A stretch of DNA of 64,000 nucleotides. Source: Eledone cirrhosa (taxonomy: Eukaryota). Location: positions 73,160,001 through 73,224,000 of the forward strand of contig OZ024742.1 of the NCBI GenBank assembly GCA_964016885.1. The letters run 5' to 3'. This document shows, one piece after another, positions 1-64,000 of this stretch (position 1 is its first letter; each line of letters begins with the position of its first letter). Under the pieces are notes generated by a model. The model worked only from the letters and a program-made list of their open reading frames with translations. It did not search any database and was not told the DNA's origin. Both the position numbers and the translations under genes were made by a program.

Positions 1-117
1 GAGGTTGGTGTTAGGAAGGGCATCCAGCTGTAGAAATCAAGCCAGAATTAGTTCCCGTCCCACCCCTGCAAGCAGGGAAAAGCGGACGTAAAATGAAATG
101 ATGATGAATGATGATGA
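1..117 (+). mobile_element. 3' part of a tRNA-derived SINE with an RTE-like tail and (ATG)n end
   Basis: GTTGGTGTTAGGAAGGGCATCCAGCTGTAGAAA...GCAAGCAGGGAAAAGCGGACGTAAAATG-ATGATGA; reverse-strand copies at 8866-9190 and 22476-22806. Confidence 0.75.
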
Positions 118-484
118 TATAAAACGGTAGATGTCTATCTGTGTGTGTGTATGATTTTTATGCATTTCCACATTTCTTTACCGATTTTGATGATTTTTTT
201 CCCAATGTGCTCCAAATTTACCAGGGCAGGTCAACGCGTAATTATTTTTGCCAAAAATTTCCTGCTTCTATGAAAAAAAATCGATAAAACTAAATACATG
301 CTGTAACCCTCTCTCTTACACGCTTCATTCCTCTCACTACCCTCAATCTCCTCTGCAACTCTTTTTAAAAGGTTACTGCCTCCGTCTCCATTACAGTTTA
401 GGTACACACTTATATTTTACATCAAATAACAAATATTCAAAAGCAACAGATGAATTTATAAAACAACAAACGTAACAATAATGA

Positions 485-685
485 TCTCTCTATAATTTAA
501 CTGCTTTACTCTCTGTAAAATTTAACTGCTTCACTCCCTATATGACAACACTGCAGAGAGAGAAACAATGTATAGGATCAAATGGAACGTTCCGTATATT
601 CCCCCTCTCTATAATTTAACTGCTTTACTCTCTCTGTCGCTCTTCACTCCCTATATGACAACACTGCAGTGGAGCGTTCCGTATT
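485..685. repeat. Imperfect direct duplication inside the Helitron 5' region
   Basis: CTCTCTATAATTTAACTGCTTTACTCTCT...CTTCACTCCCTATATGACAACACTGCAG...CGTTCCGTAT occurs twice (~486 and ~605). Confidence 0.7.
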
Positions 686-829
686 GACATACGGCTTATC
701 TGGGGCATTTTCAATCGGCTTATTGCAAATAACAACCCGCAAAATAACACTTCATATAACAGATTAATGCTATAGACATATGAATCGGAATGTAACCCGT
801 GAACTTTTTCTGGGCAAAATTATTCGAAC

Positions 830-3659
830 AGACATGACCTCATTGCCAGAGTGTTCAGACTGAAACTGGCTAAACTCATGGCTTTAATCCAAAGGGTCAG
901 GTATTTGGGGCTGTAAAATGTGACATGTTCACCGTCGAATGGCAAAAACGAGGACTGCCACATGCTCACACTTTGATTTGGTTAGCTGATAAAATCAATT
1001 TAAATGCCATAGACAGCTTCATTTCGGCTGAAATCCCTAACCCAGCAACTGACCAGGAATTACATGACATTGTCAAAGCTAACATGGTCCGTGTGCGTCG
1101 GGTCCTAATGAGCATCACACATGTCTGAAAGGGGGGGGGGGGGGGTCGTGCAGTAAGGGATACCCCAAAAAATTTGTTGACGAGACTCAGACTGGTGGCG
1201 ATGGGTACCCCTGTACAGGCGGAGAAGGCCCGAGAACGGTGGCTTCACCACAACAGTAAAGGGAGGTCAAGTCGACAATAGATGGGTGGTCCCTTACTGC
1301 CGGCTTCTCTTGAAGATGTTCAACGCCCACATCAACATTAAGTTTTGCAACTCCGTCAAGTCTATAAAATACATATGCAAATATGTAAATAAGGGCTCTG
1401 ATGAGGTCACAGAATACCTGGCGGGGCGGTACATCAGTAGCAATGAAGCTTTTTGGCGCCTATTTGGTTTCCCCCTACACCAACGGCACCCCGCCATTGT
1501 ACAGCTTGCGGTACATTTGGAAAATGGGCAAAGGGTTTACTTTACGGACCAAACCGCCGCCAAGTTGGCCACCAATCCGAAAGAGACCACTCTGACGGGT
1601 TTCTTCAAACTTTGCCAGTTCGATACATTTGCGCAAACAATTGTGTACCCCCAGCTTCCATCCTACTTTATATGGTTGAAAAACACTTGGTTGTGAAGAA
1701 AGTCAGGTCAGGCTGTTGAAAGACATCCTGGTGTAAAATTTGACAGCGGTCTTGGAAGGGTTTACACTGTGCCCCCAAGTCAGCATGAGCGCTTTCATCT
1801 CCGCCTTCTTCTGCATGAAGTTGTAGGCCCACAAATTTTAGCAGGACCTCAAAACTGTTGATAGAGAAATATGTGACATGTACTGGGAAGCCTGCTTTAA
1901 GCGTGGTCTTTTGGAAGATGATTCGCAATGGGATTCCACTTTAGCAGAGGGTGCTTTGTTGAAATCACCTAAAGGTCTACAGGAACTCTTTGCCATTTTG
2001 CTTCAAAAGTGTGAATTGGGTGATCCCAAATCTTTATGGGTCAAGTACAAAGACTTTATGTCTGAGGATTTCCTGTGCCTCGCTCATCTGCAGTATCCTT
2101 CAGTGGAAGTTGCTTACAGCGGCATTATCTATAACAGGGCACTCATTGATATCGAGGACGCCCTCCTCGACATGCGTGAGAGTGAGTTGGCGACATGGCT
2201 TGCCGTCAGCCGTCAGAGAGGAAGCTAACACGTTGGCCCCGGATGTGTTGCGGGAAACAGCATATGACATTGAATCTCTTTCCCAATACTTAGAGGAAAA
2301 TGAGCCCAAACGTCTGTCGGACCAAAGGTTGGCCTATTTAACTATCATTGACGCAGTTCAAAATCAGACAGGGGTATTTACTTTCTCGCTGCTCCTGGGG
2401 GTACCGGAAAAACTTTTGTAACAAAATTGATTGCCGCTAAGATTCGTCAGGAGAAAAAAATTGCGTTGTCCGTTGCATCGTCCGGGATCACTGCTACTTT
2501 GCTGCTGGGAGGCAGGACAACACATTCAACCTTTACACTCCCCTTGGATTTAGTAAAAACTGAGACACCAACATGCAATATCAGCAAGAGTTCACACAAA
2601 GCTATGGTTCTCAAAAAATGTTGCCTCATTGTTTGGGATGAATGCACAATGGCACACAAGGGTGCCCTTGAGGCATTGGACGAGTCCTTGAAAGACATTA
2701 GGGATTCTACGGCTCCTATGGGTCGCGTAACCCTTCTGCTATCAGGGGATTTTCGGCAAACGCTGCCTGTCATCCCCAAAGGGACAAGAGCTGATGAAGT
2801 GCGTGCCTGCTTTAAGTCGTCCACGTTGTGGCCCCAGGTGAAGACTTTGTACCTGAGCACAATATGCGTGCTCATTTGCATGGTGACAACATGTCTGCAG
2901 CACAGAACATTTTAGCACTGGTGAGGGCAAGGTCCCTGCGGATGACAAGGACGGCATAGCAATCGACTCCCGGTGGAACATTGTGAGCAGCCCTTCTGAC
3001 CTTTGGGAGGCAGTTTTTTCTAATGTCTCATTTAACTTTAAAAACCTCAATTGGCTCAGCGAAAGAGCCATCCTTGCTCCGAAAAATAATTAATTTTATT
3101 AACGAGCAGCTGATTGACAAAATTCCCGGTAAAGAGCACATCTTCAAATTTATCGACCGGACGTCAGACCCCGTCGATATTGTTAATTATCCGGTTGAGT
3201 TATTAAATTCCCTTGAGCTTCCAGGGCTCCCACCTCACATTCTTAAGCTTAGGGTTGGCTGTCTCATTATGCTAATAAGGAACTTGCGCCCACCAAAGCA
3301 GTGCAACGGTACTCGCATGGTCGTCAAGTCAATGACGTCCCACTTGATTAAGGCCACCATTGTAACAGGGTGCGGGAGAGGGGAGAATGTTTTCATTCCA
3401 AAGATGAACCTTTTCCCCTCGGCGTCACATCTCGTTCGATTTCCGGCGATCCCAATTCCCGATGAGACCATGTTTTGCCATGTCCATTAACAAGTCACAA
3501 GGGCAAACATTGTCGATGGCAGGCATCCATTTGGGGGAGCCATGCTTCTCCCATGGCCAACTTTATGTTGCCTGTTCCCATGTAGGGAACAGGAATGTAC
3601 TTTTTGCTTACACTCCTCAAGGGATGACACGCAATATCGTCTACAAAGAGGTGCTATAG
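830..3659 (+). pseudogene. Helitron RepHel (HUH Rep + PIF1-family SF1 helicase) pseudogene with many frameshifts and stops
   Basis: EWQKRGLPHAH (HUH motif), KYICKYVNKG (catalytic Tyr motif), LAVHLENGQRVYF, frameshifted APGGTGKT (Walker A), WDECTM, GDFRQTLPV, CNGTR, FAMSINKSQGQT and HGQLYVACS spread over ORFs 925-3659. Confidence 0.92.
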
Positions 3660-4106
3660 ATGTTGGTGCAGGTGTTGGAGGTGTTGGAGCTATGCCGTCT
3701 GGAAAACTATTTCCTGGTAGGGTCACCCATCGCGGACAGATGTGACACCCAGCGGCATCAGGGCCACCATCTTGCAACTTTGGTCTGCTAAATTCGCTAT
3801 TGGAAGATTATTAACCCATCATTGATTGTCCAAAATGCTAATTGGTTCGTAACTTTTAATAACCGGTTCAACTGCTTTATGCACTTAATTGATAAGCTTA
3901 TTCGCTTTCAAGCCACGTTTACCTGTATGTAACTTTTCATAGCAAATGAATAAACCCAAGCAACGCCGGGCTAAACTGCTAGTATATATATATAATATTC
4001 TATTGATAAGTTGTCACAAAGCTAAAGACATCCACTACAAAACTGCCTAAACATTCAGGTTGTTGTCCAAACACAATATACTTTTGAACCAACATGACTG
4101 AATTGT

Positions 4107-4107
4107 T

Positions 4108-4139
<32 letters not shown>

Positions 4140-4174
4140 TAGAGAGAGAGAGAGAGGTGTTTCAGAGAGGGAGG

Positions 4175-4235
<61 letters not shown>

Positions 4236-4268
4236 GTTTCAGAGAGGGAGGGAGAGAGAGAGAGAGAG
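4107..4268. repeat. (GA)n microsatellite
   Basis: Direct inspection. Confidence 0.95.
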
Positions 4269-4572
4269 AAAAGGAGGTATCAGTGTGAGGCTTCCAGGTT
4301 CTGTAGTATTCATAGTTAGTAAAAACTTGTAGCTAATAGTTTCTAATTATGCTGGAAATCTTCCTAACATGACGTCAAGTGCAATGTTTTCTTTCTTCTT
4401 TTTCTTCTATTTGTTGTTGTTGTTTTGGCAGCATTGCAACTGCAGTCTGATCGAAGAATGAGATAAAGATATTACACCTTGTTTGTTATTTTATGGCAGT
4501 TCTCTGCTGCAACACACAATTGATAAAGAGACATTTTATCAAGTCGACATAAGGTAAAATATAGTGACAGTA

Positions 4573-4576
<4 letters not shown>

Positions 4577-4636
<60 letters not shown>

Positions 4637-4657
4637 GGAAAGGGAGAGAGAGAGAGA
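4577..4657. repeat. (TA)n-(GA)n compound microsatellite
   Basis: Direct inspection. Confidence 0.95.
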
Positions 4658-4931
4658 AGGAGATACAAAAAGAGATATGTCACACATATTTATGCATGCA
4701 GGTGAACTATATATATATATTTCGTTTCTGAATTTGTTTAGCAAGATTCTTTATCTGAAATCGTGTGTTGAAACCGATATTGTTATACTTTGGGAGGGTC
4801 ATGTTGCCAATAAGAAACACACGCACCAGTTGCTTTCACTTCAATTTAATTTAATATATATTTATAAATTTACAAATTTATAAATTTCTGGTTGGTTGGT
4901 TCCACAACCAGATAGTTGTTTATATATATAT

Positions 4932-4976
4932 AGTCATAGTTCTTTCGTCACACACTCTGTGACCTCTTCAGTGACT
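4932..4976 (-). ncRNA. Type I minimal hammerhead ribozyme in the Penelope pLTR
   Basis: Reverse complement reads AGTCA-CTGAAGA-G-GTCAC(agagtgt)GTGAC-GAAAG(aa)CTA-TGACT: stem I AGTCA/TGACT, CUGANGA and GAAA boxes, CUA cleavage triplet. Confidence 0.78.
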
Positions 4977-5273
4977 GGGGATTTCTTTCTTCGTTTCTGT
5001 GCCTTTCCTTTCTTCTATCCTACGCCATGTTGTTTGTGTGTGGGTTGCGTGCTCAGTTTGCGCATGCGCCACATCCGGGTGTCTGTGTGTGTTTGTGTTC
5101 ATTTTTCTATTTTTCTATTTATATTTGTTTGTTTATTTATTTATTTATTGTTGGTTGGTTGTTTGTTCTATATGTGTGTGTGTTTTCATTTTGTCTTGTG
5201 TGTGTTTTCATTTTGTGTGTGTTTTCAATTGTAAGTTGTTTGTTCTATGTGTGTGTGTGTTTTCATTTTGTCC

Positions 5274-7160
5274 TTAATTGTAAGTTGTGATGTTGCTGTT
5301 CCACTCATATTTTCTATTTAATTTTGGTTTTAATTCTTTTATGCTTACTGCCTCTGTAATTTGCCTAAACATTGCGTCTTTCTTGTGTGTGGATTCTATT
5401 TTTATTTCTATGCTCTCTAATTTACCCCTGTGTTCTATCTTAGCATGTTGGTAGAGCACAGATGATTCTTTACTATCTTGGAGGTCTCGCCAGTGTTCAT
5501 TTATTCGTTCCCCTATACTACGAGCTGTCTCACCTATGTACACTATATTTTTGTTTCTACATTGTCCTTCAGTACATCTTATGCTATATACTACATTTCT
5601 AGTTTTACAGTTAATATGGGGGCTTATTTTACAGGTTATACATTTCTTATCTATACATGAGGGTCTTTGGAACGGGTATGTCTTGCTAATAAGTGTTTTT
5701 ACGGAGGTACCAGGTCTTTCTACTATCTTAATATTGAGATTATGTTTCTTTAGGGCCCTTCTAAATTTGTAGGCTAGTTCGCCTCTAGGGGTTGTATTGA
5801 TGAACATTACACTCTGGTATTTATTGCTATCATACCATGAGTTTATTCTATTGGCCTTGTTCTTAGTTCTTTCTATTCTATTCCAAAATTTGCTCCTATA
5901 CAAGGGGCAGGTCCCATTTATGTCATTATTTACTATTTTTTCCCATTTGGTTCTGGCTCCTTTATACACTCTGATTCTATCTCTCTGATTGTAGCCAGAG
6001 AACTGCATACGGTGGATGAAGTGTTGTATGTGTCTCTCTAGTTCTTCGGGGTTGCACATGCGGGACACATTTCTCATCACCCGTACCAAATCCGCAATCA
6101 GTATGTTGATTTTGGTATGGTCCGAAATGGCCGAGTTTCGGTGGATCAGATGTTTGGAAGTCATGGGTTTGGCATAATGGGAATGGAGGATTTGTTTTTG
6201 GTTGTTAATAGTATCTAACCAGAGCTCTGTGTCTAGTACAGGTAATCGATGGTTGGGGTGTCTACTTGGGTAGTCTATAGTAACTCTAATGCTCTGGTGG
6301 ATGGAGTTTGCTATTTGCTGGATGCTTTCCATTGTGTTTTTCTCTGGTTCCTGACTGTTCTTTAGTGGGGGTGTCTTAACTACGATGTTTATATCATCTA
6401 CGTAGCGGGAGTACATTATCAGGGTTAAGCTGTCTTCTAATTGTTCATTAAGTTTTTGTTTAAGTCTACTGTACCACCATACCATGAACAAGTTAGCTAT
6501 GTCGCCTGCAATGCTAACACCAATGGCTGCTCCTTCCTCTTGAGCATATGTTTTACCATTAAATTTGAACATATGTTCCTTAAGGGTTAATTTTATGCTG
6601 GCCCCTACCGCATGTGCAATCCTTTTTTTCAGTTCATCGTGGTTTTCGGGTGTCCGTATGGCTCTGGTCCACCCGTTCCATCTATCTGTGTGGGTTTTCT
6701 TGGCCATTGAGGTAATGGTAGGTGGTCTGCCTCTTGCTGGTCTTGTAGGGCACAGGTTGCTAAGGTCATAAGTGTCTAGGTAACTATTACTATGGGTAAG
6801 CTTAAGTAGAAGTCCCAGCTCACTGGTATCAATCCCACGGAACTCAACCTTGCTCTCGCTGATCATTTCGACGCATTTCTCTACAGCAAAATCCACGCCA
6901 ATAGATGGATACAGGGACACAACATCCATACTGCCTATTATGCAGTTTGTTAGGTCCCCAGATCGGTTACCCGCGCCGATTCTGCTGAGGAGGTCCTCCG
7001 TGCTGTCACACACATCTGGGGACATCTCAATGATGGGGCGTATGATCAGGGAGAGGAAGTAGGACAGTCTGTAGTTACTAGCAATGTTAGCCCCACAGAC
7101 TGGCCGTGTTGGTGGTCCCGCGACAGGGTCCCAGCCCGTTTTATGGTCTTTTCGAAACAT
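5274..7160 (-). CDS. Penelope-like reverse transcriptase + GIY-YIG endonuclease, N-terminally truncated, uninterrupted 628 aa
   Basis: RKDHK..PTRPV, GSMDVVSLYPSI, QEEGAAIG, YSRYVDD, LPVLD, HYAKPM, linker CxxxxCxxC, VVYSIRC..YIGETARSIGERINEH, H..EH, RQITEA..LN. Confidence 0.92.
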   Translation of the reverse strand: MFRKDHKTGWDPVAGPPTRPVCGANIASNYRLSYFLSLIIRPIIEMSPDVCDSTEDLLSRIGAGNRSGDLTNCIIGSMDVVSLYPSIGVDFAVEKCVEMISESKVEFRGIDTSELGLLLKLTHSNSYLDTYDLSNLCPTRPARGRPPTITSMAKKTHTDRWNGWTRAIRTPENHDELKKRIAHAVGASIKLTLKEHMFKFNGKTYAQEEGAAIGVSIAGDIANLFMVWWYSRLKQKLNEQLEDSLTLIMYSRYVDDINIVVKTPPLKNSQEPEKNTMESIQQIANSIHQSIRVTIDYPSRHPNHRLPVLDTELWLDTINNQKQILHSHYAKPMTSKHLIHRNSAISDHTKINILIADLVRVMRNVSRMCNPEELERHIQHFIHRMQFSGYNQRDRIRVYKGARTKWEKIVNNDINGTCPLYRSKFWNRIERTKNKANRINSWYDSNKYQSVMFINTTPRGELAYKFRRALKKHNLNIKIVERPGTSVKTLISKTYPFQRPSCIDKKCITCKISPHINCKTRNVVYSIRCTEGQCRNKNIVYIGETARSIGERINEHWRDLQDSKESSVLYQHAKIEHRGKLESIEIKIESTHKKDAMFRQITEAVSIKELKPKLNRKYEWNSNITTYN

Positions 7161-8271
7161 CGTAGTTAAGACACCCCCACTAAAGAACAGTCAGGAACCA
7201 GAGAAAAACACAATGGAAAGCATCCAGCAAATAGCAAACTCCATCCACCAGAGCATTAGAGTTACTATAGACTACCCAAGTAGACACCCCAATCATCGAT
7301 TACCTGTACTAGACACAGAGCTCTGGTTAGATACTATTAACAACCAAAAACAAATCCTCCATTCCCATTATGCCAAACCCATGACTTCCAAACATCTGAT
7401 CCACCGAAACTCGGCCATTTCGGACCATACCAAAATCAACATACTGATTGCGGATTTGGTACGGGTGATGAGAAATGTGTCCCGCATGTGCAACCCCGAA
7501 GAACTAGAGAGACACATACAACACTTCATCCACCGTATGCAGTTCTCTGGCTACAATCAGAGAGATAGAATCAGAGTGTATAAAGGAGCCAGAACCAAAT
7601 GGGAAAAAATGGTAAATAATGACATAAATGGGACCTGCCCCTTGTATAGGAGCAAATTTTGGAATAGAATAGAAAGAACTAAGAACAAGGCCAATAGAAT
7701 AAACTCATGGTATGATAGCAATAAATACCAGAGTGTAATGTTCATCAATACAACCCCTAGAGGCGAACTAGCCTACAAATTTAGAAGGGCCCTAAAGAAA
7801 CATAATCTCAATATTAAGATAGTAGAAAGACCTGGTACCTCCGTAAAAACACTTATTAGCAAGACATACCCGTTCCAAAGACCCTCATGTATAGATAAGA
7901 AATGTATAACCTGTAAAATAAGCCCCCATATTAACTGTAAAACTAGAAATGTAGTATATAGCATAAGATGTACTGAAGGACAATGTAGAAACAAAAATAT
8001 AGTGTACATAGGTGAGACAGCTCGTAGTATAGGGGAACGAATAAATGAACACTGGCGAGACCTCCAAGATAGTAAAGAATCATCTGTGCTCTACCAACAT
8101 GCTAAGATAGAACACAGGGGTAAATTAGAGAGCATAGAAATAAAAATAGAATCCACACACAAGAAAGACGCAATGTTTAGGCAAATTACAGAGGCAGTAA
8201 GCATAAAAGAATTAAAACCAAAATTAAATAGAAAATATGAGTGGAACAGCAACATCACAACTTACAATTAA
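7084..8271 (+). CDS. Inverted copy of the Penelope thumb + GIY-YIG region, lacking the YVDD RT core; first ~24 aa come from antisense spacer sequence
   Basis: Identical to the C-terminal ~370 aa of 5274-7160 except one I/M difference. Confidence 0.7.
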   Translation: MLAPQTGRVGGPATGSQPVLWSFRNIVVKTPPLKNSQEPEKNTMESIQQIANSIHQSIRVTIDYPSRHPNHRLPVLDTELWLDTINNQKQILHSHYAKPMTSKHLIHRNSAISDHTKINILIADLVRVMRNVSRMCNPEELERHIQHFIHRMQFSGYNQRDRIRVYKGARTKWEKMVNNDINGTCPLYRSKFWNRIERTKNKANRINSWYDSNKYQSVMFINTTPRGELAYKFRRALKKHNLNIKIVERPGTSVKTLISKTYPFQRPSCIDKKCITCKISPHINCKTRNVVYSIRCTEGQCRNKNIVYIGETARSIGERINEHWRDLQDSKESSVLYQHAKIEHRGKLESIEIKIESTHKKDAMFRQITEAVSIKELKPKLNRKYEWNSNITTYN

Positions 8272-8568
8272 GGACAAAATGAAAACACACACACACATAG
8301 AACAAACAACTTACAATTGAAAACACACACAAAATGAAAACACACACAAGACAAAATGAAAACACACACACACATAGAACAAACAACCAACCAACAATAA
8401 ATAAATAAATAAACAAACAAATATAAATAGAAAAATAGAAAAATGAACACAAACACACACAGACACCCGGATGTGGCGCATGCGCAAACTGAGCACGCAA
8501 CCCACACACAAACAACATGGCGTAGGATAGAAGAAAGGAAAGGCACAGAAACGAAGAAAGAAATCCCC

Positions 8569-8613
8569 AGTCACTGAAGAGGTCACAGAGTGTGTGACGA
8601 AAGAACTATGACT
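8569..8613 (+). ncRNA. Type I minimal hammerhead ribozyme in the Penelope pLTR
   Basis: AGTCA CTGAAGA G GTCAC agagtgt GTGAC GAAAG aa CTA|TGACT; predicted cleavage after 8608. Confidence 0.78.
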
Positions 8614-8865
8614 ATATATATATATAAACAACTATCTGGTTGTGGAACCAACCAACCAACCAGAAATTTATAAATTTGTAAATTTATAAATATATATTAA
8701 ATTAAATTGAAGTGAAAGCAACTGGTGCGTGTGTTTCTTATTGGCAACATGACCCTCCCAAAGTATAACAATATATATATATAGATATACATGTAAAAAT
8801 TCCTTGTTTTGCACATACATATCACAAACCCACCTCTCTCTCTCTCTCTCTCACTATACATATTC

Positions 8866-9190
8866 ATCATCATCATCATCATCATTTTACGCCCGCTTTT
8901 CCCTGCTTGCAAGAGTGGGACGGGAACTGATTCTGGCTTGATTTCTACAGCTGGATACTCTTCCTAACACCAACCTCATTTACAGTGAGTGCTGGGTGGT
9001 TTTTGCCGTGGCACCTCCACGACCACTTTGCAGTGGAATGATAGGGACTGGGGTCCCTATCATCTCATTTCTACAGCTGAGTAAACTGGAGCAATGTGAA
9101 ATAAAGTGTCTCACATCACCCAGTCTGAGAATTGAACCCACAACCTTTCGATTGCAAGGCCAATGTTCTAACCACTAAGCCATGTGCCTT
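8866..9190 (-). mobile_element. Near full-length tRNA-derived SINE
   Basis: Minus strand: A-box-like TGGCTTAGTGG, B-box-like GGTTCAATTCT, AGACACTTTATTTCAC core, RTE-like tail with (ATG)n. Confidence 0.8.
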
Positions 9191-9237
9191 ATTATGTATT
9201 ATTTCTTTCTGTCTCTTTCTACACACACACATGTATA

Positions 9238-9239
<2 letters not shown>

Positions 9240-9278
<39 letters not shown>
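9240..9278. repeat. (GA)n microsatellite
   Basis: Direct inspection. Confidence 0.9.
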
Positions 9279-9282
<4 letters not shown>

Positions 9283-9299
9283 GTGTATATAATTTCCTT

Positions 9300-11500
9300 T
9301 CTACCTTTACATGTAGACTTCTGGAAGTAAGATGGGCCTAGTGAGTAAGCACATCTTTAATACTGATACTCTCAGTTCTATGAGAAAAGCTATAGCCCCA
9401 CTTTCATCAAATGGTTCTGCTATATTGAGAATGTAATAGTGTGCAGATTCACCGAGTTCGATATCATAGATTTCTATCCATCATCAACATCATCATTATT
9501 TTTATGTCTATTTTTCCACGCTCACATGGGTTGGCTGGATCCTTGTCAACACAGCATCTCTCCACTAGTTATCTCTGTAAGTCTTAGTGATTTGAAACCA
9601 GCTCTCACCACTTCTGTTCAGGTCTTCCTTGGTTTACTTCTACTGCGGTTTCCTAACACTGAGATTTTTTGGCACTTTTTCACCCAGTGATCATTATCCA
9701 TGTACATTACATGTTTCTACTAACAGTCTTCTCTCTTGCACACCACTTTGGATTCCTCTTAAACACAGTTTCTCCCTCAGTTTATCTAGGCTCTACTTTT
9801 CTCTCACATTTACAATGCACATCCAATGCAGCATGGTTGCTTCATTTCTCTCCAGCTTATGCATGTCCTCTGCAGTCACTGCCCATGTTTCACTACCATG
9901 CAACATCATACTTTGCACACAGGTGTCATATATCCATCTTTTGTATGTAGGGAGAAACCTTTTTTCGTCAACAGTAGGAGTAGCTTTCTAAACTTCTTCC
10001 AGCATATGCTTATTTTAACTGTTATGCTCTTGGAATACCCTCTTCTACTGCTAATTAGGTCACCTAGATAGCAGAAGCTATCAATCACTTCTACAGATCC
10101 TTCATATGAATGGAAAAGTTTTATATCACTGACAATCTTCTCGACAATTACCCTTGTTCATCTTTTACATACAAAGTCTTCCCTTTCAGTTAGTGAACCT
10201 GATATCCTGTTACATCTCTCGTGTACCCAAGATTTGTATACATTATCTAGGGTTTATGCCTACTCCTTTTCTACATATTGAGCAGGGCCACTTCCTTGGT
10301 GGAATCAGGGTCTTATCTTCTTTCCTACTTACTAGCAGTCTAGTTTTGGTTAACTTTACTCTCAGCCCTTTTGATTCCAAATTCTGATTTGGAACTTATT
10401 TTCTAGTTCTTTTAAGGACCAGATCATCGGTATACAGAAGTTCCCATGGACAGCCAGTCTTAAACTTCTCAACTATAGTCTAGAGAACTATGATGCTTTT
10501 AACATTTCAGCAACTATTTCTGACAGCTCTGAAGCTTTACCATTCTTCATCTCCTTGATTGCTTGTTTGACCCTATAACTGTCATCTTCAGAAGCAGGTC
10601 TTTTGTTTGGGTAAGGACTTGACTAAGCCATTTAAGAGAATCAGAAACTTTGATGTTAGAATAATTGTGTATGCTAGGAAGTTACTATTATATCATGATG
10701 GTTCATAAATAATAGTCACCTTAATATTTGATATCTCCATGGGGAGTTATAACAATGTTGTAGTTGTAGATCTTGTTAAATTGTTTATCCTGGATACTCT
10801 CAAAAACTATGTCCCCCATTGTTCATGCTTTTATAGAACTGATGGCCTGGAAATGTCAAGTAACTTGAATAACCATGCTTTAAATAAGTTCAGGGAAAAA
10901 ATAGATAGGAATCATCAAGTAGTTAAATATAACTATATCTCCCTATCTAACAATATTTCCCTATCTAACAATATTTAACTTTTGGGGTATTACCCTTGAC
11001 CTCAAAACAGGCAAATACTAACCCTATACACAGCTTAAAGAGAACACCACATTCATAGGAATTCTGACCACTTGTTCTAACTATAATTAAGAACATAGCC
11101 AATATTCGCAGAAGAGTATCCAGTCTATTCTCAGCAAGAGATATCACTCCATTATAATGAGGTATTAGTGATAAGTGGTTTTAATTAGAAATTTATATAT
11201 ATGAAAGATCCTCAACTCTTTCCCTACGTAGAATCAGTAAGAGAAATATGAACCTGTTTTATATTCTTCAACTTAACCAACCCCATTGGCACAGCAGGAA
11301 GTTTCTTTCCTTAATTAGGTGACAATTTCCAAAATTAACCATTTGCCATAAACCTTTCATTTTGCATTATGTTAAGATGAGTTAGTCTTGCTTAAACAAT
11401 AATTGTTTCTACTTTAGGCACAAGGCCAGCAATTACCCAGTGCTTAAACAATAATGCCTCTAACATAGCAAATTTATATCTTCATAAGTCTTGTGAAAGA
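9300..11500 (+). pseudogene. Old degenerate Penelope-like RT (second family), interrupted by an RTE LINE
   Basis: Manual translation: CRFTEFDIIDFYPS (to ~9483), resuming after ~10615 with ARKLLLY, FDISMGSY, YRTDGL, GITLDLKTGKY.PY, IHRNSDH, KFLSLI, VKMS.SCL. Confidence 0.7.
9481..10612 (-). mobile_element. RTE-clade LINE fragment, internally deleted, with (ATG)n-type tail
   Basis: EIVAEMLKA, PWELLYTDDL, GLRVK, DSFCYLGDLI, WKKFRKLL, RSRSKPRKT; tail at 9481-9530. Confidence 0.82.
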
Positions 11501-11558
11501 TGAATGTCCTAGATTTAAATTATAAACAATGTTTTTGGGTTTTTTTCTACCCCTAAAA

Positions 11559-11710
11559 GGCAGTGGATTGGCAGTATCGATAGAGCATAGGACACCCTTC
11601 TTTGCAGTATAGAGTTACGAACCTTTATGTTCTGAGTTGAAATGCCGCCAAGGTTAGCTTTGTCTTTCATTCTTATGGGGTCGATAAAATAAAGTACCAG
11701 TCATGCACAA
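11559..11710 (+). mobile_element. tRNA-derived SINE with a Meta-domain-like core
   Basis: GGCAGTGGATTGGCAG head, B-box-like GAGTTGAAATGCC, GTCTTTCATTCTTATGGGGTCGATAAAATAAAGTACCAG core. Confidence 0.75.
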
Positions 11711-11896
11711 GCTATTGAAGTTGACAGTTTGCTTCGTTATTATTTTGTTTTGTCTTTGAAATGGCAAAACTTATTGACACAGTAATATTCCATGTGATCC
11801 ATTAAAAAAAAATTTGATGTAGTAAGCAGTTTCACCTGATTTCATGACACATACTCATGCATACATAGTTACATTACACACACACATATAGATATA

Positions 11897-12276
11897 ATTG
11901 TTAACCATCTTGCCAACAACAACCCTGAGTACCTTTTTGATTTCCATGTGTCTAACACACGTGGACATGCCCACAAAGTCAGAAAACAGCACAGTTCCCA
12001 TGACTTTCGGAAACATTTTTTCATGCTCAGAGCTGCTGAAGCATGGAACAAACTACCTGCATCAGTTGTTAGCTGTCGAGACACTGCATCTTTTAAAACA
12101 TCCATGCTTCCTGAGATTCGCCAACACTACACCTAATGTTCCCCCTCCTTACACATACACACATGTATATCATGACTTATACACTATTCACTTCCCTGAC
12201 ATTTGTATATTATTCTATGTACTATACATGCACCTTTGACGAGTTGTAGTGCACCTGAGCACTTTACACAATAATT

Positions 12277-12300
<24 letters not shown>
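11897..12300 (+). mobile_element. CR1/L2-group LINE 3' end with (ATT)n tail
   Basis: TRGHAHKVRKQ..RKHFFMLRAAEAWNKLPASVVS..SFK; second copy on minus strand at 48166-48745. Confidence 0.85.
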
Positions 12301-12316
<16 letters not shown>

Positions 12317-12978
12317 TATTTATATAGCAATGAGAGAAGGCACATAATAAATTGTCAGATAGTGAGTTTCTAACTCTATATTTTAATTTGTATTTAGGCT
12401 CCTAATTTATTAATTAATATAGTTGAGCCTTTGCCTACTTGATTAGCTATGGACTGCTATTTTTAGCAACATAGTAGCTTATTTGAGCAGCCTGGGCTAA
12501 CTCATATGCACTGCCTGCTTATTAGCCCCATATGCTATCAGAAGTTAGTTATACTCTCTCTCTCTCTCTTTCTAGTATGTGAGGCTCATAAGAGGCAGGT
12601 ACACCCATTGATAAGCTCCTGCATGTATTATTTTTCATAGCAAGAGATAAAATATATATATATGTATGTACGTGTGGTATATATTATACCAATATATATG
12701 TATATAACGTATATCTTATGTCTGGATGTATATCGTTATAGTGGAGGTTCGTACACTTTATTATTTTATTAATTTGTATATACCGCTCCATCCATAGTTT
12801 TTATGTGCTTTACCAGGGTGGTACTTTATGCCCTATTATCTGACATAATTTATTATGTGCCTTCTCTCATTGCTAGGATTTTTAAAGAGCTCAGTCTCTC
12901 TTCCTTGAGCTCCCTTGATCATAGGGGACTATTGTGAGTTTCTAACTCTATATTTTAATTTGATATATATATATGGTA

Positions 12979-12981
<3 letters not shown>

Positions 12982-13031
<50 letters not shown>
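12982..13031. repeat. (TA)n microsatellite
   Basis: Direct inspection. Confidence 0.95.
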
Positions 13032-13035
<4 letters not shown>

Positions 13036-13184
13036 TAAAATAACATATATATATATTTATTTTAATAAATATTTGCTCTATGGTTCTTATATATCTGATA
13101 TATATTTATCCTTATCGAGCCCTCTTTGGATTTAGTCTTCAAATTTATTAGTATTACTATATATATATATATATATATATATAG

Positions 13185-14392
13185 GGTTACCATATATAGC
13201 TATAGGGTTAAAGAAGCAATCAAAGAGATGGAAAATGGTAAAGCTGCAAGACCACCAGAGATAGTTGCTGAGATGCTAAAAGCATCAGAAGTAAGATTTG
13301 AACTAGTAACTAGTATAGTCAATCAGGTAATACAGGACGATGTCATACCCAATGACTGGTGCAGCAGTACAATCATAAGTTGCTACAAAGGCAAAGGTGA
13401 TACCCTAGAAAGGAGCAACTATAGAGAAATAAAACTAATGGATCAAGTTATCAAAGTGGTGGAAAGAATTATAGCACAGCTAATTAGAGAAAGAGTCAAA
13501 TTAGACGAGGTGCTGTTTGGTCTGAGAGTAAACTTCACCAAAATTAAAGTGCTAGTGAGTAGGAGAGAAGATAGAACCCTGACTCCTTCAGGGAAGTCGC
13601 CCTACTCAATACATAGAAAGTGAGTAGGCATAAACTCCATTTGATGTATGCAATGTAAATCTTGGAAACACAAGAGATGTAGTGGGATAACGGGTAGACT
13701 AACAGGAAGGGAAAACTTTGTATGAGAAAATGCTCAAGGGTAACCAAGGAGAAAAATGCCAGTGATGTAAAAATTTTCCAGTCACAGGAAGAATCCATAG
13801 AAGTAGTTGATAGCTTCTGCTATCTAGGTGGAGTAATTCGCAACAGAGGACGTTGCTCTGAGAGCATAACAGCTAGAATAAGAATAGTATGGAAAAAGTT
13901 TAGAGAGTTACTCTCACTGTTAACCACAAAAGGTTTCTCTCTATTTACAAAAGGATGACTGCATGGCACATGTGTGCAAAGGGTGATGTTGCAAGGTAGT
14001 AAGACATGGGCAAGTGACTTCAGAGGACATGAAGCAATCATGCTTAATTGGATGTGCAGTGTAAGTGTGAGAGAAAGGTAGAACTTGGATGAGTTGAGGT
14101 AGAAGCTGGATTTAAGAGGAATCCGAGGTGGTGTGCAGGAGAGAAGACTGCATTGGTATGGACAATGATCGCTGGGTGAAGAAGGGTTTGGAAATGCCAG
14201 TGGAAGGAAGCCGCAGTAGAGGTAGACCAAGAAAGACCTGGGCAGAGGATGTGAGAGCTGACTTCAAATTACTGACACTCACAGAAGAGATGATGAAGGA
14301 ACGTGACATATAGAGAGATGCCATGCTGAGAAGGACCCATCCAACCCATGCAGCATGGAAAAAATGAACATAAAAATGGTGATGATGATTAT
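13185..14392 (+). mobile_element. RTE-clade LINE fragment, RT core deleted, with (ATG)n tail
   Basis: KEAIKEMENGKA..EIVAEMLK, PNDW..YKGKGD..NYREIKLM, jump to GLRVNFTK, DSFCYLG, GSRSRGRPRKTW; same family as 9481-10612 and 56626-57180. Confidence 0.87.
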
Positions 14393-14519
14393 GATATATA
14401 TATATAGTTTATTGGTGTGTAACATTTAGTTACTATTGATTCACCAATTTGAGCACTAAATGCCAATATGGGATTGTACAGTTGGTATTTCCCTGAAGTC
14501 TGTATCCTTAAGAAGCAGA

Positions 14520-15445
14520 GTGTTAATAATAAAAATTGTACTGAAGGAGAAGACAATAGACCAGGGGATGTCCAAGGAGGAAATAACAACAAGGAGAAAG
14601 AGCAACCTTCATGAAAAATCCCTTCATAGTACCTTCTTTAAGAAAACTGAATTTAGAGATCCACAGACATGGAACTGGTTAAAAAGAGGAGACCTTAAAA
14701 AGGCTACAGAAGGAATGCTTATGGCTGCACAAGAGCAGGCCCTCAGAATGAAGTGGGTGAAACACCATATTTACAAGGAGGGGGCTAGCCCACTGTGTAG
14801 GATCTGTGGGGAGAGAGGAGACTGTGGCTCACATTATATCCGAGTGTAAACACCTAGCCCAGACTCACTATAAAGGCTGTAGACATGATATGATGGGGAG
14901 GGTGATCCACTGCACCTATACAAAGTAAACAATTTACCACATTCTGAGAAGTGGTATGAGCATAAGCCAGAGCCGGTGATAGACAACGATCAGGTGAAGG
15001 TGCTATGGGATTTTAGGATACAGATGGACAAGAAATTAGAACACAATGGGCCTGACCTGGTGGTTTTGGACAAGGAAAAAAGATTGTGCCTGATTGTAGA
15101 TGTAGCCTGCCCATTTAACACAAGAGTGCAAGAAAAGGAGAGGGAGAAAATTAACCGATACCAGGACTTAAAGTGGGAGGTAAAAAGGATTTGGAACTGC
15201 CATGAATTCAAAGTGGTCCCGATTGTCATAGGCGCACTAGGTACTATCTCAAAGAGTTTCCAAGGATGGTTAAAGAAGATTAGTCCAGCCCCGCTTTTTG
15301 GAACACTTCAAAAGGCATGCTTGCTGGGAACAGCAAGAACCCTCCGATACATCCTGAATATCTGAGGCTGCAGGTAGCGACTTGATATTCATTTCAACAA
15401 ACTTTCCAGTTAAATAACATCAATGACTGAGACTCAAAGAAAAAA

Positions 15446-15478
<33 letters not shown>

Positions 15479-15480
15479 TA
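14520..15480 (+). mobile_element. R4/Dong-clade non-LTR retrotransposon 3' fragment (CCHC + restriction-like endonuclease), ending in (TAA)n
   Basis: LKKATEGMLMAAQEQAL, CRICGE..H..C, RHD, WDF, HNGPDLVV, LIVDVACP, EKINRYQDLK, PIVIGALG. Confidence 0.88.
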
Positions 15481-15529
15481 CAATAATGACTACAATAATA
15501 ACAATAACTACAATAATAACTACAAATTT

Positions 15530-16546
15530 CAGAAGTTCCATTTACTGCTGAAATGATAAACACAGAAAAAGCAAAGCAGGTAAAAGTAACTGCAAAGAAA
15601 GAACTGCTACAGAAACTGTATGGAAAATACCCAGAAAGAGCTAACAATCCTGATGTTGACAAAACTTTAACCCATCAGTGGTTGGCATCCTCTGGACTGA
15701 AATTGGAGACTGAAGGACTGATTATATCAGCACAAGATCAGTGTCTGCCAACAAAAAATTATCAACCCAACATAATAAAAAATGGATGCAACCCATTATG
15801 CCATGTATTTAAAAAACAACCAGAGACCATTGATCATATAATTTCAATGTGCAGTCCTATAGCTCCAACCGAATACCTAAACAGGCACGACACAGCTGCA
15901 CAATACATACATTGGATAATGTGTAAGCATTTTGACCTGCCCCATCAAAAGAATTGGTGGGAGCATCAACCACCTCCCGTACTTGAAAAACATCACATCT
16001 CAATCTTGTGGAACTTTAGCATCCAAACAGGCCAAAAAATAGATGCAAATAGACCTGATGTAATAGTGAAGGACTTTAAAAAGAGGGTATGGCTGCTAAT
16101 TGATATGTTCGTTCCAATAGACAAGAATGTATCTATAAAAACATTTGAAAAATTGAGCAAGTATAAAGACCTGGAGATAGAAATTAGAAAAATGTGGAAG
16201 TTGAGAACTAAAACAATACCAGTGGTTGTAGATGCTCTAGGAATGTAGGAATGATACCTAAGGGGTCTAATGATTACTTATCACAAATCCCAGGAAACCC
16301 GCGTATAGGGGAAATACAAAAGATAGTACTAATGGGAACTGCCCATATACTAAGGAAGATTCTGTCAATATAAGTACATCACAAGTCTAAACACCTAAAG
16401 ATGCATGTGTGTGTATGTATGTTCTTTCTTGAACATGGCGGACCTTGTTGTCTCTTGAGGTCACTGGTTGTGACTTGGTGATAACTCGTATGAACATAAA
16501 GCAAGATAAATGCAACTATAATAATAATAATAATAATAATAATAAT
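15530..16546 (+). mobile_element. Second, divergent R4/Dong-clade 3' fragment ending in (TAA)n
   Basis: LKLETEGLIISAQDQCL, ETIDHIISMC, YLNRHD, NRPDVIV, LLID, EKLSKYKDLEIEI, PVVVDALG. Confidence 0.88.
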
Positions 16547-16743
16547 TATTATTATTATTTCTACTTTTGGCACAAGGCCAGCAATTATCCCAGTGCATTA
16601 CTGGTACTTTATTTTATCGACCCCGTAAGGATGAAAGGCAAAGTTAACCTTGGCGGGATTTGAACTCAGATCATAAAGGGAGGTAACTCTATACTTCAAA
16701 GCATGGCGCCCGACCCTCTACCAATACTGTCAATCCACCGCCC
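16546..16743 (-). mobile_element. tRNA-derived SINE (Meta-domain-like family)
   Basis: Reverse complement matches 11559-11710 and the copies at 17987-18397. Confidence 0.8.
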
Positions 16744-16749
16744 TAATAC

Positions 16750-16782
<33 letters not shown>

Positions 16783-17619
16783 TCAGGACCGAAGTATCAA
16801 TATAGCATCATGATGTTGTTTCACATGTGACGTGTTTTGTGATCGATCACAGGTACAATGGGTATAGAATATGACCAATTCTGGAATCGATAGTTCATCA
16901 GACTTGTGGTTTCTCAATTGATTCATTTGAATTATTCATTTGGAAGATCAATTGCTAAATGCATGTCATGTGTGAATCTTATACATAATGATTGGAGAAC
17001 TGCGAGACTGTGTCCAATTTATTATTTTACATCACATTATTAAAAATAAGTTGGATTACTTTGAATAAATCACAAATGAATATTATGTAATTTATCTACT
17101 AAATTTCTTAGCTCTTGATTAAACATAAATAATCTTATATATAATGTATTGCTTATTTCAAGATTCATTTCTGCTAAAAGTTTCAAATGTCAACTTCCAT
17201 TAGCATTCATATCATAATATTTCACCGTAATGCCGTTTATATATAAAATTTCCATTGCTATATTTTCATTGTTATATCATATCGCTTATATATCATTATA
17301 TATAAATGTTTCTATTTCCATCATTATATCATAAACGTTCATACATTTCCATTGTTATATCATAATATTTAAATGTATCATGGATTACTTTACTGATTAT
17401 AGAAGAAAGTGTAACACAGTCTTTGTTCAATTTATGTGCATATTGTTATTTTACTTTTCAATTTATGTATCATATCTATATGCATATATATTTGTGTATA
17501 ATATCAATATGCACACTACATATACTAGCAGAAAACCACCAGGAGGGCAGTTCTTCTGTTAGTAAACATAATGATGTTATTTGGATACTTGGTTCCTGCT
17601 CCTTATTATTACTATTATT

Positions 17620-17730
17620 GTTTGGATTGGCAGTATCAGTAAAGTGTCGGACACCCTGCTTCACGGCAGAGAGTTATGACCCTTTATGTTCTGAGTTCAA
17701 ATCCTGTCGAGGTTAGCTTTGCCTTTCCCC
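17620..17730 (+). mobile_element. 5' fragment of the same SINE family
   Basis: GGATTGGCAGTATC...TGAGTTCAAATCC...GGTTAGCTTTGCCTTTC. Confidence 0.7.
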
Positions 17731-17986
17731 AGCTGGACCAGAAACTTCAGGTTGGTTCATTGCTCTGTGCCCATCACTCAATCGCCTAAAATTGAGGAGC
17801 TGTTAACAAAAGCATATGAAAAAACATACAATGGCTGCAGAGGGCTGAGATCATAGTTATATACTCCCAGATATTATGTCACATGGTGACACAACCCACT
17901 AATCCCTACCACACTCATAGCTCATACTGCACACTAAGTCCTGTAGATATAACCACTGTTATTGAATTTGAAGACTTAGCTGTGAA

Positions 17987-18397
17987 AATAATTGTTTCTA
18001 CGTTAGGCACAAGGCCAGCAATTACCCAGTGCATTACTGGTACTTTATTTTATCGACCCCGTAAAGATGAAAGGCAAAGTTAACCTTGGCGAGATTTGAA
18101 CTCAGAATGGCAAGGGCCGTAACTCTATACGTCAAAGCATGGCGTCCGACCCTCTACCAATACTGCCAATCCACCGCCCTCTGTGAAAATAATTGTTTCT
18201 ACTTTAGGCACAAGGCCAGCAATTACCCAGTGCATTACTGGTGCGTTATTTTATCGACTCCGTAAGGATGAAAAGCAAAGTCAACCTCGGCGGGATTTGA
18301 ACTCAGATCGTAAAGGGACGTAACTATGCTGGAAAGCATGGCGCCCGACCCTCTACCGATACTGCCAATCCACCGCCCTGCCCTCTGTGAAAATAAT
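17987..18397 (-). mobile_element. Two tandem SINE copies separated and flanked by CTGTGAAAATAAT
   Basis: Copies ~17993-18180 and ~18194-18380; 13-mer at 17980, 18181 and 18385. Confidence 0.82.
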
Positions 18398-18870
18398 GAA
18401 CTGTGAAATGTAAACACTTTCAACTACTCCTCTGTACACAGAAACACATAAGATGCATTTCAGTCATTACTGTGCTAGCAGGGAAAGTGGACATTAAAAC
18501 AACGACGATGATGGTGATGATTCTGTGAACAGCGGAATATTGTTATAACAATGCTATAATCCATAGATAATATAGAAAATAACAATTAAAAAATAACAAT
18601 GCAAAGCCTGTTTGGAGAGATGAATCCTGAATTTCTATTCAATAAAGGAACTTTAGCTAATAGTATTTTTTACATTTTTAATGTGCATAATTGGCATGTT
18701 CTATGGTTTGTTTTTTTGCTAAGAACTTATACCAGATATTACGTGACTTTGTTAAAGTAACTTCTCTCAACATGCCTCTAATAATAGATTAATATAAATT
18801 AATCAACTCATCAAAATGTGATATGGGCACAATCAACAAAATAATACATTACAATCTATACTATATATTA

Positions 18871-19112
18871 GTAACCCTTTCATGATCATATTTATAATGA
18901 AATACACTGTATTGGAATTAATTAATGATGAATTTGGAGAAATTTACTAAAATTATTTATTATTTCATTATTGAGATGATATTTTAACACAACAAAAAGT
19001 TCTACCAAATTTAATTGGAAGATTTTGATTTAAACAGGAACCCTTTAAAATGAGTGGTTTTGTTTCCTAAAATTAGGGGCTATTTGGGGTGAAGTGGTGT
19101 CAGAAGAGTTAA
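18871..19112. mobile_element. Degenerate piggyBac-like MITE
   Basis: TAACCCTTTC...GAAGAGTTAA termini; related to 47659-48005 in the opposite orientation. Confidence 0.45.
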
Positions 19113-19779
19113 AGATACTCCAATATGAAATAGCAATATAGGTAACTGTCATAATTTGTATGAGACTTTATTTTACATAGCTCTGGAGTGGTAAAAGTTA
19201 ATCCCTGCTAAGATTTCAAAAAAGTCATGGAGAAGAGTCAAAGGAAAAAGTTTGAGGGAAAACGAAGAAAATAGATTTAAACTCCACGATATCACAGATG
19301 TGGCTATCTTTGTATTTATATAGATACTGTACACTATAGTATACATGGAGAGGAAATGGGCTCCACCAGGTTTTAAAATGCCCTAAAAATATCATACGTC
19401 AATATGGTGCCCTTATGACTACCTCAGGAGTTACGAGAGTATGCATACATACATACACTATAGATATAACTAATACTATTGTAATATCACTATATATATA
19501 AATATAACTTTACTACTGTAGAATATACATTTCATTCACAGTTGTATAAATAGCATTACAAATTGTTCACAGTTCTTTCAGAATGAAAATATAAACACAT
19601 ACATAAACACATATAATAAATACAATTAACTATTACTAGTGATCTCACAAATATTACGCACCAAAATATACGACTAGGGTGAGAGAAAGTAAAAAAGGGA
19701 AACAAAAACAAAAGCAACCACCAATTCACCAAGTGTGACAATCGGCCACACATCATAAGGGTCAATGGAATATTTTAAG

Positions 19780-20030
19780 GTAAGCCAATATGCTCACAGC
19801 ATTACCACAGATGATGGCGAGGCTAAGGTGCTGAAACAATTAGGCACCCTCATTGGCATCACCTAACATCTCAGTAAAGCAAACCGCTAATGATGACAAG
19901 AACTTCGCTGTCAGTGGCAAAGCTCCACTAAACATCTCAAATGCTACAGGCTGGAAAAAATAATTGTTTGATAGTTCCTGGTATTTGGGGATTTTATTCC
20001 ACTTGGCAAGAGAAGCAGTGACCCTCACTG
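19780..20030 (-). pseudogene. CRE-clade non-LTR element, C-terminal restriction-like endonuclease fragment
   Basis: KYQELSNNYFFQPVAFEMFSG..FLSSL..GDANEGA*LFQHLSLAIICGNA. Confidence 0.65.
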
Positions 20031-20256
20031 TAGAATTGTAATACTATTGTATAGCTATAGTATTATAATACTATATAGACATAACTACAGTATTGTAATA
20101 TGACACTAAATATATGATTATAGAACTGTAATAGCACTAATACTAATATTACTATAGTTACTATATAACTATAATATCACCATATAGACATCACTACAGT
20201 ACTGTAAAACTACTATATAGTTATGAATATAGTACTGTAATACTATTGGGTACACA

Positions 20257-20519
20257 CAGGGCCGACGCTACCATATAGGGAAACTAGGCAGCCGCCTAGG
20301 GTGCTGATTTCAGGGGACGCATTTCTCCAAATCAACAATTTTGAAAAATAAGTAAATAAATTTCAGTTTTATTCAGGGTTATTTCATACTGGAACAAATA
20401 AATGTTTAAAAATTTTTTTATTTTATTTATTGTTTATACATTTTGAAATTGATATTTTTGGGAGGGGGAAAGGGAATCTAACTTTGCCTAAGGTGACAGA
20501 TAGTCTGGCACCGACCATG
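20257..20519. mobile_element. hAT-like MITE
   Basis: Termini CAGGGCCG / CGACCATG (imperfect TIR); 8-bp TSD GGTACACA (20249-20256) vs GGTACATA (20520-20527). Confidence 0.6.
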
Positions 20520-21723
20520 GGTACATAGTATATAACTTCAGTATTTCAAGTTCAATATATTTAATATATAAAATTTCACAATGTCATGAAAGGCTAGTGA
20601 TATTATATAAAAATAATTGAGCAATATCTAATAAAAACAAAACACATTAGTAAAGGGAACAGAAAATGAAAAAGAAAAAGAAAATGAAAAGGAGAAAAAG
20701 AAAGAAGGATCAAGCAGTGAAAGAAAGGGAGAGGCAGAGGGACAGTCACTACACTCCAGTCATAACGGTACTTCAACTGCACTAAAATGGCAAAAGTGTT
20801 ACCAGAGACCCTCACTGCAACAGCCACTCCCCGTCATAGGGTTCCTTCCTCAAGCGGGCCACCGTATTTCTGACTTTACGGAGGAAGTCAATATCGTAAT
20901 ATTACTGAACTGACTGTGATATAGTGGGTACCATAAACCTTTAGTAAAATAATCTGCCTATAATAGTATAAGAAGACTGTATCAAAACTATAGATGTATT
21001 AGACTAATGTGGCCATAGTACGTTACTATAGCACTATAGAGCTGATTGTAAACATTATCACAATAGCAATGTATTATTATATACAAATTTACAGTAGTAT
21101 AGCAGAAGTGCTGAGGGTAAGAATATAACATGACTATAGTGGAGTACAGTAGTATAGTCATGTGACTATAGTACTGTACTAACATATGACATTCAGGATC
21201 ATCTGATTGGTGTTTCCCTCATTATGTCTTTAAATAGTTTTCTTCTAAATTTCTCCTCTCTCTCCCCACATATCAACAAACAGATGTAAGTATCTATGTA
21301 TAAATATATATATATATATATATACGAGTGTGTGTACCTCTGTGTGTGTATAGAATACTTTATGTATAATTTGTATACACATACTCAATATAAAATAGAG
21401 AACTACGTAATACATGTACAGTTATTTCAAAGGGATTACATTCTTCACACACACACACACACACACACACACGTTCACACACACATTTACACAGCTCAAA
21501 CTACATGTCGAGATATATACAACTCCAATTCAGAAAACAGCTCAACAGACACACATACACAATGTATGAGATGACATGGAATATGGTAGAAGCAGAGCAG
21601 ATAGTGATAATGTCAGTTAGAAAGTGGACTCTACCACTGAGAGAAGTAGTTCAGAGAAAATGGTGCAGAAGATCAATATTGGTAAAATTGCCAAATATAT
21701 TTTATGAGCTCATCATTGTCTAG

Positions 21724-21828
21724 CTGAATTGGCTGATGTATTGCTACAGTCATAGCAGAGCATCAAACAGAATTGGCTGATATGTATTGCTACAGTCCTA
21801 GCAGAGCATCAAATAGAATTGGCTGATT
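21724..21828. repeat. ~45-bp tandem duplication
   Basis: GAATTGGCTGAT..TATTGCTACAGTC.TAGCAGAGCATCAAA repeated about 2.3 times. Confidence 0.7.
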
Positions 21829-22475
21829 TGAGAATTCAGAGTTTTTTTGCACCACATATTTAATATGGCTGTGATTCTATGCCGCATTTTTCTTCCAACT
21901 ATCAACCTCTCTTACTCTAGATCGCATTTTTATTGTGACACCAACACTTGCAAAACTACCAGCTCTACTCCCAACCTCACACTCACATATTATATCAGTC
22001 TTATATTGACATGACCAGTTGATAGGAGGATAGATTGCCTTCACTATAGCATAAAGTCCCAGTTCTCAGAACTCTTTGGTATTGAAGCAATGTTTCTCAC
22101 AAGATACTTTTGGTACTAAAATGGGTTCTGGCCTAAAGAAATAAAACTAGAAATAAAACATAACATAGGAGTGAATGTGACAGTTGAAAGATGCCAAAGT
22201 GAGGCCTTCATTCTACATATCATTCAACATCATCATCAGTTGCAACATCATCATTTTACATACATTTTTCGGTAATTGTGTGGATGTTCTCTAGCACAAA
22301 ATCTCCCCACTTGTTGCAGATAATTATATTCTGCTATGTAAGATCAGACATCACCATTTCTTCACCACCTTCCTCAGTCTTTCTCTCCTTGAGGTTCCTT
22401 CTATAGAGAGCTCTTGACACTTCTTTACCCAACCCTCATCTTTCATAAACATTACAGCTGATTCCTCTTTTCCTC

Positions 22476-22806
22476 ATCATCATCATTTTATGTCCACTTT
22501 TCCCTGCTTGCAAGGGTGGGACGGGAACTGATTCTGGCTTGATTTCTACAGCTGGATGCCCTTCATAACACCAACCTCATTTACAGTGAGTGTTGGGTGT
22601 TTTTTTGCCGTGGCACCTCCACGTCCACTTTACAATGTGGGCTGGGTGCTTTTTTGCCGTGGAACCTCCACGACCACTTTGCAGTGGAATAATATGGACC
22701 CCAGTCCCTATCATCGCATTTCTACAGCTGAGTGAACTGGAGGAATGTGAAATAAAGTGTCTTGCTCAAGGAAACAACACATCACCCGGTCTGAGAATTG
22801 AACTCA
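22476..22806 (-). mobile_element. tRNA-derived SINE (same family as 8866-9190), head truncated, with an internal ~45-bp duplication
   Basis: Near-identical tail and core to 8866-9140. Confidence 0.8.
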
Positions 22807-22836
22807 AATAATTAATATTTTGTTGTTCAAACACCA

Positions 22837-25800
22837 AGCATAACACATTTAGTGGACCATGTACACACTAACATAACACATTTAGAGGACCATGTACACT
22901 AACATAACACATTTAGAGGACCATGTACACACTAACATAACACATTTAGTAAACCATGTACACTAACATAACACATTTAGTGGACCATGTACACTAACAT
23001 AACACATTTAGAGGACCATGTACACTAACATAACATATCTAGTGGACCAGGTACACTAAAATAACACATTTAGTGGACCATGTACACACTAACACAGCAC
23101 ATTTAGTGGACCATGTAAACTAATATAACCCATTTAGTGGACCATGTACACTAATATAACACATTTAGTGGACCATGTACACTAATATAACACATTTAGT
23201 GGACCATGTACACTAACATAACACATTTAGAGAACCATGTACACTAACATAACACATTTAGCGGACCATGTACACACTAACACAGCACATTTAGTGGACC
23301 ATGTACACTAACATAACACATTTAGTGGACCATGTACACTAACATAACCCATTTAGCGGACCATGTACACTAACATAACACACTTAGAGGACCATGTACA
23401 CACTAGCATAACACATTTAGAGGACCATGTACACTAACATAACACATTTAGAGGACCATGTACAAACTAACATAACACATTTAGTGGACCATGTACACAC
23501 TAACATAACACATTTAGTAGACCATGTACACTAACATAACAGATTTAGTGGACTATCTACACTAACATAACACATTTAGAGGACCATGTACACTAGCATA
23601 ACACATTTAGAGGACCATGTACACTAACATAACACATTTAGAGGACCATGTACACTAACATAACACATTTAGTGGACCATGTACACACTAGCATTACACA
23701 TTTAGAGGACCATGTACACTAGCATAACACATTTAGAGGACCAAGTACACTAACATAACACATTTAGTGGAACATGTACACTAACATAACGCATTTAGAG
23801 GACCATGTACACACTCGCATAGCACATTTAGTGGACCATGTACACTAACATAACACATTTAGTGGACCATGTACAAACTAACATAACACATTTAGTAGAC
23901 CATGTACACTAACATAACACATTTAGTGGACCATGTACACACTAACATAACACATTTAGTAGACCATGTACACTAACATAACACATTTAGTGGACCATGT
24001 ACACACTAACATAACACATTTAGTGGACCATGTACACACTGACATAACACATTTAGAGGACCATGTACACTAACATAACACATTTAGAGGACCATGTACA
24101 CTAGCATAACACATTTAGTGGAACATGTACACACTAACATAACATATTTAGAGGACCATGGATACTAGCATAACATATTTAGAGGACCATGTACACTAGC
24201 ATAACACATTTAGTGGACCATGCACACTAACATAACACATTTAGTGGACCATGTACACACTAACATAACACATTTAGAGGACCATAGACACTAGCATAAC
24301 ACATTTAGAGGACCATGTACACTAACATAACACATGTAGAGGACCATGTACACTAACATAACACATTTAGTGGACCATGTACACTAACATAACACATTTA
24401 GAGGACCATATACACTAACATAACACATTTAGTGGACCATGTACACTAATATAACACATTTAGTGGACCATATACACTAATATAACACATTTAGTGGACC
24501 ATGTACACTAACATAACACATTTAGAGGACAATGTACACACTAGCATAACACATTTAGAGGACAATGGACACTAGCATAAAACATTTAGAGGAGCATGTA
24601 CACACTAGCATAACACATTTAGAGCACCATGTACACTAGCATAACACAGAAGACCATGTACACACTAGCATAACATATTTAGAGGACCATGTACACTAAC
24701 ATATCACATTTAGTGGAACATGTACACACTAACATAACACATTTAGAGGACCATGTACACACTAGCATAACACATTTAGAGGACCATGGACACTAGCATA
24801 ACACATTTAGTGGAACATGTACACTAAAATAACACATTTAGTGGACCATGTACACTAGCATAACACATTTAGTGGACCATGTACACTAACATAACACATT
24901 TAGTGGATCATGTACACTCTAGCATAACACATTTAGAGCACCATGTACACTAGCATAACACAGAGGACCATGTACACACTAGCATAACATATTTAGTGGA
25001 CCATGTACACACTAGCATAACATATTTAGTGGACCATGTACACTAACATAACACATTTAGTGGACCATGTACAAACTAACATAACACATTTAGTGGACCA
25101 TGTACACACTAACATAACACATTTAGTAGACCATGTACACTAACATAACACATTTAGTGGACCATGTACACTAGCATAACATATTTAGAGGACCATGTAC
25201 ACTAACATAACACATTTAGAAGACCATGTACACACTAACATAACACATTTAGTGGACCATGTACACTAACATAACACACTTAGAGGACCATGTACACACT
25301 AGCATAACACATTTAGAGGACCATGTACACTAACATAACACATTTAGAGGACCATGTACAAACTAACATAACACATTTAGTGGACCATGTACACACTAAC
25401 ATAACACATTTAGTAGACCATGTACACTAACATAACACATTTAGTGGAACATGTACACTAGCATAACACATTTAGAGGACCATGTACACTAGCATAACAC
25501 ATTTAGAGGACCATGTACACTAACATAACACATTTAGTGGACTATCTACACTAACATAACACATTTAGAGGACCATGTACATTAGCATAACACATTTAGA
25601 GGACCATGTACACTAACATAACACATTTAGAGGACCATGTACACTAACATAACACATTTAGTGGACCATGTACACACTAGCATTACACATTTAGAGGACC
25701 ATGTACACTAGCATAACACATTTAGAGGACCATGTACACTAACATAACACATTTAGTGGAACATGTACACTAACATAACGCATTTAGAGGACCATGTACA

Positions 25801-28800
25801 CACTCGCATAGCACATTTAGTGGACCATGTACACTAACATAACACATTTAGTGGACCATGTACACTAACATAACACATTTAGTGGACCATGTACACACTA
25901 ACATAACACATTTTGTAGACCATGTACACTAACATAACACATTTAGTGGACCATGTACACACTGACATAACACATTTAGAGGACCATGTATGCTAACATA
26001 ACACATTTAGAGGACCATGTACACTAGCATAACACATTTAGTGGACCATGTACACACTAACATAACAAATTTAGAGGACCATGGATACTAGCATAACATA
26101 TTTAGAGGACCATGTACATTAGCATAACACATTTAGGGACCATGCACACTAACATAACACATTTAGAGGACCATAGACACTAGCATAACACATTTAGTGG
26201 ACCATGTACACTAACATAACACATTTAGAGAACAATGTACACACTAGCATAACACATTTAGAGCACCATGTACACTAGCATAACACAGAGGACCATGTAC
26301 ACACTAGCATAACATATTTAGAGGACCATGTACACTAACATATCACATTTAGTGGAACATGTACACACTAACATAACACATTTAGAGGACCATGTACACA
26401 CTACCATAACACATTTAGAGGATCATGGACACTAGCATAACACATTTAGTGGAACATGTACACTAAAATAACACATTTAGTGGACCATGTACACTAGCAT
26501 AATACATTTAGTGGACCATGTACACTAACATAACACATTTAGTGGATCATGTACACTCTAGCATAACACATTTAGAGCACCATGTACACTAGCATAACAC
26601 AGAGGACCATGTACACACTAGCATAACATATTTAGTGGACCATGTACACACTAGCATAACATATTTAGTGGACCATGTACACTAACATAACACATTTAGT
26701 GGACCATGTACAAACTAACATAACACATTTAGTGGACCATGTACACTAACATAACACATTTAGTGGATCATGTACACTAACATAACACGTTTAGTGGACC
26801 ATGTACACTAGCATAACACATTTAGAGGACCATGTACACTAACATAACACATTTAGAAGACCATGTACACTAACATAACACATTTAGTGGAACATGTACA
26901 CTAACATAACACGTTTAGTGGACCATGTACAAACTAACATAACACATTTAGTGGACAATGTACACACTAACATAACACATTTAGTAGACCATGTACACTA
27001 ACATAACACATTTAGAGGACCATGTACACTAGCATAACACATTTAGAGGACCATGTACACTAACATAACACATTTAGAGGACCATGTACACTAACATAAC
27101 ACATTTAGAGGACCATGTACACTAACATAACACATTTAGTGGACCATGTACACTAATATAACACATTTAGAGGACCATGTACACTAATATAACACATTTA
27201 GAGGACCATGTACACTAACATAACACATTTAGAGGACCATGTACACTAACATAACACATTTAGTTTGACCATGTACACTAATATAACACATTTAGTGGAC
27301 CATGTACACTAATATAACACATTTAGTGGACCATATACACTAACATAACACATTTAGTGGACCATGTACACTAACATAACACATTTAGTGGACCATGTAC
27401 ACTAATATAACACATTTAGAGGACCATGTACACTAATATAACACATTTAGAGGACCATGTACACTAACATAACACGTTTAGAGGACCATGTACACTAACA
27501 TAACACATTTAGTTTGACCATGTACACTAATATAACACATTTAGTGGACCATGTACACTAACATAACACATTTAGAGGACCATGTACACTAGCATAACAG
27601 ATTTAGAGGACCATGTACACACTAGCATAACATATTTCAAGCACCATGTACACTAGCATAACACAGAGGACCATGTACACACTAACGTAACACATTTAGT
27701 AGAACATGTACACTAACATAACACATTTAGTGCACCATGTATACTAGCATAACACATTTAAAGGACCATGTACACTAACATAACACATTGAGAGGACTAT
27801 GTACACACTAGCATAACACATTTAGAGGACCATGGACACTAGCATAACACAGAGGACCATGTACACACTAGCATAACATATTTAGAGGACCATGTACACT
27901 AACATATCACATTTAGTGAAACATGTACACACTCACATAACACATTTAGAGGACCATGTACACTAACATAACACATTTAGAGGACCATGGACACTAGCAT
28001 AACACATTTAGAGGACCATGTACACTAACATAACACATTTAGAGGACCATGTACACTAACATAACGCATTTAGAGGACCATGTACACTAACATAACACAT
28101 TTAGTGGAACATGTACACTAACATAACACATTTAGAGGACCATGTAAACACTAGCATAACACATTTAGAGCACCATGTAAGCTAGCATAACAGAGAGGAC
28201 CATGTACACACTAGCATAACATATTTAGTGGACCATGTACACTAACATGACACATTTAGTGGACCATGTACAAACTAACATGACACATTTAGTGGACCAT
28301 GTACACTAACATAACACATTTAGTGGACCATGTACACTAATATAACACATTTAGAGGACCATGTACACTAATATAACACATTTAGAGGACCATGTACACT
28401 AACATAACACATTTAGAGGACCATGTACACTAACATAACACATTTAGTGGACCATGTACACTAATATAACACATTTAGTGGACCATGTACACTAATATAA
28501 CACATTTAGTGGACCATATACACTAACATAGCACATTTAGAGGACCATGTACACTAGCATAACACATTTAGAGGACCATGTACACACTAGCATAACATAT
28601 TTCAAGCACCATGTACACTAGCATAACACAGAGGACCATGTACACACTAACGTAACACATTTAGTAGACCATGTACACTAACATAACACATTTAGTGGAC
28701 CATGTATACTAGCATAACACATTTAAAGGACCATGTACACTAACATAACACATTGAGAGGACTATGTACACACTAGCATAACACATTTAGAGGACCATGG

Positions 28801-31800
28801 ACACTAGCATAACACAGAGGACCATGTACACACTAGCATAACATATTTAGAGGACCATGTACACTAACATATCACATTTAGTGGAACATGTACACACTCA
28901 CATAACACATTTAGAGGACCATGTACACTAACATAACACATTTAGAGGACCATGGACACTAGCATAACACATTTCGAGGACCATGTACACTAAAATAACA
29001 CATTTAGTGGACCATGTACACTAGCATAACACATTTATTGGAACATGTACACTAACATAACACATTTAGTGGATCATGTACACCCTAGTATAACACATAT
29101 AGAGCACCATGTACACTAGCATAACACAGAGGACCATGTACACACTAGCATAACATATTTAGTGGACCATGTACACTAACATAACACATTTAGTGGACCA
29201 TGTACAAACTAACATAACACATTTAGTGGACCATGTACACACTAACATAACACATTTAGTAGACCATGTACACTAACATAACACATTTAGTGGACCATGT
29301 ACACTAGCATAACACATTTAGAGGACCATGTACACTAACATAACACATTTAGAAGACCATGTACACACTAACATAACACATTTAGTGGACCATCTACACT
29401 AATATAACACATTTAGAGGACAATGTACACTAGCATAACACATTTAGAGGACCATGTACACTAACATAACACATTTAGAGGACCATGTAAACACTAGCAT
29501 AACACATTTAGAGCACCATGTACACTAGCATAACACAGAGGACCATGTACACACTAGCATAACATATTTAGAGGACCATGTACACTAACATATCACATTT
29601 AGTGGAACATGTACACACTAACATAACACATTTAGAGGACCATGTACACTAAGATAACACATTTAGAGGACCATGTACACACTAGCATAACACATTTAGA
29701 GGACCATGGACAATAGCATAACACATTTAGAGGACCATGTACACTAAAATAACACATTTAGTGGATCATGTACACTAGCATAACACATTTAGTGGACCAT
29801 GTACATTAACATAACACATTTAGTGGACCATGTACACACTAGCATAACACATTTAGAGGACCATGTACACTAACATAACACATTTAGAGGACCATGTACA
29901 CACTAGCATAACACATTTAGAGCACCATGTACACTAGCATAACACAGAAGACCATGTACACACTAGCATAACATATTTAGTGGACCATGTACACTAACAT
30001 AACACATTTAGTGGACCATGTATACTAGCATAACACATTTAAAGGACCATGTAGACTAACATAACACATTGAGAGGACTATGTACACACTAGAATAACAC
30101 ATTTAGAGCACCATGTACACTAGCGTAACACATTTAGAGCACCATGTACACTAGCGTAACACATTTAGGGGACCATGTACACTAGCGTAACACATTTAGT
30201 GGACCATGTACACGAGCATAACACATTTAAAGGACCATGTACACTAACATAACACATTGAGAGGACTATGTACACACTAGCATAACACATTTAGAGGACC
30301 ATGGACACTAGCATAACACAGAGGACCATGTACACACTAGCATAACATATTTAGAGGACCATGTACACTAACATATCACATTTAGTGGAACATGTACACA
30401 CTCACATAACACATTTAGAGGACCATGTACACTAAAATAACACATTTAGAGGACCATGTAAACACTAGCATAACACATTTAGAGGAGCATGGACACTAGC
30501 ATAAGACATTTAGAGGACCATGTACACTAAAATAACACATTTAGTGGACCATGTACACTAACATAACACATTTAGTGGATCATGTACACCCTAGTATAAC
30601 ACATATAGAGCACCATGTACACTAGCATAACACAGAGGACCATGTACACACTAGCATAACATATTTAGTGGACCATGTACACTAACTTAACACATTTAGT
30701 GGACCATGTACAAACTAACATAACACATTTAGTGGACCATGTACACACTAACATAACACATTTAGTAGACCATGTACACTAACATAACACATTTAGTGGA
30801 CCATGTACACTAGCATATCACATTTAGAGGACCATGTACACTAACATAACACATTTAGAAGACCATGTACACACTAACATAATACATTTAGTGGACTATC
30901 TACACTAACATAACACATTTAGAGGACCATGTACAATAGCATAACACATTTAGAGGACCATGTACACTAACATAACACATTTAGAGGACCATGTACACTA
31001 AAATAACACATTTAGAGGACCATGTACACTAACATAACACATTTAGTGGAATATGTACACTAACATAACACATTTAGAGGACCATGTACACACTAGCATA
31101 GCACATTTACTGGACCATGTACACTAACATAACGCACTTAGAGGACCATGTACCCACTAGCATAACACATTTAGAGCACCATGTACACTAGCATAACACG
31201 GAGGACCATGTACACACTAGCATAACATATTTAGTGGACCATGTACACTAACATAACACATTTAGTGGACCATGTACAAACTAACATGACACATTTAGTG
31301 GATCATGTACACACTAGCATAACATATTTAGAGGACCATGTACACTAAAATAACACATTTGGGGGACCATGTACACTAACATAACACATTTAGAGGACTA
31401 TGGACACTAACATAGCACATTTAGAGGACCATGTACACTACCATAACACAGAGGACCATATAAACACTAGCATAACACATTTAGTGGACCATGTACACTA
31501 ACATAACACATTTAGTGGACCATTTACACTAACATAACACATTTAGTGGACCATGTACACTAGCCTAAAACATTTAGAGGACCATGTACACTAACATAAC
31601 ACATTTAGTGTACCATTTACACTAACATAACACATTTGGAGGACCATGTACACTAGCATAACACAGAGGATCATGTACACTAACATAACATATTTACTGG
31701 ACCTTGTACACTAACATAACACGTTTAGTGGACCATGGACACTAACATAACACATTTAGTGGACCATGTACACTTACATAACATATTTAGTGGATCATGT

Positions 31801-34800
31801 ATGCTAACATAACATATTTAGTGGACCATGTACACTAACATAACACATTTAGTGGACCATGTACACACTAGCATAACACATTTAGAACACCATGTACACT
31901 AACATAATACATTTAGTGTTTCATGTACACTCTATCATAACACATTTAGTGGACCATGTACACTAACATAACACATTTAGTAGACCATGCACACTAACAT
32001 AACTCATTTAGTGGACCATATAAACTAACATAATATATTTAGTGGACCATGTACACTAACGTAACACATTTAGAGGACCATGTACACTAACATAACACAT
32101 TTAGAGAACCATGTACACTACCATAACACAGAGGACCATGTAAACACTAGCATAACACATTTAGTGGACCATGTACACCAACATAACACATTTAGAGGAC
32201 CATGTACACTAACATAACACATTTAGAGGACCATGTACACTAGCATAACACATTTAGTGGACCATTTACACTAACATAACACATTTAGAAGACCATGTAC
32301 ACTAACATATCACATTTAGAGGACCATGTACAGTAACATAACACTTTTAGTGGACCATGTACACTAATATAACACATTTAGAGGACCATGTACACTGCCA
32401 TAACACAGAGGACCATGTACACACTAGCATAACACATTTAGTGGACCAAGTACACTAGCATAACACATCTAGAGGACCATGTACACTAACATAACACATT
32501 TAGAGGACCATGTACACTCTAGCATAACACATTTAGTGGACCATGTACACACTAGCATAACACATTTGGAGGACCACGTATACACTAGCATAACATATTT
32601 AAAGGACCATGTACACTAACATAACACATTTAGAGGACCATGTTCACTAGCGTAACACCGTGGACCATGTACACACTAGCAAATCACATTTAAAGGACCA
32701 TTTAAACTAACATAACACATTTAGTGGACCACGTACACACTAACATGACACATTTAGAGAAAGATGTACACTAGTATAACACATTTAGTGGGTCATGTAC
32801 ACTAACATAACACATTTAGAGGACTATGTACACTACCATAACACATTTAGAGGACCATGTACACACTAGCATAACACCTTTAGAGGACCATGTACACTAA
32901 CATAACACATTTAGTGGATCATGTACACTAACATAACACACTTAGAGGACCATGTACACACTAGCATAACACATTTAGAGGACCATGTACACTAGCATAA
33001 CACGTTTAGAGGACCATGTCGACTAACATAACATATTTAGAAGACCATGTACACTAACATAACACATTTAGTGGACCATGTACACTAACATAACACATTT
33101 AGTGGACCATGTACACTAACATAACACATTTAGTGGACCATGTACACTGATATAACCCATTTAGTCGACCATGTCCACTAACATGACAAATTTAGTGGAC
33201 CATGTACACACTAGCATAACACCTTTAGAGGACCATGTACACTAACATAACACATTTAGTGGATCATGTACACTAACATAACACATTTAGTGGATCATGT
33301 ACACTAACATAACACACTTAGAGGACAATGTACACACTAGCATAACACATTTAGAGGACCATGTACACTAACATAACGCATTTAGTGGATCATGTACACT
33401 AACATAACACACTTAGAGGACCATGTACACACTAGCATAACACATTTAGAGGACCATGTACACTAGCATAACACGTTTAGAGGACCATGTCGACTAACAT
33501 AACACATTTACAGGACCATGTACACTAACATAACACATTTAGTGGACCATGTACACTAACATAACACATTTAGTGGACCATGTACACTAACATAACACAT
33601 TTAGTGGACCATGTACACTAACATAACACATTTAGTGGACCATGTACACTAACATAACACATTTAGTGGACCATTTACACTAACATAACACATTTAGTGG
33701 ACCATGTACACACTAGCATAACACATTTAGAGGACCATGTACACTAACATAACACATTTAGTGGACCATGTACACTGATATAACCCATTTAGTCGACCAT
33801 GTACACTAACATAAAACATTTAGAGGACCATGTCCACTAACATAACAAATTTAGTGGACCATGTACACTAACATAACACATTTAGTGGACCATGTACACT
33901 AACATAACACATTTTGTGGTCCATGTACACACTAGCATAACACATTTAGAGGAACATGTACACTAACATAACACTTTTATTGGACCATGTACACTCACAT
34001 AACACATTTAGAGGACCATGTACACTAACATAACACATTTAGTGGACCATGTACACTAACATTACACATTTAGTGGACTATGTACACTAACATAACACAT
34101 TTAGAGGACCATGTACACACTAGCATAACATATTTAGAGGACCATGTACACTAAAATAACACATTTGGTGGACCATGTACACTAACATCACACCATTAAA
34201 GGACTATGGACACTAACATAGCACATTTAGAGACCATGTACACTACCATAACACAGAGGACCATGTAAACACTAGCAAAACACATTTAGTGGACCATGTA
34301 CACTAACATAACACATTTAGAGGACCATGTACACTAACATAACACATTTAGAAAACCATGTACACACTAGCATAACACATTTAGTGGACCATTTACACTA
34401 ACATAACACATTTAGTGGACTATGTACACTAACATCATACATTTAGAGGACCATGTACACTAGCAGAACAAATTTAGAGGACCATGTACAGTAATATTAC
34501 ACATTTAGTGGACCATGTACACTAATATAACACATTTAGAGGACCATGTACACTAACATAACACATTTAGAGGACCATGTACACACTAGCATAACGCATT
34601 TAGTGGACCATGTACACTAACATAACACATTTAGAGGACCATGTACACTCTAGCATAACACATTTATTGGACCATGTACACTAACATAACACATTTAGAG
34701 GACCATGTACACTCTAGCATAACACATTTAGTGGACCATGTACACTAACATAACACATTTAGAGGACCATGTACACTAGCATAACACCGAGGACCATGTA

Positions 34801-37800
34801 CACAGTAGCAAATCACATTTAAAGGACCATGTACACTAACATAACACATTTAGTGGACCATGTACACACTAACATGACACATTTAGAGAAAGATGTACAC
34901 TAGTATAACACATTTAGTGGCCCATGTACACTAACATAACACATTTAGAGGACTATGTACACTAACATAACACATTTAGAGGACCATGTAAACTAACATA
35001 TCACATTTAGAGGACCATGTACAGTAACATAACACTTTTAGTGGACCATGTACACTAATATAACACATTTAGAGGACCATGTACACACTAGCATAACACA
35101 TTTAGTGGACCATGTACACTAGCATAACACATTTAGAGGACCATGTACACTCTAGCATAACACATTTAGTGGACCATGTACACTAACATAACACATTTAG
35201 AGGACCATGTACACACTAGCATAACACATTTAGTGGACCATGTACACTAACATAACACATTTAGAGGACCATGTACACTCTAGCATAACACATTTAGTGG
35301 ACCATGTACACACTAGCATAACACATTTAGTGGACCATGTACACACTAAGATAACACATTTAGAGGACCATGTACACTAACATAACACATTTAGAGGACC
35401 ATGTACACTAACATAACACATTTAGAGGACCATGTACACTCTAGCATAACACATTTAGTGGACCATGTACACTAACATAACACATTTAGAGGACCATGTA
35501 CACACTAGCATAACACATTTAGTGGACCATGTACACTAACATAACACATTTAGAGGACCATGTACACTCTAGCATAACACATTTAGTGGACCATGTACAC
35601 TAACATAACACATTTAGAGGACCATGTACACTCTAGCATAACACATTTAGTGGACCATGTACACTAACATAACACATTTAGAGGACCATGTACACTAGCG
35701 TAACACCGAGGACCATGTACACAGTAGCAAATCACATTTAAAGGACCATGTACACTAACATAACACATTTAGTGGACCATGTACACACTAACATGACACA
35801 TTTAGAGAAAGATGTACACTAGTATAACACATTTAGTGGCCCATGTACACTAACATAACACAATTAGAGGACTATGTACACTAACATAACACATTTAGAG
35901 GACCATGTAAACTAACATATCACATTTAGAGGACCATGTACAGTAACATAACACTTTTAGTGGACCATGTGCACTAATATAACACATTTAGAGGACCATG
36001 TACACACTAGCATAACACATTTAGTGGACCATGTACACTAGCATAACACATTTAGAGGACCATGTATACTAAGATAACACATTTAGAGAACCATGTACAC
36101 TTGCATAACACATTTAGTGGACCATGTACACTAACATAACACATTTAGAGGATAATGTATAATAACATAACACATTTAGTGGACCATGTACACACTAGCA
36201 TAACACATTTAGTGGACCATGTACACTAACATAACACATTTAGTCGACCATGTACACGAACATAACACATTTAGAGGATAATGTACACTAACATAACACA
36301 TTTAGAGGACCATGTACACACTAGCATAACACATTTAGTGGACCATTTACACTAACATAACACATTTAGAGGACCATGTACACTAGCGTAACACCGAGGA
36401 CCATGTACACAGTAGCAAATCACATTTAAAGGACCATGTACACTAACATAACACATTTAGTGGACCATGTACACACTAACATGACACATTTAGAGAAAGA
36501 TGTACACTAGTATAACACATTTAGTGGCCCATGTACACTAACATAACACATTTAGAGGACTATGTACACTAACATAACACATTTAGAGGACCATGTAAAC
36601 TAACATATCACATTTAGAGGACCATGTACAGTAACATAACACTTTTAGTGGACCATGTACACTAATATAACACATTTAGAGGACCATGTACACACTAGCA
36701 TAACACATTTAGTGGACCATGTACACTAGCATAACACATTTAGAGGACCATGTACACTCTAGCATAACACATTTAGTGGACCATGTACACTAACATAACA
36801 CATTTAGAGGACCATGTACACACTAGCATAACACATTTAGTGGACCATGTACACTAACATAACACATTTAGAGGACCATGTACACTCTAGCATAACACAT
36901 TTAGTGGACCATGTACACACTAGCATAACACATTTAGTGGACCATGTACACACTAAGATAACACATTTAGAGGACCATGTACACTAACATAACACATTTA
37001 GAGGACCATGTACACTAACATAACACATTTAGAGGACCATGTACACTCTAGCATAACACATTTAGTGGACCATGTACACTAACATAACACATTTAGAGGA
37101 CCATGTACACACTAGCATAACACATTTAGTGGACCATGTACACTAACATAACACATTTAGAGGACCATGTACACTCTAGCATAACACATTTAGTGGACCA
37201 TGTACACTAACATAACACATTTAGAGGACCATGTACACTAGCGTAACACCGAGGACCATGTACACAGTAGCAAATCACATTTAAAGGACCATGTACACTA
37301 ACATAACACATTTAGTGGACCATGTACACACTAACATGACACATTTAGAGAAAGATGTACACTAGTATAACACATTTAGTGGCCCATGTACACTAACATA
37401 ACACAATTAGAGGACTATGTACACTAACATAACACATTTAGAGGACCATGTAAACTAACATATCACATTTAGAGGACCATGTACAGTAACATAACACTTT
37501 TAGTGGACCATGTGCACTAATATAACACATTTAGAGGACCATGTACACACTAGCATAACACATTTAGTGGACCATGTACACTAGCATAACACATTTAGAG
37601 GACCATGTATACTAAGATAACACATTTAGAGAACCATGTACACTTGCATAACACATTTAGTGGACCATGTACACTAACATAACACATTTAGAGGATAATG
37701 TATAATAACATAACACATTTAGTGGACCATGTACACACTAGCATAACACATTTAGTGGACCATGTACACTAACATAACACATTTAGTCGACCATGTACAC

Positions 37801-40800
37801 GAACATAACACATTTAGAGGATAATGTACACTAACATAACACATTTAGAGGACCATGTACACACTAGCATAACACATTTAGTGGACCATTTACACTAACA
37901 TAACACATTTAGAGGACCATGTACACTAGCGTAACACCGAGGACCATGTACACAGTAGCAAATCACATTTAAAGGACCATGTACACTAACATAACACATT
38001 TAGTGGACCATGTACACACTAACATGACACATTTAGAGAAAGATGTACACTAGTATAACACATTTAGTGGCCCATGTACACTAACATAACACATTTAGAG
38101 GACTATGTACACTAACATAACACATTTAGAGGACCATGTAAACTAACATATCACATTTAGAGGACCATGTACAGTAACATAACACTTTTAGTGGACCATG
38201 TACACTAATATAACACATTTAGAGGACCATGTACACACTAGCATAACACATTTAGTGGACCATGTACACTAGCATAACACATTTAGAGGACCATGTACAC
38301 TCTAGCATAACACATTTAGTGGACCATGTACACTAACATAACACATTTAGAGGACCATGTACACACTAGCATAACACATTTAGTGGACCATGTACACTAA
38401 CATAACACATTTAGAGGACCATGTACACTCTAGCATAACACATTTAGTGGACCATGTACACACTAGCATAACACATTTAGTGGACCATGTACACACTAAG
38501 ATAACACATTTAGAGGACCATGTACACTAACATAACACATTTAGAGGACCATGTACACTAACATAACACATTTAGAGGACCATGTACACTCTAGCATAAC
38601 ACATTTAGTGGACCATGTACACTAACATAACACATTTAGAGGACCATGTACACACTAGCATAACACATTTAGTGGACCATGTACACTAACATAACACATT
38701 TAGAGGACCATGTACACTCTAGCATAACACATTTAGTGGACCATGTACACTAACATAACACATTTAGAGGACCATGTACACTCTAGCATAACACATTTAG
38801 TGGACCATGTACACTAACATAACACATTTAGAGGACCATGTACACTAGCGTAACACCGAGGACCATGTACACAGTAGCAAATCACATTTAAAGGACCATG
38901 TACACTAACATAACACATTTAGTGGACCATGTACACACTAACATGACACATTTAGAGAAAGATGTACACTAGTATAACACATTTAGTGGCCCATGTACAC
39001 TAACATAACACAATTAGAGGACTATGTACACTAACATAACACATTTAGAGGACCATGTAAACTAACATATCACATTTAGAGGACCATGTACAGTAACATA
39101 ACACTTTTAGTGGACCATGTGCACTAATATAACACATTTAGAGGACCATGTACACACTAGCATAACACATTTAGTGGACCATGTACACTAGCATAACACA
39201 TTTAGAGGACCATGTATACTAAGATAACACATTTAGAGAACCATGTACACTTGCATAACACATTTAGTGGACCATGTACACTAACATAACACATTTAGAG
39301 GATAATGTATAATAACATAACACATTTAGTGGACCATGTACACACTAGCATAACACATTTAGTGGACCATGTACACTAACATAACACATTTAGTCGACCA
39401 TGTACACGAACATAACACATTTAGAGGATAATGTACACTAACATAACACATTTAGAGGACCATGTACACACTAGCATAACACATTTAGTGGACCATTTAC
39501 ACTAACATAACACATTTAGAGGACCATGTACACTAGCGTAACACCGAGGACCATGTACACAGTAGCAAATCACATTTAAAGGACCATGTACACTAACATA
39601 ACACATTTAGTGGACCATGTACACACTAACATGACACATTTAGAGAAAGATGTACACTAGTATAACACATTTAGTGGCCCATGTACACTAACATAACACA
39701 TTTAGAGGACTATGTACACTAACATAACACATTTAGAGGACCATGTAAACTAACATATCACATTTAGAGGACCATGTACAGTAACATAACACTTTTAGTG
39801 GACCATGTACACTAATATAACACATTTAGAGGACCATGTACACACTAGCATAACACATTTAGTGGACCATGTACACTAGCATAACACATTTAGAGGACCA
39901 TGTACACTCTAGCATAACACATTTAGTGGACCATGTACACTAACATAACACATTTAGAGGACCATGTACACACTAGCATAACACATTTAGTGGACCATGT
40001 ACACTAACATAACACATTTAGAGGACCATGTACACTCTAGCATAACACATTTAGTGGACCATGTACACACTAGCATAACACATTTAGTGGACCATGTACA
40101 CACTAAGATAACACATTTAGAGGACCATGTACACTAACATAACACATTTAGAGGACCATGTACACTAACATAACACATTTAGAGGACCATGTACACTCTA
40201 GCATAACACATTTAGTGGACCATGTACACTAACATAACACATTTAGAGGACCATGTACACACTAGCATAACACATTTAGTGGACCATGTACACTAACATA
40301 ACACATTTAGAGGACCATGTACACTCTAGCATAACACATTTAGTGGACCATGTACACTAACATAACACATTTAGAGGACCATGTACACTAGCGTAACACC
40401 GAGGACCATGTACACAGTAGCAAATCACATTTAAAGGACCATGTACACTAACATAACACATTTAGTGGACCATGTACACACTAACATGACACATTTAGAG
40501 AAAGATGTACACTAGTATAACACATTTAGTGGCCCATGTACACTAACATAACACAATTAGAGGACTATGTACACTAACATAACACATTTAGAGGACCATG
40601 TAAACTAACATATCACATTTAGAGGACCATGTACAGTAACATAACACTTTTAGTGGACCATGTGCACTAATATAACACATTTAGAGGACCATGTACACAC
40701 TAGCATAACACATTTAGTGGACCATGTACACTAGCATAACACATTTAGAGGACCATGTATACTAAGATAACACATTTAGAGAACCATGTACACTTGCATA

Positions 40801-43800
40801 ACACATTTAGTGGACCATGTACACTAACATAACACATTTAGAGGATAATGTATAATAACATAACACATTTAGTGGACCATGTACACACTAGCATAACACA
40901 TTTAGTGGACCATGTACACTAACATAACACATTTAGTCAACCATGTACACGAACATAACACATTTAGAGGATAATGTACACTAACATAACACATTTAGAG
41001 GACCATGTACACACTAGCATAACACATTTAGTGGACCATTTACACTAACATAACACATTTAGAGGACCATGTACACTAGCGTAACACCGAGGACCATGTA
41101 CACAGTAGCAAATCACATTTAAAGGACCATGTACACTAACATAACACATTTAGTGGACCATGTACACACTAACATGACACATTTAGAGAAAGATGTACAC
41201 TAGTATAACACATTTAGTGGCCCATGTACACTAACATAACACATTTAGAGGACTATGTACACTAACATAACACATTTAGAGGACCATGTAAACTAACATA
41301 TCACATTTAGAGGACCATGTACAGTAACATAACACTTTTAGTGGACCATGTACACTAATATAACACATTTAGAGGACCATGTACACACTAGCATAACACA
41401 TTTAGTGGACCATGTACACTAGCATAACACATTTAGAGGACCATGTACACTCTAGCATAACACATTTAGTGGACCATGTACACTAACATAACACATTTAG
41501 AGGACCATGTACACACTAGCATAACACATTTAGTGGACCATGTACACTAACATAACACATTTAGAGGACCATGTACACTCTAGCATAACACATTTAGTGG
41601 ACCATGTACACACTAGCATAACACATTTAGTGGACCATGTACACACTAAGATAACACATTTAGAGGACCATGTACACTAACATAACACATTTAGAGGACC
41701 ATGTACACTAACATAACACATTTAGAGGACCATGTACACTCTAGCATAACACATTTAGTGGACCATGTACACTAACATAACACATTTAGAGGACCATGTA
41801 CACACTAGCATAACACATTTAGTGGACCATGTACACTAACATAACACATTTAGAGGACCATGTACACTCTAGCATAACACATTTAGTGGACCATGTACAC
41901 TAACATAACACATTTAGAGGACCATGTACACTCTAGCATAACACATTTAGTGGACCATGTACACTAACATAACACATTTAGAGGACCATGTACACTAGCG
42001 TAACACCGAGGACCATGTACACAGTAGCAAATCGCATTTAAAGGACCATGTACACTAACATAACACATTTAGTGGACCATGTACACACTAACATGACACA
42101 TTTAGAGAAAGATGTACACTAGTATAACACATTTAGTGGCCCATGTACACTAACATAACACAATTAGAGGACTATGTACACTAACATAACACATTTAGAG
42201 GACCATGTAAACTAACATATCACATTTAGAGGACCATGTACAGTAACATAACACTTTTAGTGGACCATGTGCACTAATATAACACATTTAGAGGACCATG
42301 TACACACTAGCATAACACATTTAGTGGACCATGTACACTAGCATAACACATTTAGAGGACCATGTATACTAAGATAACACATTTAGAGAACCATGTACAC
42401 TCTAGCATAACACATTTAGTGGACCATGTACACTAACATAACACATTTAGAGGACCATGTACACTCTAGCATAACACATTTAGTGGACCATGTACACTAA
42501 CATAACACATTTAGAGGACCATGTACACTAGCGTAACACCGAGGACCATGTACACAGTAGCAAATCACATTTAAAGGACCATGTACACTAACATAACACA
42601 TTTAGTGGACCATGTACACACTAACATGACACATTTAGAGAAAGATGTACACTAGTATAACACATTTAGTGGCCCATGTACACTAACATAACACAATTAG
42701 AGGACTATGTACACTAACATAACACATTTAGAGGACCATGTAAACTAACATATCACATTTAGAGGACCATGTACAGTAACATAACACTTTTAGTGGACCA
42801 TGTGCACTAATATAACACATTTAGAGGACCATGTACACACTAGCATAACACATTTAGTGGACCATGTACACTAGCATAACACATTTAGAGGACCATGTAT
42901 ACTAAGATAACACATTTAGAGAACCATGTACACTTGCATAACACATTTAGTGGACCATGTACACTAACATAACACATTTAGAGGATAATGTATAATAACA
43001 TAACACATTTAGTGGACCATGTACACACTAGCATAACACATTTAGTGGACCATGTACACTAACATAACACATTTAGTCGACCATGTACACGAACATAACA
43101 CATTTAGAGGATAATGTACACTAACATAACACATTTAGAGGACCATGTACACACTAGCATAACACATTTAGTGGACCATTTACACTAACATAACACATTT
43201 AGTGGACCATGTACACTAACATAACACATTTAGTGGACCATGTACACTAACATAACATATTTAGTGGACCATGTACACTAACATAACACATTTAGTGGAC
43301 CATGTACGCTAACATAACATATTTAGTGGACCATGTACACTAACATAACACATTTAGAGGACCATGTACAGTAACATAACACATTTAGTGGACCATGTAC
43401 ACTAATATAACACATTTAGAGGACCATGTACACACTAGCATAACACATTTAGTGGACCATGTACACACTAGCATAACACATTTAGTGGACCATGTACACA
43501 AACATAACACATTTAGTGGACCATGTACACACTAGCATAACACATTTAGAGGACTACGTACACTAACATAACACATTTAGTGGACCATGTACACACTAAG
43601 ATAACACATTTAGAGGACCATGTACACTAACATAACACATTTAGTGGACCATGTATACTAACATAACACATTTAGTGGACCATGTACACTAACATAACAC
43701 ATTTAGTGGACCATGTACACTAACATAACACATTTAGTGGACCATGTACACACTAGCATAACACATTTAGAGGACCATGTACACACTAGCATAACATATT

Positions 43801-46800
43801 TAGAGGATCATGTACACTAACATAAAACATTTAGAGGACCGTGTACACTAGCATAACACATCTAGAGGACCATGTACAGTAACATAACACATTTAGTGGA
43901 CCATGTACACTAACATAACACATTTAGTGGACCATGTACACTAACATAACACATTTAGTGGACCATGTACACACTAGCATAACACACTTAGTGGACCATG
44001 TACACTAACATAACACATTTAGTGGACCATGTACACAAACATAACATATTTAGTGGACCATGTACACTAACATAACACATTTAGTGGACCATGTACACTA
44101 ACATAATACATTTAGTGTTTCATGTACACTCTGGCATAACACATTTAGTGGACCATGTACACTAGCATAACACAGAGGACCATGTACACACTAGCATAAC
44201 ACATTTAGAGGACCATGTACACTAACATAATACATTTAGTGTTTCATGTACACTCTGGCATAACACATTTAGTGGACCATGTACACTAGCATAACACAGA
44301 GGACCATGTACACACTAGCATAACACATTTATAGGAACATGTACACTAACATAACACATTTAGTGGACCATGTACACTAATAGAACCCATTTAGTGGACC
44401 ATGTACACTAACATAAAACATTTAGAGGACCATGTACACTAACATAACACATTTAGTGGACCATGTACACTAACATAACACATTTAGTGGACCATGTACA
44501 CACTAGCATAACACATTTAGAGGAACATGTACACTAACATAACACTTTTATTGGACCATGTACACTCACATAACAGATTTAGAGGACCATGTACACTAAC
44601 ATAACACATTTAGTGGACCATGTACACTAACATAACACATTTAGTGGACCATGTACACTAACATAACATATTTAGTGGACCATGTACACACTAGCATGAC
44701 ACGTTTAGGGGACCATGTACACACTAGCACAACATAGAGGACCATGTACACTAAAATAACACATTTAGTGGACCATGTACACTAACATAACACATTTAGG
44801 GGACTATGGACACTAACATAACATATTTAGAGGACCATGTACACTACCATAACACAGAGGACCATGTACACACTAGCATAACACATTTAGTGGACCATGT
44901 AAACTAACATAACACATTTAGAGGACCATGTACACTAACATAACACATTTAGAGGAACATGTACACACTAGCATAACACATTTAGAGGACCCTGTACACT
45001 AACATAACACATTTAGTGGACCATGTACACAAATATAACCCATTTAGTGGACCATGTACACTAACATAAAACATTTAGAGGTCCATGTCCACTAACATAA
45101 CACAATTAGTGGACCATGTATACTAACATAACACATTTAGTTGACCATGTATACACTAGCATAACACATTTAGAGGAACATGTACACTAACATAACACAT
45201 TTATTGGACCATGTACACTCACATAACACATTTAGAGGACCATGTACACACTAGCATAACACATTTAGAGAAGCCTGTACACTAACATAACACATTTAGT
45301 GGACTATGTACACTAACATAACACATTTAGAGGACCATGTACACTAGCATAACACAGAGGACCATGTACACACTAGCATAATACATTTAGTGGACCACGT
45401 ACACTAGCATAATACATTTAGAGGACCATGTACACACTAGCATAACACATTTAGAGGACCATGTACACTAACATAACACATTTAGAGCACTATGTACACA
45501 CTAGCATAACACATTTAGCGGACCATTTACACTAACATAACACATTTAGAGAACCATGTACACTCGCATAACACAGAGGACCATGTACACACTAGCATAA
45601 CACATTTAGAGGACCATGTAGACTAACATAACACATTTAGTGGACCATGTACACTAATATAACACATTTAGAGGACCATGTACACACTAGCATAACGCAT
45701 TTAGTGGATCATGTACACTAGCATAACCCATTTAGTGGACCATGTACACTAACATAATACATTTAGTGGACCATGTACACACTAGCATAACACATTTAGA
45801 GGACCATGTACACTAACATAACACATTTTGTGGACCATGTACACTAACATAATACATTTAGTGGACCATGTACACACTAACATAACACATTTAGAGGACC
45901 ATGAACACTAACATAACACATTTAGTGGACCATGTACACACTAGCATAACACATTTAGAGGACCATGTACACTAACATAACACATTTAGTGGACATTGTA
46001 CACACTATCATAACACATTTAGTGGACCATGTACACTAACATAATACATTTAGAGGACCATGTACACTAACATAACACATTTAGTGGACCATGTACACAC
46101 TAGCATAACACATTTAGTGGACCATGTACACTAACATAACACATTTAGCGGACCTTGTACACTAACATAACACATTTAGTGGACCATGTACACTAACATA
46201 AAACATTTAGAGGACCATCTACACTAACATAACACATTTAGAGGACCATGTACACTAACATAACACATTTAGAAAACCATGTACACACTAGCATAACACA
46301 TTTAGTGGACCATTTACACTAACATAACACATTTAGTGGACTATGTACACTAACATCATACATTTAGAGGACCATGTACACTAGCAGAACAAATTTAGAG
46401 GACCATGTACAGTAATATTACACATTTAGTGGACCATGTACACTAATATAACACATTTAGAGGACCATGTACACACTAGCATAACACATTTAGAGGACCA
46501 TGTACACTAGCATAACACATTTAGAGGACCATGTACACACTAGCATAACACACTTGGAGGACCATGTACACACTAGCATAATACATTTAGTGGACCACGT
46601 ACACTAGCATAACACATTTTGAGGACCATGTACACTAACATAACACATTTAGAGGACCATGTAAACACTAGCATAACACATTTAGAGGACCATTTACACT
46701 AACATAACACATTTAGAGGACCATGTACACTAGCATAACACAGAGGACCATGTACACACTAGCATAACACATTTCGAGGACCATGTACACTAACATAACA

Positions 46801-46933
46801 CATTTAGTGGACCATGTACACTTACATAACACATTTAGTGGACCTTGTACACACTAGCATAACACATTTAGTGGACCATGTACACTAGCATAACACATTT
46901 AGTGGACCATTTCCACTAACATAACACATTTAG
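22837..46933. repeat. ~24.1-kb tandem satellite, 31-bp monomer AG(T/A)GGACCATGTACACTA(A/G)CATAACACATTT, roughly 770 copies
   Basis: Period 31 read directly (e.g. 33541 to 33572); 33-bp (+CA/+CT) and 27-bp (-ATTT) variants; no ORF of 60 aa or more and no TE insertion visible. Confidence 0.98.
34780..43200. repeat. Higher-order repeat core of the satellite, 3,150-bp period
   Basis: Variant marker GAGAAAGATG recurs at spacings 919,688,855,688,919,688,855,688,919,533; 34801-35700 reads the same as 41101-42000. Confidence 0.9.
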
Positions 46934-47369
46934 CACACTTCATTTATTTCTGGTTTTTACATAGCCTCTGCATACAATTCCCATATTTTTCTACCTTATA
47001 AAATCGTACTTCCTACACAAACATCATACAATTCATGCTGCCCTTTAAAAGAGAATTTCTTTGTTGCTGGCAATGGTAATAGCTGCCTATCTTTTTTTTT
47101 CACCTGATCCATATTCAAGCTACTATGTTTTTGGAACATCCACCTCCACTGCTGATCAGGTCACCTATGTAACAAAAACAGTCAAACTACTCTTAGAAGC
47201 CTTTTGGACATTTAGATGAATTAATTTCTGAGACACTCTTACTGCTACCTACTCTAGTACATATGCACTATATGAAGTCCTTCTCTGCCACCCTGCCTGT
47301 GCACTCATAGTTTACATTGCGTAAATAGTATGGAATTCCAACATACTACAGTTGAGAATTCCTACTTAT

Positions 47370-47625
47370 GATGCATTGTGTCCTTGAGCAAGACACTTTA
47401 TTTCACGTTGTTCCAGTTCACTCAGCTGTAGAAATTGCGACATCACTGGTGTCAAGCTGTATCAGCCTTTGCCTTTCTCTTGGACAACATCGATGGCATG
47501 GAGAGGGGAGACTGGTATGACTGGGCGACTACTGGTCTTGCACAAACAACCTTGCCCAGGCTTATGCCTTGGAGGGAAATTTTCTAGGTGTAAAACCATG
47601 GTCATTAGTGACTGATGGGGGCCTT
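47370..47625 (+). mobile_element. SINE, 5'-truncated, CORE-like box with a different tail
   Basis: TTGTGTCCTTGAGCAAGACACTTTATTTCAC..CCAGTTCACTCAGCTG shared with the 8866/22476 family, followed by an unrelated 3' half. Confidence 0.65.
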
Positions 47626-47658
47626 AAGATATATATATTCAACTAGTCTCTCGTCATC

Positions 47659-48005
47659 TTAACCCTTTTGACATCAAACTTCAAGAAACTGTTCTTGGTT
47701 CTGTTATACAAAACTGTTTGCTTTTAAGTGTTTATCAACAAATCAACCATCATAATTTTATGTAAGAATCTTTAAGTTATTAGCCAAAAATCATCTAAAT
47801 AGCAAAAAAAATATATTAATAGATCTCTCTAAATTCTTGATTACTTTAAAAACTATTTGAAAACTATAGGCAGCCTCTTTCCTTAAAAATATGGTAATGA
47901 AAACGTTAAATATATAGGCAGCCTCTTTCCTTAGAAATATGGTAATGAAAGGGTTAAAGACATAGGCAGCTTCGTTCCTTACAGATATGGTAATGAAAAG
48001 GTTAA
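47659..48005. mobile_element. piggyBac-like MITE with a triplicated ~47-bp right end
   Basis: TTAA-CCCTTT left end; ATAGGCAGC..CCTTA..AATATGGTAATGAAA..GTTAA x3 at 47866-48005. Confidence 0.55.
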
Positions 48006-48047
48006 CAGTCAATAGAGTAAAAACAAAATGTGGTGGTGGTGGTTTTG

Positions 48048-48048
48048 T

Positions 48049-48088
<40 letters not shown>
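48048..48088. repeat. (TAG)n microsatellite
   Basis: Direct inspection. Confidence 0.9.
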
Positions 48089-48165
48089 CTTCCTTTAACC
48101 AAACACCAGTACATGGCTCAACTCAGGGCCCTCTCCATCAACTAAAACCCTTCTTATACTAACAA

Positions 48166-48745
48166 AATTATTGTGTACAGTGCTCAGGTGTACTACAACT
48201 CATCAAAGGTACGTACATGTATAGTACATAAAATAATGTTCAAATGTCAGGAAAGTGAACAGTGTATGAGTCATGATATACACATAGATACATGCGTGCA
48301 CATGTATGGAGGGGGAATATCAGGTGTAGTGTTGGCGAATTTCATGAAGCATGGAGGTTTTAAAGGATGCAGTGTCCTGGCAGCTAACAACTGATGCAGG
48401 TAGTTTGTTCCATGCTTCAGCAACTCTGAGCATGAAAAAATTTTTTAGAAAGTCATGGAAGCTGTGCTGTTTTCTGACTTTGTAGGCATGCCCATGGGAG
48501 TTAGACATATTGAATTCAAAAAGATGCTCAGGGTTGTTGTTGGCAAGATAGTTAATAATTTTGTGATGTTTACCAAGTCAGTTTCCAGATGTCGGAGTTT
48601 CAATGTATCCATGCACAGGGAAGCAAGGCATTCAGAGTATAGTAGATGCCTGATAGAGGGTATTTGCTTGGTTACACGTCTCTAAACAGTTTCCAGGAGG
48701 TCAATATTCTGAGCAAGATAGGGGTTCCAGACTGGTATACACTGG
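48166..48745 (-). mobile_element. CR1/L2-group LINE 3' fragment
   Basis: WNPYLAQNIDLLETV, SHGHAYKVRKQ..FFMLRVAEAWNKLP; 3' UTR matches 12137-12280. Confidence 0.85.
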
Positions 48746-48799
48746 TATTGTAGTTGCCCTCTGCCTTCTCCACATGTATATACACATAAATGCTACTGT

Positions 48800-49300
48800 G
48801 GAGCTACTATTGATCAGTTGGGATTTGCACTTACTCTTTTGTTGTCACGCTACTGGACATTTCCATCACAATGCTGCTCTGAAGGACATAGTTAAAAGGG
48901 AGCCCCAATGGGAACTTGCTAGCCTTGGCAACAGTATTGACAACAACTGAGATTATATAATCTCTTTCCTGTTTCAGTAGGGTAAGTCACTACATATGAT
49001 TATACATTTTTTCTGTGGCAACTTGATTGCCTCAACGATAAAACCAGGTGTTGCTGCTACCTGTAATGTTGATGAGCAAAAGGTGATTAAATACCAGTCA
49101 TTAAGAGACAGATTCCATTTTGTACTGGTCGCTGTTGAAACATCCAGTATTCTTCATCCCTGAACAGTTTCTCTCTTTCACCAAATTGTGATGACATCAT
49201 TGTGATTAAAGAAGAAGCCCTGTGGGTGGAATGGCTGATACAATGGTTATTACTGGCTGTTCTGTGTGGCAATGTTTTTGACATTTTGTCCTTGGTTCAT
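48800..49300 (+). pseudogene. Degenerate CRE-clade non-LTR fragment (end of CCHC + RLE)
   Basis: Manual translation: GHFHHNAALKDIVKR, GKSL, EQKVIKYQSLRDRFHFVLVAVETS, EWLIQWLLLAVLCGNVFDILS. Confidence 0.55.
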
Positions 49301-49439
49301 AGCTGAGATATGCTGTTATTTTTTTTACTTGCATTTTTTTTTTTTGTATTTGTTATTGCTGTGTATATTCAAAAAATTTAAAGAATGTTTTTTTTTTATA
49401 TAAATAAAATATAACAAATCATGTAAATGAGACTCATAA

Positions 49440-49640
49440 TGCTTTTTTGTCATAGCACCAACACTACCACTTTACAGAGTGGACCGGGTGCATTTTTGTC
49501 ATGACACCAGCACTGCCACTTTACAGAGTGGACTGGATGCTTTTTTGTCATGGTACCAGCACTACCACTTTACAGAGGGAATTAGGTGCTTTTTTTGTTG
49601 TGTCAACTGCACTACCACTTTACAGAGTGGACTGGGTGCA
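49440..49640. repeat. ~49-bp SINE-derived tandem minisatellite
   Basis: TTTTTGTCATG.CACCAGCACTACCACTTTACAGAGTGGACTGG.TGC x4; related arrays at 50890-51190 and 60785-60885. Confidence 0.7.
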
Positions 49641-50171
49641 CTAATTAAACTGAAGAACTGAACAATGATCAGGTTGATGAACTGTTTGAAGAGTGTAAAT
49701 TTGAAGAAAATATTGAACATCTATTGTGCTTTAGTTTTGGTCTCAGTGGCCAGATATAGCAATATTTCAACAGAAACAGTTTTGTAGTGAAACGTTTAAC
49801 ATGAAACAGGTGCAGGTAAGAAGTAGTTAGAGAAATAAATTACTGCTTCAAAACTAATGATACATTTCAAGGGGACAGATAACGTTAAGCACTCAAGAAT
49901 AAGAAAAAGGTAAAAAACAATGGAAATACATAAATGAATTTATCTGCCATATTGAAGAGTAAAAAGAAAATGGAAATCAAAGAATGGCTTTTAAACATTA
50001 AATATGATGTGTCAGTATAAATGAAAACTGAACGTTATTTTCTATTTTATTTTCAAAATGGCTGTTAGAACATTGGCACCAGCAGGTGTCTAGGTAGAAA
50101 TATTAGGTTGGCAATTTTTAACTCTGAAAGTCACAACATGGTTTGTAAATTGCTACAAGATCAGTACTGAT

Positions 50172-50174
<3 letters not shown>

Positions 50175-50243
<69 letters not shown>

Positions 50244-50275
50244 GTATATATGTATATATATATATATATATATAT
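50175..50275. repeat. (TA)n microsatellite
   Basis: Direct inspection. Confidence 0.95.
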
Positions 50276-50559
50276 TGGTAAAAGGAAAAAAAAATGCTGA
50301 CAAATTGTTCCCAGTGAAAAATAGTTTAATTAGGAATAAGTAAAAATTAGTAATAAGTATTGGTTAGTATTCAGTTTTGATTTTAAGTTTTTACCGGTTG
50401 CGCATTTCTAATGCTTTTCAAAAATAATTTTGAGATAGAGCGCCCGTGATGTTTGCTCTAATCTGTATATATAGTAATAATAATAAATTTGAAGACTAAA
50501 GTCCAAAGAGGGCTCGATAAGGATAAATATATATCAAATATATAAGAACCGTAGAGCAA

Positions 50560-50702
50560 ATATTTATTAAAATAACAGATTAAAGTTTAAGCAAAGAATG
50601 GCTGCTTTCACCCTTAACGGGATCTTCTGTTTCAGAAGATCTCGTTAAGGGTGAAAGCAGCGATTCTTTGCTTAAACTTTAATCTGTTATTTTAATAAAT
50701 AT
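50560..50702. repeat. Near-perfect 70-bp-arm palindrome with a 3-nt loop
   Basis: ATATTTATTAAAATAACAG...GATCTTCTG ttt CAGAAGATC...CTGTTATTTTAATAAATAT, about 2 mismatches. Confidence 0.9.
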
Positions 50703-50717
50703 ATATATATATATATA

Positions 50718-51190
50718 TCATCATCAATGTTTAATGCCCATTTTTCCATGCTAGCATGGGTTAGATGAGTTGTCCTGTTGGAAGAGAAGTCAGATTATGT
50801 GGTTGTGTTTTGCCCATACAGAACTGTTTCTGATTTGGTTTCTACAACTGGATGCCCTTCCTAATGCTAACCACATTTACGGTGTAGATTGGATATTTTT
50901 ATCATGACACCAACATGACCACTTTACAGTGTGAACTGGGCACTTTTTGTCATGTCACCAACAGTGTGGACTGGATGCTGGCACCAAAACGACCACTCTA
51001 CAGGGTGCACTGTGTACTTTTTATCATGTCAGCAACATGACCATGCCACAGAGCAGACTGGGCACCTTCTGTTGTGCCACCAACACAACCACTTTATAGG
51101 ATGAACTGGGTGCCTTCTGTTGAGTCCCCATCATGACTACCTTACAGGGTGGAGTGGGTAATTTTGTTATGACATCAACATGAGCAACTT
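50718..51190 (-). mobile_element. SINE 3' part with RTE-like tail and expanded internal tandem repeat
   Basis: CATCATCA..TTTTCCATGCTAGCATGGGTT..CTGGATGCCCTTCCTAA..AACCAC followed by several ~49-bp units. Confidence 0.65.
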
Positions 51191-51244
51191 ACATGTGTGT
51201 GTGTGGATGAAAGAAGAGATGTTTCTGCTTAAAATAGAACTATA

Positions 51245-51485
51245 TGGGAGCAGACATAGCTGCATGGTTAAGGTGTTTGCTTTGCAGTTATGAGATTTGG
51301 GGTTCAGTTCCACTATGTGGCACCTTGGCCATGTCTTCTACTATAGCCTCAAGTGGCACCTTGGATATGTCTTCTATTTTAGCCTCAAGTGGCACCTTGG
51401 ATATGTCTTCTATTTTAGCCTCAAGTTGACCAATGTCTTGTGAGAGAAATTTGGTAGATGAAAATTGTGCAGATGCCCATCAACT
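51245..51485 (+). mobile_element. tRNA-derived SINE with an internal 36-bp triplication
   Basis: A/B-box-like head (TAGCTGCATGG, GGTTCAGTTCC); GTGGCACCTTGG..ATGTCTTCTA.T.TAGCCTCAA x3. Confidence 0.7.
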
Positions 51486-52389
51486 ATATATATATATAAA
51501 TGTGAGTGTGTGTGTCTTTGTTTATGTCTCATAACTTAGCAAATCATCAAAAAAAAGACTGATAAAATAAGCCACAGACTTGAAACAAATAAATACTGGG
51601 ATCAATATCTTCTTCTTCATCCACTTATTCCTGAGATCCCCAAGAGAGACCAGCCAAGCTCATGAATGTTATCCAAGCATCTTGCTCGGGGTCTACACCT
51701 GGGTCTCCTACCAATTGGTTTTGCCTATAAAATCTGTCCAGCAATTTTTTTTATCAACAAAAACTTTCAAAGGAGCACCCCCATCATAGCTATGGTCTAA
51801 TGAGTATAGCAACCGAAACACTTCTCTGACCTTCCCCTTTTCTTTGTCTAATAGTCCTTGCTCTTTCCCTCCTTTTCCTCTCATTTATGGCATTTATAGT
51901 TCTTTCCAATACTGCTTTCTTTTTCTGTATGTTTCACTAAATATGATATCGAATTTGTAATAGCTGATTAAAACTAAATAAACTTAATATACTACTAAAA
52001 GAAGTGATAACAGAATATTATCCTAATACCTGATGTCTTTAAATATAAAAGTAGCACAAGATTTGTCAACTAACATTCACATTATAACAGTCCTGTTTCA
52101 ACCTTACACTTCTACACTCTTACTGAGTTCAAACACTCTACTGTGACCATGCTAGGGCACTGCCATAAAAGGTTTAGTTAATCCTATTGAGCCCAGAATA
52201 AATTTTAGTTCACTATTTACCTTATCAATCCCAGTTAGCTGAATTGCTACAATGCATGATATGAAGGGGCACAACAGAAATCACAACACAAATTTTTTGG
52301 CCAGTAAACCAGGAACACAATCACACATACACACATACATACACAGAGATTGTTAGTGTCACAGTTAGGCTCTGTTAGTGGCACACTCC

Positions 52390-52487
52390 GACATTTGCTG
52401 ACAGCTTCTCTGTACATGTCTTGTACTGCTCTTACAAGCCATTCTTTTGCACCAAATTTCAAGGTACTCTGTCAAAGGCTTTTTCTA
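52390..52487 (-). mobile_element. Distal piece of the RTE LINE split by the pogo element
   Basis: EKAFDRVP..EWLVRAVQDMYREAVSK continues in frame from LAFVDI at ~56624. Confidence 0.85.
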
Positions 52488-53367
52488 CCGTATATACTCA
52501 TGTATAGGTCGCCTCGGCAGATAGGTTGCATACCCACTTTTCATTTAACAAATAGGCTATTTGCCATTGACTCGCAGATAGATCGCACTGAAATTTGGGC
52601 CGTCAAACTACTATTTTTTATGATAATTGAAACTAATAATCTGTTAGCTTTCCATTACTTCGCCGTTGCGACATATACTCCAAACCATGTTTTATTTATA
52701 AAATAAACATTAACGTCATCGAAATCTCGTCAATTCGAAATTACTGCGAGATAAAGCCTTTAAGCGCGAAAATTAACTCTTAATATAGTGAAACAACTTG
52801 AAATAACACCTGTTTTTTAATGTTGAAAGTATAACAGATTTTTTGCGTATCAACTAGGCTTCCTAAAGTAGCGAATACCGACTTTGAAGGTTTTACATGC
52901 GACGATATTCGAAATGAAAAAGAAACACAAGATAATATTAGTGATTTATCTTCAAATGAATCAGACGTATTTATTTCTGACGATGATAGTTACTTTGAAA
53001 GTGAAAGCGAAGATCTGACGGACACCATTGAAAATATTACAGCAATGTGGTTGAAAGACACAACACCAATACATGTTCACACCTGTTAATGAACTTGTAT
53101 ATTGGGAACACTCTGTTATGTAAATTTACACTTTACATTGTGTAAGAGTACATTGCAAATATTATTTTGACTGGTGAAAAGGTTTTATACATTTTTTCAA
53201 TGAAAATATTTGCCTGGAATGTAGAGAAAGACTAAAACCTTGTACTGATTATATCTGCATTTTTAATGAATTCACCTGTTCGGAAAACTGCTAGAATTGA
53301 TGGAAGTCAACATCTAGGTCATTATTGAATTTTTTTGCAACAAATCTAACAGGTAAAGCAGATAAAG

Positions 53368-54879
53368 GGCGATATCCAATTTTAGCGGCCTAAATGCCGC
53401 TTACTTGCTGTAGTTGCTGCTTACTTCAATGTATGAGGCTATTCCAACAAATTTACATTCCCCTTTTTTTAGCCGTTAAAAGAAATATAGATTTATTTAT
53501 TGTTTTTTTTTTTGCGATTTATTTGCCACTGGGGCATAGATTTCTTTATTTGCCCCTTTTTTGTTTGTTTTTTGCAATTTATTAGCCTTTTGGGGTCACA
53601 CACACCCCCGTAGAAAGTGTGCGACCTTTCTGCCAGGGAGCACAGAGAGAGGGGGGTGCTCCCTTCTTCTCTTACCTGTACAAGCCGATATAGAGAGATG
53701 GCCCACTTACACGGGCCATTATTGCTACTTTCACCCATCTTTCATGGAATTGGCTGGGACTGAGTGCCTTTTTCTCCACCTTGATCCTTCTTTCGAAGTG
53801 GTATCGGAAGAAGAGGACCATTTGTTGGCCGGCGACATATCCCCACAGTTTCCTCGTTGCAAACGCATCTGGGACATTTCTTTTCCAAGGAGTTTCCATC
53901 CCGGAATCCGTGTCTGTAGAGCCTTTCCCGAACGGGCAGGGCCCCTCGGTATAATAGTAAGTATTAGTGGTTGTAATAAAAATGCAATCAAAATGTAATG
54001 AATACCTTCACTGATTTCTTTCCTTATATTATCAACAGAAGTTGGTATGTCACCCAAAGTTCGCTTTGTATGTTCCCGAATAGCAGTGAATTTTGATAAA
54101 ACTGTTTCTAATTCCTTCTCCACAGTAAGACAAATATCCATGTGTAGTTGAAGAGGATAAGTATGAACAAACAGTCATTTAAATTTACAGATGGACAGAT
54201 GTGGTATTTGGCAGGGTTTGAGATATATAGAAAAATAATTTACAAAAAAAGAAAATAATAATAAAGAATTATTATAATTTTTTTAAAGATTTATATCTTT
54301 TTGGACTACACATGGATATGGAAAGGCTCTACAGACACGGATTCCGGGACGGAAACCCCTTGGAAAAGAAATGTCCCAGATGCGTTTGCAATGAGGAAAC
54401 TGTGGGGATATGTCGCCAGCCAACAAATGGTCCTCTTCTTCCAATACCACTTCGAAAGAAGGATCAAGGTGGAGAAAAAGGCACTCAGTCCCAGCCAATT
54501 CCATGAAAGATGGGTGAAAGTAGCAATAATGGCCCGTGTAAGTGGGCCATCTCTCTATATCGGCTTGTACAGGTAAGAGAAGAAGGGAGCACCCCCCTCT
54601 CTCTGTGCTCCCTGGCAGAAAGGTCGCACACTTTCTACGGGGGTGTGTGTGACCCCAAAAGGCTAATAAATTGCAAAAAACAAACAAAAAAGGGGCAAAT
54701 AAAGAAATCTATGCCCCAGTGGCAAATAAATCGCAAAAAAAAAACAATAAATAAATCTATATTTCTTTTAACGGCTAAAAAAAGTGGAATGTAAATTTGT
54801 TGGAATAGCCTCATACATTGAAGTAAGCAACAACTACAGCAAGTAAGCGGCATTTAGGCCGCTAAAATTGGATATCGCC
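53368..54879. mobile_element. Non-autonomous long-TIR element (Merlin-like; MULE possible) with ~560-bp arms and an 8-bp TSD
   Basis: Arms 53368-53928 and 54320-54879 begin GGCGATATCC; AGATAAAG duplicated at 53360-53367 and 54880-54887. Confidence 0.82.
54006..54141 (-). pseudogene. RMND5: Captured first coding exon resembling RMND5A/B (Gid2, CTLH/GID E3 ligase subunit)
   Basis: MDICLTVEKELETVLSKFTAIREH..IRKEISE resembles the recalled metazoan RMND5 N-terminus (MDxCxxVERELEKVLxKF); ends at a donor-like AAG|GTATT. Confidence 0.65.
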
Positions 54880-55009
54880 AGATAAAGTTTAAATTTTTGT
54901 GTTTATCCATAAAGTTATTACTTTTACACCTGCTAATTAATAGTTTTTTCATTTCTTCATCTGTAACTGTGCATTCGTTATAATAGTCATTCAATTCATC
55001 TTCACATTC

Positions 55010-56217
55010 TTAAATATCATCTCCCTTATCACTCTCTGCATTTTCTGTCTTTTCACCAACTAAATCCTCATATAACACATCATCTTCAGTCCCGTCCATC
55101 GCATTTGATATGCCACATTTTTTGAAAGCCTTCATTATTAGCTCTGCAGAGATACTTTCCCAAGCCTCCTTCACCCACTCCACCACTAATCTCAAGCCAG
55201 GTCTTTTCAATGATCCAACTTTGGTAATTTCTTTTTCACCTGATATCATCCAAGAAGTCCAGAGTTTACGGATATAAGTCTTGAAGGGCTTATTTACTGC
55301 CACATCAAGGGGTTGTAAGACTGAGGTGTCTCATTTTACAATCCTTCAGCTTAGCCTTTACAGACTCACAGCAGTGAGATCGAAACATATCCCAAACTAA
55401 CAAACTTTGTGGCTTCAGTAATGCCTCTGGCCTTTTCATCCACACTTCATCAAGCCATAACTTTGTTAAGTTCTCGTCCATCCAGCCCTTCGGATGTACC
55501 TTCACAATCACATCGCTTGGAAAATTCTCTTTTGGCATAATTTTCTTTTTGAAAATAACCATAGGGCGAAGTTTTTTTTCCATCAGCCTGGCATGCTAGA
55601 ACAACAGTAAAATGTTGTTTTTCATGACCTGTGGTTTTGACTAACAGTTTTGTTACCTACACTATCCACAGTTGTGTTGTCTGGCATGTCAAAGTACATG
55701 GGTGTTTCATCCATGTTGGCTATATTCTCAATGGCAAAATCAAACATTTTCTTTCCTTTAACACAAATTTTACAAAATTGTGTACTTTGTTATCAATATC
55801 TTTTGGCAGCTATTGTGCAATATGTGTCTTTTGGCGAAGAGTCAGTCCAAACCTATTCATAAACCTGGTGCACCACCCTGCTGATGATTTAAATTGGGAT
55901 AAGTGGTACTTTGGTGCAAGTTGAAGGGCTTTCGTTCTTTTAGAAAGTCTTGTAACAATGTGTCCATTTTCCCTGATATCTAAAACCCAATCATTTAGCT
56001 CTTTTTCAAGATCTTGATATGGTGATACTCCAAACCTTGCTGCTCTCTTTGATTTAGGCATTTCTCCCAGCTTGTCTTTTTGTTTCCTCAAACCTCTCAC
56101 CACCTTTTCTGACACTCCAAACTCCCTTTCTGCTGATCTATTTCCAAATTCTTCAGCATAACCAACCACCTTTAACTTGAAAACTGTTTGATAACTTTTT
56201 CTCTTACCGGAATTCAT
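55010..56217 (-). pseudogene. pogo transposase pseudogene (Brinker-like HTH + CENP-B HTH + DDE_1)
   Basis: RKSYQTVFKLKVV..GNRSAEREFGVSEK, FKSSAGWCTRFMNRFGL, NMDETP, KGWMDE, LVWDMFRSH, VAVNKPFK, AFKKCGISNAMDGTEDD; stops and frameshifts. Confidence 0.92.
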
Positions 56218-56623
56218 ATTTCTCAGTGAATTATAAAAAAAATTTCAACTATCAACTTTTCTCAATTGCTACAATGTGTGTTCATAGCAATGTTAAGACA
56301 ATGAAATCACATTTTAAATACCGGGTATGCATTTCTATGGATTTTAATGACAGATGGTTTGGTCAGAGAGAAAAAAACGTAAACACTACAAAGTTTTAGT
56401 AAAAAATTTAAAATCAAGAAATATATGTATAAGAAGGTAGATATATGAAATTATTATGTTAAATAATAAAAAATATTAACAAAGTTATTTTTATAAATAC
56501 CCATCGTTGATTAAGTCTATGAAAAATCATTGGTCAGTCTGATGTCGATCGGATAGGTCGCACCCCAAAAATTTATACTTATTTATCATTTAAAAAGTGC
56601 GACCTATACGCGAGTATATACGG

Positions 56624-57180
56624 TATATCAACAAAAGCTAGGTGTAGTGGCTTATTTTTGGATAGGAACTTCTCTTGTAGTTGCCTCACTAAAAAGAGGG
56701 CATCTGTAGTTCTTTTCCCAGGCATGAAACCAAACTGCATCTCATCTAATTTGACTCTTTCCTTAATTAGCTGTGCCATAACTCTTTCCATCACTTTCTT
56801 AACTTGGTCCATTAGTTTTATTCCTCTGTAGTTGCTCCTTTCTAGGCAATCCCTTTTGTCCTTGTAGCAATTTATGATTGTACTGCTGCACCAGTCATTG
56901 GGTATGACTCCATCCTGTATTACCTGATTGACTATGCGGGTTACTTGTTTGACTCCTACTTCTCCCAATGATTTAGCATCAGCAACTATCTCTGATGGTC
57001 CTGCAGCTATATTATTTTTCATCTTTTTGATTGCTTCTTTAACCCTATAACTGCCAACTTCTATGGCTGTTCCTTCTGCTGAGCAGGTCAGAGGTAGTTT
57101 CTCTTCCTCCCATTCATGCGCTACATTCATCAGTCTCTCATAGTAACATTTCTTTTGACCATAGTAACATTTCTTTCCTA
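56624..57180 (-). mobile_element. RTE-clade LINE fragment (RT N-terminal part)
   Basis: YYERLMN, VKEAIKKMKN..AGPSEI, PNDW, NYRGIKLM, QFGFMPGKRTTDALFLVRQLQEK, LAFVDI. Confidence 0.9.
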
Positions 57181-58214
57181 ACACCAACCACATTTACTGT
57201 GTGGAACTGGGTGGTACCATCATGGGACAGGTCTGACCAGTTGGCTTCACTGTACCTTGCTCATAGTAGAGCCGTGTTTTGGCTGGGTTTTTATGACTGG
57301 TGGATGCCCCTCCTAAACTTCAGCCATGTTTACACCAACCACATTTACAGTGTGGAACTAGGTGGTTCTCTCTAGAAAAGTGTCTGGCCAGTTGGCTTCA
57401 CCATACCTTGCTCATGACTAATGATAAATGACTGATGGTTAATGAATGATGATTTATGACTAATGACTAATGAATAATGATTAATGACCAACAACTAATA
57501 ACTAATGGCTAATGAATAATCTACTTTTTTAAAGTATCAATAGCTTATCTTTTACTCTTTATTTCTCTATGAATGTGTCTGTATATCTATATAAGTATGT
57601 ATGGACCCATAACTTCTGAGGGAGTCCTGGGGTTGCCATATTGACATACGTTTTAACTTGGTGGAGCCCATATCCTCTTTAGGTTTGAATACAGTAGATT
57701 TCTTCCAAAGAAGGACAGAGATGAGAGAAAGGAAGTGAGAAAGAGATATAGATGAAGAATCAACCTCAGTACTTGACTGGTACTTTTTTATAGACCTTAA
57801 ATGGATGAAATATTAAGAAAGATAAATATATTTAGAACAATTACAACTTCAGCCCAATTTTAGGTCATTCTACCATTAAGTCAACAGCCAGTCAGACAGT
57901 AACAAGGAACCACCCAACTGCTATTTTAGCTGCTACTACCACCAAACCACCGAGAAAGAGACAAACGAAAATGTGAACTTCGATATATATGTAAACTATG
58001 TTCTCTAATATCCTCTTCTAATTGATATAAACTTTATTAAATACTTTTTATCATATTTCTTGTAGCATGAAGATGTCAAAATTTTTATCGACTGAAACCG
58101 GTATCAAAAATTGTTTTTAAAAAAATGTTTTTCTGTGAGAAAATCTTTTTAGCATTTTCTACTTTTTTTCTTATTTTCCTAATATATATCAACTCATGTG
58201 TCATTTGTCAACGT

Positions 58215-58400
58215 TCATCATCATCATCATCGTTTAATGTCTATCTTCCATGCTAGCATGGGTTAGATGGGAGTTGTCCCAATTTGAGGCAAGGCTGGTC
58301 GGGTGACCGTGTCTTGCTTGTATAGGAATATCTGGCAGGTTTTCTACGGCTGGATGCCCTTCCTAACACCAACCACATTTACAGTGTGGACTGGGAACTT
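58215..58400 (-). mobile_element. SINE 3' fragment with (ATG)n tail
   Basis: CATCATCATCGTTTAATGTC..CCATGCTAGCATGGGTT..GGCTGGATGCCCTTCCTAACACCAACC. Confidence 0.65.
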
Positions 58401-58431
58401 TTTACCTTGTTACCTACACATTCTAAATATA

Positions 58432-58478
<47 letters not shown>

Positions 58479-58574
58479 ACTCAGAGAGAGAGAGAGGGGA
58501 GGGTATGAACCGAACTGTGATGCCATGCATTGAGTACTCCCATAATTTGTGGTCTCCTGGTCTCAGTATGCAGA

Positions 58575-58623
<49 letters not shown>

Positions 58624-59479
58624 ACTGGTGGTGTCCTAGTCATAAAATTCTTGTTGTAATAAGTGCAAGTGAAACATGTCAAGGGAAGAGACCAATAAAA
58701 CACAACTATGAATTAATGTACATTTTCATATCCATGTTGTTAATGTTTTACTATTCTCATTTATAAATTTAGTAGGAAAATATATCACTTTCTGATAAAC
58801 ATATTTAATACTGAAGAAAAACAATTGATTTTCATAATAAATGTTTCTTTAAATCCAGTCTTTGTTTATTTCTAAAGATAAATATATGACTGTGGTTGTT
58901 ACTGAGACAAAATAGCAACATTCTTTAAGAAAATCACTTTTTCTCAAAACTTTTAATTTAAAAATGTTATTATCTTAGGAAATGAGACACAGTTTTCTTT
59001 TTGCAGATTCAGCTAATATATTTTGGGAAATTGGGGTTTGGAAAGGATAAATAATGATTTACTTCTATAAACTTGTACAAGACCTCAAGGGAAGATGTGG
59101 TGGGATTAAGTCTGCTTTACATTTTTTTACTTAATAGATTTATTTCAGTTTATGAAGACATTTCATGGCCAATAACAGAAATGGATTTCTTAGGAGATAA
59201 ATCTTTTTTTTCTCTTTTTCTTCCAGAGACAATAAAGACATATATCTGTTCGTAATTCTTCTTCAATGCCTAAAAAGCATTCAGTGAAAACGTTTCTAAA
59301 TCTTGTGAAGAAGTATTGTCTTCTGATAAAATTCAAGATTGCATAAAGTAAAGAGACATAATGCCTGAAGCAAAGTAAGCCTTGTTAATGACATTCAAAC
59401 TCATATTAGCATTAAACTTACAGTTTCATTTTAAATTATTTATCATCTTAGCTAACTACATTTATTTTCTTCTTAAATT

Positions 59480-60200
59480 CAATTGATTCTGTGTTGGATG
59501 TTAGTGTTAAGAGAGGGACTGAGTTGTCAACTGATTACCATCTAGTTGTCAGCAAGCTGAGACTTTCCAAAGCCAAGAAAACCCACAAAACTGGCAGGTC
59601 CAACTTGACCTGCAAGATAAAGGGAAAAGGGCAGATTAGGAAGTCACAAACAGGTTTGCAGATACTATTGCATCATAATTCGGAGAACTCCCTTAGCAAA
59701 CTGAGGATGTTGAAATGGACTGTTCAGCTTGGCTGTTTCTGCTTCAGCTGTTAAATACTGTGGGCGAAAGTGGCAGGAGGACCTCTTGGTTCAATCAAAA
59801 AGTCAAAGATGCCACCCGAACAAAGAAGAAGGCCTACAAAGTTTGGTTTGGAAATAAGTCCTCCTCTTTGCACTTGCAGTACAAGCAGATGCAAAAAAGT
59901 TACAACAGAGACAGTAAAGGGATCCAAAGTTAAAATATGGGAGGACTTCAAGGTAAAGCTGGATTCTGACATCAAATCAGCAAATAAAGTGTTCTGGCAG
60001 ACCATCTGCCAACTTCGTAAAAAGAAGTCCTCCTTCACACTTGCTATCAGGAATGCATCTGGAGTCCTATTCTTTTCAGAGAGGTGCATCTTCATGAGGT
60101 GGAGAGAATACTTTGCTGATCTCCTAAACCGGGTCACAACAGAATCTGATGCTGTACATGCGATGCATCTGGGAGCAATGACTAATCTCTTGAGCAATTA
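59480..60200 (+). pseudogene. RTE-group LINE fragment (end of AP endonuclease + tether), different family
   Basis: DVSVKRGTELSTDYHLVVSKL, SWFNQKVKDA..KKKAYK, WEDF..SANKVFWQTI, RWREYFADLLN. Confidence 0.78.
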
Positions 60201-60462
60201 AAGAGCTCTACCTATCCTGTGGAGAATAGGTAGATTTAATGTCACCAGTTTATTTCCTACAGCTATTATATATATAAATATATATATGTATATATATATA
60301 TTAGGATTGGTGCTCTGAAATAGCGATGTATACATGAATGTATGTATAGTATATTTGACAATATACCGTATGTTTAATTAAAAACATTTAGAAGACTATA
60401 AGTTATCAGTTTTAAAGTAGTGACTATGTCACTTACTTCTTTTCGGCGAAAGAGGGGAGAGA

Positions 60463-60504
60463 AGCTGACAGTCTGTTTCACGATGGTTGGCGTTCATCAG
60501 AGCC
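60463..60504 (-). ncRNA. Type I minimal hammerhead ribozyme
   Basis: Reverse complement GGCT CTGATGA ACG ccaaccat CGT GAAACA gac TGTC|AGCT. Confidence 0.75.
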
Positions 60505-60591
60505 ACGCACTCCTCTGCTTCCGCCGAAAATTATCGAAGCTGGATTCTTATAGAATTAATAATCAGGAGCTGATTATACAGAGCGATTGCC

Positions 60592-60633
60592 AGCTCTGAT
60601 GAACACCAACCAGTGTGAAACAGACTGTCAGCT
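60592..60633 (+). ncRNA. Type I minimal hammerhead ribozyme
   Basis: AGCT CTGATGA ACAC caacca GTGT GAAACA gac TGTC|AGCT; GUC triplet, predicted cleavage after 60629. Confidence 0.8.
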
Positions 60634-61417
60634 TCTCTCCCTTCTTTCGCCGAAAAAAAATAAGTGACATAGTCGCTTCTTTAAAACTGATAGCATATGG
60701 TCTTCTAAATGTTTTTAATTAAACATACAGTATATTGCCAAATATACTATACATACATTCATATATATATATATATATATGCCCATCCCACACTGTAAAG
60801 TGGTTGCATAGATGTCACAGCAAAAAGCATCCAGTCCACGCTGTAAAGTGGTCATGTTTGAAAAAAGCGCCCAGTCCACACTCTTTTGTAATATTATAAG
60901 TAGACAGATAATCATCAACAGTTCCCTGTAAATATCATTGCAACTTAGAAGAAATGTCAAATGAACCTTACCAATTCTTCGCATTCCCAAGTCACACCGG
61001 TTTCTTCTTTTTTCGGGGTTTTGATTTGCTGACAAAATTTTCTCTGGAGATAACCAAGTTTTTCATTGTTCTGAAAAAAATAAGTATAACAATGGCTTAT
61101 AAGAAATAACATCAACAATAATCATCATCAGCATCACTATTACTACCATCATCCCTACTACTATCACCATCGAGCCCTTACCAGACGCGCCAAAGAATCT
61201 TTTGAAGAGAAGAGACAGGCAGAGGTCACTGAGGCCCGTGAAAGGAGGAGAAAGGCATCAGCAGCTGCCTCAAGCGACTCTGGTCTCTTCCCTTGCCCCC
61301 ACAGTCCCTGGACCTGCAAGTCAAGGATCGGCCTCCACAGCCACCTTTGTACCCACGGCAGACGGGAACAACAATAAAGAAGATGTCATCATCGTTTACG
61401 ATGGACAACCAAGAAGA

Positions 61418-61881
61418 GACTATCACCATCACAATCACCACCACCACAATTATCATCCTTACCACCATCATTATTATTATCACTATTACCACCACCAGCA
61501 CCATTACCACCATCATCATCACCACCACCACCATCACTACCACTATCACCACTACTACCACTATCACCACCACCATCACTACCACTACCACCACCACCAT
61601 CATCATCATCACCATCACTACCAATACCATTATCACTACCACCACCACTACCAACATCACCACGACCACTACCATCACTACTACCACCATCATTACCACA
61701 ACAACCACCACCACTACCACCATCATCATCACTACCACTACCACTACAACCAACATTACCACAATCACTACTACCACTACCACTACTACCACCTCAACCA
61801 CTACCATTACCACCACTACCACCACCATCATTCTCACAACCACCACCATTACAACTACCATCATCATCACAACCACAACTA

Positions 61882-61912
<31 letters not shown>
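61418..61912. repeat. Degenerate (CAC/CAT/TAC)n trinucleotide microsatellite
   Basis: Gives poly-His/Tyr, poly-Thr and poly-Val ORFs in different frames. Confidence 0.9.
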
Positions 61913-61984
61913 GGTTTAAATGCTGTTGTTTTTTCCTGATGGTATTATAGGTTGGATGGATCAATGATACAATACAAATATATT

Positions 61985-62288
61985 TTCTGTCTCTACATTT
62001 GGTAGTCTTAGATCTATCCTATTTCTTTATCTGTCTCTATATCTGGTAGTCTCAGGTCTATCCTATTATTTCATCTATCTCTACATCTGGTACTCTCAGA
62101 TCTATCCTATTTCATCTGTCTCTTCATCTGGTAATCTTAGATCTATCCTATTTCATCTGTCTCTACATCTGGTAGTCTCAGGTCTTTCCTATTATTTCAT
62201 CTATCTCTACATCTGGCAGTCTCAGGTCTCTCCTATTTCTTCATCTGTCTCTACATCTGGTAGTCTCAGATCTATCCTATTTCCTCAT
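61985..62288. repeat. ~41-45-bp minisatellite, about 7 copies
   Basis: TCTGTCTCTACATCTGGTAGTCTCAGATCTATCCTATTTC repeated. Confidence 0.85.
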
Positions 62289-62444
62289 CAGGCCTACCTT
62301 TCCTTATTACAATCCAAGAAACATTTACCACCCCATTCAGCCAACATCATATATTTTACCTGACTTCCTCTCATTGAATATTAAATTTATTAGCTCTCAC
62401 CTTTTATGTAAAATGTTTAGGAAACATCAGAGCATGTTTGAGAC

Positions 62445-62762
62445 ACACAGTCAACACTGTCTGTCAACACTGTCTGTCTACATTGTCAACACTTTCCAGA
62501 CTATCTGTCAAAACTGTCTACAGTCTATTAACACTGTTCACACTGTCAACATTGCCTGTCAACACTGGCTACACCAGCTGTCTACACTGTAAAAATGTCA
62601 ACAGTGTCTATCAACACAGTCTGTCTACACTGTCAGTCTCCACTCTCTGTCTATACTGTCAACACTGTCAATACTATAAACAATGTCTTTCTTCACTGTC
62701 AACGCTGTCATTTAACACTATCTGTCTACACTGTCTATCAATACTGTCCATCTACACTGTTT
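62445..62762. repeat. Degenerate ACACTGTC(A/T)-based minisatellite
   Basis: Many ACACTGTCA / ACACTGTCT units. Confidence 0.75.
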
Positions 62763-63439
62763 GGTTGATAGACTTTATCTGCAACCCACCCATTCTAACA
62801 CCACCAACCAGCTCTTTGGTGACTTAAGTAAACTTCACTCTGCTGCAAGTATTTAAAACCAAGCCTCCAATCTAAAGATAACTGCCTTCCTCCCTTTCTA
62901 CTATCAATCATACAGGCATTGAAAAACATCATGGGCCCAACCCTTCCTCTCTGGACTTTAAAAAATATAAACAACAATAGACACATGCTCCACTACCATA
63001 TATATTCATGCATGTTTGCCCTTTGTATTGTAAGAGAAATACAGGCCTATTAGTTTTATAAACGTCCTCTGTCTTTGACTAAATGTAGCCGCAATGTAAT
63101 CAGTATGCCTCTCCAGATAACAGGAGTTATCTAATATAACAAGAACATCTTAAATTTAAAGCTGCCCATGCAGCTATCTATTCCAGTACATTTAGTGCAC
63201 CCAAAGCTGTGGTTTATTTTCCTGATGCAAACATGCCTTGCCTTTCTATAAATATACTTAAGGAGTGTGTAATCTAGAACTCTAGTGCCATGATGAATGA
63301 TGCTAGTCAAAACCTCACTACATACCTCTACAGAGCTATTACAATGATTACTCACATTCAAGTATGATGTGATAGTATGTACCATGCTTTTAGTAAGGGT
63401 GAAGCTGGAAGGTGAGAGGGCTGCATCAGCAAAGGCTAG

Positions 63440-63550
63440 CACTTACTTTATCAACTCCAAAAGGATGAAAAGCAAAGTGAACCTTGGTGGGATTTGAACT
63501 CTGAATGCAGAGACATGGAACAAATATCTAACATTCTAACAACACTGCCT
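63440..63550 (-). mobile_element. Degenerate SINE fragment (Meta-domain-like family)
   Basis: TTTATCAACTCCAAAAGGATGAAAAGCAAAGT..CTTGGTGGGATTTGAACTC. Confidence 0.6.
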
Positions 63551-64000
63551 AATCCCTGGCCTTAACTGCATACCTATTCACAACAAATTATTTACAAGAT
63601 AGTTGCTACCCCCATATCAGGAAGTATATGACTGTTATATGAAAATTTAAAAACTTGAAATTACAATTTCTGATTACATCATCTGATTAACTTTGGTTTC
63701 AATTTGAAACAAACTTTATAGGAACAATAAATATATTTACATAAATAAAATAGATCACATCTTATCTTATGTAGTGAAATGCATAATCAATCTTATGATT
63801 AAATGTGTCCACATATCAGATTTCACATGACATTGTCAACAAATAAGCTTCTAGCTAGTTGCTTGATTAGCTAGAAATATCAACCAAATATTACCCTACC
63901 ATCTTTAAAAAGGGAAACATTAAACACTGTAGTCCTAATTACACAATGTTTCAATAGTTTGACTGATGCTGGAAAACCTTTAATCATAGGTCTGTTAATC

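What the first reader, a model, noticed from the sequence alone, without database searches (positions are those of the whole stretch)
53368..54879. Gene-capturing (Pack-type) long-TIR element carrying an RMND5-like host exon
Seen: ~560-bp inverted arms starting GGCGATATCC, an exact 8-bp TSD (AGATAAAG), and a 391-bp spacer with an ATG-initiated 136-nt reading frame (54141-54006, minus strand) ending in a GT donor. Knowledge: GG-starting TIRs with an 8-9-bp TSD typify Merlin, and the peptide resembles my recollection of the RMND5/Gid2 N-terminus. Inference: a non-autonomous DNA transposon captured genomic (unspliced) host DNA including the exon-intron boundary. Pack-type capture is best known from plant MULEs; I know of no described Merlin or cephalopod case. 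The exon could splice into neighbouring genes, or the transcribed foldback could produce small RNAs near an RMND5-matching loop.
Basis: partly seen in the sequence, partly recalled or inferred. Interest (0 to 1): 0.8.

Follow-up and report, generated by a model that had tools for sequence, protein, structure and literature searches.

The report
Merlin transposon spreading a stolen exon
A Merlin jumping-gene family carries the first exon of the host gene RMND5 at more than 100 places in this genome, and in copies that ride inside a second transposon the stolen exon is likely spliced onto that transposon's transposase message.

Summary
Real, and richer than reported. The element (53368-54879) has 98.6%-identical arms and an exact 8-bp duplication, inserted in a pogo relic. 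Its centre matches the host RMND5 5'UTR, exon 1 and intron start (87%); the host locus was found. Merlin is confirmed: 34 of 46 paired copies have exact 8-bp TSDs, none 9-10 bp, and 14 of 14 near-full IS1595-type transposase copies are followed by RMND5 sequence. Corrections: the cargo sits in the transposase-coding parent, fused to a Tx1-type LINE 3' end; the 'arms' are that parent's right end duplicated; typical copies carry the exon in both arms, and this copy lost one. At least 114 exon copies, one capture. A sister foldback is nested in 13 of 13 copies of a hAT family, and one RNA-like run holds a contig deduced to join the captured donor to the hAT transposase exon. No transcript was shown for the window's own copy; small RNAs are untested. 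A new variant of Pack-TIR; no Merlin case turned up in my literature searches. The scan noted a gene-carrying foldback of another family in another genome.

The parts
53360..53367 (.). left 8-bp target-site duplication AGATAAAG
   Evidence: single copy at empty sites in 10 of 11 pogo paralogues
53368..53587 (.). left Merlin terminus and subterminal repeats (inverted copy of the parent's right end; inner repeats resemble the LINE tail)
   Evidence: 77-78% to the right end of parent L110; 119 exact 32-nt ends in the genome, reversed control 0
53584..53951 (-). 5'-truncated, internally deleted Tx1-type LINE 3' end (zf-RVT region, end of ORF2, 3'UTR) forming most of the left arm
   Evidence: 79-83% to free LINE copies; zf-RVT E=1.6e-9 in parent copy L046, RVT_1 plus zf-RVT in free copy L133; Tx1/L1-clade label is recalled, not from a call
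53958..54005 (-). captured start of RMND5 intron 1 with GT donor at 54005-54004
   Evidence: matches host L031:5472-5519
54006..54141 (-). captured RMND5 coding exon 1 (136 nt, 45 codons, phase 1; six substitutions against the host, all non-synonymous)
54142..54292 (-). captured RMND5 sequence upstream of the ATG (5'UTR), with a ~15-nt deletion against the host
   Evidence: host L031:5166-5335
54293..54307 (-). remnant of the Merlin sequence that follows the transposase stop in the parent
   Evidence: match to parent L110 runs on to window 54307
54308..54319 (+). 12-nt stub of the second RMND5 copy; the rest (~200 nt) is deleted in this copy
   Evidence: canonical centre junction in 21 fetched loci, window-type junction only in the window's own copy
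54320..54664 (+). LINE 3' end in the right arm
   Evidence: 78-82% to free LINE copies
54661..54879 (.). right Merlin subterminal repeats and terminus
54880..54887 (.). right 8-bp target-site duplication AGATAAAG
54888..56244 (-). decayed pogo/Tigger-type transposase gene whose 3' part the element interrupts (continues left of 53360)
   Evidence: DDE_1 E=1e-10 and 8e-11, HTH_Tnp_Tc5 E=2e-12; empty-site paralogues

Best explanation
This is a non-autonomous foldback copy of a Merlin DNA transposon family that carries the 5'UTR, first coding exon and intron start of the host gene RMND5 beside a LINE 3' end; the piece was likely captured once by a transposase-coding parent, likely by microhomology-guided template switching during DNA repair, and then spread by cut-and-paste. 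Shown: parents read short TIR - IS1595-type transposase - RMND5 piece (sense) - truncated LINE - right end; foldbacks hold the right end twice, exon included; the window's copy lacks ~200 nt of one arm; copies have different 8-bp TSDs; one foldback sits near the 5' end of a hAT element in 13 of 13 hAT copies, all with the same Merlin target site. Inferred: the order parent -> foldback -> deletion; the capture route; that the hAT spread the nested copy piggyback; that the captured donor is spliced to the hAT transposase exon, where it would form a 31-codon upstream ORF stopping 6 nt before the transposase ATG. The window's own copy is most likely inert.
For: Host source: element 591-925 matches L031:5166-5519 at 87% with no TIR at the host; downstream exons 2-3, CTLH and RING exons follow on the same strand; a spliced contig joins host exon 1 to later exons. 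One capture: 85 of 85 distinct copies aligned were grouped in three types, and each type's majority has the same derived letter at the diagnostic host positions it covers; majority-to-host 4.2%, copy-to-majority median 0.7-1.4%. Copy number: 115 protein matches of 142 candidates, one being the host, plus 20 hAT-nested deletion-type copies not on that list; element-allele depth 478-799 against 5-10 for single-copy contigs in runs X1-X3. Merlin: 34 of 46 paired elements with exact 8-bp TSD, 40 of 46 within one mismatch, none exact at 6, 7, 9 or 10; DDE_Tnp_IS1595 E=4e-15 inside an element with both ends; 14 of 14 near-full transposase copies followed by RMND5 sequence, 13 of 14 by exon sequence. 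Junction: GACAT shared by host intron and LINE at the 3' breakpoint. hAT nesting; intact 883-aa hAT ORF with Dimer_Tnp_hAT in one copy; differing hAT TSDs. Splice: two contigs of run X4 have loose ends exactly behind the donor; their mixed consensus is reproduced 30 of 30 letters by host exon 2 plus the hAT exon start; the derived pattern hit 7 genomic sites, reversed control 0, all AG acceptors with the nested foldback upstream; the host contig runs unbroken through its junction while the element-type contig stops at the donor.
Against: No cargo-free parent of this subfamily was found among the 40 scored of 190 candidates, so the capture route is not shown; sense exon plus intact LINE 3' end fits an RNA chimera as well. 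No intact transposase: first stop at 72-283 codons in the 11 loci where the start was located. The splice rests on one run whose kind is not on record, on contigs, and on a deduction from a mixed consensus; its depth is unknown and no DNA run was laid beside it. Unspliced element-type depth in X4 (31.5) could be DNA carry-over. 6 of 46 paired elements have no TSD. The tree of cargo pieces included non-homologous flanks and gives only weak support for the LINE-long parents lying nearest the host. 4 of 13 hAT copies showed no sense donor within 1.6 kb of the acceptor.
Confidence: 0.8

Rival explanations
1. Same family history, but the cargo arose through RNA: a Tx1-type LINE inserting into the Merlin switched template to unspliced RMND5 pre-mRNA during reverse transcription, giving an exon-1/LINE chimera that the Merlin then spread.
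For: RMND5 piece and LINE are directly joined, both sense, LINE 5'-truncated with its natural 3' end present; first exons in sense orientation are typical of human mRNA/LINE-1 chimeras (PMC11838501, passages); the RMND5 intron does not resume after the LINE.
Against: The junction lies 84 nt inside the intron, not at a splice site; no convincing TSD around the block (only a 9-of-10 match in A/T-rich DNA); only 1 of 9 core differences from the host is A>G, so no editing signature; the hAT-nested type has the same RMND5 end but no LINE.
Confidence: 0.3
2. The hAT-directed splice is transcriptional noise or an assembly artefact of one run; the cargo is a neutral passenger everywhere.
For: One run, contigs only; six of six coding changes are non-synonymous and the nested type has a 45-nt deletion, i.e. 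no sign of constraint; the hAT has its own GT-AG intron just upstream of the same acceptor; 13 of 13 can follow from one founder insertion.
Against: The joined ends are a canonical donor and acceptor 515-546 nt apart in 9 of 13 hAT copies, which an artefact would not pick; chance co-location of an RMND5 exon upstream of all 7 pattern hits is negligible. This argues for a real splice, not for function.
Confidence: 0.45
3. The element is a MULE/FB-type foldback (Pack-MULE like Ssk-FB4), the Merlin transposase being a bystander.
For: Long arms (560-790 nt) exceed the 24-462 bp given for Merlin TIRs (PMC8101967, passages) and resemble FB4's ~700 bp (PMC8277862 section 9).
Against: 0 of 46 exact TSDs at 9 or 10 bp, 34 of 46 at 8 bp; Merlin transposase lies between the same ends; the long arms are duplicated internal sequence.
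Confidence: 0.02
4. The cargo came from another species' RMND5 by horizontal transfer or introgression of the Merlin.
For: All copies differ from the host at the same sites (4.2%) and no cargo-free parent is present.
Against: A functional orthologue would differ mostly at synonymous sites; here 0 of 6 are synonymous, and two library proteins carry the host residues at 6 of 6 and 5 of 6 of these sites.
Confidence: 0.07

Closest known systems
Pack-TIRs of animals, multicopy class (Tan et al. 2021, PMC8277862; abstract, sections 9 and 10, passages and supplement search seen)
   Same: TIR element holding a short unspliced host fragment with exon and intron, copies with distinct TSDs, chimeric transcripts with neighbours.
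   Different: Their 370 cases are mostly hAT and TcMariner and mostly single-copy; 'Merlin' has 0 occurrences in the main text and one column header in 12 supplement files; no octopus or mollusc mention in the main text. Here >100 exon copies, cargo in the transposase-coding parent, cargo fused to a LINE, exon in both arms.
Ssk-FB4 foldback of Drosophila melanogaster (PMC8277862 section 9)
   Same: Long-armed foldback with captured host gene sequence, spread by transposition.
   Different: 9-10-bp TSD and MULE assignment, four copies, near-complete gene in the loop; here 8-bp TSD, Merlin, one exon, usually in the stem.
Merlin superfamily (IS1595/IS1016-related; PMC8101967, passages seen)
   Same: GG termini, 8-bp TSD, DDE_Tnp_IS1595 transposase of about 320-330 codons; abundant in an octopod by that paper.
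   Different: That paper's only 'captur' hit is a reference title; arms here exceed its TIR range because the right end is duplicated.
mRNA/LINE-1 and U6/LINE-1 chimeras (PMC11838501 passages; PMC4476161 search listing only)
   Same: Sense first exon joined to a 5'-truncated LINE.
   Different: Junction inside the intron, no clear TSD, and the block lies inside a DNA transposon.
Pack-MULEs of rice (PMC5861414, PMC4858842; search listings only) and GingerRoot elements with gene fragments (PMC6839031; search listing only)
   Same: DNA transposons carrying host gene fragments; link to small RNAs is recalled knowledge.
   Different: Plants, other superfamilies.

Membership tests
Merlin | TIRs with terminal 5'-GG | tested here: met
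   definition from PMC8101967
Merlin | 8- or 9-bp TSD | tested here: met
   34 of 46 exact at 8 bp, 40 of 46 within one mismatch; empty sites
Merlin | DDE_Tnp_IS1595 transposase between the same ends | tested here: met
   PF12762 E=3.8e-15 and weak Zn_ribbon_IS1595 in L041, an element with both ends and a TSD within one mismatch; also L106, L107, L110, L113
Merlin | TIR length 24-462 bp | tested here: inconclusive
   parent types L046 and L110 have ~65-125-nt TIRs; the window's 561-nt arms exceed the range because they include LINE sequence
Merlin | intact autonomous partner | tested here: inconclusive
   all 11 loci with a located start stop at 72-283 codons; 150 of 190 candidates were not scored
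Pack-TIR | internal non-TE sequence with an identifiable parental locus | tested here: met
Pack-TIR | multiple copies of one structure with distinct TSDs | tested here: met
Pack-TIR | microhomology at capture breakpoints | tested here: inconclusive
   5 nt shared at the 3' junction; 5' junction is A/T-rich and ambiguous
Pack-TIR | chimeric transcription with neighbours (frequent, not defining) | tested here: inconclusive
   one deduced spliced contig to a hAT exon for sister copies; nothing for the window's copy
MULE / FB4-type foldback | 9-10-bp TSD | tested here: not met
   0 of 46 exact at 9 or 10 bp
MULE / FB4-type foldback | MULE transposase partner | not tested
   no MULE profile search was run
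LINE/RNA chimera | cellular RNA part in sense, 5' of a LINE with natural 3' end | tested here: met
LINE/RNA chimera | TSD around the whole block | tested here: inconclusive
   no empty parent; 9-of-10 match in A/T-rich DNA only
RMND5/Gid2 | N-terminal helix followed by LisH/CTLH and RING exons in one gene | tested here: met
   RMND5A best PDB hit; tblastn exons 1-3; CTLH hits 9-11 kb downstream; zf-RING_UBOX E=7e-5, under the cut-off

The most novel reading that the evidence does not exclude
A host exon passed through three kinds of mobile element and was put to work: RMND5 exon 1, first fused to a LINE, was carried by a Merlin, folded into both arms, and now supplies, with the Merlin's upstream region, the 5' end and a regulatory upstream ORF of a recently active hAT transposase mRNA (13 of 13 copies carry it), while at least 22 exon-in-stem foldbacks could make double-stranded RNA against the conserved host E3-ligase message.
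Probability: 0.2. Interest if true: 0.85.

Novelty: new variant of a known kind. Interest (0 to 1): 0.62.

Why it matters
It extends gene capture by DNA transposons to the Merlin superfamily (no case found in searches) and gives an animal example with more than 100 exon copies, where described multicopy cases have a handful. The intermediates survive in one genome (coding parent, foldback, deletion derivative, piggyback in a hAT), so the origin of long-armed foldbacks and the fate of cargo can be read directly. It makes two questions testable in an animal: whether captured exons in a hairpin stem silence the parental gene, and whether a captured splice donor can re-wire another transposon's expression. 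It also warns annotators of about 130 false RMND5 exon-1 hits.

Tried and rejected
No RNA holder listed for the element; this is no evidence on expression. The search for homologous proteins with the 45-aa peptide found nothing; Pfam does not recognise the peptide. The raw mixed consensus had no genomic match, as expected of a mix of two contigs. No cover of the transposase 3' half in X4 is not used as evidence. The tree (37 of 86 rows, non-homologous flanks included) does not order the events. Within-element arm distance (mean 1.35%) is only slightly below between-element distance (1.81%, 12 elements): no case for arm homogenisation. L112 was considered as an empty parent and rejected: it keeps 58 nt of RMND5 and joins to the LINE tail at a 4-nt microhomology. 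L177, RMND5+LINE without ends, was considered as a free retro-chimera and read as a broken copy. A processed pseudogene is excluded by the intron sequence and the 8-bp TSDs. No earlier finding matched by sequence or held the word RMND5.

Full report
Observation. The element spans 53368-54879. Its arms are 561 and 560 nt, 98.6% identical, begin GGCGATATCC and are flanked by AGATAAAG on both sides. It interrupts the 3' part of a decayed pogo-type element; 10 of 11 paralogues of that element show one AGATAAAG with both flanks contiguous, so the 8-bp duplication is a true TSD. The minus-strand frame from 54141 gives 45 codons plus one base before a GT.

The cargo is RMND5. The peptide's best match among solved structures is human RMND5A 1-43 (E=0.031), and 65 library proteins match it, nearly all from an N-terminal or first Met. 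A CTLH profile search found exons 9-11 kb downstream of one 87%-identical peptide match. That locus (G000:C5, L031) has no element ends and matches window 53958-54292 at 87%, covering upstream sequence, exon 1 and 48 nt of intron. Exons 2 and 3 and a RING exon follow on the same strand, and run X4 holds a 1435-nt contig joining exon 1 to three later exons.

It is a family from one capture. The peptide search gave 115 matches of 142 candidates, one of them the host; 20 further deletion-type copies were not on that list. Element-allele depth in three DNA-like runs of one sample is 478-799 against 5-10 for single-copy contigs. Among 85 distinct copies aligned, all three structural types have the same majority letters against the host; majority-to-host distance is 4.2%, copy-to-majority 0.7-1.4%. 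The six coding changes are all non-synonymous and the host residues are those of two library proteins, which fits decay on the element before amplification; with six changes the lack of synonymous ones is not significant. In 69 of 85 copies the donor is intact and 64 of 85 keep an open phase-1 exon.

It is Merlin. Of 46 elements with both ends in the fetched loci, 34 have an exact 8-bp TSD, 40 within one mismatch, none an exact 6, 7, 9 or 10. An IS1595 profile search hit beside exon copies; a DNA search with that transposase gave 14 near-full copies (two in one element), all followed by RMND5 sequence in sense, 13 by exon sequence. None of the 11 loci with a located start is intact. A sister subfamily at about 70% has its own GG ends, 8-bp TSDs and no cargo. 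These features match the definition in PMC8101967 (passages).

Anatomy and history. The fullest parents (L110, L046, L163) read: short TIR, transposase, 75 nt, RMND5 piece to intron position +84, a 5'-truncated LINE, right end. The LINE has 1929 first-look candidates in the genome, RVT_1 and zf-RVT domains and its natural 3' end inside the element; the Tx1 label is recalled. About 370 of the window's 560 arm bases are this LINE. Most non-coding copies hold the right end twice, with ~790-nt arms, two outward-facing exons and a ~135-nt loop; 22 distinct such exon pairs were counted among fetched loci, and one folds with both exons paired in a long stem. The window's copy keeps 12 nt of the second exon copy and is the only fetched copy with that junction. 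The order parent, foldback, deletion is inferred; the tree gives only weak support. At the RMND5/LINE junction both sources share GACAT. DNA template switching, as proposed for Pack-TIRs (PMC8277862, section 9), and an RNA-level LINE chimera (PMC11838501, passages) both fit; I put them at about 55 and 30 in 100, as no cargo-free parent was found.

Use of the donor. No holder was on record as RNA, but X4 holds the spliced host contig and is read here as an RNA run. Laid on a transposase-bearing copy, X4 showed two contigs with loose ends exactly behind the donor, as a mixed consensus with agreement 0.53. Removing the host exon-2 start left a pattern with 7 genomic hits and none for the reversed control. 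All 7 are the acceptor of a hAT transposase exon, and all 7 have a sister Merlin foldback with the RMND5 exon upstream, six with a sense copy. Host exon 2 plus the hAT exon start reproduce the consensus at 30 of 30 letters. The host contig is unbroken at its junction and the element-type contig ends at the donor, which points to an element-type, not host, exon in the chimera. All 13 hAT copies found carry the insertion at one site; 9 of 13 have a sense donor 515-546 nt from the acceptor, where the exon would give 31 codons and a stop 6 nt before the transposase ATG. One copy has an intact 883-aa ORF, and hAT TSDs differ between copies while the Merlin TSD does not. The splice rests on one run, contigs only, depth unknown, with no DNA run laid beside it; it concerns sister copies, not the window's. 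Function is not shown.

Comparison and verdict. Tan et al. 2021 describe 370 Pack-TIRs in 100 animal genomes, mostly hAT and TcMariner, few multicopy; Merlin appears nowhere in the main text and only as a column header in 12 supplement files. Searches listed no Merlin with host cargo and no RMND5-carrying transposon; most were seen as listings only, and subscription papers, Repbase and Dfam are outside the library. A recent octopus repeat annotation lists recently active Merlin, hAT and L1-Tx1 families and has no 'captur' in its main text (PMC13282606, passages); the species of this genome was not tested. Verdict: a member of Merlin, working as a Pack-TIR; a new variant by superfamily, copy number, LINE fusion, exon-in-stem arrangement and the likely splice into a carrier hAT. 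Interest 0.62.

Noticed in passing
window 22831-46933: 24-kb satellite of a 31-32-nt unit, about 768 copies, 85% matches.
   Followed up: no
window 1181-3490 and 5274-8271: Broken Helitron-like Rep/helicase frames, and a Penelope-like RT/endonuclease frame with a tandemly repeated 3' part; labels are from recalled motifs, not from a profile search.
   Followed up: no
L161:1600-5373 (G000:C11): A family member that is a whole-element foldback with two complete inverted transposase copies, each followed by RMND5 and LINE pieces.
   Followed up: partly
G000:C28:102763179/102765190, C1:45540714/45542164, C4:282847499/282848908, C3:234730707/234731669: Further inverted pairs of Merlin transposase matches 1-2 kb apart: foldback formation may be general among Merlin families of this genome.
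   Followed up: no
L086:1163-1780: A family MITE inserted into the RMND5 exon of another family member, with its own 8-bp TSD.
   Followed up: partly
L195, L198, L199, L201, L202, L210, L217, L218, L223: A 1.39-kb non-autonomous hAT derivative that keeps only the left arm of the nested Merlin, with 8-bp TSDs; L210, L217 and L218 share one TSD and so look like segmental duplicates.
   Followed up: partly
L182:78-1383: The hAT-nested foldback has a different outer TIR, lacks transposase and LINE, and joins the Merlin upstream region directly to the RMND5 5'UTR on both sides: a candidate bidirectional promoter arrangement.
   Followed up: partly
L170, L174, L169, L175: Sister Merlin subfamily (about 70% nt) with 321- and 338-residue stop-to-stop frames and own TIRs; no cargo.
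   Followed up: partly
L031:5520-5810: The captured piece ends inside an intronic SINE of the host; parent elements keep more of that SINE's head than the host does today.
   Followed up: partly
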